DNA of 63,842 bases, filler included, from Octopus bimaculoides (taxonomy: Eukaryota), in NCBI RefSeq assembly GCF_001194135.2. It is 6 parts of 6 records of this genome, joined end to end, with 100 filler letters (N's around TTAATTAATTAA, not from the genome) between each part and the next. Parts side by side here need not be neighbours in the genome. Positions count along the whole stretch, not along the records: positions 1 to 23,061 come from NC_069004.1; 5 more parts are not named here. One strand, given 5' to 3'. Both the position numbers and the translations under genes were made by a program. This document shows, one piece after another, positions 1-63,842 of this stretch (the first letter of the stretch is position 1; every line of letters starts with the position of its first letter). Under the pieces are notes generated by a model. That model saw only the letters and a list, made by a program, of their open reading frames with translations. It was not told where the DNA came from and did not search any database.

Positions 1-10141: not shown

Positions 10142-12193
10142 TCGGTTTTTTATCCTGTCCTTGTTTACGTTGCTTCTTCTTTGTTACTTTACGGCCCCTT
10201 GCTGTTGTCATTTCAGGAGTAAATTCCACTGTATTCCATTTTGGAATCTGTTTAGTTACGAAATAATCATCTGTTGAAACCCACTTATTAGAATCAGTTC
10301 TTTCTGTTGTGGTATATGTATCAACAGTTTTTGTCTGCTCGACTGGGAACCGAGAAGATGTTCTCGTCACTGATTCTCGTGGCTTACATCCATACCCTGG
10401 AACACAGCTTGTAGAAGAATGTTTGGGTTGTTCAAGAACAGTAGTAGAGTCATAGTCTTTGCTTTTTCTGACTCCTGCTGTTGTCGGCACGTTAGGGTTG
10501 GTCGGAAACACGACCGGTGTTGAATAGAGTCGTGTCGATTCAAGGACTGAATCTACATCTTTAGTTTTTAATACATGGTGAGTCGTTGATGAGAATGAAG
10601 GCCGGTACCTTTCACTGCTGCGAGATGGCAGCAGGATGTGAGAGGAAGAAGAGATCATTTCTTGCCGTTGAGATGATAGTCTGTGAAGCATCGATGTTAA
10701 GTTCTGCTTATGACTGCTGATATCTCTGCTTGCAATTGGTAAACGACTTTCAGACGAACTAGGCATTAAAGTCGAATAATCACTTCTATGTGATGACGGC
10801 CTGAGGTCTGTGTACATATGATCAAATGTGTGAGTATGTGATGGTTTGGGGTAGAAACTATCCCTGCTGCTTGATGATGATGTTGGTCTAATTTGTTCTG
10901 ATGTCCGATCGACTCTTCTATGTGATTGTTTAACCCCTGTCGAGAAAAGATCAATTGATTTGGTCAATGGCTTAATTTCTGATGACGTTTCAACTCTGCC
11001 GTGTGATGGTCTAACATGTAAAGATGAATAACTCATGCTGAGTGATGGTCTAATGCTCACGGGATGCTCTGATCTATGATATGACTGATCAACAGAATGT
11101 GAAGGGTTAATAGTCACATGAATGTTGTCATGCGTTGTAATAGAATCAATCACATGCGATGGTTTAAGCTTTATAGATGAATGTTCATATAGTATATGAG
11201 TTGGTTTAAGAGGTACAGACGAGTATTCGTGCCTTTCGGATGATTTGTGTCCAGTAGGCGGATGGTAAGGTTTGCTTCGAGAAGAATCGACATGAAAAGA
11301 AGATGAAGAAGGAATTCGACTCCTTGATATATTGATTTTATATGATTGTGATTGGCTGATATGAGAATGTATTACACTGCTGACTGGGAATTTCAAGTGT
11401 ACAGAAGACTGATCAACACTGCTAAATGGCTTAAACACTGTAGAACTGGATCCATCAAGTGTCGGGAATGGTTGTCTATACAGAGAAGAATGGTTGCTGA
11501 TATGTGATGGCTTAAGACCAATAGATGTATCATTGACTTTAAGAGATGGTTGATGTATTATATGCGACTGACTACTGCTATGAGCTGGCTTAATATCAAC
11601 ATAAGAGTGACCACTTCTACTCTGTGATGGTTCCACATGTACGGTGGGGGATCGACCATCAATTTGTGAGTCCACTTCAGAATGACCACTTTTGCTACTC
11701 GATGGCTGAAGAGATACAGAAGAATGACCACCAATTTGTGAATCTATATAAGAATGACCACTCAAAATACGTGTTGGTGTTGGTCTTACTGGTATCGAAG
11801 AAGAAGAATCTCTGGAACTCTGTGACGCTTTATGTGTTACAGAAGCACGTGATGAAGACATGGTAACAAGCGGTAATTCAATTGATGTCAATAAGTCAAT
11901 GGGGACCATTCCGCTTGGCCAAATGACTGGAGATACAGTGCTCGAGCTTGGCGTTACCGTTTCTTCGTATGTCGTACTTTGTGGAACATTCCGTATCGTA
12001 ATTTCACTCTCTTCGAAATAAAACGTGTTCGTGTCCGTCTGGTCAACATACAATGTCTTCAGAACCGGTGTGGATTCTCTAATGATGCTGCTCTCTGATG
12101 GCTTCAATGTTATTTCTGATGTAATATCTTCATCTTCGTCAATATCTTCCTCACCAGATCCAGACCCAGACCCAGAACCATAATATTCCAGAT
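10142..12193 (-). CDS. DAG1: Dystroglycan coding exon 3 (aa 491-1175): Ser/His/Thr/Pro-rich mucin-like exon, 2052 nt, phase 1-1
   Basis: Acceptor cctttaatcttgcAG|AT CTG GAA and donor CCG A|GTAAGT at 10141. A 674-codon stop-free ORF covers it, and phases match both neighbouring exons. Confidence 0.85.
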
Positions 12194-12269
12194 CTGCAAG
12201 ATTAAAGGAAGAGGAAAATGGATAAATAAAAATTAATTCATTAAAACCATTTTACACTTTAAACTGTAT

Positions 12270-12950
12270 TAATGACTCTTCATATCATTACAGTTACTAT
12301 GATGGCATAAATTATGTAAATGACTATTTGTATCATTACTATAACTGTGATGGCATAAATTATGTAAATGACTATTTGTATCATTACTATAACTGTGATG
12401 GCATAAATTATGTAAATGACTATCTGTATCATTACTATAACAGTGATGACATAAATTATGTAAATAACTTTTTGTATCATTATTATTGTGATGGCATAAA
12501 TTATATAAATGACTGTTTGTATCATTACTATCTGTGATAGCATAAATTATGTAAATGATTATTTGTATCATTACTATAACTGTGGTAGTATAAATTATGT
12601 AAATGACTATTTGTATCATTACTATAAGAGTGATGATATAAATTATGTAAATAACTTTTTGTATCATTATTATTGTGATGGCATAAATTATGTAAATTAC
12701 TGTTTGTATCATTATTATATCTCTGATAGCATAAATTGTGTAACTAACTATATTGTTACTGTTACTATGATGACATAAATTATGTAAATGTCTGTATCAT
12801 TACTGTAACTGTAATAGCATAAATTACATAAATAACAGTATTGTTGCTGTTATGTGATAGCATAAATTATGTAAGTAACTGTATTGATATTCTTACTGTG
12901 ATGGCATAATTTATGCAAATGGCTTTGTATTATTGTTGCAATGGTTTAAA
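12270..12950. repeat. 48-bp minisatellite filling most of dystroglycan intron 2
   Basis: Unit GATGGCATAAATTATGTAAATGACTATTTGTATCATTACTATAACTGT starts at 12301, 12349, 12397 and 12445. It continues as 45-48 bp variants that degenerate toward 12950, about 14 units in all. Confidence 0.92.
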
Positions 12951-13087
12951 CTCAGTAACGAGTCCCGTTGTTTTATTTATGATTGCAAAGGAAACAAACC
13001 TCTTAACTATATGGCATGTCTGCTACCAATTATGCAGTGACTGATTATCAATTAAAGAAAAACAGGTAGATCGTATTATGGTCTTAC

Positions 13088-14348
13088 CTGTTCCAGAATC
13101 TTCATCTCCATCAGTGTCTGTAGCTAGTGTTGGTGTGGCTGCAATTAAAGGAGTCATAGGCGGTTTAGTAATGTCTTTTCCCAAATTGGTTGGTGGAGTT
13201 ATAGGTTCTTCTGTGGTAAATTCACTGAAACGAGACACGTCTCCTGATCCAGAGATTTCATAGATACCTGTGTGATACTTGCTGCTTTCATGCCACTTTA
13301 CCATGGTGGTATATCTATCTGGCTGGCTAGTTTTTTTGGGTGTGTATTCCGAATATGTGAATGAGGATGTCGGATGCAACTTATCTGCAGACACAGTTTT
13401 CGATTTCTCAAACAGACTTTCTGAATGGGCCGGCACTGTGAAACTTTTTGTTGGTTCGACTTCAATTACTGATTCTCTTGAAGACACAAATACAAGACTT
13501 GATTCTTTGGTTGGAATAATTTTATCCGTCATATGATCTCTTTTAGTCTCATACTCTTTCGATTCTAATTTCTGCAAGCTTTTCAGTAACTCAGTTTTAA
13601 GCGAAGCAGAGTACAGTGACGATGAAGACTTGACGATCTTAGTTGCAGGAACCACCTCTATTTGAGGAGTTGGCGTTGGCGTCGAGTTTTTGGGTATTGC
13701 ACGTTTTTTACGTGACCGATGTTGTTTGGAAGGGTTTACCAATGCCGATATATACCATCCTACGACATCGTAACCAACCTCCCTAGTCAGACGCCCACCT
13801 TCAACATTGTGTTGCAACACTTGCATGAAAAGACTCACCTCTTTAAACACGCCACATGGTACCCTCCATGTTAATTCTGTCACATTTGGAAGCACCGCAT
13901 CGGTGTTGCCACGTCCAGATGCCAAGATGCTGAAACTTTGTGATTTGTCTTGCATTGAAAAGAGTTCTTTGCTTGCCGTAATTGTTATCAATGTCTCATT
14001 GATATCAAGGAAATCGGCAAGGTTTCTCATAATATTATACCTGGCCAAGGCATCCAACTTATACAAATTAACAGCGAAGATTAGAGTTGTCTGAATAAGA
14101 TTAATACCTTTGTAACAGGTTTTCTCTGGTTTCTTCTTACTACTGTGTTCATGGCTCATATAATATGGCTTTACCTCAAGGTAAAAAATATCAGAAATGA
14201 ACTCACACTTCTTCGCTTGGTCTGATAAAGTTATTTTAATATACAAACCAAATCCATCATGCATCGTTGGTACGGCTATCAACTTCCGTGTGGTTTCTTC
14301 AAAGGTAATCCACTGTGGCAGCGTTTGATTTTGAGATGCTGCGGTTAC
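13088..14348 (-). CDS. DAG1: Dystroglycan coding exon 2 (aa 71-490): rest of N-terminal domains, furin site and start of mucin-like region
   Basis: Acceptor ttttattttacAG|GTA ACC GCA gives VTAASQNQTLPQW, resembling human VSAAGKEALPSW at what I recall as the same phase-0 intron position. LTWRVPC and VGYDVVGWYI match the alpha-DG N-terminal domain, followed by RKKR and TPTPTP. Donor ACA G|GTAAGA (phase 1). The frame is open throughout. Confidence 0.93.
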
Positions 14349-14394
14349 CTGTAAAATAAAAGCAAAGCAGTTACTCTTTTATTCTTTTATTCTT

Positions 14395-14793
14395 TTACTT
14401 GTTTCAGTCATTTGACTGCGGCCATGCTGGAGCAACGCCTTTAGTCGAAACAAATCAACCCCAGGACTTAGTCTTTGTAAGCCTAGTACTTATTCTATCA
14501 GTCTCTTTTGCCGAACTGCTAANNNNNNNNNNNNNNNNNNNNNNNNNNNNNNNNNNNNNNNNNNNNNNNNNNNNNNNNNNNNNNNNNNNNNNNNNNNNNN
14601 NNNNNNNNNNNNNNNNNNNNNNNNNNNNNNNNNNNNNNNNNNNNNNNNNNNNNNNNNNNNNNNNNNNNNNNNNNNNNNNNNNNNNNNNNNNNNNNNNNNN
14701 NNNNNNNNNNNNNNNNNNNNNNNNNNNNNNNNNNNNNNNNNNNNNNNNNNNNNNNNNNNNNNNNNNNNNNNNNNNNNNNNNNNNNNNNNNNNN

Positions 14794-14828
<35 letters not shown>

Positions 14829-14984
14829 CAGGCTTCTTCTAGTTTCCTTCTACCTAATTCACTCACAAGGCATTGGTCGGCCCGAGGTTATAGTAGAAGT
14901 CACTTGCCTAAGGTGCCACGCAGTGGGACTGAACCTGGAACCATGTGGTTGAGAAGCAAGCTTCTTACCACACAACCACGCCTC
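14395..14984 (-). mobile_element. SINE family B, both halves around an N gap and (TA)n, in dystroglycan intron 1
   Basis: Tail half 14395-14522 and head half 14825-14984 match other copies. Confidence 0.8.
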
Positions 14985-15332
14985 AGCCTATTTTATTTAT
15001 TTTATATTTTAACAATCCCAAAAGCATAAAAAAATGAAAATAACAAAACCAACCCTTGATATGATTCGAACTCAGAATGCAGACATCCAGAACATATATC
15101 GCAAGACATCTCATCCAGTGCTGTAACTAACAATTGTATCAATCCTTGGCCCTGAACTAGTATTTTATTTATTAATCTCAAAGGGATGAAAAACACAAGA
15201 ATGATCTTAGTGTGATTTGAACTCAAAACACAAAGATCCGAAACATAGAGCACAAGACATTCTATCAACTCCACCACTTCCTTAACAAACTCAAAGACTG
15301 TAGTAAAAGACAGAAGCTACCAAATTACTTAC

Positions 15333-15542
15333 ATCGATTAAACAGTTCTTCTTGCACTTCAAGACGGTCTCTGGAATCTTGTAGACAAATAGTTTCCCTG
15401 TTATGAGCTTTTGATCTGGGATTCCTTCCAAAATTGAAGGGCAGTCATGTGCTCTGGTGAAATTCTGTACACCCCACACCAAAGAACTGCAAAGAATGGT
15501 TGATAAGAAAAGCACTGTATATCTTTCTGCGAACCACCACAT
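15333..15542 (-). CDS. DAG1: Dystroglycan coding exon 1 (aa 1-70): signal peptide and start of N-terminal Ig/cadherin-like domain
   Basis: ATG at 15542 starts MWWFAERYTVLFLSTILCSSLVWG, a hydrophobic signal peptide. It is followed by IPDQKLITGKLFVYKIP, which resembles human IPDGTAVVGRSFRVTIP (recalled). The exon ends at GAT|GTAAGT, a phase-0 donor at 15332. Confidence 0.9.
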
Positions 15543-16127
15543 TTTGTTTTGTCTCTTCTTGTCTCGGTTCCTTGTTTCGTCTCGTCTTGGCACTTGGTTG
15601 TTTTGGTTTTGTTCTGTTTTTNNNNNNNNNNNNNNNNNNNNNNNNNNNNNNNNNNNNNNNNNNNNNNNNNNNNNNNNNNNNNNNNNNNNNNNNNNNNNNN
15701 NNNNNNNNNNNNNNNNNNNNNNNNNNNNNNNNNNNNNNNNNNNNNNNNNNNNNNNNNNNNNNNNNNNNNNNNNNNNNNNNNNNNNNNNNNNNNNNNNNNN
15801 NNNNNNNNNNNNNNNNNNNNNNNNNNNNNNNNNNNNNNNNNNNNNNNNNNNNNNNNNNNNNNNNNNNNNNNNNNNNNNNNNNNNNNNNNNNNNNNNNNNN
15901 NNNNNNNNNNNNNNNNNNNNNNNNNNNNNNNNNNNNNNNNNNNNNNNNNNNNNNNNNNNNNNNNNNNNNNNNNNNNNNNNNNNNNNNNNNNNNNNNNNNN
16001 NNNNNNNNNNNNNNNNNNNNNNNNNNNNNNNNNNNNNNNNNNNNNNNNNNNNNNNNNNNNNNNNNNNNNNNNNNNNNNNNNNNNNNNNNNNNNNNNNNNN
16101 NNNNNNNNNNNNNNNNNNNNNNNNNNN

Positions 16128-16167
<40 letters not shown>

Positions 16168-16820
16168 GCGCAAACACACAAACACAAACACATACACACA
16201 TATATGATAGGCTACCACACAGTTTCCATTTACCAAATTCATTCACAAAGCATTTGTCTTCCTGGGGCTACAGTAGAAGACACTTGCCCAAGGAGGTTCC
16301 CTGCAGTGAGAATGAACCTGAGACCACATGGTTACATAGTGAGCTTCTTAACCACCCAGTCATACTTATAAGATACTATGTGCACGTGTGTGCATGTGTG
16401 TGTATGTGTGTGTGCATGAGAAAGAGAGGAAGTGAGATTTTGGTTTGGTTCTTGCAGTCTTTTAGTTTTTCCCAGGTGAAACAGAGAATCTACCATATCA
16501 AAGTATTAATTCTTTACCAAAATCTTATCATTCTTTTTTTTTTCTTCCCTCTCATTTCCTTTCATTATCTTCTATTGCAATAATATATCAGTGTTATAGG
16601 TGGGGGTTTGTGTGGAGGGTGTGCTTATAAGCCGGTTGTGTGCATATGTATATATATATATTTTGATGTATGTACGTAATAGGAGCAGAGGTGGCTGTGT
16701 GTTAAGAAGCTTGCTGTGTGGTAAGAACCATGTGGTTCCAGGTTCAGTCCTAGTGCGTGGTACCTTGGACAAGTGTTTTCTTCTATAGTCTTTGGTAGAT
16801 GGAAACTGAAGGAAGCCCAT

Positions 16821-16858
<38 letters not shown>

Positions 16859-16893
16859 CATACATACATGCACACGCACACACATACATAGAC

Positions 16894-16936
<43 letters not shown>

Positions 16937-17020
16937 CAAGTAAGTATATATTGTTTATTAGCTGTGAAGTTGCATAACCCGAAACCAATAATACATCCCC
17001 AATGATATGTATCTTTACAG

Positions 17021-17129
17021 ATATATCCATCAATGGAACGTCCCAGCAAAAGCTGTGACTGCCAACATGATGGTGACTGTACGTATGACATTACAGAAGG
17101 CTTGGAGAAAATTCCAGTATTCTTCGAAG
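17021..17129 (+). CDS. Candidate orphan internal exon, antisense to dystroglycan, product unknown
   Basis: Flanked by atctttacAG (17020) and GAAG|GTAAAC (17130). Two frames are open, e.g. IYPSMERPSKSCDCQHDGDCTYDITEGLEKIPVFFE. No homology recognised. Confidence 0.3.
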
Positions 17130-17450
17130 GTAAACCTTGCATNNNNNNNNNNNNNNNNNNNNNNNNNNNNNNNNNNNNNNNNNNNNNNNNNNNNNNNNNN
17201 NNNNNNNNNNNNNNNNNNNNNNNNNNNNNNNNNNNNNNNNNNNNNNNNNNNNNNNNNNNNNNNNNNNNNNNNNNNNNNNNNNNNNNNNNNNNNNNNNNNN
17301 NNNNNNNNNNNNNNNNNNNNNNNNNNNNNNNNNNNNNNNNNNNNNNNNNNNNNNNNNNNNNNNNNNNNNNNNNNNNNNNNNNNNNNNNNNNNNNNNNNNN
17401 NNNNNNNNNNNNNNNNNNNNNNNNNNNNNNNNNNNNNNNNNNNNNNNNNN

Positions 17451-17499
<49 letters not shown>

Positions 17500-17905
17500 G
17501 CATATATGTATATATATGCACACACACAATTCAGGAGATGCAAACATAGAACTCAAAATATGAGTGTATGTATATTTTTATTAATATTTACCAGAAGTAA
17601 GAGTGACACGCACATATTCATACATACACTTATATGTATACACACACACACACATATATGTGTGTGTGTATGTGTATCTTCATACACATACAAATACATT
17701 AATTCAAATATTCATAAACATATGCAATAAATATATAAACCATGTATACAGCTACACACACTTTCACACATGTATACTCACACACACACACACACAAATA
17801 CACACATACACACACACACACACACACAAATACACATACACACACACAAATGCGTACACACACACACGCACACACACACACAAACAAACAAACACCCGTG
17901 CATAC

Positions 17906-18100
17906 ATTTCATTTGCAAATTCAAAGAATTTTCATCGAGATATAAACCAACACGATGTAATCCCAATCCATCTATCACTCTTTGGCGCTGCCGCCAGCCT
18001 CCTTTCCTGCTCTCCTCCCTCCATTGCAGACCCAACCAATTCTTCGTTATCAAGTCTGGAGGCTGCCAAATAATTATTTCCTTTTCTTTCTTTTTTAATA
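17906..18100 (-). other. Possible non-coding upstream (5' UTR) exon of dystroglycan
   Basis: Unique purine-rich sequence between microsatellites, with a possible donor AAAT|GTATGC at 17905. No recognisable product and no transcript evidence. Confidence 0.2.
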
Positions 18101-19055
18101 TTTGTTTATATTTCTCTGTTATTGTTGTTGTTGTTATTTTGTTTGTTTATGTATTGATAACTGTACCCCACCCCATCCTGTATTGTAAGATTGCCCAAAC
18201 TGACATGACCATCTCCCCATATATGTTTTTGTTTTATTTTTCCTTTTTGTTTTTTTTTTTGTTTTTTGTCTGTATGTCTTAGTGTTTGTTTTGCTTTCAT
18301 TTCCATATTTTTTTTTGTTTTATTTGGGAGGAAGCATTTTGTTTTGTTTCATTGTTTCGTTGTTTTTTTTTAATAAATTCTCCGCTTCCTAAGAAAAAAT
18401 ATTTACTTTAAAATATATTTAATTAAATTTTTTTTTCATAGAATGTTGATGGAAAACTTAAGAAAAAGAGGAGCGAGCTATAAAAATGTTGTCATTCTTT
18501 AAATTTTATTTAATTTATTCATTCAACAAGAAACTTGTCACCCCAGATGTAGGAAAATAGCAAATAAACGTTCACTGATGTTGCAAATAGCTGCCTGGCT
18601 ATGCATTTGGTTATAAGTACATGCTACTGACAAAGCCTAACGATGCAGAAATGCATTTTAGCCACTGCTAAGATGATTTTTCATCTGCCTCTGATATATC
18701 TATATTGTTAAACACACAATATTAAGTATGATATATAAAGGTGGAAAGCTTATAGAATCATTACTGCACCAGGAAAAATGCTTTACAATATTTCTTCCAA
18801 TTTTAGGTTGTGAGTTTATATGCTGCCCAAGGTTGATTTTGTCTTCCATCCTTTCAGGGTCAATAAAATAAGTACCTGTTAAGCACTGAGGTCAATGTAA
18901 ACAACTAGCCCCTTTGACAAAATTGCTGGCCTTGTGCTAGAATTTCAAACCTACATTTAGTATGATATACAGATAGTTATTTTAATCTTACACTGACTCT
19001 GTCACACATAATCGATTTTATTGATTTATCTATTGTTCTTTCTTTTCTACATGCA

Positions 19056-19095
<40 letters not shown>

Positions 19096-19245
19096 GCAAG
19101 AGAGTTAGGGTTTGAGGATTCAACCCACTAAGGGATAGTATCTATCCAATATACTGCTGGGAGGGTATCCAATTATTGTTACACTAGTGTTATACCAAGT
19201 GTAATAAGTGGGTGCGGGTAAAACGGGGTTATTTTACTCTAAGTT

Positions 19246-19393
19246 TATATAGCAATAAGAAAATGGAGGAGAATATGCGGTATCCATCGACTTGCAGACA
19301 GTGTATTCCATTGAATTAATTTATTTATTTTCAATGGAATACACTGTCTGCAAGTTGATGGATACCACATATTCTCCTCCATTTTCTTATTGC

Positions 19394-19399
<6 letters not shown>
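19246..19399. repeat. Near-perfect palindrome, 70-bp arms and 14-nt loop
   Basis: 19246-19315 versus 19330-19399 shows only two mismatches. Confidence 0.93.
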
Positions 19400-19427
<28 letters not shown>

Positions 19428-19887
19428 TATAATAAAAAATAGAATGTCTTTGGTACCATATTACATATTTGAAATAGAAATGGCTTTTCTAATAATTTTC
19501 TTTTGGATAAAAATGTTTTTTGCTAATAATTTTTTCCACTTCAATAATTAGATGTTTCTCGCTTAACTAATATTCTAGAATTTCCTATTCACTGTTTAAA
19601 TAGGGAGTGTTAATTACAAACACTTACATACACACACAAACACCAACACATATGTGTTTACATACGTGTGGGTGGGTGTGTGTGTATTGATGTTTGTATG
19701 TGCGTATGTTTGTAATTAAACGTTCCCTATTTACCAGTAATTAACTAACTCTAAAGTATCTGATTGAAAACGACTTTTAAGTGAGAAACCTCCTATCAGA
19801 TTCACATCTAAGTTTACAAACACTTATGAACATCTAATTATTAAAGAGGAAAAATTATCAGAAAAGCATTTCTGTTCATTTTTTAAA

Positions 19888-19919
<32 letters not shown>

Positions 19920-20158
19920 GTTAATGAGAGTTTAGAGGGATATATTATGTGGGTGTATACCATGGTAGCTCTCAGGTATGTTCCAGGTTATGGCTAATCA
20001 CATTGATTTGTATTTAATATCTATGACTACTAGGAGTTATCACTCCTGCTGTAAATTCCTCCAATGGGTAATTCTGCCTTTGCTTCACTGGATGGTAATA
20101 TCATCTGGAGTGTATATTAGCAAGAATTATAACGATAGAGAATAGCATATTTTTATGG

Positions 20159-20250
20159 TTAAGACAACCTACACGTGTTTCCCACTGCACAGAGTTCCAT
20201 ATGCAACGACCCATACTCTGTGCAGTGGAAACATGTGTAGGTCGTCATAA
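20159..20250. repeat. Compact hairpin (about 33-36 bp stem, 19-nt loop), pre-miRNA-like
   Basis: ACCTACACGTGTTTCCCACTGCACAGAGT pairs with ACTCTGTGCAGTGGAAACATGTGTAGGT, with one bulge and one G-T or mismatch. Confidence 0.75.
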
Positions 20251-20457
20251 TGATAAAAATATACTATATGACGTTGTAAAATAAAAGCAAATAAAATTTG
20301 AGGATGTATCAGCCTTGATATTCTCTTCCCAACCACATGGTTCTAGGTTCAATCTCCCACTGTGTGGCACCTTTGGCAAGTGTCTTCTACTATAGCCTCA
20401 AGCTGACCAAAACCTTGTGAGTGGATTTGGTAAAAAGAAACTGAGAGAAGCCTGTTG

Positions 20458-20494
<37 letters not shown>

Positions 20495-21399
20495 GTGTGT
20501 GTGTTTGTGTTTGTCCCCATAACTTAGAAGTTCAGTAAGGGAGACCGATAGAATAAGTACCAGGCTTACAAAAATAAGTCCTGGGATCGATTTATTCAAC
20601 TAAAATCCTTTAAGGTGGTGCTCCAGCATGGCCACAGTCAAATGACTGAAAGAAGTAATAAAAGTATATACATGTCTATGTATATATATATATATATATA
20701 NNNNNNNNNNNNNNNNNNNNNNNNNNNNNNNNNNNNNNNNNNNNNNNNNNNNNNNNNNNNNNNNNNNNNNNNNNNNNNNNNNNNNNNNNNNNNNNNNNNN
20801 NNNNNNNNNNNNNNNNNNNNNNNNNNNNNNACTATCTTTCCATCTCTCTCTTTTCTACAGCTTCTACAAGTGGACTCTGGGGAGAAAGAAAAATACCACA
20901 CATTTAAGAACACCTCTTTTTAAAAATTTTATTTCACGAGCTGGGGTGTGGATGCCAGGGGAGGGAAGGTGGAGAGATACCTTAAAAATGTTAGCATTTC
21001 TTTTATTTTTATATTTCTTTTATTTACTTATTATTTTTTTTTTTTTAATTTTATTTTGCTTAAATTCAGTGATTGAAAGTTGATTATGAAATTCTTCTAA
21101 TTAGTGGAATGTACCGGTTATTACTCTTATGTTATTGCACGATATAATCAACACCCACTCTTTAATTCCTTCAGGATATACCATTTCCTGTCCCCCTCCT
21201 TTCTCCTCCTTTCTCTGTGTGTGTATATGAATATACATATATGCATGTGGCTATGTGGTAAGAGGTTTGCTTCCCAACCACATGGTTTTAGGTTCAGTCC
21301 CACTGTGTGAAACCTTCGGCAACTATCTTCTAGTATTGCCTCAAGCCAACCAAAGTTTTGTGAGTGGATTTGTTATTTGGAAACTGAAAGAAGCCATTA

Positions 21400-21690
21400 G
21401 ATAGATAGATAGAGAGATAGATAGATAGATAGATGGATGGATGGATGGACGGACGGACGGACAGGTATATAGATAGATAGACAGACAGATACACTGTGAT
21501 AGAAAGATAGATAGATAGATAGGTAGATAGATAGACAGACAGATAGACAGGCACACAGACAGACTGATAGGTAGGTAGGTAGATAGGTAAATAGGTAGGT
21601 AGGTACATAGGTAAATAGATAGAGAGATAAACAGAGAGACAGACAGATAGATAGTACTAGACAAAGACAGACAGACAGACAGATAGGCTG
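21400..21690. repeat. Compound (GATA)/(GACA)/(GGAT)/(GGTA) tetranucleotide microsatellite
   Basis: Seen directly. Confidence 0.95.
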
Positions 21691-23025
21691 ACGAGTATGA
21701 GAAATAAAAATATCAGCCCCCTTCCCCATTTATATCCTACATGCAGCAGTATTTCATCAGTTTTTCTCAAGGGAGGGTTTTTATGACTCAGTGCCACACC
21801 CATTAACTAATTTGATGGATTAGACAAGATTTTCAGAATGTTACTCATGGTGCTTAAACAAGCCATGATCTCTCACCAAACACAATAGCTGTATTCCTAA
21901 AATTATCTAAAATGGCTCCTAACTTAGGAACAAGGCCGGCAGTTTTGAGCTGGGGGTTGTTAGTCATCACAATCAACCCCAATATCTAACTGGTACTTAA
22001 TTTTATCTATGTCGAAATGGAGGAAGATAAAGTTGACCTCAGCAGGATGTGAACTTCAACTGCAAAAAACCGAAAGTAAAACTGCTAAGCATTTTGTCCA
22101 GCACTCTAATAATTCTGCCTGGTCGCCACCTTAATAATAATAATAATCATAATAATAATGATGATGATGATGATGATTATGGTTTCACATTTTGGCACAA
22201 GGCCAGTAATTTCAGGGTACGGTGTGGATTTGGTAAGCAGAACCTGAAAGAAGCCTGTTGTATGTGTTGTTGTGTGTGTGTATGTGTTTGTCCCCACCCA
22301 CCTCCCACCATCGCTTGACAACCTGTGCTGGTGTTTTTACATCCCCGTAACTTAGCGGTTTGACAAAAGAGTCCGCTAGAAAAAAGTACTAGGCTTACAA
22401 AGAGTAAGTCCTTGGGTTGATTTGTTCAACTAAAAACAGGCGGCGCTCTAGCATGGTCGCAGCCAAATGACCAGAACCAGTATAAGAATAAAGAAATCCT
22501 AAAATACAAGAATATCTTATATTTCTTTTGAACTAATTAACCCCTCAATTTGACACTCAGAATGTAATGGGTCCAAGGTAATGCTGCAAGGCATTTTTTC
22601 CATCGTTGTAATGATTCTAACCAAAATAAAATGAGTTAGTTTCTTGTTTATCTGGTACACCAGTATCAAAAGAAACAAAGTCCGTAGAGATTTCGAACAT
22701 TTTTTTTACCATCATATTACTTTCAATGAATTTCATGTAGCATATTCCAACATGTTCCACAAAGCATATATTACCTCTCTTTCTATGGTGGATAGAAATG
22801 CATATATATACATGCAGGTGAGATTATTTCCCAGTTGCATTAGCTGCAGATAAAGCAGATGGTGCATAACCTGCTGGAGATCTGTAGGAATTGGATACGA
22901 GTTGCTCAAAGTTTGTTTGATAAAATTCCTTTCATGAAATGATTTTCACGAATTCAAACAAATTCTGTATTTTTAGATATTTGTTCAAATGGCCATTCGA
23001 ATATAGAAGGCAGATATGTACAAAA

Positions 23026-23061
<36 letters not shown>

Positions 23062-23161
23062 NNNNNNNNNNNNNNNNNNNNNNNNNNNNNNNNNNNNNNN
23101 NNNNNTTAATTAATTAANNNNNNNNNNNNNNNNNNNNNNNNNNNNNNNNNNNNNNNNNNNN
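23062..23161. other. Artificial scaffold linker (44 N + TTAATTAATTAA + 44 N)
   Basis: The identical 100-bp construct appears at five places. TTAATTAATTAA puts stops in all six frames. Confidence 0.95.
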
Positions 23162-23575
23162 CTCATCTACGCGACGCAAATATTAGACTGAGACTTCGCG
23201 TACGGGCCGTCGCAGCAGCCGCCGTCGCCGTGCTTCGCACGCGCGCGGGTCTAGGCGTGCGTCGGCTTCACGCCCCTTCGATTTTGGTGACTCTGGATAA
23301 CTGTCAGTACGATCGCACGGGCTAGTATCGACTAGTCTTCGCGAGCCCATCCTATCAACTGTCGATGGCCCTGTAAGCGCCAACCGTGGTGGCAACGGGT
23401 AACGAGGAATCAGGATTCGATTCTGGAGAGGGAGCATGCGAAACGGCTACCACATCCAAGGAAGGCAGCACGCGCGCAAATTACCCACTTCCGGCACGGG
23501 GAGGTAGTGACGAAAATAACGGCGTGTGACTCTGTCGAGGCCCCGCGATCGGAATGAGTAAACTTCAAATCCGCC
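23162..23575 (+). pseudogene. 18S rRNA gene fragment (approximately helices 8-18, V2-V3 region), truncated orphon
   Basis: Contains the conserved 18S blocks TTTGGTGACTCTGGATAAC, CCTATCAACTGTCGATGG and GAAACGGCTACCACATCCAAGGAAGGCAGCA-GCGCGCAAATTACCCAC...GGGGAGGTAGTGACGAAAATAAC...GGAATGAGT. Similarity stops near 23575, so it is not a full gene. Confidence 0.88.
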
Positions 23576-24151
23576 CCCCACGACTTGTTCGAAGAGATCG
23601 AGACGAAAAGGATCGCTTGCATGCGACTCGATTTGCCGTTCGGAGTGACGTGCTTAGTAGAGCAGCTACCACACTGCGATCTATTGAGTCTCTTCTCGCG
23701 AACGACACAATCCGGCCTNNNNNNNNNNNNNNNNNNNNNNNNNNNNNNNNNNNNNNNNNNNNNNNNNNNNNNNNNNNNNNNNNNNNNNNNNNNNNNNNNN
23801 NNNNNNNNNNNNNNNNNNNNNNNNNNNNNNNNNNNNNNNNNNNNNNNNNNNNNNNNNNNNNNNNNNNNNGAAGAAATACAAGAAGATGAAGATAATGAAG
23901 AAGAAGAACGCTGATACGTGCGAGACCGGTCTCGGGGCGTTTCGTCTTCCGTAGAAGCGGATTTTCTCTGTTTTGAAGAGACGCGCGGTAATCTGAGAAC
24001 GAGGGCGAGACCGTGTGCCGGTCGTCGCGGCGCGAACGTGATCTCCACTGGTCCGTCGCGCGAGAAAACGGCAGGAGTAACTATGACGCTCTATATGACT
24101 GCATCGAGCAGTTGAGGAAATTTGTAAGTCGAGGGAAGCAAGAAGAAAAAT

Positions 24152-24784
24152 CTAAAATGCTACGGACGATCGTTCGTAGCTTTTGCCTGAACGTACGCCC
24201 GTTCGATCTAAAAAGCTACGGCCGATCGTTCGTAGCTTTTGCCTGAACGTACGCCCGTTCGATCTTAAATGCTATGGACGATCGTTTGTAGCTTTTGCCT
24301 GAACGTACGCCCGTTCTATCTAAAATGCTACGGACGATCGTTCGTAGCTTTTGCCTGAACGTACGACAGTTCGATCTAAAATTCTACGGACGATCGTTCG
24401 TAGCTTTTGCCTGAACGTACGACCGTTCGATCTAAAATGATACGGACGATCGTTCGTAGCTTTTGCCTGAACGTACGCCCATTCGATCTAAAATTCTACG
24501 GACGATCGTTGGTAGCTTTTGCCTGAACGTACGCCCGTTCGATCTAAAATTCTACGGACGATCGTTCGTAGCTTTTGCCTGAACGTACGACCGTTCGATC
24601 TAAAATGATACGGACGATCGTTCGTAGCTTTTGCCTGAACGTACGCCCGTTCGATCTAAAATGATACGAACGATCGTTCGTAGCTTTTGCCTGAACGAAC
24701 GCCCGTTCGATCTAAAATGCTACGGACAATCGTTCGTAGCTTTTGCCTGAACGTACGCCGTTTCGATCTAAAATGCTACGGACG
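24152..24784. repeat. 56-bp CpG-rich tandem array, 11 full units plus a partial unit
   Basis: Unit CTAAAATGCTACGGACGATCGTTCGTAGCTTTTGCCTGAACGTACGCCCGTTCGAT starts exactly every 56 bp (24152, 24208, ... 24768). Units differ by 0-4 substitutions, with no indels. Confidence 0.97.
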
Positions 24785-26064
24785 TTGCTTCTGGAATTTT
24801 TATCTTCTGAATTCAAATTTGGCTGATTACATGGCACCATCACGTTTTCAATAAAGAATTGATTGCAAATACGCAGCATCCAACTGCGTCCTACCTCACA
24901 GCTATTCGGTGCATGCAGTGGTATGGACATGACGTCTGCCTCACCCCAAGTCGTCCTAAAAGGGCCCTTCTCTCATTCGATAAAAGCAGGCCTAGCACCA
25001 CATGGCTAGATGTGATTTGGATAGGTTTCCAGAGGCTCAGTGTCATCTTGGAGTATACACGGAACCGCTAGCGATGGAGAAAATTCATGGGCCCGGTCGA
25101 TGAAGTCTATGGGACAACTAAGCTTGAATGACCTCAATCGCATCAAGCTAGAGCATGACGTAGCAGAAGCGGAAGCAGCAAGAAGCACATAAGATCACCA
25201 TCGCTTCTAACATTTCAAGCGGATTACATAAAACAACTGTCAAACATTAAGAGATGATGGAAACGGCTCTACTCCTGCCAAAGCTACATGCAAGTATTTT
25301 TACAATTTGAAAAGTGGTCGAGACGCTGGGACCAGCATTTAAAGTAAAACAGTGTGGTTTCGGCCCCATAAGTTTGGAATCCGAACCCCACGTAGGTTGA
25401 CATTGTTTTTGATCCTTCCGGACTACAATAAGTCAAATTACAGCCAAATACCGATTTCGATTTGATCGATTACCACCTCAACACAAATTTCTGCTCATGT
25501 GCCCATGTTAAATGTCATTACTATTTCAATACTAATTTTCAAACATCTGTAGATTTCAATATAAGACGAGTTTGATGGTTGTATATACCAACACGAATAC
25601 AAATCATTCGATAGTGAAGATAAATTGGAAATAAAATTGTGAAGGAAATCGTTAAACGGATGAAGTAGGGATAAAATTAGATTATGGAACACTAATATTC
25701 TATATTAAATAAGGTGATGGAGGAGATTGAGTCAAACTTACAATAAACTTATGGCCAAATCTAAATATTTTCAATGGTTTGACACAATTTAATACTTAAT
25801 ATTATAGTAGAAGTCGGCTCAGTTTCGAAATGATGGGTTGTACAATATATTATTATTTGCATAAGATATGTGTATGTGTGTGTGTGTGTGTGTGCGCGCG
25901 TGCGAGTGAGTGAGTGAGTGTGTGTGTGTGTGTGTTTACGTGTGTGTTTGTGTTTGTGTTTGGGTATGTCTTTATGTGTCTGTGTGTCCGTATTCAGGCT
26001 TTAATACATATATGTTTATATATCTATATACCTATGCTCATATGTACGCATATATATGTTTATA

Positions 26065-26132
<68 letters not shown>

Positions 26133-26134
<2 letters not shown>

Positions 26135-26600
26135 ACTGGCGGGCAGTGGAGTGAAAGCTTTGAAAAGGCCAAGATAGCGCATGCAAGATTCAAGAAAGAT
26201 TTAAAGAATAGTGTTACGATCGAGAAGATGGATCACAAAAGAACTTTTTTGTGTGCACAGTTTGTGTCAGACCATGCTATTCTTTTGTTGGGCTCAATTC
26301 TCATTTGAGCATCCATGGTAAACCATCTTCTACCAATTATTCTGCCTATATGACTGTGCATATCTGTTGATGCAATGTATCCCAGAATATCTTCAAATCT
26401 AACGAAGGCCTCAAAAGACATTTCAAGATCCACAAAGAACTTAACTGCAACTTTTGGTGGCCCATATCAGATATGCAATCTATGTGGATGTATTTTTAAA
26501 ACATTGTCTCGTTTAAAAAGCCACATCAGATGCTATCATAGTTCTAAGACATAGGTGCAGTAAGTGGTCAAACTCTGCATAGGGAGTATAAAACCACCAT
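26133..26600 (+). mobile_element. Decayed RTE-like LINE 3' end encoding three C2H2 zinc fingers
   Basis: ESFEKAKIAHARFKK is followed by CTVCVRPCYSFVGLNSHLSIH (26254-26316), CNVSQNIFKSNEGLKRHFKIH and CNLCGCIFKTLSRLKSHIRCYH (stop at 26552-26554). Broken by two frameshifts and a stop. The FE..R...K..K plus CxxC..GLxSHxxxH pattern is typical of RTE ORF C-termini. Confidence 0.65.
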
Positions 26601-26604
26601 ATCT

Positions 26605-26639
<35 letters not shown>

Positions 26640-26956
26640 NNNNNNNNNNNNNNNNNNNNNNNNNNNNNNNNNNNNNNNNNNNNNNNNNNNNNNNNNNNNN
26701 NNNNNNNNNNNNNNNNNNNNNNNNNNNNNNNTCAAGATGAGAATGTGTGTCTGACTGTGTGGATCACTAAAACTCGAGAACTACGCAACTGATATCATTC
26801 AAAATTTATATATCCCTTACTCAGGGTCAATGCAGTGTTATGGGCCAAAAACATTTTCAACCTCTTGCCTAATGCGATCCCAGAGCCATCTCTTATCTCT
26901 TACACTGTTTTAGTCTTACGTGTCAAATGTGAAAGAATAACATCTCTCTATTGTAT

Positions 26957-27273
26957 ACAGCCTGCTCGTGAAATTAACGTGCAAGTGGTTGACCACTCCA
27001 GAAACACGTGTACTCTGAAGATAGTTCTCGGGGAGATTCCGTGTAAAACAGAGTATGACAAGGCTGGCCTTTTGAAGTACATGTACAACAGAAACAGGAA
27101 GAAAGTGTGAGAGAAAGTTGGGCTGAAAGAGTACAGCAGAGTTCACCATCACCCTCTGCCGGAGCTTCGTGGAGCTTTAGGTGTTCTCGCTCAATAATCA
27201 CTCAAAACGATCGGTCTGGGAATCGAAACCGCGATCCTATGACAGCTGCCCTAACCACTGGGCCATTGCACCT

Positions 27274-27275
<2 letters not shown>
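26957..27275 (-). mobile_element. tRNA-derived SINE (GGAGGTGCAATGGCCCAGTGG head), 3' truncated
   Basis: Same family as 33619-34008. Confidence 0.85.
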
Positions 27276-27321
<46 letters not shown>

Positions 27322-30300
27322 ACATATATATATATGCATATATACTCGTATATATAATTTCTCCTGGATACAGTTACATGTAGGATTACTACTTGTGAGT
27401 TTGGAGCCCAATAGTTCAAGTCCATTTTAATGAAGTTGTAATTTAACCTGATCCTTATTCATATTCACGAATAAGGTCCATGTTTCCATGAACCATAATA
27501 CGCAATCAATAAGTGCATCTAGGTGTTTACCTCTCTCTTCCCTGTAGCTCATCCAAAGATGTAATTTTTTTTCCTACCAATTATGTATCGGTGTGGTTTT
27601 GTTAATAGCAAAGTTACAATAAATGTTTTGGAGTACTTGTGTATTTTCTAGAGGCATACTCTCATTGCGCCTTGTACTATTTACGAAATGTACTTTTTGT
27701 GGTCAGATCACCATATATTTATATTTGCTTTCGGAGCCAATTGGCTTTTATTCTATTCACAGTTGTTCTTCCTTGCACCCTCCGTTTATGAATGTTGTAC
27801 AACCAAAATTTATGAATATTGTTTGCACGCTGATGTCATGTTCATCTGGATTTTCAGATGCTTATTGATAAAAGGGAGGAATCCTTTTCTTAGTGCATGA
27901 GCATAAATTCGATTTATCATACTTTTAATATAAGGGTGCTTAGTGCAATTATTTTGTACATAGAAATATAGAGTAAAAGATTGAATTTATGTATACAATG
28001 ACACACAGAAATACGCATAGAAACCCATTATCTTTCACAGGTATACAGAAAATACTTACAAATCTCGTGTTTAAATGGCTGTAGTGTTTTAAGCATCTCT
28101 TCCAAATTCTCAAAATTTTCTTAACTTTTCCGCTTTTATCTCTGTATGTAATAATCGTTTCCATTTCTGATGCCGCCACACAGCTGAATTAGATGATTGT
28201 AAGACAAAATCTTATGAACTAAATAAAAAGTGGTATAAAATGTATTCCTGAAATGAAAACAAGTATATATGTATGCATATGTTTGTATATTTATGTGGTG
28301 ACAAATAGATAACGCCGAAAACAAATACGTAAGTTTATACGTAGATATGTATTTGAGGATGAGAAAATGCTTGTCAATCTTCACCAAATGACTTCGGTTA
28401 CATTTTGGAAAACCCCAAAATCTTCCAGAGTAAAAGATACTTGAACATTTTTTCCAAATATTTTATTCCAAAATAATTCATATTTTCTACGCTGAAAATC
28501 TTTACATGTAACCAACCTAAGCCTCGTACATCGTTTATTATGCCACGTTCGTAGATACAGTTGTGTTTTAATATAGTAAGACTATAACACTTGAGCACAC
28601 AAATATGGCTGTGAATATTGAAATAAAGAAAAAGAGATCTATTAACAGATTCTAAGAATGTGACGAATTCAAGCATTTTTCGTTTGGATTTCATAAAAAA
28701 AGAAATGATATATATTGGAAGCGACAATTTTATTTATGCTATTTTATTTGTCAATTCTGTTCAGCTGTATACGATAAGAATTTGTTACATTTTGTCTCCT
28801 GCCAATAAATTCTATCATATCAGTTGTACGTTTATTCCACGAGCAAGAACAAAAAATATATTCCTCTCCCCTCTTCCTAATAACATTGGCATAAGAAACA
28901 CGCTTTGGTTAAACAATTCCTTGTAGATCCCGAGCATGAACACACATAGAAACACACAGGCACGTTCGCACACACAGGCAGACGCACACTTATACTTATA
29001 TACATACAAATGTGTGTGTATGTATGCGTATATATGTGTATTTGTATGTGTGTGTCTGTGTGTGTATTTATGTGTATGTGTATGTATGCCCTGGATTGCA
29101 TGTATATATTGAAATTCAGGATTGTATGTGCATCTTTCTTTTTTTTTATTTGTTGTCAAATTCTGCGTTCATTTTTCTTTATTCGTTTCCATTTTTGTTT
29201 TCTCCTTCAACGACGACCACTATTAATATCTTCATCTCATTATTAATATTGCCATTCTGCTTACTGTTAATGTTGAAGTTGCTGATGTTTGATGATTTTA
29301 TTTTTATTGTACTTTATATATTTTTTACAGACGTCATGTTAAAATGTCACGTAATTACTAAAGAAGAGATGTTCTATTTGAATGAAAGGCGTATGAAATT
29401 TAAGGCTGTACATTATATTCTCTTGTTTATTCATTCTAATTCAAAAGTCACTCACACCAGAAAGTTGACTTCATCGTGTGATGTATTTGTCTTGCATTTA
29501 TTATTGCTTGTCTTTTTCGTTTATTCTTTGAGAAAAATGCTTCAAACTTTATGTTCTATTCCACTTTGATAACTGTCAGGTCACATTATTTACACAAGCA
29601 TGAATTTGTCACTTGCAAAAGAATATTTCCAAACTAAAAATAAAAGCCGGTACAAAATTTATAGAAATATTTTTCTGTATTTTCCAATTTCCACAACTTA
29701 CTTAAGAAATATGTATAATCTAGACAATGTGTCTCAAACTATAAACATTTTTGAAATCTAAATATTCTGGTATGTAACGCATTCGCGAACACAATATTCT
29801 TCCTTCTTTTACAAGCGTAATTACACTTTCTTTAAACTTATTTCTAAAAATGTTCTATTAGCGAACGTTAAGCGTTTGGTTTTCGTTTTACAATTATTCT
29901 ACTTTTGTTATCGTATCGTAAGATTTATTTTAACTATAAAACCAATTTATTGTTATTTACCAATCGCTTTCTATTTAATTTACACTTTCCTCGACCCTAT
30001 ATTCAACTATTATTCTCATATCTGTCAAGCCAGAGTTCAAGTGTTTTCTAATTATTCTGATGCTTATTTTACAACAGTATTCATCGTAACTTGGGTAATG
30101 TTATAATTATTCTGTTAACACCAAGAGCAACAGTAGCAACATCAACATTCACACCGTCGTTGTAACTGTTATCATTTGTAACACAGCGAGCTATTAGAAA
30201 GGTTATCACGCGGGATATAATGCTTTACGGCATTTTATCCGTCTTAACGTTCTGAATTCAATTTCCACTGAAGTCGACTTTCTCCTTCATCTTGTCGGCG

Positions 30301-30897
30301 TCGGTAAAACAAGGACCAGTTGATTACTGGAGTCGATGTAATCGACTAGCCCCGTCCTTAAAATTCAAAGCTTTGTGTCTAACAGAAAAGATTATCATTA
30401 TCATTATCCAAATGCCACCGAGGTCGACTTGGCCTTTAATCCTTTCAGACTCGATAAAATAAATACTAATTGAGCACTGGGATCGATGTAAACGACTATA
30501 CCCCTCCTATGAATCTCAGGCTTTATGCCTATAGTACACAGGATTATTAAAGAGTAGAGGGCTGGCAGACGTTTTAGTACGCTGGGCAAAATGCTTAGCG
30601 ACATTTCGTACGTTCTTACGTTCTGAGTTCAAATTCAACGGAGGCCGACTTTCTCTTTCATACTTTCATGGTCAGTAACATATTTTCACTATTAATATTT
30701 TCACTTTCATTATCGTCTTCTTTTAATTTTATTTCCATTTCTTGCCAAGTGTCTTCCTGATACCTAGGGCAGAGAAACGCACTATATGCATTCAAATAAA
30801 CACATCAGATTGTTCATTTACAAAGTCATGTGATAGAGAAAAAGGGGAAGAAAGAGAGAGAAAAGGGAAAAAATAAACAATAATATTGTAAACAAAG

Positions 30898-30928
<31 letters not shown>

Positions 30929-31003
30929 GTTGTTGTTGTTGTTGTTCTTCTTCTTCTTATTCTTCTTCGTCTTTTTCTTCTTCTATTTATTATTATTATT
31001 ATT

Positions 31004-31472
31004 GTTCAGTAGTTTTATTATAATAACGTGCTTTCATTTCACTACCGTGCGCAGCTCTGTGTGCCTTGGGTATGTGCTGTGGTTTGCTGTGATGCTCTTA
31101 TGGTTACTGTATTGAAAGTGTTTTGCGTAGGAGGTGTGCAGTGCCCAGTAGGGCAATTTTCTGTATGTTGTATATATTTGTAAGTCCTGGTGTTTTTGAT
31201 ATGTATTTGTCTGAATATTTTTTTTATTATACCTGAGGCACCTACTATGATAGGAATTGTTTCTGTTTTTAGATTCCACATTAGAGTTACCTCTATTTTC
31301 AGGTCTTTGTATTTTGAAAGTTTTTCCATTTCTTTTAGAGAAACGTTGTCATCTGCTGGTATTGATACATCAATTAGAAAGCCTTTTTTTTCTTCATGAT
31401 CTTTGACAACTATATCTGGTCTATTGGCCTTAATTTCTCTATCTGTGTGTATTGGCATATCCCAGAGTATGG
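31004..31472 (-). mobile_element. 5'-truncated Dong/R4-like LINE: restriction-like endonuclease domain and 3' UTR
   Basis: LWDMPIHTDREIKANRPDIVVKDHEEKKGFLIDVSIPADD...KEMEKLSKYKDL is a PD-(D/E)xK RLE motif. One frameshift. Flanked on both sides by (TAA)n. Confidence 0.88.
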
Positions 31473-31513
<41 letters not shown>

Positions 31514-31719
31514 CGAGATGGTAGAAACGATAGCACGCCGGAGAAAATGTCTAATAGCATTTCATCCATTGTTACGTTTTCCCTTGAAATTCCGCTGGGA
31601 TTGACATTGCGTTTCATCCATCAGGATCGATAAGATAAGTATCAGTGGTGCAGTGGGGTCGATGTATTTACCTTACCCTATTACGTCAATTTTGTGGTCT
31701 TGTGCTAAAATCTGAAATC

Positions 31720-31721
31720 AT

Positions 31722-31781
<60 letters not shown>

Positions 31782-31791
31782 AACCACCACC

Positions 31792-31849
<58 letters not shown>

Positions 31850-31850
31850 T

Positions 31851-31912
<62 letters not shown>

Positions 31913-31932
31913 ATAATAATAATAATAATAAG
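31720..31932. repeat. (ACT)n/(ACC)n/(AAT)n trinucleotide array
   Basis: Seen directly. Confidence 0.97.
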
Positions 31933-33380
31933 ATTAATAATACTATTCCCAACAACTCGGAAATATACCCACGAGTGACCTACGTAAGCTTATGCAGCGC
32001 ACGAGGAAGGGAGAAATGGTATGCCTCTGCACAGGTAAGTCCGGCAGGATGTCGATAGACGGCTTGCCGAACTACATCCAGGCAATGCAACCTCACATCG
32101 CCAATATGAAAGTAACAACTTTACAGGCGCATAAGGAGAAGAAAAAAGGGCTCAACACCCACATGATGATGTGGACAATTGTTCTCTGATTTCAGTAACG
32201 CATGGCCAACATTTTTCCAGGCCTCAAACAACGATATCCCGACTGATATTCGACTGTCTTTATGTTCTGAGTTCAAATTCCGCCGAGTTGGACTTTGCCT
32301 TTCATCATTTCGGGGTCGATAAATTAAGTACCAGTTACGTACTAGGGTTGATCTAATCGACTGGCCCCCTCCCTTAAAAGATTGGCCCTTGTGCCTAGAC
32401 TAGAAAAGAAAATGTTATTGATGGGCATCAAGTTGACTAAATCGATGTGAATGTACACATGCGAAATTTACCAAAGGAATTCCTTAAAGTTTTTCATACA
32501 AATCTATGCCTGGTTTCCATCATATTAGACCTAGTAATTAGACAGTAGCTATTTTCCTTCGAAATCAAATCTGTAGCAAGTAAATTACTTCGAGTAAGAT
32601 AGTCTGGAATCTTCCCCAAATATGCAGACTTGTGGAGTTTTATCGAATATGTTGTTACGATGACGAATAGTTTGTTTTTTTAAGATGCGTATGTTTCCTG
32701 TCTTGTTTGTATATTTCTCTCATGTTATGTCGTATTTTTTATGACGGTTTTGCGAAAATGAAACCTGTTTACAATATATGGAACAAGTTCTCGTATGAAT
32801 CCCAAAGATCATCTGCCTCATAAATGTACAAAGTGTATATAAGATTGTTGGCTGTATAAATGTCAGAAGCAAAAGATTTCTACAAATTATATTTGTATTC
32901 AATGAAAATAACATTGAAAGATGTATTTTAACCAAGTAGTTATTTTAACGGATTGCTAATCCGCTTGAGATTTTCCATTGGAATTACAGTGTTTCTTCTG
33001 TCGTAAGAAATCTGGTAATTATTTATCTTCTATTTTAAAAGTTTTATTTATGTGTGGTCATGCTGGGATACCTCCTTGAAGGGATCTGGGGAAAAATCAA
33101 CCCAAGTATTTATTTTTAAGTCTGATACTTATCCTATCCATCACAAAAGAGATGGATAGAATAAACAAGCTCACACCGACTGTAAAGCAGCGGTGAGGAC
33201 AAACAAAAATATATACACATACACGCGTACATATAACAAGGCACTTCACCAAGGTGTGCTGCAGTGGGACTGAACACAAAGCCACGTGCTTCAAGACAAT
33301 TATAACAGACTCAAAGCAAGTTATTTATCCTGATAATGTCGTAGTCGTACGTGGCTCTTGGAATCTGGAAAACATTCATT

Positions 33381-33588
33381 TAAATTTTGGCACAAGACCC
33401 GCGATTCTGGGGAAGGATATATATCGATTACATCGACCCCAGGGTACAGCTAGTACTTATTTTATTGACCCCGGAAATATCAAAGGCAAAGTTGACCTCA
33501 GCGGAATTTCAACTAGGAGCGTAAACACGCATGAAACGCCGCTAAGCATTTTGCCCAGAGCGCTAACGATTCTGCTAGCTCGCCGCCT
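33381..33588 (-). mobile_element. SINE family A copy with TSD
   Basis: Head at 33588. 14-bp direct repeat AATCTGGAAAACAT at 33362-33375 and 33592-33605. Confidence 0.85.
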
Positions 33589-33618
33589 TTAAATCTGGAA
33601 AACATATTTAATAGCATG

Positions 33619-34008
33619 GAGGCACAATGGCCCAGTGGTTAGGGTAGCGGACTCGCGGTCATAGGATCGCGGTTTCGATTCCCAGACCAGACGTTGTGAG
33701 TGTTTATTGAGCGAAAACACCTAAAGCTCCACGAGGTTCCAGCAGGGGATGGTGGCGAACCCTGCTGTACTCTTTCACCACAACTTTCTCTCACTCTTTC
33801 TTCCTGTTTCTGTTGTACCTGTTTTTCAAAGGGCTAGCCTTGTTGCATTCTGTGTCACGCTGAATCTTCCCGAGAACTCCGTTAAGGGTACACGTGCCTG
33901 CGAAGTGCTCAGCCACTTGCACGTTAATTTCACGAGCAGGCTGTTCCGTTGATCGGATCAACTGAAACCCTCGACGTCGTAAGCGACGGAGTGCCAACAA
34001 CAACAACA
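33619..34008 (+). mobile_element. Full-length tRNA-derived SINE with TSD
   Basis: A box TGGCCCAGTGG, B box GGTTTCGATTCC, (CAA)n tail, and a perfect 15-bp TSD ATATTTAATAGCATG at 33604-33618 and 34009-34023. Confidence 0.92.
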
Positions 34009-34710
34009 ATATTTAATAGCATGTCCAACCCTCTCACCAGAATTCTACCCCTATCTAATAATACCGATTACGTGAACATTAAGCTGAGTCTCCTGACATA
34101 GAAATTATTTAAAATTTGCAGCACTACAATAACATTAAATAACATGAATGCTATAAGAGTGTAATATATTTCATCTCACACGTGATTCACGAAAGGAAAC
34201 TTATTTTTCATCAAGCAAATTCTGTGCAATTTCCCCTTCCTAAACCACGTAACGTAATGTCGACCTTCAACTTGATATATATATCAACATCCTTTTCCTG
34301 TGTGAGCCGTGATATCTCGTACCTTCAAAGAGATATCGGAAATATTTTACCCAAGTTACGATAAGCCAAATCTATTGAACACTGTTATGGCTTATCAATT
34401 CTCTCTCTTTTGTGCTTTCTCTCCTTTTATGTGTATCAGAAAATACACGTTCTTTCCTTTTCTATCAATCCACTGAACACTTCCGTGCCTCTATTATGGA
34501 TTAATTCTATTTCTCTAAAATTCAAAGGAAAGATACCGAAGCCGTCTCTTTCCGTATTACACAAATTCTTACGGTTTGTCTATGTATCTTGTAATCTGCG
34601 TTATTACTATTCTCACACTTGTCGGATAATAGGATTCTCTAGTCCAACAGTTCGGCATTTGCCTCGTTTTTTTTTTCAAAATAAAGTTGATAAAATCCAA
34701 CTACCGAACA

Positions 34711-34786
<76 letters not shown>

Positions 34787-34811
34787 TAGTAGTAGTAGTA
34801 GTAGTAGTAGT

Positions 34812-34842
<31 letters not shown>

Positions 34843-35144
34843 TGCAGCAGCAACAGTGACAGTAGTAGTGGTGGATGGAATAGTGGTAGTAGTAGTAGTA
34901 GCAGTGGTGGTGGTGATGGTGGTAGTAGTAGTGGTAGTTGTAGCAGCAGCAGTAGTAGTAGTAGTAGTAGTAGTAGGAGTAATAGTAGTAGTAGTAGTAG
35001 TAATAGTATTAGTAGTAGTAGTAGTATCTGCTGCAATGATGGTGATGGTAGTAGTAGTGGTAGCAGTGTCAGCAGCAGTGGTGGTGGTGGTGGTGGTGGT
35101 GGTAGTATTGGTAGCAGCAGAAGCAGCAGAAGCAGCAGCAGCAT

Positions 35145-35185
<41 letters not shown>
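34711..35185. repeat. (TAG)n array with GTG/GCA variants
   Basis: Seen directly. Confidence 0.97.
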
Positions 35186-36269
35186 TATGCTGATCAGGTA
35201 TTCTACCCCCATGAAAGTTACAATAATTTCGGTTATTTCTGACACATTCGTTCTCTTCAATGATGTCGTTACACACCCACCTCCTCTTATATCGGCAGAA
35301 CAGACAAAGACTTTTCACAAATTACTTAGTTTCTCAATTTGATTAGAATTCATTCATCACACCTTTCTTGAGCTTTCCCTTACACATGCCACTGCTTCAT
35401 TCAAGCTGAATATTTTCCTTATTCATTCGCAGCTTAACACAGACTGCAATATTATCTTTTCTAAGTACAACACCAGCTTCTTTATACTTTATATTTTATA
35501 TATAATTATAACCCCATACCATACGGCTATACAATGGTCTCACATGAATGTTTTATATCTCATATATTAAGGTTTTCCTTGTAATTGACGAATTTCACTA
35601 AGCGCTACCAGCAGCAATTTCCAAGATGTTTTTCTAGTCACTCTATGTCGTAATGTTTAAAAGTTTGTGTGGCTAAAAAATGATCTACCTTAGAATCATG
35701 TACATCATTCGCATCTCTCGACTTTCACTTACTATCTGTTTCCTACCTCCATTGTAGTTTTAAGCTGTACTTGCATAATGCTCTATTTTTCTTGCATTAA
35801 TGTTTATGAAATAGTGACACTACTAAGAAAATTTGTCCAGAGATGTTTCGTTTCTGAAATATCGAAATCGCCATCAATGTTACTTCTATATTTCAGGAAC
35901 ATCAATTCAAATTGTTTGGTTATGTTCCTTGATTTTCTAGAGTTCGATCCTGTATACCGTGTTCTCTGCTCTAAGGATCAGCTGCAGTGACGGCTTGTGT
36001 AGGTCAGCCGCAGGCAACTTCGCCACAGGTAATGAAAAATTGTCTCGTAGAGATGTGGGTAATTGGGACACTGCCCGAAGGTTTACACGGGGAAACCCAA
36101 GCAAATACCGTCAAAATGGTGGGTATATTGTCGCGTGGCAATGGCGCATAACCTGGTAGTAATGTAGCACTTAGTTTACTCTGCTCATAATAATGGGATA
36201 ATTAATTTACCTTTGCAGAAACGGATGTAAGTCGTGCGAATAACATGTGACCGATAGTTGAGGCTTCGA

Positions 36270-36660
36270 CTGTAATATATACCACAAATATCTACTATAA
36301 GTGACCGCTGATTGAGACATCACTTGAATAATATATACTACAAATATGTGCTGTTAGCTGACGCTGTTTAAAACTTCTATAATTTATGCAATAAGTATGT
36401 TCTATTTATGGCCGATATATGAATGTTCACCTGTAACATACGTTACAAGTATATTCTATTTATGACCCTATTTGAGATTTTATTTGTAATATGGGACACA
36501 AACATATGCTATTTTGACTATCATTTGATATTTCATCTATAATATATGCAACAAATATATTCTATTTTTGGCCACTACTTTCACCTGTAATATGTGCATC
36601 AAAATGTGCTAATAGTGACCGCTATCTGAGACTTGACCTGTAATATGTGCCATAAATATG
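36270..36660. repeat. Old degenerate minisatellite, about 54-bp unit, 7-8 copies
   Basis: Recurrent ACCTGTAATAT...ACAAATAT.TTCTATTT.TG.CC motif at about 54-bp spacing. Confidence 0.6.
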
Positions 36661-38826
36661 AAACTAACCATGGCAAACGGAGAAAATTACAACTATGAAA
36701 TAACAATATGCACTGCTCCACAACAATTAACGCAACTTATTTCTAAAAAAAGTTATATATTTTTTAACTGTTGGTTGCTATATTTGCCGTTTATATCTTT
36801 TTTTTTTTCATAACAAATTGACTGGAAATTTCTGCTTCACTGCAATTTTTACAATATTGATTCGAATATTTCTTACAATATTGATATTTGTTGTCAGCAT
36901 CGATGTGTGTCCTGTTGCCTCTTTGTAAAATTTATATCGTCTGATGGTTATAATTCTTAGTCGAATTTGTATCATATTAACTTTACTGTGAATACTCTTG
37001 AGAAAAATTGGAAGATCGGAATATCTTATTTATCTTCCTTTAAATATTAAATATATTGTGCCTCGTCACAATTAAGTATTATGGTCGTTATCTGTTTCTT
37101 TATTACTATCATTATGAACTGCCACTCCGAATATATAATATCTCTTTCAGAATAGCAAATATTGAATTTACCCTGCTGACGTCGTTCAATAGCGTACATA
37201 TTTCAGCCGTGGTGCATTTGAGACAGTGTAACTACTGTTCATAGAACGTTTAACCCTTCGGGAATCTTCCTCCGTATTTTTGCAAAATTCGACAAACCAA
37301 CACTAGATGTTTTGTTCGTATACATCTTCCGTGAGAAACATAGAAAAGACAGACAACAATAACTAGAGAAAAGCGGTTCGCTATCACAGCAACATATCGA
37401 TTACAATCCACGGCAATAATTGCTAGTTCATAATGAGAGATAGGAACGATGCGTCTCTTGGTCGATAGATTTTTCAGGTAACAAACTTCAGCTAGAAAAA
37501 AGCGTGCTACCCAAATGTTATTTTAAGTAATGAATCGTCACTTACGAGAGTTTTGTAAATTGAAAAAAATCCTAAAACTACAGAGTCTCCCTCCACCTTC
37601 TTTTCCACATCTTATCTAGTAACTGAAGCGGGGGATTATGCATACTAGAACTAGATACAAAACTTGTATTCTCTACAAACATTTCAACCACCTTCTCCCT
37701 CTCTTCATTTTCCACTTTTTATTTCGCACTCTCTCTAGCCCAAGTCAGTTACCTTCTTATTTCTACTTGTATCTGTTGTAATGTGTTGTGTCGACGTCCC
37801 CAAGCGAAGGAGTAGGATCGCCCAAGACATATAAATAGAGGTAGTCTGACCGTGGAGTAGAGTTCAGTAGCTGTTGAGTATCAGTCGAGTAAAGATCATC
37901 CGAAGGTGCTAGATAGCAGTAGCTTGAGACATAACATAATGTATGGAAATCCTGACAGTATATAGTTTCCTGACGATGTAAACTAGCAACTATTGCTTTA
38001 ATATCAAATATTTCATCAATGGTAATAACATTAAAAAACTTACATTTGAGTTTCTTTCTTGTTGAGAATTCTATTCTGCCACAAACAAAGATGTTTCCTG
38101 CGTTAATAGAATGTAGTATCACTACTCTACGTGCGGTTGGTTGGAGATAACATTTTATTACATCAAGGCAAATGACTGCGTGGTTTTCAGGGAAGATATC
38201 TTAGAACATAACGAATCTCACGTAGAATTTCTGGAATGTCTTACATCACTGTGTCACGAACAGATTGGATTTAGAGAATCAGCATCAGTTTCTTTTACTC
38301 TTTGGTCGTGAAACAAAGTGTTTCTAGGTTCTTGTGTTAATTTGTTGGTACATAACATAATGCACCTATAATTATGTATGTATGTGTGTATGTATGTATG
38401 TATGCATGCATGTATTATGTATGTATGNNNNNNNNNNNNNNNNNNNNNNNNNNNNNNNNNNNNNNNNNNNNNNNNNNNNNNNNNNNNNNNNNNNNNNNNN
38501 NNNNNNNNNNNNNNNNNNNNNNNNNNNNNNNNNNNNNNNNNNNNNNNNNNNNNNNNNNNNNNNNNNNNNNNNNNNNNNNNNNNNNNNNNNNNNNNNNNNN
38601 NNNNNNNNNNNNNNNNNNNNNNNNNNNNNNNNNGTGCATATGTGTGTGTGTGCAGTATTTGGTGTTACTGTATGCGCAGATTTGTATGTTTGTTTTATGG
38701 ATGCGTGTTTATGTCTAGATGCATGCATATGTATTTATGTGCTAAATTTTTGTAAAGTTTTACATATCTTTACAGTTCCATTGATGGCTTGAATCTGTAG
38801 TCTTCTAATCAGCCTTTTTCTTTCAG

Positions 38827-38901
38827 GTTTTGAGAACCCTAATTTTTCCAGGTTTTTGTTGAGGCAGTTTGTTACATATCCCAATGCCCCAACAATCACG
38901 G
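38827..38901 (+). CDS. Candidate 75-nt symmetric (phase 1-1) internal exon, possibly from an Ig-superfamily gene
   Basis: Acceptor ctttttctttcAG and donor CGG|GTATGT. Reads GFENPNFSRFLLRQFVTYPNAPTITG, where V.YP..P.ITG resembles Ig-domain linkers. Confidence 0.4.
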
Positions 38902-41248
38902 GTATGTATGTATATAAGAGATTTTCTTCACATAATTAGTCATAATCAAAGTATTTGATTTTGCAACAGTTATCAGTTGTCTATTTTCGCAAGAAAACCT
39001 TCTAGGTAGCCCTGAGGAACAGAGATAGTCATCCAGAAAATTGGCATGGTAATCTGGATTTGACAAGCAGCTGTAGTAATATCGCTATCAACACTTTAGC
39101 TATTAAATAAGAATGTCACATGTGTAAGGTTTAAAAAATGAACATTTGCATGAATAGCAAAATAGTTCAACTTTGTTTTCAAAATGTTAAACTACAAAGG
39201 ACACACTAAAAATTTCATGATAGGTTTTACTTTCTTCTTTTTTTTTTATAGTTTGTTAAACAAACATCATTTGCCATCTCTTGACATATTATCTGGCTTA
39301 GTTTGTATTTTGTTTGCTTTACTTGTCAATCCTTAATCATAATAACACATGTTACACCTGGGATTGGACGTTATACAATCTTCAAACGGACGAATGTCAT
39401 ATTATGTAGTTTATATATTTGGTTCGGAGAATCGTTAAAATTTGTTGGAGAGGTGTTTGTGAATTGTAAATGGCGCCTTGTCACGAGATTGCGACAACAT
39501 TAGTACTACAACGGTAACTGCTGTAAATCAACACAGTATTATTTCCGCTAAAAACAAACTTATTCATATATCAACATTTTCTTTGTATTTGGTTCCTCCT
39601 GATGCTATTGATATTAAGATCAATTCCCTAGCTACCAAATAAACAACAGTTCTCATTCTATATTCTGCAGTTCTACTCTTCTGTTCTGTCATCTATTACC
39701 ACTGACAATATATCTCGGTTTGCACTCTTAGGAGCAGGTGTTTACAAAATACGATATTATAGACGTTGGTATTTCAATCACATGATAAAACTAATGACAA
39801 CAGAGACTCGAAACTTCCATTAACACTGCAATCAACTACATGAAAACTAAACTAAATGACAATTTCTCCATGGAACAACGAGTGCCAAAGTAAACCCCTT
39901 TGAAAGATGTTCAATGTAAAGTAAATAGTAAATTGTGATAGCACCGAACCTATTCTAAATATCAGATGTTTAGCCAATATTGCAAGTAATAAAGATTGGC
40001 ATTGTTGTGAAGAGACTGCACAATCATGAAAACTAATCGTAGGTGTGTGGACATATTTTTCTGTGATGTTATTCATACCACAATCAATACTACAATAATA
40101 TATTTAATGATTTAACTGCCTATGGGTGTGTGTTTGATTTGTATCATTTGTAAATACTTACGCAATTTCGTCCTGTGCGAAATAATATCGTTATCAGGTA
40201 ATATACTTGCGAATACATCTGTACATATTTCAATAAATGTCCAAGTATAATAGATTTTTATGTTCGTACATTTATGAGTTAGTCGATGAATATGTAAATA
40301 GAAGTTGTATGATCGAACAATTCATATGTTAGGTATTTCCGAAAAAGTAATAATGTCCTGCATAAAGAAAACAAAAGATATAATGGAATGATATAAACCT
40401 AGTATTTTGATGATATATGTCTAATATAGTGAGCGAGTTAAATTTAGAGGGAATTTTTATTTGGAATAGAAAAGAATGAAAACTAGAGGAATACATTTAA
40501 TCTTCAGTCACAACACTACTGATTCTCCTTACAATTTATTCCGATATATCTTGTTATTTATGTTTGGTTACATTTATCAATATGTCTCTTTATTATTTAT
40601 TGGCAGAAAGGCAGTAAGCTAGCAGACTTGTTAACATGCCGGACAAAATTCTTAGAGGCGTTTCCTCCGTCCTTACATTCTGAGATTCAGCCTGTAATAA
40701 GGAAACTGATAGGAGGTCGATGTTCCTTCAGTCGTGAGATTTTAACCAAAGGTTTATTCAGCTTCTATAAGCAATGTTCTAACCCGAAGAATGAATGTTT
40801 TGCTCTTCTTCGTTATAGCTGTGACTGTTTTAGCTCTTGATGTCTAACAAAAAGATCGCCCTTGATCTGACTTATGGCATGTAACTAGATGATAGTATGA
40901 CGACTGGCAATTTCTTCTACCGTAATAATAATAGACGGATAGTTTATCCACTCTAAGGTATACTGTATTCTAGACTCTATCATACAATATGCCCATAATT
41001 TCTTAGGTTGAAAAGGGAAATTTGAAAAGATTTCCCACAGATTACACAGGACACCAAGTGTTGTAACCAAGCATTTGTATATTGTGTGAAGCTTTTAATC
41101 CCGTTTTATACGTATGTAAAGTATATTATCCGATTTTTGATCAGAGATTATTTGGTGGGGATGTTTCGCTGAGATCAAGGTCTGATGACCTGTACGCAAC
41201 TCAGTTTAATACTCGTTTCATACTGAGTCCCTTCATTTCTTTTACAGC

Positions 41249-41280
<32 letters not shown>

Positions 41281-41920
41281 CAGCATTATCTAAAGTGTGG
41301 TCCAATGTCTTAACTTCCCAATAGACATAGAGAAACATACAAATGCCATTTCTAGTACGCCAAGATACCACGTAAAGTATTTTGCACTTGTTCAAGAAAA
41401 ATGTAGCAGATTATGGTGCATTTTAGACAATAGTGATGGTTAAGGTTCGGGATAAAATATAAAATGGTGCTAGACCATTGATGTATCGTGAACTAAATGG
41501 TCAAACCTTTGGAAGATATGGCTGAGTTTGCGAAAAGGAATCACAAATATTAAGGAAAGTTGACCCTTAGCAGAACCCTTAAGATCTTGATATGAGAACA
41601 CCGTAAGGTGGTCAGTCTAATCTGAAAATTAACATTCCTTGTAATATATCACACTATCCCCACTTTCTTATCTGTTGGGTAGATGTACATAAGAAAGAAG
41701 AAATTAAATATCTTCATGGGTATATGAGCTAGCACGAGAGTAATTGTTTGAATCTGTTAGAAGTGCCTTGGTGACAGCTTCTTTCAGTAGATAGAATTAA
41801 CAGAATTAATTACTGTACATAATGACAACATTTACATAATAATGAGATGGTGGTTAATGATGTGTGTATATGTGTGTGTAATTGTCAAATTAAAGCAATG
41901 CAGTTACTGAATGCGACGGT

Positions 41921-42700
41921 TTTACGTTCAGTTGTGATAATTATTCAGTGATCTGAATGCGGAAAAGCAGATAGTTATGGACGACGACATTATGAAGACG
42001 AAAACCAATAATTTAACTAAATGAGTGTAGTCTTTTGTCTGCGACAATTAATGAATATCGTGAAGATTAATTGATTCATGTACCTCCGTTAAGCGGGAAA
42101 TTCTACTAACCCCCTTTGTCAAAGAAATAAGTGTTACGAAGGTCTGTAAATTACCTTGAAAGTGTAGGTTAAAGGGCACGGAAAACATGAAGCCAATCTG
42201 AAGAATTGCAGACAATAACAAATTGGAATGAATAGGCAACTGAAGCAAGGATAGATACCACTAGAAAAGGAATCAACTAACTAACGAGTGTGTGTTGTGG
42301 AACGTTATTTCTTGCGTATGTACCTTACAAGCTTCAATCTAGTTAGTGAACGACAACAGTTTCATAAATAGAGTAAAATTTCCAACAGCTGTTTCATTAT
42401 TTGTATAAAACTGTGTAAAGTTATATTAATTCCTGCTTAAAATTGGACGTTGTGTTAGAAAACAAAATACTGCGACATTTACCACAAGAGAAATATGCTG
42501 CGACATTTACCGCATGGAACTATGGTGACTACAAGCACTTGTGTTTTTATTGCTAGCGGGGGTTAATCACTCGCTATCGCCACCCGGACTACCACATCAC
42601 GTGAGCTGTGCCTTCCTTGCACTTGTCAAAATGTCGCCGTCATCAACTATCTGCTTTTCTGTATTCAGATCACTGAATAATTATCACAAATGAACGTAAA
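41921..42700. repeat. About 74-bp imperfect inverted repeats 630 bp apart, possible old non-autonomous DNA transposon
   Basis: 41921-41994 matches the reverse complement of 42627-42700. No clean TSD found. Confidence 0.55.
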
Positions 42701-42874
42701 GAGATAGCTGTCATTCCTCTGTCAGCGATATACATAGAATGTCAATATCTTTTCAGATACCGTTGCCGCAAATAAACAGTGGGCTTAACTGCAAGACAAG
42801 TAGTTTTAAACCAAAATTTGATATTGTTTCCCTCGGAGATAGAGATGTGTATATATATATATATATATATATAT

Positions 42875-42974
42875 NNNNNNNNNNNNNNNNNNNNNNNNNN
42901 NNNNNNNNNNNNNNNNNNTTAATTAATTAANNNNNNNNNNNNNNNNNNNNNNNNNNNNNNNNNNNNNNNNNNNN
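42875..42974. other. Artificial scaffold linker
   Basis: 44 N + TTAATTAATTAA (42919-42930) + 44 N. Confidence 0.95.
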
Positions 42975-43764
42975 AGGCAGTGGCTCTCATGGCTTCTCGT
43001 CTTAACTGATTGGAAGTGTTATCATGTACCTTGTTTCGTCTTGGTATAAAAGATGGGCTACAGCAAATATTCTGCTCAGTAACACAGATTTGCTTGTTAG
43101 TTGTTTGACCTTAACCAGTTGAGTATGCCCTTTAGTGGCTGACGATATGTGCATTTCTGATCATGAGCAGAAGTAGTGGAGGAGCATCATAGCCATGTGT
43201 TGAGAGGAATTCTTTGGGGTCTGAATAATTCACCTCTGGAAACATGGGTGTTTTGTTCATCATCCTTAAACAATCTTTATTCAGGGACCTTTTAAGCGAG
43301 TTAGAGTACCCAACCTGAAGAAAATTCTAACTGGGCCCCACCTGCAAGGTCATGGGCTGTTTATCTTGATATGAGATCACCATATCACGCACATATGATT
43401 GTGATGCATGTGCCTGGTGTATCTTTATCAGACGGGTAGTCATGACGGGTATATTGAGCTTCGTATATTTTGCCCCAGTTTCAAATTTTGGTACAAGGCC
43501 AGCAGGTTTGGGCTAAGTTGATTAAATTGACCCAAGTGTTGAACAGTTACTTATTTTATCGACTCCAAAAGGATGTAAGGCAAAGTTGACCACGGTGGAA
43601 TTTGAACTCAGAAGGTATGGACGGATGAAATACTGCAAAGCATTTTGCCCTGTGTGTTAACGATAATAATAATGGTTTCAAATTTTGGCACAAGTCCAGC
43701 AATTTTGGAGGAGGGGCTAAGTTGATTGCATCGATACTAGTGCTCAACTGGTACTTATTTTATC

Positions 43765-44580
43765 GACGACCTGAAATTATTTGCCAAAAGTGAGAATGCT
43801 TTAATTCACTGGTACGGACTGTTAGAGTTGTGAGTGATGACATTGCCATGGAGTTTGGAATAGATAAATGTGCGATATTACTGATAAAAAAGAGGGAAAA
43901 TACCCAAGTCAGAAGGGAGTGGACATTACAAGTACGTTGGTGTACTGGATACAGATAGATCGTCTGCCAAGAAATGAACGAGAAAATGAAAAACGAATAT
44001 CTCAAGAGAGTAAAAAGGGTGATTAGCTCAAAATTGAATGGAAGATAAACATCTTCACAGTAAACATATGTGCGGTCTCGCTTATAAGATATTCTGCTAC
44101 TTTCCTAAACTGAACTAAAGAAGAACTAAGAGACATATTGTGAAACCAGAAAGTCAATGTCCATGTACAGAGACACCCCAGATACAGTGTCGATAGATTA
44201 TACCTACCATTGAAGAGGTGTGGAGGTCTGATATCAATAGAAGGCAGTGTGGAGATTGCAAAACGAGATACACTAAAGTGTGTGAGAAGCACCCCAGAAT
44301 TTCAGCTGCCAGGGCAGAGGAGAAAGAGGCTGCGAAAGCGGTAACGAAATACAAGAAAAGAAGGAAAGAGGTGCAACAACGAAACATCTGGGGAAAAGAA
44401 CTATGCCATCAGCATCTCAGACAACGCAGGACGTCGCAGCAGAGAAGCCTTAATTATGGCTGAAGAACAGGGACCTAACTAAAGAAACGGGATTCATAAC
44501 AGCTACTCAAAGGCAGTCATTGCAGACGAATATCATTAAGGCCAAATTAGACTGTGTAATGAGAAAGAGGAATCCATTAT
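43765..44580 (+). mobile_element. Decayed Dong/R4-like LINE, RT C-terminal and thumb region
   Basis: DDLKLFAKSEN...DDIAMEFGIDKCA...YKYVGVL...EYLKRVKRVISSKLNG...VDRLYLPLKR.GGLIS, with stops and frameshifts. Homologous to 59281-60660. Confidence 0.85.
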
Positions 44581-44599
44581 GTATATAAGTTCTTGTAAG

Positions 44600-45170
44600 A
44601 AGCACTGCCTGTTCAAGATAAACTTTATAGGTACGGAAGCACTGCCAGGCAGTACAGTTCAGGATGCTTGCAGAGCGACAAAACCGTTATGCACGCACTT
44701 ATGCAGTGTCCGAGTTATGTCGAACAGCTGTTATTGCGAGTGGGACGAATCCGACTATCGGCCGAATCCATCATGAGGATCGCCCCACCAGCTGCCTTTA
44801 ACAAGGTAGGACAAGCAGTATTCCTCTGTTTAGTGGCTATCACGAAAGAGGTTTGTGGTAAACGAGGCTGAAAGGATTGAGTAAAAACACCTTCCTCTTC
44901 AGTCAAGCCCTCATCGACTTTTTTTATGTTCGACTTGAGAAAGGAAAGTGGGGGTGGAGAGGGAAGTGCCACCTCCAAATGAATTTGTGATAAAATGGAT
45001 GACTGGTTAGAGTGAATGGCCCTAATGTGAGATTGTGCCTATAGATTGGAGAGCAATAGTTAAGGGAGGGTTCATGTCTTTGGTGATAAGAGCAATCCTG
45101 GATTTATGGGGTTCCTTGATTGGCCGTGGTTGAATTTTCTCCTCTATCAGGAAGACTGCATCATTCGTGT
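44600..45170 (+). mobile_element. L1/Tx1-like LINE ORF2 C-terminal fragment and 3' UTR
   Basis: ALPVQDKLYRYGST...CLQSDKTVMHALMQCP is a zinc-knuckle CxxC..T..H.L..C pattern, followed by YVEQLL...VFLCLVAITKEV. Degenerate. Confidence 0.65.
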
Positions 45171-46029
45171 TATCACATACTTTGTATACTTTCATCATAT
45201 TTCACAATCTTTGCCATTTCTTTCTCATTTTTTATGTAAATACCTACACAAATTATTGACTGTTTTTGTGACATCCCACTGATCCATAACCTTGTGTCTA
45301 ATAAAAAAAATCTTCATCATCATCATTGTAATCATCATCATCATCATCATCATCAATATCATCATCATCATCATCATTATTATCATTACAGGCAGCAAAC
45401 TAACAGAATAGTTAGGGCAAAACAAAATGCTGTACGGTATTCTTTCGACTCTCTGTATTCTGAGATCTAAACCCATTGACGTCAGTTTTGTCTTTAATCA
45501 TTCTGGGGTCGATAAAATAAGGTACTGGTCAATAACTGTGGTTGACGGTATATGCTAGGCCCCTGCCCTCAAAATTGCTGCCATTTCATCTAAATTAGAA
45601 AACAATCACTATCGTTACCTTGACAAGAGCTTCCTGCAAGTTTCTATTGCACCATACATGGTACGTCCCAGTCTCTCTGAAGTATGTGAAATATAGCCTG
45701 TTGAGGTGCAGAGTTATGTTTGTGTACATTTATCTTGTTTGCTGTGGGTTTGTGTTGTAGTGTCTTTATTTTATTTTATTGTCAGCTGTTTATTGTGTAG
45801 ACTATGTGCAGTGTGAGTAGTATTGTGTTGGATAATTGTTGTGGTTGGTAAAAACTATGTGAGTTGTGTGTTTAAGAGTCGGAGTGTGATTGTGTTCTGT
45901 ATGTGCTGAGTTAGTTGTGTTGTAATGTTGAACGATGCTTGTGTTTCAAAGGTGCATGTCCAAGATTAAGCTTTCCCCTTTTCCTTTCACGATCTACTGC
46001 TTGTGGGTCTGATTCTTGTACTGAGCGGC

Positions 46030-46200
46030 GCATTGTATTCTAAGAGGTTGAAGAATATTGGAATTGAGATTCGCATTATCAAACTTAAGAAAAGTGCTAT
46101 TCTGTATTCTGCAAGAATTCTATGAAAGAATCTTGAGATTTGAGATTTGCTGCCACTAAATCTCAGGATAATGCACTATCGAACTAAAATAGCACATAAT
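46030..46200 (+). mobile_element. Dong/R4-like LINE extreme 3' end
   Basis: LKNIGIEIRIIKLKKSAILYSARIL resembles the RLE-LINE terminal QK.A.L.TA.ILR motif. Followed by an AAT-rich tail. Confidence 0.45.
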
Positions 46201-46419
46201 AGCTCCAATAATAAATAATCCATCCGTCTTCTCCACCCACTATTCTTGAAAGTATTGGAAGAGATGTGTCGTCAACTACCTTCTCCGGAGATTACTATCA
46301 GAAGTAGCTGTCAACACATTTTCCGGTTCGATTGCCAAGCGTGACGAAATAAATACTATAGATATTATCTAACCATCTCGTGCTTTGTCTACCCTCAGAT
46401 CTCGACTCCAGATGGGATG

Positions 46420-46925
46420 AAAGGCAAAGTTGACCTTAACGAGATTTGAACTTAGAAAGTAAAGAACTGGAATAAATTCTGTTAAGCCTTTTGTCCAGCA
46501 CGCTAATGATTCTCTCTGTTCGCTGCTTTAATAATATTACCCATAATCCTTTCTACTATAAGCACAACTTTTATCGACCCCGAAAAGATGAAAGGCAAGG
46601 TCAACCTTGGAAGAATTTGAACTCAGAACGTAAAGATGCACGAAATGTTGCAAAGCATTTTGCCCGGCGCGGTAACGATTCTGCTAACACACTGCCATTA
46701 TAATAACAATGCTTTCAATTTTTGGCATAAGGCCAGCAAGTTTGGGTAAACGGTGAAGTCGCTTACATTGACCCCCAATGTTCAACTGGCACTTATTTTA
46801 TCGATTCTGACAGGATAAAATGCAAAGTCTACCTAGGAAGAATTTGAACTCAGAGCGTAAAGACGGACGAAACGCCGCTAAGCATTTTGCCCCGGCGCAG
46901 TAACGACTGTGCCAGTTCGCCGCTT
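46420..46925 (-). mobile_element. Cluster of three partial SINE family A copies
   Basis: Repeated GATGAAAGGCAAAGTTGACC...TTTGAACTCAGAA blocks. Confidence 0.75.
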
Positions 46926-47639
46926 TTATAATAATAAAGAGGAAAATAATCTCTTGATGTAATGATTTTCTTTTCTAATCAGAGAATCACAGGAAAATTA
47001 ATTAATTCAATTTTCATAAGATAAAACACAATAATATTAAGAAGATAGCTAAAATATGTCAGAGCAAAGATTTGGCACAAAGTAAAAAAACATAAACAAT
47101 GAAAGAGTAAATATATTCAAAGTTACTTTTAATCTGAATTCAACTCTGGCGATTAAAACATCTCGTGAAATACCTTTATTGAATGCAAGTCGAGTGGAAT
47201 ATTTCGTTGGAAAAAGCTATATGCATAATTCGCCAACTACTTTGTATTTTCGTTATGAATTTTAAGAAATCTAAAAATATTTGAGGAGAAAATTAAGCGA
47301 AAAAAAGCTTACAAAACAAAAGCCGCTAAGTCAGCAATAAGCTAGAGCTAACAAATTAACGTTTAGTGTTCAAAACAAATAACTGAATTATCCGGCATTG
47401 TTTTTGCTATTTATTCTTTATTTAAAAGATATTTTCAAAGTAAGTGGACGAACCAGAAAATCATTTTATATTTTTAATTTCACGTCAAATTTGTTTTTTG
47501 AAGTCCTTTTCATGCAGTTTAAATAGTTTGATTGTAATTAAATTTAAATTAAGCGATGTATATGATGACAGATTTGTGTATGTCATAAAAATACCATTGC
47601 TTCGAATATTTAGACGTTTACAATACATTTTCTCGACCT

Positions 47640-48990
47640 ATCAACCTTGGATCTTTACCCACTTCTGTTTAGTAGAACTTGTTCCTACTCTTAGCTGCTT
47701 CTCATTCGACGGTGTCTGGGGTGGCTATAGCCCCAGAATGATACCCAACTATGCTACTCTGCTTGTTAGCCCTGTTGAGACTCAGATCCTTACAGAGTTT
47801 GCAGGCCCCTGGCGCAACGCTATGTAGAGTTTACATCATTGACTGTTTCAGTGCCATCTCCCTCTTCTGTGAATATCTCAACACATTCATCATTTCAACT
47901 CGCTTCATTCCTCTCTAGAATTCACTTCCTCCATTTCTGACACCACAGTTAACTTTCTTGACATCTCTGTTGTCATCGATCACCCCACCATTGCCCTCAC
48001 CACCTTTTACAAACCTGTCGACTCCCACTTTTATGCTGTCTTCGTCTCCTCCCACTCTACCTACACTAAACAATCTACTCGTTACTCACAATTCCTCTAC
48101 CTCAGCCTTCACTGTAGCCGCCAATATGATTGTAAAACGTAATTTCAATGCGTAGTCCAACAACTCACTCGACTCGAATACTCCCCAGCCTAGTCTAAGC
48201 TGCCTTCACTCGCAGCCTTAAAATAAACCACACCTTCATCCTTCCTTCCCACATCCGTGCCATCAAAAGTTTTCCTTTCCCTCTTCACTACCACCCCTCT
48301 ATTCTATCTCATGCACAATCCAAATCCTCCAGACAAACACCTCAACTACCTTCATCTTCTCCAACCTACTCAGCCCGCCTTTAAGTGCTTCGGTAACCTA
48401 CGTTGCCAGTTCGTCCGTGGCTCACTCCTTCCCTAACCTCAAATCCGACCGGGATCATTTGCTTGCTAATACGCACGTCACTTCTTTTCCAACTCTTACG
48501 CTGTTCTCCTCACTGGACCAACCACCACTCCTTCCATATATCAGACTCCTTCATCTACGCATCTACCAATCTTATTTATTGCTTAAAATGCCCTTACGGC
48601 AAATCCTAATCAGACCGAACAACGTTGTTCTGACTGTTTTACAGAAAACCTGCAGGACATCCGTCTTGACCCTTCATTACATGACAATTCTGTTTTATGA
48701 AGCATTCAATCTGGCAGATCTTCGTGTTCAGCATAGGTGTAGTCATATCAGTGTTTCCTCAGGCTCAAGTCTCCAACGAGAGCAAACTCTCATTTTCACT
48801 CAAACATTTACTCCTTGCAGACCAAATGACAAATTTTTCTTCCCGTTTTTCTTTTTCTTTCATTCTTTCTCTTTTTTGTCGTTTTAATCCTTTCTGTCGA
48901 AGAGAGTAGGCACGAAACGTAAAATACTTTTCCATTATCCCCGAGCGTTAAACTAATACACCTGCTTCTTGTTCCTACATCTGTCATATA
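47640..48990 (+). mobile_element. Decayed Penelope-like element (Neptune-type RT plus GIY-YIG)
   Basis: LVELVPTLSCFSFDG, ETQILTEF, LEFTSSISDTTVNFLDISV and YKPVDSH are RT/thumb motifs. ASTNLIYCLKCP is the GIY-YIG region. A degenerate GAAGA...GAAACG ribozyme-like tail lies near 48900. Confidence 0.8.
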
Positions 48991-50699
48991 GCTATATTAT
49001 TATTATTATTAAAAGTCAGATTGAATCCTATTTGCTTGCCAAGCTGGCGCATAATGGGAAAATACTATGAATAAGTTTTCCCTGAAAAGTAAATAAGAAC
49101 GGAATGAACAGATTTCGCGTAAATCAGATAAGTGGTGTGGAGATATTAGGCGTTTTCGGGCTATAAATACCCAAAACGGTGCCTTAATGGGGAAAGCCTC
49201 TGAAAATAATCTTTATCCTGAAAGGGAAGAAACTCTTATCATTCGATTAGACAGTGACTTAAAGAAAAAATACAATTTGTTTTTTACAATAAACTCGCTG
49301 GCCCCGTGCCGTCAACAATGACAGTTAATTGTAGTATTTTATATATAAATAAGGTACATAATGATCTCACATACAATCATTCACATACTTCCCTTGTACA
49401 CACACACACACATACATATACTCACACAGAGTTGAAACGATATCTGATTTTTCTTTTCAGCGTTGAATGTTCACTCACACATACAAGCATTCACATTTTG
49501 CTATCACTCCTTCATTCCTTATTTATTTACCACCCCTTCCTTCCTTATTCATCTGCCACCCCTTCCTTCCTCATTCATATGTTGTGACGGAGAAAAGCAC
49601 ATGAGTATTATTATAGTAGAAAGACTGTTTCTATTTTCTCTCTTGTTAAGCACAATATTTTAATCATTTAGAAATATTTTTAAGTGAATGTGATTTCAAA
49701 AATGTAAGTTGTTTGTGCAGTGAGTATTTATATTTTACTTTTCTTTAATCAGACAATATTTTGATGCTTTTATAATTATTTTCAAGTGAATATCATTACA
49801 AAAATTTTTTGGCATATTTAAAAACTATTTTAAAGTGAAAATGACTTTAAAAACACGGTAGATATTTCGTAAAAGACACGACCCGTTCGTAAGATGGGTG
49901 TGAAATAGTTTTTTCTATAGGTTTTTTTTTTTTTTGCGAGTGCATTCAACGTATCTCACCTCCAAAGATTTGGGTGCTGTTTCTAGCACACCCTTCTACC
50001 ACGTAACAGCTATTTGCGATAAAGGACCCGAAATATCTGTTACGTGGTAGAAATAGCAGCCAAATCTTTCCTTTTGTGGGGAAAAGAGTCATTTATGCGT
50101 GATTTCGATGTCACATTCGTTGAAAGCGTGCGAAATAACCTGGAAAAGAAAAAACCACGGAACAAAATTTAGTTTCCCGGTGACCCAACGATCCACGAGT
50201 AGTCTAGTATATATATATATATATATATAATAATTTTTTTCCAGAGGATGTAGCAACCGTTACCAATATAGCATAAGAACTTACCTTAGGAGATCATTAA
50301 TTAGATTCCTTAAGGGTCGTTCTCACAGTTTATATTTATATCATAAGATTTTTAAACTTTTAAATTTTCATATTCAAAAGAGACAGAGACTTCAAATTCG
50401 AATTCGAAGTCTCTNNNNNNNNNNNNNNNNNNNNNNNNNNNNNNNNNNNNNNNNNNNNNNNNNNNNNNNNNNNNNNNNNNNNNNNNNNNNNNNTGCGTGA
50501 TTTCGATGTCACATTCGTTGAAAGCGTGCGAAATAACCTGGAAAAGAAAAAACCACGGAACAAAATTTAGTTTCCCGGTGACCCAACGATCCACGAGTAG
50601 TCTAGTATATATATATATATATACGTGTGTGTGTGTCTGTGTATCAAGCAATCTCAAGCCATATGAACGGCCACACCATGGATAAGTAGGAAGGACTCG

Positions 50700-51340
50700 A
50701 TAAAAATAAGCAAAAAATTCGGCCTCTTAATGACAGTTACCACCAACTTGACCACAGTCGACTTCCTAGACGTGACCCAAGATCAGGAAACGGGCAAGTA
50801 CTACCCTTGCAGGAAGCCCAACGAGGAACTGTGTACAGAAGACCGAATCACCCCACTCCCCATCCCCACTGTAATTAGAAATCTAGTCTCAGCCTTAGCC
50901 GAAGAATATCGAAGCTTTCAACCCATAGGGAGATCTTTAACAGGATTGTTCCCCACTACAATGACGCATTGGTGAGGAGTGGATTCACAGAGGAATTAGC
51001 ATATAAGTAGAACCCAGAACCCCCACACCGGAACCCGAAGAGGACCAGAAAGATAAATCTGGTTCAACCCTCTATTTAATCTATAAGTTTTCACCAGCGT
51101 AGCCAGAGGTTTCTTGTCATTGATTAAGAAGCATTTCCTCAGGGACCACAAGTACTATAAGCTCTTCAATCCGCATAATGTCATGGTGAGCCACTCTTAC
51201 TAAGATAATATCACTTCTAACATTGCATGCTACAGCATGCACAAACATACAGCTGCACAAACTCCAAACTCAAGCTGTAACTTCCGAAAACCTACCAGCT
51301 GCCGTCTAGGAGGATCCTGCCTCTCAAGAGTTATATGTCA
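50700..51340 (+). mobile_element. Decayed Penelope-like element (Penelope/Poseidon-type RT C-terminus and linker)
   Basis: GLLMTVTTNLTTVDFLDVT...GKYYPCRKPN, YNDALVRSGF, IWFNP, FLSLIKKHF and CN.RKPTSC.LGGSCL. Confidence 0.85.
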
Positions 51341-51631
51341 TCGAACGACAAAACAACTTTCACCATATCTACTTGTCAGTCCAGATAGCTAGACTTGCTC
51401 TTTCTCTCTCCTTTTTTCATCAATCTTCTAGCAGTCACCAAAAGATGAATTTAACTACCCACAGGCTGGTTAAGAGAACGGTAATTTATCATTATGTAAC
51501 AATTCGAAAAAGCTGTATCTCACAAATAAGGAGTTAATATTTTTCTTCCTCTCATTTATTTTGCAACATATTATCGTTACACTTAGTGACGTCGAGATGC
51601 AAACATGTGCATATAATCGCTACATGTGTGC

Positions 51632-51701
<70 letters not shown>

Positions 51702-51726
51702 GATTAAGTTTATCGTTTGTTTACAG

Positions 51727-51830
51727 AGCTGGAAGTCAACGTCTGCAGAGAAAACATTCAACATGAACATGAAGGCAATTCCAAAGGTGGTAGTTCCGAG
51801 GAAGAAAAATCGCAGCTGATGCAAAACTAA
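51727..51830 (+). CDS. Candidate terminal coding exon of an unidentified gene
   Basis: Acceptor ttatcgtttgtttacAG, then ELEVNVCRENIQHEHEGNSKGGSSEEEKSQLMQN* with TAA at 51828-51830. The peptide looks like a cytoplasmic tail; no homology recognised. Confidence 0.35.
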
Positions 51831-53630
51831 TGGACGTTATTAAAGTTGAGAAAATTTTTCAGCAGTTTGACATTTTGGTTTCTTTAACATTGCAGGTACA
51901 GTGTTTACTGGATTAAAATATATTTATGATATGGAGAAATCTTGTGTGACGTGAGGGTAAATGAAGTTTTTCTTTAGGAGAAAGTTAAAATTTGTCCTTA
52001 ATGAGAAGATATTTGTTGGTTGATTGCTTCGAGATAAATGTTACCGCATTTTCCGGCGCACAAGTCAAATTTTTGCAAACCAAAATTTAAACCCAAATTT
52101 ACAGCCAAAATTTATAGCCTAAACAGGTTGGCGACTTATAAACCATAACGACTTTGGAGGACCAAAAATTCCGTGTGAAATGCATCAAGATTAGAAAAGA
52201 CAGTGACGATGTTTGAACGTTTATACTATACGTTTGTACTATATACTAAGTCGACTTGTATGACGGAAAATACGGTAACCACTTAAAAAATATTTCATAA
52301 AGCCCTTTTAAAATTTGCGACGTGTTAGAATCATATAAGAAATATTTTCAATTATCCTTGTAACAAATAAGTGAATTCTGTCTTAACCTTCGTTTTGTCT
52401 TTGTTTTTGTTTTCGTTTTTGTTCTTTGTTTTCTTTTTTCCAGTAAGATCACATCTCTTAGTCATTGATTCTCGATTTAAGATACTCATTCTTTTTCAAA
52501 GACGGTGTGGGTGTGAATTTAATGGGAAACTAACTACTATTTCCAGCTAGTTCATAAATTGTACGTTTGTAAATATTTTCCCCTATTTAATCCATATCTT
52601 CCATAATGATGTCAGACACATTGATTGTCAGTCTGTAGTCAGTCCGTTACCGGATGGTGTTTAATAGGTTATTGTAGTATGACTATTGTTCTCGAAACCC
52701 TGATTTTGTACGTCACACACACACAAACATATATACATACATAATAATGCAACCAAAACTTACATGCATACATATGTATANNNNNNNNNNNNNNNNNNNN
52801 NNNNNNNNNNNNNNNNNNNNNNNNNNNNNNNNNNNNNNNNNNNNNNNNNNNNNNNNNNNNNNNNNNNNNNNNNNNNNNNNNNNNNNNNNNNNNNNNNNNN
52901 NNNNNNNNNNNNNNNNNNNNNNNNNNNNNNNNNNNNNNNNNNNNNNNNNNNNNNNTTTTTCACTATCTAATCAACTTCACATTTTGTTATTATTGTTGTT
53001 TTTGCTGTTGTATACTTTTGTAGGGTAAACATTGATTTAGTATAAAAAATAAAAATTACTGTATTTTGTTCCGAAGAGGGGCGACACTACGTTTAATTCG
53101 TTAGAAATAGCAGTCAGATCTCTTTCCAATAAAAACAAACCGCCTTAGTAAATAAAAGAAATAGAAAGACATGTTAGACAAAACAATCCCATGAATAGAT
53201 ATAAACACACATATACACACAAATACACACACACATACACATGCACACAAACATGCTTCAGTCATTGGACTGGACCATGCCGAGACACCGACATGAAGCG
53301 TTTTGTCGAACAAACTGACATCTGTTCTTGTTATTTTCTTTTTTATAATGTCTGGCTCTTATTCTACCAGTGCCTTCGAGCCAAGCCTATAAATAACATG
53401 AATGTAAACAAAACGATACCAGATGCCAAGGGTTGGGAGAAACACAAGCACAAACTTACACCCCAAATACGATGGACATCCACACTTTCTGTCTACCAAA
53501 TTCACTCATAAAGCATTGGTCGGTGGGACCGAAATCAAAACCATAGCGTTGCAAAGTGAGTTTCTTAACAAAACAGCCATCCTTGAGCCTAGACACATAC
53601 ATACATACACGCATCCACATATATATAAGT

Positions 53631-53661
<31 letters not shown>

Positions 53662-53699
53662 CATACATACATACATACATACATACATACATACATACA

Positions 53700-53735
<36 letters not shown>

Positions 53736-54033
53736 TATATATGCATATATATACATACATATATACTCTTTTACTCTTTTATTTGTTTCAGTAATTTGAC
53801 TGTGGTCATGCTGGAGCACCGCCTTTAGTCGAGCAAATCGATCCCAGGACTTATTCTTTGCAAGCCTAGCACTTATTCTATCGGTCTTCGTTGCCGAACT
53901 GCCAAGTTACGGGGACGCAAACACACCACCATCGGTTGTCAAGCGATGGTGGGGAGACAAACACAGACACACAAACACACACACACGCATATATATATAT
54001 ATACATATATACGACGGACTTCTTTCAGTTTCC

Positions 54034-54133
54034 NNNNNNNNNNNNNNNNNNNNNNNNNNNNNNNNNNNNNNNNNNNNTTAATTAATTAANNNNNNNNNNN
54101 NNNNNNNNNNNNNNNNNNNNNNNNNNNNNNNNN
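54034..54133. other. Artificial scaffold linker
   Basis: 44 N + TTAATTAATTAA (54078-54089) + 44 N. Confidence 0.95.
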
Positions 54134-54488
54134 ATAAGAATAATATAATACGAGGGTGGAGAATATCCGGCTTTAATAATAGATCACAACATTTATTTAT
54201 GCAACGCAGAGCAGTTTTAAGTTGCTCATTTTACAGTCATATACCATTATAGAAGAATATTCTTTATAATCATTATATAGTTGAATATTTTTCAGCAACA
54301 ACCGTATGTAAGCGCGTCATCGGGTGGAATAGATATATAATATTTGCATGCATATATGTGTATGTGGTATATGTATGTACACACACATATCACACACACA
54401 TACACATATACACATACACACACACACATAAACACATATTTATACATAAGAATATTTTTCAATAAAAGAATCCCGGTTAATCGTTTAC

Positions 54489-54589
54489 CACAGCGAACTG
54501 AACAGCCCCGGATCTTCCGGGCGACCGGTATGTTGAACTGCAAAACATACGTCGAACTTTTACGTAGACATCTGAGCCGCGGTACTCAC
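54489..54589 (-). CDS. Candidate internal exon (101 nt), product unknown
   Basis: Acceptor cttatttcccatttcttAG and donor GTG|GTAAAC. GC/CpG-rich island with one open frame: GEYRGSDVYVKVRRMFCSSTYRSPGRSGAVQFAV. Confidence 0.25.
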
Positions 54590-54794
54590 CTAAGAAATGG
54601 GAAATAAGAGGTTAATGAATGCAGTGGGGAGATGGGTAATAGTCATTTAGAGGTGTTGGTCCGTGTGGAGGGGGTAAAAAAAAAGTGAGGATAAGGTAAT
54701 ACATTCCACCTGACGTTGAGCTGACCTAAACATACCTGGATCGTTAACTGGTTTATGTAAATGCTATAGTGAATTTTGAATCACACAGTATAAT

Positions 54795-54841
<47 letters not shown>

Positions 54842-56578
54842 AATACAAGCATGTACGTACAGCAGATATGTATATATACAAGTAGATATATATACACACA
54901 CGTGTGACCGCGTGTAGGTGCACGTGTGTAAGCGTATATATGTATGTGCTTGTATATGTATATATTTATATATGTATATACGTGTGTGTGTGTACGTCTT
55001 GTCAAGTGCCTTTATATTAGTGTGAGAGAAAACTATAAAAGGTTGCCATGAGAACCACGAGACTTGTCACGTGAGTGTTATTTTCTGGTTTCTAATACAA
55101 ATTGTTAGTATCATGTATGTGTAGATATGTAGGTAGGTATATACATACATTCATACAAACTTACATATACACACATATGAACATATATATATGTATATAT
55201 ATATATGTGTATATATATAATATATATATAATATATACACTAATATATACTAATATATACTTTTGTTATTTACACCACCTGTCCTCGTCTGTTGTTATTA
55301 TTTGTATATTCTCCCATATATATATATATACCCTTTACTCTTTTACTCTTATACTTTTTTTAGTAATNNNNNNNNNNNNNNNNNNNNNNNNNNNNNNNNN
55401 NNNNNNNNNNNNNNNNNNNNNNNNNNNNNNNNNNNNNNNNNNNNNNNNNNNNNNNNNNNNNNNNNNNNNNNNNNNNNNNNNNNNNNNNNNNNNNNNNNNN
55501 NNNNNNNNNNNNNNNNNNNNNNNNNNNNNNNNNNNNNNNNNNNNNNNNNNNNNNNNNNNNNNNNNNNNNNNNNNNNNNNNNNNNNNNNNNNNNNNNNNNN
55601 NNNNNNNNNNNNNNNNNNNNNNNNNNNNNNNNNNNNNNNNNNNNNNNNNNNNNNNNNNNNNNNNNNNNNNNNNNNNNNNNNNNNNNNNNNNNNNNNNNNN
55701 NNNNNNNNNNNNNNNNNNNNNNNNNNNNNNNNNNNNNNNNNNNNNNNNNNNNNNNNNNNNNNNNNNNNNNNNNNNNNNNNNNNNNNNNNNNNNNNNNNNN
55801 NNNNNNNNNNNNNNNNNNNNNNNNNNNNNNNNNNNNNNNNNNNNNNNNNNNNNNNNNNNNNNNNNNNNNNNNNNNNNNNNNNNNNNNNNNNNNNNNNNNN
55901 NNNNNNNNNNNNNNNNNNNNNNNNNNNNNNNNNNNNNNNNNNNNNNNNNNNNNNNNNNNNNNNNNNNNNNNNNNNNNNNNNNNNNNNNNNNNNNNNNNNN
56001 NNNNNNNNNNNNNNNNNNNNNNNNNNNNACATGTTTATATATGTATAGCTAAACATGTTTAGTTATATATATATATATATAGCTACATAATTGTACATAT
56101 ATATTTATATATATATAAGAAAGCATGTGTATGTATATACATATACATATGTGTGTGTGTGTATATATATATATATGTATATATATATACAAATGGAAAT
56201 ATATGGAGATATTCCTGTATATAAAATTGTAAAGATTTTTACACTCACACACAAACACATATACACACACATACACACACATACACACACACACATATGT
56301 ATGTGTATGTATGTGTATACGCAAATACACACATATGTATTTATTATTTTTAAGCAAGGATATTACTGAGAGCGACTTCGTGGCTTTCGCCAGTAAGACA
56401 ACGTCCGACGATGGCTTAAATTTCTATTACTTCGAAGTGACTCTCAATGATATCCTTTTTTATGTCTAATAAATTTGTGTTCAACGAAAGTATTGAGTAC
56501 TCCATGAGATTAATTTAGAACAGCTTTTATTTTAACTCAACATCAAAACAAACACGCACCCTACATACACAGAGACAT

Positions 56579-56642
<64 letters not shown>

Positions 56643-56879
56643 GTAGAAGGTTGAAAAAGAACACACGAGTTGATATGTATAAGTAAAATAAGACAGTAGT
56701 AGAAAATGCTAAAATAGTTTTATGATGAAGAACGTTTTAGTACCCGTTTCAGACTTAGCGACTTTTTCAACTTAGAGGAAAGCATGAAAAACAATTAAAT
56801 TGTGGAAAAATTAAATTAAATGTTTTAAAAAAATATTTCTATATATGTATATATATACATATGCATGTGTATTCTTTTA

Positions 56880-57275
56880 TTCCTTTATTTTTTTCAGCCA
56901 TTTGACTGCGGTTATGCTGGAGCACTGCCTTTTGACGAACAAATCTACCCCAGGACTTATTCTTTCTAAGCTTACTTATTCTATGGGACTCTTTTCTCGA
57001 ACCACTAGATTACGGGGACGTAAACACACCAACATCGGTTGTCAAGTAATAGCATAGGTGGGGGGGGGGGCAAACACAGACACCCAATAACACACACACA
57101 CACACACACATATATATGTACGACGGGCTTCTTTCAGTTTCCGTCTACAAAATTCACTAACAAGGCTTTGGTCGGCCCGGGGCTATAGTAGTAGACACCC
57201 AAGTTGTCACGCAGGGGTGAATCCGGACCCATGTGACAGGGACGGAAGCTTCCTACCACACAGTCACGCATGCGC
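56880..57275 (-). mobile_element. SINE family B, near complete
   Basis: Tail half, central (CA)n(TA)n and head half are all contiguous. Confidence 0.8.
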
Positions 57276-57363
57276 CTATAACTTGGGCGTCTTTGCCAGG
57301 ATATATATATATTCACACAAATATCATTATATATCTCTACATACATATACGTTTATAACCAGT

Positions 57364-57463
57364 NNNNNNNNNNNNNNNNNNNNNNNNNNNNNNNNNNNNN
57401 NNNNNNNTTAATTAATTAANNNNNNNNNNNNNNNNNNNNNNNNNNNNNNNNNNNNNNNNNNNN
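57364..57463. other. Artificial scaffold linker
   Basis: 44 N + TTAATTAATTAA (57408-57419) + 44 N. Confidence 0.95.
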
Positions 57464-57505
<42 letters not shown>

Positions 57506-57757
57506 TATATGCATATTTAGAAACATACATATACACACGCACACACATACACACACAACGCAACACAGCACACACGCGCGCGCGCGCACAGCACAACACT
57601 AGAAGTTATTACTGGCAATTTTATTGCAATGATATTTCTTCAGTTAGCCTGTTGGGAACAATCACATAAAAGGCTTGTACAAGGAGTTATCAGATTTAAG
57701 CTGGCGGCACTGGATCACAAATATTTCCTTCCATTTGCCTTTCGTTTTCTCCTCTCC

Positions 57758-57915
57758 ATCATCATCCTCATCATTATCATCATCATCATCCTCATCATCA
57801 TCATCCTCATCATCATCACCCTCATCATCATCATCATCCTCATCATCATCATCCTCATCATCATCACCCTCATCATCATCACCTTCATCATCATCATCAT
57901 CCTCATCATCACTAT
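57758..57915. repeat. (CAT)n/(CCT) trinucleotide array
   Basis: Seen directly. Confidence 0.95.
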
Positions 57916-58036
57916 CAACTTCACCTTTCTCCCTTCCCCTTCCTCCTCCTACTTATCATCATTATTACTATTGATATAATCATTATTACCACAAATATAT
58001 ATGTGTGTGTATCTATATGTATGTAAGTATGTATGT

Positions 58037-58098
<62 letters not shown>

Positions 58099-58326
58099 NN
58101 NNNNNNNNNNNNNNNNNNNNNNNNNNNNNNNNNNNNNNNNNNNNNNNNNNNNNNNNNNNNNNNNNNNNNNNNNNNNNNNNNNNNNNNNNNNNNNNNNNNN
58201 NNNNNNNNNNNNNNNNNNNNNNNNNNNNNNNNNNNNNNNNNNNNNNNNNNNNNNNNNNNNNNNNNNNNNNNNNNNNNNNNNNNNNNNNNNNNNNNNNNNN
58301 NNNNNNNNNNNNNNNNNNNNNNNNNN

Positions 58327-58375
<49 letters not shown>

Positions 58376-58864
58376 AATGTTAAAGATGTCACAAAATACC
58401 TTTTTAGTCATTTATAATTTTAGTTTTTTACTTACACGTAAGCGAAATAAACAACAACAAAGAAAGAAAAAAAGAAAGAAAGAAAGAAAAGAACGATGCG
58501 TAATTAGCATAGTTACTGCACTTACACCAGCAACAATAGCAATAACAAGAACAGTGCCACCATCACCACCATCGCCACCACCACCACCACCACAACAACA
58601 ACAAAGACAACAACGAGGTAGAAGCAGCAGCAAGAGAAGCAGTAAAAGTTGAAGCACATCTTGGAGTTTTCGCAGTCAAAATCTGACGCTAAAATACTGG
58701 TAGCACGACAGAAGTCTAAGAAATTGTAGATAAGGCGATCTTTTTCGCTTGAAGCAGCGAACTTATTAAACCTGCAGCCACAATCAAAATAAGGAAACAC
58801 ATTTTTCTTTCCGATTTATCTTCAGAAAAGGATAACGGTAATAAAGACTGAAATAATAATAATA

Positions 58865-59240
58865 ATTTCAAATTTTGCCACAAGGAATGAAAGGCAAAGT
58901 CAACTTCGGCGCAATTTGAACTTAGAACGTAGCAACGGGCGAAGTACTGCTAAGCGTTTTCGTCCAGCGTGCTAACGATGCCGCCAGCTCGCCACATTAG
59001 TAATAATAATGATTATTATTATTATTATTATCATTTCAAATTTTGCCACAAGGGCATCAATTTTGGGAGAGGGATTAAGTCGATTACATCGACCCCAATG
59101 TTTGACTGGTACTTAATTTATCGACCCCGAATGGATGAAAGATAAAGTCGACCTCGGCGAAATTTGAACTCAGAACGTGGCGCCAGACGAAATACCCCGA
59201 AGCATTTCGCCCGGCGGGCTAACGATTCTTCCAGCTCGTT
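58865..59240 (-). mobile_element. Two tandem SINE family A copies separated by (TAA/TTA)n
   Basis: Both carry AAAGTCRACCTCGGCGNAATTTGAACTYAGAACGT and end in CCAGCTCG. Confidence 0.8.
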
Positions 59241-59280
59241 GCTTGTCATAATAATGATGATGATGATGATGATGATGATG

Positions 59281-59733
59281 TGTTCGCATCCAGTATGTCA
59301 TCTTCCTCCTCTTTTTCTTGGTACATACAGTCTGTCTATGTCACTTTTTAGGTGGAGTGTCCCATATCTAGTTAGCAACTTCCTTGTCTTTCTGTCTAAG
59401 CTGTTTAGTTTGTCTACTGTCCATGCGATTACCCCTGCTCCGTATCTAAGGAGTGAAACAGCCCAGCAGTTGATAGCTTCAATCTTATTCCGTCCGTTTA
59501 ATTTCGACTTAAGGATCAGTCTCAGTCTGCGCAAGTACTCCGCCTTAATTTTTTTTTTTTTTTTTTCCAGATTTCATACATTGACTCTGCGAATAATCCA
59601 GTCAATAATTACTACATGAGAGGCAAACAGGATATCGGCCTATAATTGTTTACCGTATTGCCCTTTCCGATGTTTTTTTTTTTCAAGCACAGCACTGTCC
59701 TACCCAATGTCAACCACTCTGGTGTTACTTGGT
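59281..59733 (-). mobile_element. Dong/R4-like LINE fragment with internal deletion (left arm of fold-back)
   Basis: [17 protein letters not shown]...[11 protein letters not shown] jumps through a poly-A run to EYLRRLRLILKSKLNGRNKIEAIN...IDRLYVPRKRGGR. Confidence 0.88.
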
Positions 59734-59741
59734 AAATGCCG

Positions 59742-60656
59742 ACCAAGTAACACCAGAGTGGTTGACATTGGATAAGGACGGTGCTATGCTTGAAAGATAT
59801 TGAAAAAGGCAATACGGTAGACAATTACAGGCCGATGTTCTGTTTCTCACTTATGTGGAAATTATTGACTGGATTACTCGTAGAGTCAATGTACGAACAT
59901 TTGGAAAAAAATAGAGTCCTGCCACATGAGCAGAAGGGTTACAAGCGTAAGTGCAGAGCTAACGAGGATCAACTCCTAGTAGACAAAACTGTACTTAGAG
60001 ACTGCAAGAGGAGGAAATATAACTTAGCCATGGCATGGATCGACTATCGTGAGGCGTATGATATGATCCCACACTCTTGGATAATGGAATGTATGAACCT
60101 ATTTGGTATTGCACCGAATGTTGAGCGATTGCTTGGAAAAAGTATGGTGAATTGGAGGACGGAAGTGAGAGCATATGGAAGAAGTTTAGGGACAATAGAA
60201 ATCAGGAGAGGCATCTTCCAAGGAGACTGCCTATCCCCACTGATCTTTGTACTGTGTTTGATACCACTAACACTGATTCTTAGGAAAGCAAAAACTGAGT
60301 ATGTATTCAAAAGCCGCCAGCATAAAGTCAACCATTTGTTATTCATGAATGACCTCAAACTTTATGGTAAAGATGAAGCCCAAGTCAGCTCCCTCGTTGA
60401 GACAGTGTATATTTTCAGTGCTGATATCAGAATGGAGTTCGAACCGAGAAAGTATGGTGTATTAGACTTGAAGAGAGGCAAAATCAAATGTATGGACGGG
60501 TTATCGATACCGTCGGGGGAGGTTATCAAGCAGATAGAAGAGACGGGCTATAAGTGCTTGGGGATTTTGGGAATGGATAAATTGCTGGAGAAAGAAATAA
60601 TAGAAAAAATGTATGGCGGAGTACTTGCGCAGACAGAGACTGATCCTTAAGTTGAA

Positions 60657-60660
<4 letters not shown>
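59742..60660 (+). mobile_element. Dong/R4-like LINE reverse transcriptase fragment (right arm of fold-back)
   Basis: 289-codon ORF with [36 protein letters not shown] and LLFMNDLKL. The catalytic FMDD is mutated to FMND. Confidence 0.92.
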
Positions 60661-60723
<63 letters not shown>

Positions 60724-61146
60724 AATGCAAAACAAGGTGGGAAAAGTAGTACTCGAATACCGAAGGTAGAGTAATATGCATTTTATTAAAGCTGCAAAAA
60801 TGTTCATACANNNNNNNNNNNNNNNNNNNNNNNNNNNNNNNNNNNNNNNNNNNNNNNNNNNNNNNNNNNNNNNNNNNNNNNNNNNNNNNNNNNNNNNNNN
60901 NNNNNNNNNNNNNNNNNNNNNNNNNNNNNNNNNNNNNNNNNNNNNNNNNNNNNNNNNNNNNNNNNNNNNNNNNNNNNNNNNNNNNNNNNNNNNNNNNNNN
61001 NNNNNNNNNNATATATATATATATATACGGATATATATATATACATACATATGTATATACATATATATCTATATATACATATATATACATATATATACAT
61101 ATGTATATACATTGTCTATCTATTTTTCTATCTATCTATATTTATA

Positions 61147-61190
<44 letters not shown>

Positions 61191-61224
61191 ATAAAGGGCA
61201 TTAACTATGTAGTAATGCCTCACG

Positions 61225-61261
<37 letters not shown>

Positions 61262-61682
61262 GACACACACTATATCATGCGCGCACACACACTCATACAT
61301 ATGTACTTAGTTACTCATATATCACATACAGACATTACATGTATACGTTACATAAATACGTACGTGAGTGCACGCGTGTGTGTGTGTATGTGTGTGTGTA
61401 TCTATTACAATGTGGAAGAGCCATATTAGACATTTAAGAACACATAAAGGCTAGACGAGAAAGAAGGAAACAGATGGATAAAGAAGAGAGGATTGTTTAA
61501 TGTGTTTGTGCATAATGGCCTTGTATATATGAGATACGCGTGAATCATTCGCGCGCGCACCAGACACGCACACATAGATACGCACGGAGATTTGTTCCAT
61601 AAGCTTGGTATGATTTATACACGTATCATATTCGGAAACCTGATAAATATATCGGGTGTATATATAAGTGTATGTATATATA

Positions 61683-61782
61683 NNNNNNNNNNNNNNNNNN
61701 NNNNNNNNNNNNNNNNNNNNNNNNNNTTAATTAATTAANNNNNNNNNNNNNNNNNNNNNNNNNNNNNNNNNNNNNNNNNNNN
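61683..61782. other. Artificial scaffold linker
   Basis: 44 N + TTAATTAATTAA (61727-61738) + 44 N. Confidence 0.95.
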
Positions 61783-63355
61783 CACGCAGTGGGATTGAAC
61801 CCGGAACCATGTGGTTGGGAAGCAAGCTTCTTTATTTCATAAAAAATTCGTCATACGGCGTTACATAGAGGGGACAAACAAAGAAGCTACTGGCTGAACA
61901 CGGACATTAATGAACGAAGATGAATACACAAGAAAGAATAAAAATGGGAGAGGCACCAGCGCTAGTGATATGACGAAGCTGGACGGAGAAAAAACAGTTC
62001 ATCTCGCCTTCATAGTGGCTGGAGTGAAAGAGAGAGAGTTGACCACAGGTCACATGTGAGCAGAGAGGATGATAGAGGGAGGAAGTGGAACAAGGAGGAA
62101 GAGAGAGATGTGTATAGCAGTGAAGTAGAAGCCAGGACAATAGAAGGAAGCAGAGCGAGAGGGGGAGATGGGTAAGAAGAAAGATAGATAGGTAGATAGA
62201 TAGAGGGATAGATAGNNNNNNNNNNNNNNNNNNNNNNNNNNNNNNNNNNNNNNNNNNNNNNNNNNNNNNNNNNNNNNNNNNNNNNNNNNNNNNNNNNNNN
62301 NNNNNNNNNNNNNNNNNNNNNNNNNNNNNNNNNNNNNNNNNNNNNNNNNNNNNNNNNNNNNNNNNNNNNNNNNNNNNNNNNNNNNNNNNNNNNNNNNNNN
62401 NNNNNNNNNNNNNNNNNNNNNNNNNNNNNNNNNNNNNNNNNNNNNNNNNNNNNNNNNNNNNNNNNNNNNNNNNNNNNNNNNNNNNNNNNNNNNNNNNNNN
62501 NNNNNNNNNNNNNNNNNNNNNNNNNNNNNNNNNNNNNNNNNNNNNNNNNNNNNNNNNNNNNNNNNNNNNNNNNNNNNNNNNNNNNNNNNNNNNNNNNNNN
62601 NNNNNNNNNNNNNNNNNNNNNNNNNNNNNNNNNNNNNNNNNNNNNNNNNNNNNNNNNNNNNNNNNNNNNNNNNNNNNNNNNNNNNNNNNNNNNNNNNNNN
62701 NNNNNNNNNNNNNNNNNNNNNNNNNNNNNNNNNNNNNNNNNNNNNNNNNNNNNNNNNNNNNNNNNNNNNNNNNNNNNNNNNNNNNNNNNNNNNNNNNNNN
62801 NNNNNNNNNNNNNNNNNNNNNNNNNNNNNNNNNNNNNNNNNNNNNNNNNNNNNNNNNNNNNNNNNNNNNNNNNNNNNNNNNNNNNNNNNNNNNNNNNNNN
62901 NNNNNNNNNNNNNNNNNNNNNNNNNNNNNNNNNNNNNNNNNNNNNNNNNNNNNNNNNNNNNNNNNNNNNNNNNNNNNNNNNNNNNNNNNNNNNNNNNNNN
63001 NNNNNNNNNNNNNNNNNNNNNNNNNATATATATATATATATATAGGTAGGTAAGTAAGTACGCAGGTGGATAGATATTTATGTGTATGAATATGTATATA
63101 CACGCACGGCAAATTGTGTCGAACGAGTGAGAGAAGAGTGCTCACTACATTTAGAATCTATGGTTTATTGAAACTAACCTGATTCTCTCATTTTTGTTCT
63201 CGCCTAAAGATCGACTGGTATGAAACTCTAGATGCAAGATAAACATTCTATATACTTTTGAAGGTAAGTAGATATTGTAAGAATTGATCATATAAAGTGT
63301 CACTGATAATGTTTTTATTCTCTTTTTCAGTGTTGTTCTGATTTCTGTCTTATAG

Positions 63356-63760
63356 CTAATTCCAAGCTATTTGCATCATCAAAGAAGGTATTGCATTGAA
63401 ATTGTGAATTCTCGGTGTTAAGAGTGATGTTAAAGATTGACCTCTAAAGTCTATAGCTGTTTCTCGTGCATCGGCATCAAATCGGAAAGTTTTGTACATA
63501 TATATATGTTCGTAGATATCATGTATGTGTTTGTGCTGTATGTTGTTATCTTTCATGTTTAGTCCTTGTCTGTCCATCACGTCAGTCGTATACCCCAGTA
63601 TCACTGACGCAACTAGAGGTGTAGTACTATGGCGTTTAAAGTCGTTTAAATCAAACGCACCAGAAGTACGAACGCTGAGAATGTTTCCATGGCTGACGAG
63701 TGAATATCGATAATTACTGGGTTTTTCTTCTTTCTCCTTTTCTTCGTTAAGCGTTTCCAT
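63356..63760 (-). CDS. 134-codon non-repetitive ORF of unknown status
   Basis: Stop-free, with protein-like composition. No domain recognised and no clear splice sites; the length is only marginally beyond chance. Confidence 0.2.
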   Translation of the reverse strand: METLNEEKEKEEKPSNYRYSLVSHGNILSVRTSGAFDLNDFKRHSTTPLVASVILGYTTDVMDRQGLNMKDNNIQHKHIHDIYEHIYMYKTFRFDADARETAIDFRGQSLTSLLTPRIHNFNAIPSLMMQIAWN

Positions 63761-63842
63761 GTTCCATTTCGATTACAATATGTGTGTGTGTGTGTGGTGT
63801 GTGTGTGTGTGCACGAGCGCGTGTGTTTCTGTGTGAGTGTAC

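What the first reader, a model, noticed from the sequence alone, without database searches (positions are those of the whole stretch)
10142..12193. Giant dystroglycan with a skippable 684-codon mucin cassette; skipping gives an 878-aa protein of vertebrate size
Seen: the four exons give 1562 aa. Exon 3 is 2052 nt (divisible by 3) and phase 1 at both ends. Joining exon 2 (…ACA G) to exon 4 (AA CAC…) gives GAA in frame and 878 aa, close to the approximately 895 aa of vertebrate DAG1. Established: the Drosophila Dg mucin-like domain lies on an alternatively spliced exon. Inference: one locus may switch between a compact DG and a form with an approximately 890-aa mucin stalk (aa 287-1177, versus about 170 aa in human), changing the reach and ligand range of the receptor.
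Basis: partly seen in the sequence, partly recalled or inferred. Interest (0 to 1): 0.78.

Follow-up and report, generated by a model that had tools for sequence, protein, structure and literature searches.

The report
Octopus dystroglycan with long mucin exon
This is the already-annotated Octopus bimaculoides dystroglycan-family gene, and its 2052-base mucin-like exon is a real, conserved coding exon, but nothing found here shows that it is ever skipped.

Summary
On the minus strand, four GT-AG exons give 1562 aa. Exon 3 (10142-12193) is 2052 nt and phase 1 at both ends. Joining exon 2 to exon 4 gives GAA in frame and 878 aa. The protein has all the dystroglycan hallmarks and is identical to RefSeq XP_014772582.1 ("uncharacterized protein LOC106870861", no isoform label).

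Exon 3 is real coding sequence. It has the same boundaries and phases in O. sinensis, Argonauta and a decapodiform. All indels are in frame and dN/dS is 0.32. Spliced transcripts of two other cephalopods include it.

Skipping is unsupported. Five predicted skip proteins are absent from a 15-billion-protein collection that does hold the short Drosophila Dg isoforms. Splice sites are strong and flanking-intron conservation is unremarkable. The test is indirect.

The conserved furin/TPTPTP glycosylation site lies in exon 2, so skipping would not remove it. Dystroglycans of similar or greater length exist in gastropods and a nemertean.

Published surveys describe a compact octopus dystroglycan at a different locus, which I could not find.

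Exon 3 is most likely a constitutive, disordered stalk exon. Interest is modest.

The parts
15333..15542 (-). Exon 1: ATG, signal peptide (aa 1-24, 15471-15542) and the first half of the IG1 domain. It ends at the universal phase-0 IG1 intron (LID|VTAAS, matching human VIK|VSTAG).
14349..15332 (-). Intron 1, the conserved IG1 intron. It contains an assembly gap at 14523-14793, so its true length is unknown. The O. sinensis counterpart is 1992 nt.
13088..14348 (-). Exon 2 (1261 nt, aa 71-490): the rest of IG1, the S6-like domain, the furin site and the first 204 aa of mucin-like sequence.
13665..13712 (-). RKKR furin-type site followed by TPTPTP (aa 283-298). It aligns with human RIRRQIHATPTPV, the matriglycan attachment threonines. 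It lies in exon 2, not in the putative cassette.
   Evidence: PMC4582122
12194..13087 (-). Intron 2 (894 nt, phase 1). It is present in octopods and decapodiforms and absent at this position in the gastropod Babylonia. About 650 nt of it is a 48-nt minisatellite (12271-12921).
10142..12193 (-). Exon 3 (2052 nt, aa 491-1174, phase 1/1): Ser/Thr/Pro/His-rich, predicted disordered. This is the putative cassette.
12126..12191 (-). Start of exon 3: LEYYGSGSGSGSGEEDIDEDED. The SG repeat with its acidic flank is invariant across octopods and the decapodiform and looks like a glycosaminoglycan attachment site.
12009..12056 (-). Conserved island TLYVDQTDTNTFYFEE (NxFYFEE is invariant). It is the only stretch of exon 3 that the model gives any secondary structure, a small beta hairpin.
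10143..10199 (-). Basic patch RGRKVTKKKQRKQGQDKKP at the end of exon 3, just before IG2. It is found in cephalopods only.
9192..10141 (-). Intron 3 (950 nt, phase 1). It sits at the same codon position and phase as an intron of the gastropod Babylonia areolata dystroglycan. It contains a dispersed SINE-like repeat.
8026..9191 (-). Exon 4 (coding part, aa 1175-1562 plus stop): IG2 and the DAG1/SEA-like domain, the Gly-Ser alpha/beta cleavage site (8659-8703), the transmembrane helix (8380-8448), and a cytoplasmic tail with PPPPYRLPPPY (8056-8088).

Best explanation
The window holds the Octopus bimaculoides dystroglycan-family gene LOC106870861. Exon 3 is most likely a constitutively included coding exon.

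It encodes about 680 aa of an intrinsically disordered, probably heavily O-glycosylated stalk that extends the mucin-like region begun in exon 2. This stalk places the N-terminal, glycan-bearing part of alpha-dystroglycan far from the IG2/SEA-like domain and the membrane.

Shown: the gene model, family membership, conservation of the exon and its frame across cephalopods, purifying selection, and its presence in spliced mRNA of related species.

Inferred: constitutive inclusion in O. bimaculoides, glycosylation, and the stalk or spacer function.

The exon became a separate unit because cephalopods have an extra phase-1 intron (intron 2) inside the mucin region. Intron 3, in front of IG2, is older and shared with a gastropod.
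For: Gene model and identity:
- Four GT-AG exons give 1562 aa, identical to XP_014772582.1 / A0A0L8HG49.
- Pfam DAG1 scores 73 bits and a_DG1_N2 26.3 bits.
- PDB alpha- and beta-dystroglycan chains match at E = 1e-32 and 3e-31.
- The furin+TPT site, the Gly-Ser cleavage site, the TM helix and the PPPY tail are all present.

Conservation of exon 3:
- Boundaries and phase 1/1 are the same in O. sinensis (1878 nt), Argonauta (2196 nt) and a decapodiform (1413 nt).
- All seven indels between O. bimaculoides and O. sinensis are in frame.
- dN/dS is 0.32, against dS of 0.16.

Expression:
- An octopod mRNA contig (SRR3401912, 5113 nt) aligns to the window in exactly four exon blocks, including exon 3.
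- Decapodiform full-length transcripts with the exon occur on more than 85 contigs.

No skip form seen:
- The RefSeq names carry no isoform label.
- The exact skip proteins of 878, 872, 883, 914 and 915 aa are not in the collection.
- Short Drosophila Dg isoforms are in that collection, which serves as a positive control.

Disorder: AlphaFold2 gives mean pLDDT 36 with no secondary structure except one hairpin. S+T is 31% and P is 7.6%.
Against: - No read-level RNA-seq data for O. bimaculoides could be examined.
- Exact-sequence look-ups miss skip transcripts that are rare, polymorphic or incompletely assembled. De Bruijn assemblers also tend to keep only the dominant path.
- The exon is symmetric (phase 1/1), so skipping would keep the frame.
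- A large mucin cassette exon is alternatively spliced in Drosophila Dg.
- The last 100 nt of intron 2 are slightly better conserved (95%) than other intron sequence (about 91%).
- If exon 3 arose by insertion into an older phase-1 intron, it may have begun as an alternative exon.
Confidence: 0.75

Rival explanations
1. Exon 3 is a regulated cassette. Tissue- or stage-specific skipping yields an 878-aa compact dystroglycan alongside the 1562-aa form, in parallel with Drosophila Dg-C versus Dg-A/B.
For: - The exon is 2052 nt and phase 1/1, and skipping gives an in-frame GAA.
- Symmetry is kept in four other cephalopods.
- Drosophila offers a precedent, a 795-nt alternatively spliced mucin exon.
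- The exon 1+2+4 product keeps every folded domain and a 204-aa mucin-like region of vertebrate size.
- The intron 2 acceptor flank is 95% identical to O. sinensis.
Against: - No skip product was found for five species or variants in the 15-billion collection, while the short Drosophila isoforms are there.
- The RefSeq models have a single isoform.
- All assembled transcripts include the exon.
- Both ends have consensus-strength splice sites and the flanking introns are short, about 0.9 kb.
- The downstream intron flank is not conserved beyond about 23 nt.
- Symmetry has a 1/3 prior and is maintained by constitutive coding alone.
- The equivalent gastropod mucin region is not a separate exon.
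Confidence: 0.12
2. The compact octopus dystroglycan comes from a separate gene, not from exon skipping. On this view octopus has two dystroglycan-family genes: a canonical two-coding-exon gene with a short mucin region, and this four-exon, long-mucin gene.
For: - Brancaccio & Adams 2017 (PMC5216574) list the O. bimaculoides DG gene as Ocbimv22032669m.g. It has a 14,288-nt pre-ATG intron, an 8418-nt IG1 intron and a single 2310-nt last coding exon.
- These values cannot be mapped onto this locus, whose introns are 984, 894 and 950 nt and whose CDS is 4689 nt.
- Adams & Brancaccio 2015 (PMC4582122) state that mollusc DGs, including O. vulgaris, have mucin regions shorter than vertebrate DG. That does not fit this 890-aa region.
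Against: - I could not find that second protein with the searches available.
- The published figures could come from an early, inaccurate gene model or a partial transcript.
- This locus has the universal IG1 intron and a gastropod-type cytoplasmic tail, as expected of the true orthologue.
Confidence: 0.4
3. Exon 3 is an annotation artefact: an intronic or repeat-derived open frame wrongly joined into the model.
For: The sequence is low-complexity and Ser-rich, and nothing outside cephalopods is clearly homologous to it.
Against: - A 684-codon open frame with consensus splice sites.
- In-frame indels only, and dN/dS of 0.32.
- Invariant motifs from octopus to decapodiform.
- Contiguous with exons 2 and 4 in spliced mRNA contigs.
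Confidence: 0.02

Closest known systems
Vertebrate dystroglycan (DAG1)
   Same: - Signal peptide, IG1, S6-like domain, and a furin site followed by TPTP.
- Central mucin-like region, IG2, and a SEA-like domain with a Gly-Ser autoproteolysis site.
- Single TM helix and a C-terminal PPxY.
- Phase-0 IG1 intron at the identical position.
   Different: - The mucin-like region is about 890 aa, against about 170 aa in human.
- It has lower Pro content and is His-rich.
- Two extra phase-1 introns lie in or after the mucin region.
- The tail lacks the KGIPIIFADELED-type motif and carries about 9 residues after PPPY.
Drosophila Dystroglycan (Dg) with alternatively spliced mucin exon(s) 8/9
   Same: A large mucin-like segment lies on its own exon, the exon length is a multiple of 3, and the introns delimiting it were gained in that lineage.
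   Different: - In Drosophila, skipping is documented and removes the mucin-like domain.
- Here no skip transcript was found.
- The exon holds only the distal three quarters of the mucin-like region.
- The conserved TPTPTP site stays in exon 2.
Long-mucin dystroglycans of other lophotrochozoans: Babylonia areolata XP_076448167.1 (1837 aa), Plakobranchus ocellatus GFO15407.1 (1899 aa), Lineus longissimus XP_064632762.1 (2182 aa)
   Same: - Same domain order, with a spacer of 900-1500 aa between the N-terminal domains and IG2.
- The gastropod proteins share a ...PPPYRLPP(P/S)Y+tail type of C-terminus.
- Babylonia has a phase-1 intron in front of IG2 at the same codon.
   Different: - In Babylonia the N-terminal domains and the whole mucin region lie on one 3966-nt exon, with no intron 2.
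- The SG-repeat motifs and the basic patch are absent.

Membership tests
Dystroglycan (DAG1/Dg) | N-terminal IG1 plus S6-like domain | tested here: met
   Pfam a_DG1_N2 scores 26.3 bits against a cut-off of 26.1. PDB alpha-DG N-terminal domain chains 5llk, 1u2c and others match at E = 2e-12 to 3e-10 over aa 31-281.
Dystroglycan (DAG1/Dg) | [quoted passage not shown] | tested here: met
   RKKR|AIPKNSTPTPTP at aa 283-298 aligns with human RIRR|QIHATPTPV. The same pattern occurs in amphioxus, a hemichordate, Nematostella and a gastropod.
Dystroglycan (DAG1/Dg) | Central Ser/Thr/Pro-rich mucin-like region that is O-glycosylated | tested here: inconclusive
   Composition fits: S+T is 29-31% and P is 7.6-8.8% over aa 287-1174. 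The exon 3 part (aa 492-1174) is predicted disordered, with mean pLDDT 36. Glycosylation itself cannot be tested with these tools.
Dystroglycan (DAG1/Dg) | IG2 plus DAG1/SEA-like domain with a Gly-Ser alpha/beta maturation site | tested here: met
   Pfam DAG1 scores 73.1 bits. Beta-DG chain 8yt8_O matches at E = 2.8e-31. TRPG|SLIVTWTNN has G, S, W and N invariant in an alignment of eight phylogenetically distant DGs.
Dystroglycan (DAG1/Dg) | Single transmembrane helix and a cytoplasmic tail ending in a PPxY dystrophin-binding motif | tested here: met
   The TM helix is AIIPTVIAVAIAIFIVVIILLIC and the tail contains PPPPYRLPPPY, 9 residues from the C-terminus. Binding itself was not tested.
Dystroglycan (DAG1/Dg) | Universal phase-0 intron inside IG1 (human K95|V96) | tested here: met
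   Intron 1 falls at LID|VTAAS, which aligns with human VIK|VSTAG. The position is defined in PMC5216574.
Dystroglycan (DAG1/Dg) | Being the single orthologue in the genome | tested here: inconclusive
   The literature lists a different O. bimaculoides locus. That protein was not recovered. The octopus genome itself cannot be searched with these tools.
Alternatively spliced mucin cassette (as in Drosophila Dg) | Mucin-like sequence on a discrete exon whose removal keeps the reading frame | tested here: met
   The exon is 2052 nt, phase 1/1, and the junction codon is GAA.
Alternatively spliced mucin cassette (as in Drosophila Dg) | Transcripts both with and without the exon exist | tested here: inconclusive
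   With the exon: yes, in related species. Without it: none of five exact skip proteins is in the collection and RefSeq shows no isoform labels. The test is indirect and has low power for rare isoforms.
Alternatively spliced mucin cassette (as in Drosophila Dg) | The cassette carries the whole mucin-like, laminin-binding glycan region | tested here: not met
   204 aa of mucin-like sequence and the conserved TPTPTP motif lie in exon 2.
Proteoglycan core protein (Ser-Gly glycosaminoglycan attachment) | Repeated Ser-Gly next to acidic residues, carrying GAG chains | tested here: inconclusive
   The motif is present and conserved: YYGSGSGSGSGEEDIDEDED and EISGSGD occur in all five cephalopods and in none of the ten non-cephalopod DGs examined. 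GAG substitution cannot be tested with these tools.

The most novel reading that the evidence does not exclude
Exon 3 is a cephalopod-specific phase 1-1 module that adds a long stalk carrying glycosaminoglycan chains on its invariant SG repeat. It is included in a tissue- or stage-regulated way. One locus would then yield a compact, vertebrate-like dystroglycan and a giant mucin/proteoglycan hybrid, convergent with the Drosophila Dg mucin cassette.
Probability: 0.1. Interest if true: 0.55.

Novelty: new member of a known kind. Interest (0 to 1): 0.3.

Why it matters
Dystroglycan is the central laminin receptor of muscle and nerve, and the length and glycosylation of its mucin region set its ligand binding.

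This locus shows that cephalopods have a dystroglycan with a mucin-like region about five times longer than the human one. It has its own exon, conserved SG-repeat motifs and a basic patch.

That contradicts published surveys, which describe mollusc (including octopus) dystroglycans as short-mucin proteins with a canonical two-coding-exon gene.

Resolving whether octopus has one or two such genes, and whether the long exon is ever skipped, would correct that picture. It would also test whether mucin cassettes evolved twice.

As it stands, the gene is already annotated and the splicing idea is unproven, so the immediate value is modest.

Tried and rejected
- The word-indexed homologue searches with the full and the skip protein returned only 5 and 2 hits. 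Low-complexity words swamped the candidate list, so they say little about skip isoforms.
- A profile search with eight distant DG C-termini aimed to find a second octopus DG. It returned mostly Drosophila isoforms and no octopus protein. It was still useful as a positive control.
- I looked for the compact octopus DG among the 150 best representatives. P0113 and P0159 have duplicated IG2 modules and are not it. P0136 (757 aa) comes from an unnamed ENA assembly and shares no repeats with the octopus loci.
- P0022 (384 aa) might have been a transcript revealing the upstream junction. It is a genomic contig that begins in intron 3.
- The decapodiform genomic locus L006 has no exon 3 within 8 kb upstream of exon 4, so it could not be used to compare intron flanks.
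- Flanking-intron conservation as a cassette signature: divergence between O. bimaculoides and O. sinensis is too low (about 9%), and a repeat insertion interrupts intron 3, so there is no usable signal.
- No tRNA or Rfam matches were found in the window.
It was repeated with four rows.
- I could not decide between exon insertion and intron gain as the origin of exon 3. The gastropod sequence in front of IG2 shows no similarity to either end of exon 3.

Full report
**Observation.** The finding's coordinates are exact. On the minus strand, exon 1 (15542-15333, 210 nt), exon 2 (14348-13088, 1261 nt), exon 3 (12193-10142, 2052 nt) and exon 4 (9191-8026, 1166 nt with the stop) are all bounded by GT-AG introns with near-consensus sites. 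They translate without interruption to 1562 aa. Exon 3 is 684 codons long and phase 1 at both ends. Joining exon 2 to exon 4 makes a GAA codon and an 878-aa protein. Divisibility by three has a one-in-three prior, and any constitutively coding exon keeps it, so it does not by itself argue for skipping.

**Identity.** The protein matches Pfam DAG1 (73 bits) and the alpha-dystroglycan N-terminal domain 2 (26.3 bits, just above the cut-off). It also matches solved alpha- and beta-dystroglycan chains (E = 1e-32 and 3e-31). It has these features:
- a signal peptide;
- an RKKR furin-type site followed by TPTPTP, which aligns with human RIRR-QIHATPTPV;
- the Gly-Ser maturation site (TRPG|SLIVTWTNN);
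- one transmembrane helix;
- a tail containing PPPPYRLPPPY.

Intron 1 falls at LID|VTAAS. This is the position and phase of the universal IG1 intron, human K95|V96. The 1562-aa sequence is identical to RefSeq XP_014772582.1 and UniProt A0A0L8HG49 of Octopus bimaculoides. These are named only 'uncharacterized protein LOC106870861' and 'Peptidase S72 domain-containing protein', with no isoform label. The gene model is therefore already public, but it is not named as dystroglycan.

**Is exon 3 a real exon?** Yes.
- The O. sinensis locus (L001) has the same four exons with identical splice-site contexts, and its exon 3 is 1878 nt.
- All seven indels between the two species are in frame. dN/dS is 0.32 in exon 3, 0.17 in the mucin-like part of exon 2 and 0.02 in exon 4, with dS of 0.16-0.29.
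- Argonauta hians has a 2196-nt exon 3 in phase 1/1.
- Exon-sized genomic reading frames from a decapodiform show the same boundaries, and its exon 3 is 471 codons.
- A 5113-nt mRNA contig from another octopod (SRR3401912) aligns to the window in exactly four blocks that coincide with the four exons.
- Decapodiform full-length transcripts containing the exon occur on more than 85 contigs.

**What exon 3 encodes.**
- It is 21% Ser, 9% Thr, 7.6% Pro and 5.7% His, with degenerate KPSH/RPSH and SGHSY(V/I)D motifs but no clean tandem repeat.
- AlphaFold2 on a four-sequence alignment gives mean pLDDT 36 and no secondary structure except a small hairpin. The alignment is shallow, but the result fits an extended disordered stalk.
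- Across five cephalopods the middle of the exon varies greatly in length and sequence. Three islands are conserved: D-(L/M)-x-Y-x-GSGSGSG followed by an acidic run at the very start, NxFYFEE about 55 residues in, and a Lys/Arg-rich patch just before IG2.
- The SG repeat with acidic flanks resembles the established glycosaminoglycan attachment consensus (my own knowledge, not tested). Together with a second SGSG in exon 2, it is present in all five cephalopods and absent from the ten non-cephalopod dystroglycans checked.

**Is it skipped?** I found no support, and the indirect evidence points the other way.
- The exact 878-aa skip protein is not in a collection of about 15 billion proteins that includes transcriptome assemblies. 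Neither are the equivalent skip proteins of O. sinensis (872 aa), the second octopod (883 aa) or the decapodiform (914 and 915 aa).
- The same collection does hold the short, mucin-less Drosophila Dg isoforms (913-920 aa) under 'isoform X' names. Annotated skip forms are therefore represented when they exist.
- The RefSeq names of the O. bimaculoides and O. sinensis proteins carry no isoform label.
- The splice sites of exon 3 are as strong as those of its neighbours, and its flanking introns are short.
- Flanking-intron conservation is unremarkable. The last 100 nt of intron 2 are 95% identical, against about 91% for other intron sequence. Only about 23 nt of intron 3 align before a repeat insertion.
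- These tests are weak against rare or tissue-restricted skipping. Read-level RNA-seq could not be examined here.

**Consequences if it were skipped.**
- The conserved furin/TPTPTP site and 204 aa of mucin-like sequence are in exon 2. A skip form would therefore keep the main candidate matriglycan site.
- It would lose the stalk, the SG repeat and the basic patch. That would change reach, and possibly GAG decoration, rather than switching the mucin domain on and off as in Drosophila.
- In Drosophila a 795-nt alternatively spliced exon encodes the mucin-like domains, which are present only in Dg-C.

**Comparison and gene history.**
- A full HMMER scan with exon 4 found 716 proteins at E <= 1e-10.
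- Among those with the complete dystroglycan architecture, lengths range from about 940 to 2182 aa.
- The long ones include the gastropods Babylonia areolata (1837 aa) and Plakobranchus ocellatus (1899 aa, named dystroglycan) and the nemertean Lineus longissimus (2182 aa). A giant mucin region is therefore not unique to octopus.
- In Babylonia the N-terminal domains and the whole mucin region lie on one 3966-nt exon. A phase-1 intron precedes IG2 at the same codon position as octopus intron 3.
- Intron 3 therefore probably predates the gastropod-cephalopod split, while intron 2 is specific to cephalopods.
- Whether exon 3 was inserted into the older phase-1 intron or split off by intron gain could not be decided.

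**Conflict with the literature.**
- Adams & Brancaccio 2015 state that mollusc dystroglycans, including Octopus vulgaris, have mucin-like regions shorter than in vertebrates (PMC4582122).
- Brancaccio & Adams 2017 list the O. bimaculoides gene as Ocbimv22032669m.g, with an 8418-nt IG1 intron and a single 2310-nt last coding exon (PMC5216574).
- Those figures cannot be mapped onto this locus.

**Verdict.** Exon 3 is best explained as a constitutive, disordered stalk exon of a cephalopod long-mucin dystroglycan (confidence about 0.75). The regulated-cassette reading remains possible (about 0.12) and is easy to test with junction reads. Interest is modest. The gene is already annotated and similar long forms exist in other lophotrochozoans. 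The cephalopod-specific exon, the conserved SG repeats and the disagreement with published surveys are worth a short follow-up.

Noticed in passing
window 12126-12191 and 13233-13262 (minus strand): Two Ser-Gly repeat motifs with acidic flanks (YYGSGSGSGSGEEDIDEDED and EISGSGD) are conserved in all five cephalopod dystroglycans. They are absent from ten non-cephalopod ones. They look like glycosaminoglycan attachment sites, which would make cephalopod dystroglycan a possible part-time proteoglycan.
   Followed up: partly
literature versus this locus (PMC5216574 Table 1; PMC4582122): Published surveys give O. bimaculoides dystroglycan as Ocbimv22032669m.g, with two coding exons and a last exon of 2310 nt. 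They also say that octopus DG has a short mucin region. Neither statement fits this locus, so there is either a second gene or an outdated model.
   Followed up: partly
window 9192-10141 (intron 3) and L007 about 8685-11810: The phase-1 intron in front of the IG2 domain sits at the same codon position in octopus and in the gastropod Babylonia areolata. The published model of a single conserved coding intron in molluscs does not include it.
   Followed up: partly
window 12271-12921: About 650 of the 894 nt of intron 2 are a 48-nt minisatellite of roughly 14 copies at 79% match. The O. sinensis intron aligns to it in several registers.
   Followed up: no
window 9697-9833, 20355-20452, 21298-21434: Copies of a dispersed SINE-like repeat, one of them inside intron 3. 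Other interspersed repeats from the window's intergenic and intron 1 regions have several copies in the O. sinensis locus. ARAGORN found no tRNA and there was no Rfam match.
   Followed up: no
window 3812-3992, 6109-7045, 14523-14793, 15622-16127, 17143-17450, 20701-20830: Assembly gaps (runs of N), mostly bordered by TA or CA microsatellites. One lies inside intron 1. One begins 80 nt upstream of the ATG and hides most of the 5' UTR, which is contiguous with the ATG exon for about 290 nt in O. sinensis.
   Followed up: partly
window 10143-10199 (minus strand): A Lys/Arg-rich patch (RGRKVTKKKQRKQGQDKKP; 11-13 basic residues in the last 40) immediately precedes IG2 in cephalopods. Gastropod, deuterostome and arthropod dystroglycans have only 0-7 basic residues there.
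   Followed up: partly
proteins P0064, P0102, P0126: Very long dystroglycan-architecture proteins in Lineus longissimus (2182 aa, named 'mucin-2-like isoform X1') and two gastropods (1837 and 1899 aa). Most are not named as dystroglycan in the databases.
   Followed up: partly
window 1492-2280 and 17600-18100: Long imperfect (CA)n / (CATA)n microsatellite tracts produce spurious His/Thr-rich and Cys/Val-rich open frames on both strands. They are not genes.
   Followed up: no

What the first reader, a model, noticed from the sequence alone, without database searches (positions are those of the whole stretch)
12120..12193. Acid-flanked (Ser-Gly)4 cluster suggests a heparan/chondroitin sulfate proteoglycan form of dystroglycan
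Seen: across the exon 2/3 junction the protein reads DGDEDSGT|DLEYYGSGSGSGSGEEDIDEDED (S497, S499, S501, S503), and a second YEISGSGD lies at 13253-13242. Established: repeated SG dipeptides next to acidic clusters are the xylosyltransferase/GAG attachment consensus in syndecans, glypicans and perlecan, while vertebrate alpha-DG uses O-mannosyl matriglycan instead. Inference: this DG could carry both glycan systems, with most GAG sites present only when exon 3 is included. The EYY in acidic context also fits tyrosine sulfation.
Basis: partly seen in the sequence, partly recalled or inferred. Interest (0 to 1): 0.75.

Follow-up and report, generated by a model that had tools for sequence, protein, structure and literature searches.

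The report
Conserved proteoglycan-type motif in octopus dystroglycan
An octopus dystroglycan gene encodes an acidic Tyr-Tyr-(Ser-Gly)4 cluster, kept in every cephalopod relative examined, that matches the attachment signal for heparan or chondroitin sulfate chains, so this matrix receptor may also be a proteoglycan, although no chemistry has tested it.

Summary
On the minus strand, four coding exons with canonical GT-AG splice sites encode a 1562-aa dystroglycan (Pfam DAG1 and a_DG1_N2). The exon 2/3 junction (13088|12193) reads DGDEDSGT|DLEYYGSGSGSGSGEEDIDEDED, with Ser497/499/501/503. A second SGSGD lies at 13253-13239.

It is not chance. (SG)4 appeared in 0 of 200,000 shuffles. The cluster is present in all five other cephalopod sequences examined: O. 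sinensis, a second octopod, Argonauta, and two decapodiform-like sequences. It is the conservation peak of an otherwise fast-evolving mucin region, and the codons have diverged synonymously (8 of 9 versus Argonauta).

The motif meets every sequence-level criterion for xylosyltransferase/GAG attachment. The acidic run C-terminal to it is the heparan-sulfate determinant in mammals. The furin site plus TPTPTP (the vertebrate matriglycan position) is also retained, so "both glycan systems" is plausible.

Two points are not shown: any actual GAG chain, and any skipping of exon 3. The exon is symmetric, but all transcript-level sequences found include it.

Many pancrustacean dystroglycans carry GSG[D/E] plus an Asp/Tyr-rich block directly after the furin site, where chelicerates, a hemichordate and most of the cephalopods have TPxP. 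I found no paper calling dystroglycan a proteoglycan. This is an interesting, testable prediction, not a demonstration.

The parts
8026..15542 (-). Dystroglycan coding region. It has four coding exons (15542-15333, 14348-13088, 12193-10142, 9191-8026 including the stop) and encodes 1562 aa.
   Evidence: All junctions are canonical GT-AG and give a single open frame. Pfam DAG1 matches at 3.4e-20 and a_DG1_N2 at 26.3 bits against a cutoff of 26.1. The protein is 88% identical to a 1498-aa Octopus sinensis protein.
12153..12179 (-). G(SG)4, residues Gly496-Gly504. The candidate GAG acceptor serines are 497, 499, 501 and 503.
   Evidence: The motif is conserved as (SG)4 in O. sinensis, a second octopod and Argonauta, and as (SG)3 in two decapodiform-like sequences.
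12126..12152 (-). Acidic run EEDIDEDED (aa 505-513), immediately C-terminal to the SG repeat.
   Evidence: An acidic run follows the repeat in every homologue (DEEIDEDED, DEDIDEEED, DEDFDGEDIDE, NDEEE, SDEEE). In mammals, acidic residues C-terminal to Ser-Gly direct EXTL3 and hence heparan sulfate (PMC10570366).
12180..12193 (-). First 14 nt of exon 3. They supply the last two bases of the Asp491 codon, whose first base is 13088 (the last base of exon 2), followed by L-E-Y-Y. Tyr494 and Tyr495 (12185-12180) are candidate sulfotyrosines.
   Evidence: At least one Tyr lies two or three residues before the first SG in all homologues (DYYGSG, LYYFGSG, MPYAGSG).
13239..13253 (-). Second conserved site, SGSGD (Ser436, Ser438, Asp440), in exon 2.
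   Evidence: It is conserved as YEISGSGD, GVSGSGE, SMSGSGD and SISGSGD in the relatives.
13092..13097 (-). Ser488-Gly489 within DGDEDSGT, at the end of exon 2. This is a third, non-conserved candidate site.
   Evidence: It is present in O. sinensis but absent in the second octopod (DKDIIGT), in Argonauta and in the decapodiform-like sequences.
13665..13718 (-). Furin-type site RSRKKR (aa 281-286) followed by AIPKNS-TPTPTP (Thr293/295/297). This is the position of the vertebrate matriglycan threonines.
   Evidence: The role of the vertebrate Thr317/319 is described in PMC4582122.
10142..12193 (-). Coding exon 3: 2052 nt, phase 1 at both ends, and the Ser/His-rich bulk of the mucin-like region. 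It begins with the SG cluster.
   Evidence: The same phase-1 junction in an Asp codon (G|AT) occurs in O. sinensis (exon 1878 nt), Argonauta (2196 nt) and a decapodiform-like genome (1365 nt).
15471..15542 (-). Signal peptide MWWFAERYTVLFLSTILCSSLVWG.
   Evidence: Read directly from the translation. It places the SG cluster in the lumenal/extracellular part of the protein.
8380..8445 (-). Transmembrane helix IIPTVIAVAIAIFIVVIILLIC (aa 1424-1445).
   Evidence: The SG clusters lie N-terminal to it, that is, on the extracellular side.

Best explanation
The window encodes a cephalopod dystroglycan. Its long mucin-like stalk carries two conserved acidic Ser-Gly clusters: SGSGD in exon 2, and YY-G(SG)4-EEDIDEDED at the very start of exon 3.

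The most likely function is glycosaminoglycan attachment. In the Golgi, a peptide O-xylosyltransferase would add xylose to one or more of Ser497/499/501/503, and probably also Ser436/438. The Gal-Gal-GlcA linker would then be completed. Because a dense acidic run lies C-terminal to the serines, the heparan-sulfate initiating enzyme (EXTL3 type) would be favoured, with chondroitin sulfate as the default alternative.

Alpha-dystroglycan would then be a (possibly part-time) proteoglycan. Its GAG chains would add heparin-type binding capacity for LG-domain and other matrix ligands. They would sit alongside the O-mannosyl matriglycan expected at the retained TPTPTP site.

Shown here: the sequence, the gene model, the orthology, the extracellular topology, the fit to the consensus, and conservation under purifying selection.

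Inferred: xylosylation, the chain type, and the function.
For: - Gene model and orthology.
- Acceptor rules met. Gly follows every candidate Ser. Residues 476-525 hold 17 acidic and 1 basic residue. The region is S/T/P-rich (0.38), has no Pfam domain, and lies between the signal peptide and the TM helix.
- Published rules. Ser-Gly plus two nearby acidic residues (PMC7570499). XT1 requires Gly or Ala at +1 and prefers acidic flanks (PMC5992326). Sites lie in unstructured regions, tandem sequons as in SDC4 and GPC1 are efficiently modified, and C-terminal acidic residues specify EXTL3/HS (PMC10570366).
- Selection. In 15-residue windows across aa 281-1175, the SG window has the highest identity to the two most distant homologues (0.70, against mostly 0.0-0.4; the next highest is 0.63 at aa 536-550). 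Against Argonauta, 8 of 9 codons of G(SG)4 differ synonymously and none differs non-synonymously. The motif and its exon position are kept in every cephalopod sequence for which that could be examined: four genomes and two transcripts.
- Chance: 0 of 200,000 shuffles gave (SG)4.
Against: - No biochemical data exist; consensus sites are not always used.
- Rabbit muscle dystroglycan is not known to be a proteoglycan. My recollection is that GAG lyases did not shift it in early work, but I could not read that text here.
- A Drosophila CS glycoproteomic survey found no new core protein other than Windpipe (PMC7185963). This bears on the arthropod motif.
- In the pancrustacean motif some dipteran-type sequences keep the Asp/Tyr block but lack Ser-Gly. 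That hints that the acidic/Tyr patch, not the serine, may be the selected element.
- The HS-versus-CS rule comes from mammalian enzymes.
Confidence: 0.5

Rival explanations
1. The selected element is an acidic, tyrosine-sulfated patch with a flexible Gly/Ser hinge, not a GAG site. Sulfotyrosines plus Asp/Glu would form a polyanionic ligand-binding or enzyme-docking surface, and the serines would stay unmodified.
For: A Tyr two or three residues before the SG repeat is conserved in all cephalopod homologues. Pancrustacean dystroglycans carry a striking Asp/Tyr-rich block after the furin site, for example DYDYEYDEDDEE and DYEYYDYGDD. Three dipteran-type sequences keep that block without any Ser-Gly.
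Against: A hinge would not need three to four strictly alternating Ser-Gly units kept through synonymous turnover. About 19 of 26 pancrustacean-type sequences do have G-S-G at the start of the acidic block. Sulfation and GAG attachment are not mutually exclusive.
Confidence: 0.25
2. The serines form a secretory-pathway phosphorylation cluster of the Fam20C / Golgi casein kinase type (S-x-E/pS). Ser503-Gly-Glu505 would be phosphorylated first. Ser501, 499 and 497 would then each become S-x-pS sites, giving a highly charged, calcium-binding phosphoserine patch.
For: The sequence fits S-x-E at Ser503 and a hierarchical S-x-S-x-S-x-S-x-E arrangement. In the homologues the residue after the last SG is Asp, Glu or Asn. 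The S-x-E motif is recalled from established knowledge of Fam20C and was not tested here.
Against: In several homologues the repeat is followed by Asp (SGD) or Asn (SGN), which are weaker than Glu for this kinase. The exon-2 site is SGSGD. Gly at +1 of every Ser is specifically what xylosyltransferase requires (PMC5992326), whereas Fam20C has no such requirement.
Confidence: 0.1
3. The cluster is a functionally neutral low-complexity stretch, produced by hexanucleotide slippage in a fast-evolving mucin region.
For: TRF detects an imperfect 6-nt repeat of 4.5 copies at 12154-12180. The surrounding region is repetitive and Ser-rich.
Against: The motif, its flanking Tyr and acidic run, and its place at the start of exon 3 are all kept across octopods, Argonauta and decapodiform-like sequences, while neighbouring sequence drops to 0-30% identity. 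The codons differ synonymously between lineages, so the DNA repeat itself is not conserved.
Confidence: 0.05

Closest known systems
Heparan-sulfate attachment clusters of glypican-1 and syndecans (tandem Ser-Gly sequons beside acidic residues)
   Same: Both have tandem Ser-Gly sequons in an unstructured extracellular segment, with an acidic cluster on the C-terminal side. In vitro, the GPC1 (three sequons) and SDC4 (two) peptides are fully converted to linker glycopeptides and are good EXTL3 substrates (PMC10570366).
   Different: The core protein is unrelated. Here it is a dystroglycan with IG-like, S6-like and DAG1 domains. There are four sequons rather than two or three. Occupancy is untested. 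My recollection of the exact glypican-1 sequence could not be checked: a PDB sequence search with the octopus peptide returned nothing.
CD44 v3-exon proteoglycan isoforms
   Same: A cell-surface matrix receptor becomes a heparan/chondroitin sulfate proteoglycan only when an alternatively spliced exon carrying the Ser-Gly site is included (PMC2199896, title and abstract). Here the main SG cluster opens a symmetric exon that could be skipped in frame.
   Different: Skipping of the octopus exon has not been observed. A second conserved SG site lies in the constitutive exon 2. The exon is 2 kb and encodes most of the mucin stalk, not a short insert.
Vertebrate alpha-dystroglycan (O-mannosyl core M3 / matriglycan on Thr317/319 after the furin site)
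   Same: Same family and architecture: signal peptide, IG1, S6-like domain, furin-type site followed by T-P-T-P, mucin-like region, IG2, TM and a PPxY tail (PMC4582122).
   Different: The mucin-like region is about 890 aa and is split by two extra introns. It carries acidic SG clusters. No report of such clusters in vertebrate alpha-DG turned up in the literature I searched; no vertebrate sequence was examined here. [quoted passage not shown]
Drosophila Dystroglycan isoforms with or without the mucin-like domain
   Same: Alternative splicing removes the mucin-like region in some fly isoforms (PMC4582122; PMC11550397). This is a precedent for a cassette-type mucin exon in an invertebrate dystroglycan.
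   Different: The introns were gained independently, and fly exon structure is unrelated. No splice variants are documented here for cephalopods.
LARGE2-dependent laminin-binding glycan on proteoglycans
   Same: It shows that a Xyl-GlcA polymer of matriglycan type can be built on proteoglycans, depends on xylosyltransferase, and probably starts from the GAG linker (PMC5137251). A dystroglycan with GAG linkers would unite the two substrates in one protein.
   Different: That activity was shown for the vertebrate-only paralogue LARGE2, not LARGE1. Invertebrates have a single LARGE (PMC8478517). Nothing here tests it.

Membership tests
Dystroglycan (DAG1 orthologue) | DAG1 C-terminal region (IG2-MAT-NU, TM, cytoplasmic tail), Pfam PF05454 | tested here: met
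   E = 3.4e-20, 73.1 bits against a cutoff of 23.3, residues 1297-1496.
Dystroglycan (DAG1 orthologue) | Alpha-dystroglycan N-terminal domain 2 (S6-like), Pfam PF18424 | tested here: met
   26.3 bits against a cutoff of 26.1, residues 157-271. This only just passes. It is supported by the same precomputed domain in the O. sinensis homologue.
Dystroglycan (DAG1 orthologue) | C-terminal PPxY dystrophin/WW-binding motif | tested here: met
   ...QPPPPYRLPPPYHVDNGSSYV at the C-terminus. The P-P-P-Y columns are invariant in alignment A1. Cephalopods have an extra 8-9 residues after PPPY.
Dystroglycan (DAG1 orthologue) | Furin-type site followed by a Thr-Pro-Thr-Pro matriglycan motif | tested here: met
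   RSRKKR|AIPKNSTPTPTP, aa 281-298. The motif is defined in PMC4582122.
Dystroglycan (DAG1 orthologue) | Gly-Ser alpha/beta autoproteolytic maturation site | tested here: not met
   The aligned position reads K-G-A-C-Q-D (Gly1400-Ala1401), where a distant homologue has L-G-S-C. PMC4582122 notes that several invertebrate dystroglycans lack this site, so it is not required for family membership.
Proteoglycan core protein (xylosyltransferase acceptor / GAG attachment site) | Acceptor Ser followed by Gly (or Ala) | tested here: met
   Ser497, 499, 501, 503, 436 and 438 are all followed by Gly. The rule is from PMC5992326.
Proteoglycan core protein (xylosyltransferase acceptor / GAG attachment site) | At least two acidic residues close to the Ser-Gly | tested here: met
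   4-7 acidic residues lie within 8 residues on either side of each of the four serines. Residues 476-525 hold 17 acidic and 1 basic residue. The rule is from PMC7570499.
Proteoglycan core protein (xylosyltransferase acceptor / GAG attachment site) | Site lies in an unstructured, lumenal/extracellular segment | tested here: met
   The site lies between the signal peptide and the TM helix. There is no Pfam domain between 272 and 1296, and the S+T+P fraction is 0.38. Disorder is inferred from composition and poor conservation only; no structure prediction was run.
Proteoglycan core protein (xylosyltransferase acceptor / GAG attachment site) | Heparan-sulfate determinants: tandem sequons and an acidic run C-terminal to Ser-Gly | tested here: met
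   (SG)4 is followed by EEDIDEDED. The determinants are from PMC10570366. They were defined with mammalian enzymes, and transfer to cephalopods is assumed.
Proteoglycan core protein (xylosyltransferase acceptor / GAG attachment site) | A xylose-linked GAG chain is actually attached | not testable with these tools
   This needs lyase digestion, glycoproteomics, or expression in xylosyltransferase-deficient cells.
Part-time proteoglycan by cassette exon (CD44 v3 type) | The GAG motif lies in an exon that can be skipped in frame | tested here: met
   Exon 3 is 2052 nt with phase 1 at both ends, and the skipped product is an open 878-aa protein. The same symmetric design occurs in three other cephalopod genomes. 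This is one inherited feature, not four independent ones.
Part-time proteoglycan by cassette exon (CD44 v3 type) | Transcripts both with and without the exon exist | tested here: inconclusive
   Only exon-including forms were seen: two intron-free transcript contigs and the O. sinensis model. No RNA-seq read search is available.
Tyrosine sulfation site (TPST substrate) | Tyr with nearby acidic residues, no basic residues, and turn-promoting Gly/Ser/Asp neighbours | tested here: met
   DLEYYGSG lies within a 50-residue stretch holding 17 acidic and 1 basic residue. The criteria are recalled from established knowledge, and actual sulfation cannot be tested here.

The most novel reading that the evidence does not exclude
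In protostome dystroglycans, a xylose-initiated glycan on acidic Ser-Gly sites next to a sulfotyrosine-rich block may be a second, or in pancrustaceans a replacement, ligand-binding glycan. Many insect and crustacean dystroglycans have G-S-G-[D/E] plus an Asp/Tyr block exactly where vertebrates, chelicerates, a hemichordate and most of the cephalopods place the T-P-x-P matriglycan site. The GAG linker (GlcA-Gal-Gal-Xyl-Ser) could carry heparan or chondroitin sulfate. Alternatively it could prime a LARGE-type Xyl-GlcA polymer, as LARGE2 does on vertebrate proteoglycans. Cephalopods would keep both systems on one core protein.
Probability: 0.12. Interest if true: 0.85.

Novelty: new variant of a known kind. 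Interest (0 to 1): 0.55.

Why it matters
Dystroglycan is the textbook case of a receptor whose ligand binding depends on one unusual glycan, matriglycan on O-mannose. The threonines that carry it are poorly conserved outside vertebrates (PMC4582122). How invertebrate dystroglycans bind laminin, perlecan or neurexin is unresolved.

A conserved GAG-attachment consensus would make a concrete alternative testable with standard reagents: lyases, pgsA-745 cells, Ser-to-Ala mutants and linkage-region glycoproteomics. The consensus appears in cephalopod dystroglycan, and a related motif appears at the matriglycan position in many insects and crustaceans.

If confirmed, it would add dystroglycan to the short list of heparan sulfate core proteins. 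It would also link two xylose/glucuronate-based glycan systems on one protein.

If refuted, the conserved acidic Tyr/Ser-Gly island still marks an unexplained functional element of the mucin stalk.

Tried and rejected
- The full-length protein search returned only 5 hits, because the low-complexity mucin region dominated word selection.
- Searches with exon 4 alone and with the N-terminal domains found only cephalopod fragments. No bivalve or gastropod dystroglycan was obtained, so I cannot say whether the motif is cephalopod-specific within molluscs.
- The profile search of representatives listed mainly arthropod dystroglycans and unrelated giant proteins with repeated He_PIG/cadherin-like domains. 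The latter were ignored.
- The 10-kb flank upstream of exon 4 in the decapodiform-like contig did not reach exon 3. It was reached from the exon-2 side instead.
- A PDB sequence search with the 49-aa peptide gave no match.
- ARAGORN found no tRNA-like elements.
- Ervasti and Campbell 1993 was opened to check lyase insensitivity of vertebrate dystroglycan, but only the abstract and references are held.
- Literature searches combining dystroglycan with proteoglycan, chondroitin, glycoproteomics, GAG-attachment or dgn-1 terms found no paper reporting dystroglycan as a GAG-bearing core protein.
- I did not run AlphaFold. A single-sequence model of a low-complexity region would give low confidence whether or not the region is truly disordered.
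- The 'pure slippage artefact' reading was considered and rejected on conservation and synonymous divergence.
Full report
**What is in the window.** The finding lies in a gene on the minus strand. Four coding exons (15542-15333, 14348-13088, 12193-10142, 9191-8026) join through canonical GT...AG sites into one open frame of 1562 aa.

Pfam identifies the DAG1 family (E = 3.4e-20, residues 1297-1496). It also identifies the second N-terminal domain of alpha-dystroglycan, which just passes its cutoff. The protein has:
- a signal peptide;
- a furin-type site RSRKKR followed by AIPKNSTPTPTP;
- a region of about 890 residues rich in Ser, Thr, Pro and His;
- the IG2-type module;
- one transmembrane helix;
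- a PPPPYRLPPPY tail.

The best homologue is a 1498-aa Octopus sinensis protein at 88% identity, so the window comes from another octopod.

**Checking the observation.** Exon 2 ends ...GAT TCT GGA ACA G and exon 3 begins AT CTG GAA TAT TAT GGT TCT GGG TCT GGG TCT GGA TCT GGT GAG GAA GAT ATT GAC GAA GAT GAA GAT. The protein therefore reads DGDEDSGT-D-LEYYGSGSGSGSGEEDIDEDED, with serines at 497, 499, 501 and 503. The second motif YEISGSGD has its SGSG at 13253-13242.

Chance does not explain the cluster:
- (SG)4 arose in none of 200,000 shuffles of the mucin region; the expected count is 1.4e-6.
- Residues 476-525 hold 17 acidic and one basic residue, although exon 3 overall is slightly basic.
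- At the DNA level there is an imperfect hexanucleotide repeat of 4.5 copies, so slippage may have created it.

**Conservation.** The cluster is present in every cephalopod relative I could retrieve.

| Source | Sequence at the cluster |
|---|---|
| O. sinensis | DLDYYGSGSGSGSGDEEIDEDED |
| Second octopod, intron-free transcript contig | DLDYYGSGSGSGSGDEDIDEEED |
| Argonauta hians | DLYYFGSGSGSGSGDEDFDGEDIDE |
| Decapodiform-like transcript (55% identity) | DMPYAGSGSGSGNDEEE |
| Decapodiform-like genome | DMPYAGSGSGSGSDEEE |

(I call the last two sequences decapodiform-like from their divergence; no taxon label was available for them.)

In 15-residue windows across residues 281-1175, the window holding the cluster has the highest identity to the two most distant homologues. 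It scores 0.70, like the folded IG2 domain, whereas most mucin windows score 0.0-0.4; the next highest is 0.63 at aa 536-550.

Between the window and Argonauta, 8 of the 9 codons of G(SG)4 differ, all synonymously. So the protein motif is what is conserved, not the DNA repeat.

The exon-2 site is also kept, as SGSGD or SGSGE with acidic flanks. Ser488 is not kept.

**Gene structure.** In all four genomic sequences the intron sits in the same Asp codon (G|AT, phase 1), five residues before the first Gly-Ser-Gly. The following exon is a multiple of three in each: 2052 nt here, 1878 nt in O. sinensis, 2196 nt in Argonauta and 1365 nt in the decapodiform-like genome.

Skipping it would give an in-frame 878-aa dystroglycan lacking most of the mucin stalk. 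This symmetry is one inherited feature, not repeated evidence. Every transcript-level sequence I found includes the exon. Alternative splicing is therefore possible but unshown. The precedents are the fly Dg isoforms and the CD44 v3 exon.

**What it most likely is.** The published acceptor rules are as follows:
- A serine is followed by glycine, with about two acidic residues nearby (PMC7570499).
- XT1 has a constriction that demands Gly or Ala at +1, and it generally prefers acidic flanks (PMC5992326).
- Sites lie in unstructured regions; tandem sequons are efficiently converted; and acidic residues C-terminal to the sequon recruit EXTL3, so heparan sulfate overrides default chondroitin (PMC10570366).

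The octopus cluster meets each of these at sequence level. It also has the adjacent aromatic residues noted for betaglycan, although there the tryptophan lies at +2 and here the tyrosines precede the serines.

I therefore commit to GAG attachment as the most likely function, probably heparan sulfate with some chondroitin sulfate. My confidence is about 0.5, because occupancy cannot be read from sequence.

The TPTPTP motif after the furin site is retained. A review reports all matriglycan-pathway enzymes except LARGE2 from Annelida upwards, citing Mollusca and especially Cephalopoda in that context (PMC8478517).

**Rivals.**
- A sulfotyrosine-plus-acidic patch with a flexible hinge is the strongest rival; the arthropod data below partly favour it.
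- A Fam20C-type phosphoserine cascade (S-x-E, then S-x-pS) fits the spacing. It does not explain the strict Gly at +1 or the Asp/Asn that follows the repeat in several relatives.
- Neutral low complexity is contradicted by the conservation pattern.

**An unexpected extension.** A profile of the C-terminal region recovered many dystroglycans from other phyla. I labelled 30 of them by cluster look-up.

About 19 of 26 insect- and crustacean-type sequences carry G-S-G-[D/E/G] followed by a 30-40-residue Asp/Glu/Tyr block, within 4-16 residues after the furin-type RxxR. The named ones include stick insect, damselfly, beetles, moth, wasps, thrips, a tephritid fly, barnacle, brine shrimp, ostracod and mantis shrimp. 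Examples are RREVQTGSGDGDDYEYYDYGDD, RHRRQVDGSGDFGDDDYDYNYDD and RRQTDGSGADEVDDDYDYEYDEDDEE.

Scorpion and spider, hemichordate, nemertean and most of the cephalopod sequences instead have T-P-x-P at that position (in Argonauta it is degenerate) and no Ser-Gly. Three dipteran-type sequences keep the acidic/Tyr block but lack Ser-Gly, and two hemipteran-type sequences have weak or no motif.

Adams and Brancaccio noted that the LARGE-target threonines are missing in many phyla. They did not mention this motif. I found no paper describing dystroglycan as a GAG-bearing protein. A fly chondroitin-sulfate glycoproteomic survey reported no new core besides Windpipe.

LARGE2 can build the laminin-binding polymer on proteoglycans in a xylosyltransferase-dependent way (PMC5137251). 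A GAG linker on dystroglycan could therefore, speculatively, serve as an alternative primer. I rate that reading at about 0.12.

**Verdict.** The GAG interpretation is the best-supported reading, but it remains a prediction. The exon-dependent 'proteoglycan form' is possible but has no transcript support.

In family terms this is a dystroglycan (membership met) with a motif that passes every sequence-level test for a proteoglycan attachment site. The defining chemical feature could not be tested.

It is a new variant of a known kind. It is moderately to quite interesting because simple experiments would settle it, and because the arthropod parallel touches the open question of how invertebrate dystroglycans bind their ligands.

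Noticed in passing
Proteins P0064, P0066, P0068, P0072, P0078, P0084, P0095, P0101, P0103, P0104, P0111, P0113, P0116, P0122, P0139 and others (not in the window): Many insect and crustacean dystroglycans carry G-S-G-[D/E/G] plus a long Asp/Glu/Tyr-rich block directly after the furin-type site. This is the position where chelicerate, hemichordate, nemertean and most of the cephalopod sequences have T-P-x-P (degenerate in Argonauta). Three dipteran-type sequences keep the acidic/Tyr block without Ser-Gly. I found no description of this motif in the literature searched.
   Followed up: partly
window 8512-8517 (-), Gly1400-Ala1401: The position of the Gly-Ser alpha/beta autoproteolytic maturation site reads K-G-A-C-Q-D. 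Argonauta also has G-A, and the decapodiform-like sequences have G-T or G-A. Octopod dystroglycan may therefore not be cleaved into alpha and beta subunits at the canonical site.
   Followed up: partly
window 12009-12056 (-), aa 537-552: TLYVDQTDTNTFYFEE, about 30 residues after the SG cluster, is a second conservation island in the mucin region (0.63 identity to the distant homologues). The decapodiform-like sequences keep ...SESNIFYFEET. Its function is unknown.
   Followed up: no
window 12271-12921: The intron between coding exons 2 and 3 is largely a 48-bp AT-rich minisatellite of about 14 copies at 79% match, with higher-order periods of 187 and 235 bp.
   Followed up: partly
window 8026-15542; loci L001, L005, L006: The cephalopod dystroglycan gene has three introns within the coding sequence, in the window and in O. 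sinensis and Argonauta; in the decapodiform-like genome two coding-exon junctions were mapped. A published survey drew the O. bimaculoides gene with the chordate-type layout of a single coding intron, and its exon sizes do not match this structure (PMC5216574, Table 1).
   Followed up: partly
window about 11610-11780 (-), aa 630-690: Exon 3 contains three copies of a roughly 25-residue unit centred on S-G-H-S-[Y/E]-[IV]-D (ILSGHSYID, SKSGHSEVD, SRSGHSYVD). These are further Ser-Gly sites, but each has a basic residue upstream and only one acidic residue nearby. Similar units occur in the other octopods and in Argonauta.
   Followed up: no
window 9400-9479 and 9571-9650: An 80-nt inverted repeat, 83% complementary with arms 91 nt apart, lies in the intron before the last exon. 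It may be a small foldback element.
   Followed up: no
Arthropod dystroglycans, for example P0066, P0072, P0078, P0095, P0139 (not in the window): A nearly invariant H-(P/A)-H-R-H-H-H-G-E motif lies shortly after the acidic block in insect, crustacean and chelicerate dystroglycans. It is absent from the cephalopod proteins. It could be a metal-binding element.
   Followed up: no
window 1500-2300, 5850-7100, 7470-7920, 14520-14830, 15600-16200, 16900-18100, 20640-20920: Both flanks of the gene and its first coding intron are full of assembly gaps (runs of N) bordered by TA/CA/TG microsatellites. The long 'ORFs' listed there are artefacts of low-complexity sequence and Ns.
   Followed up: no
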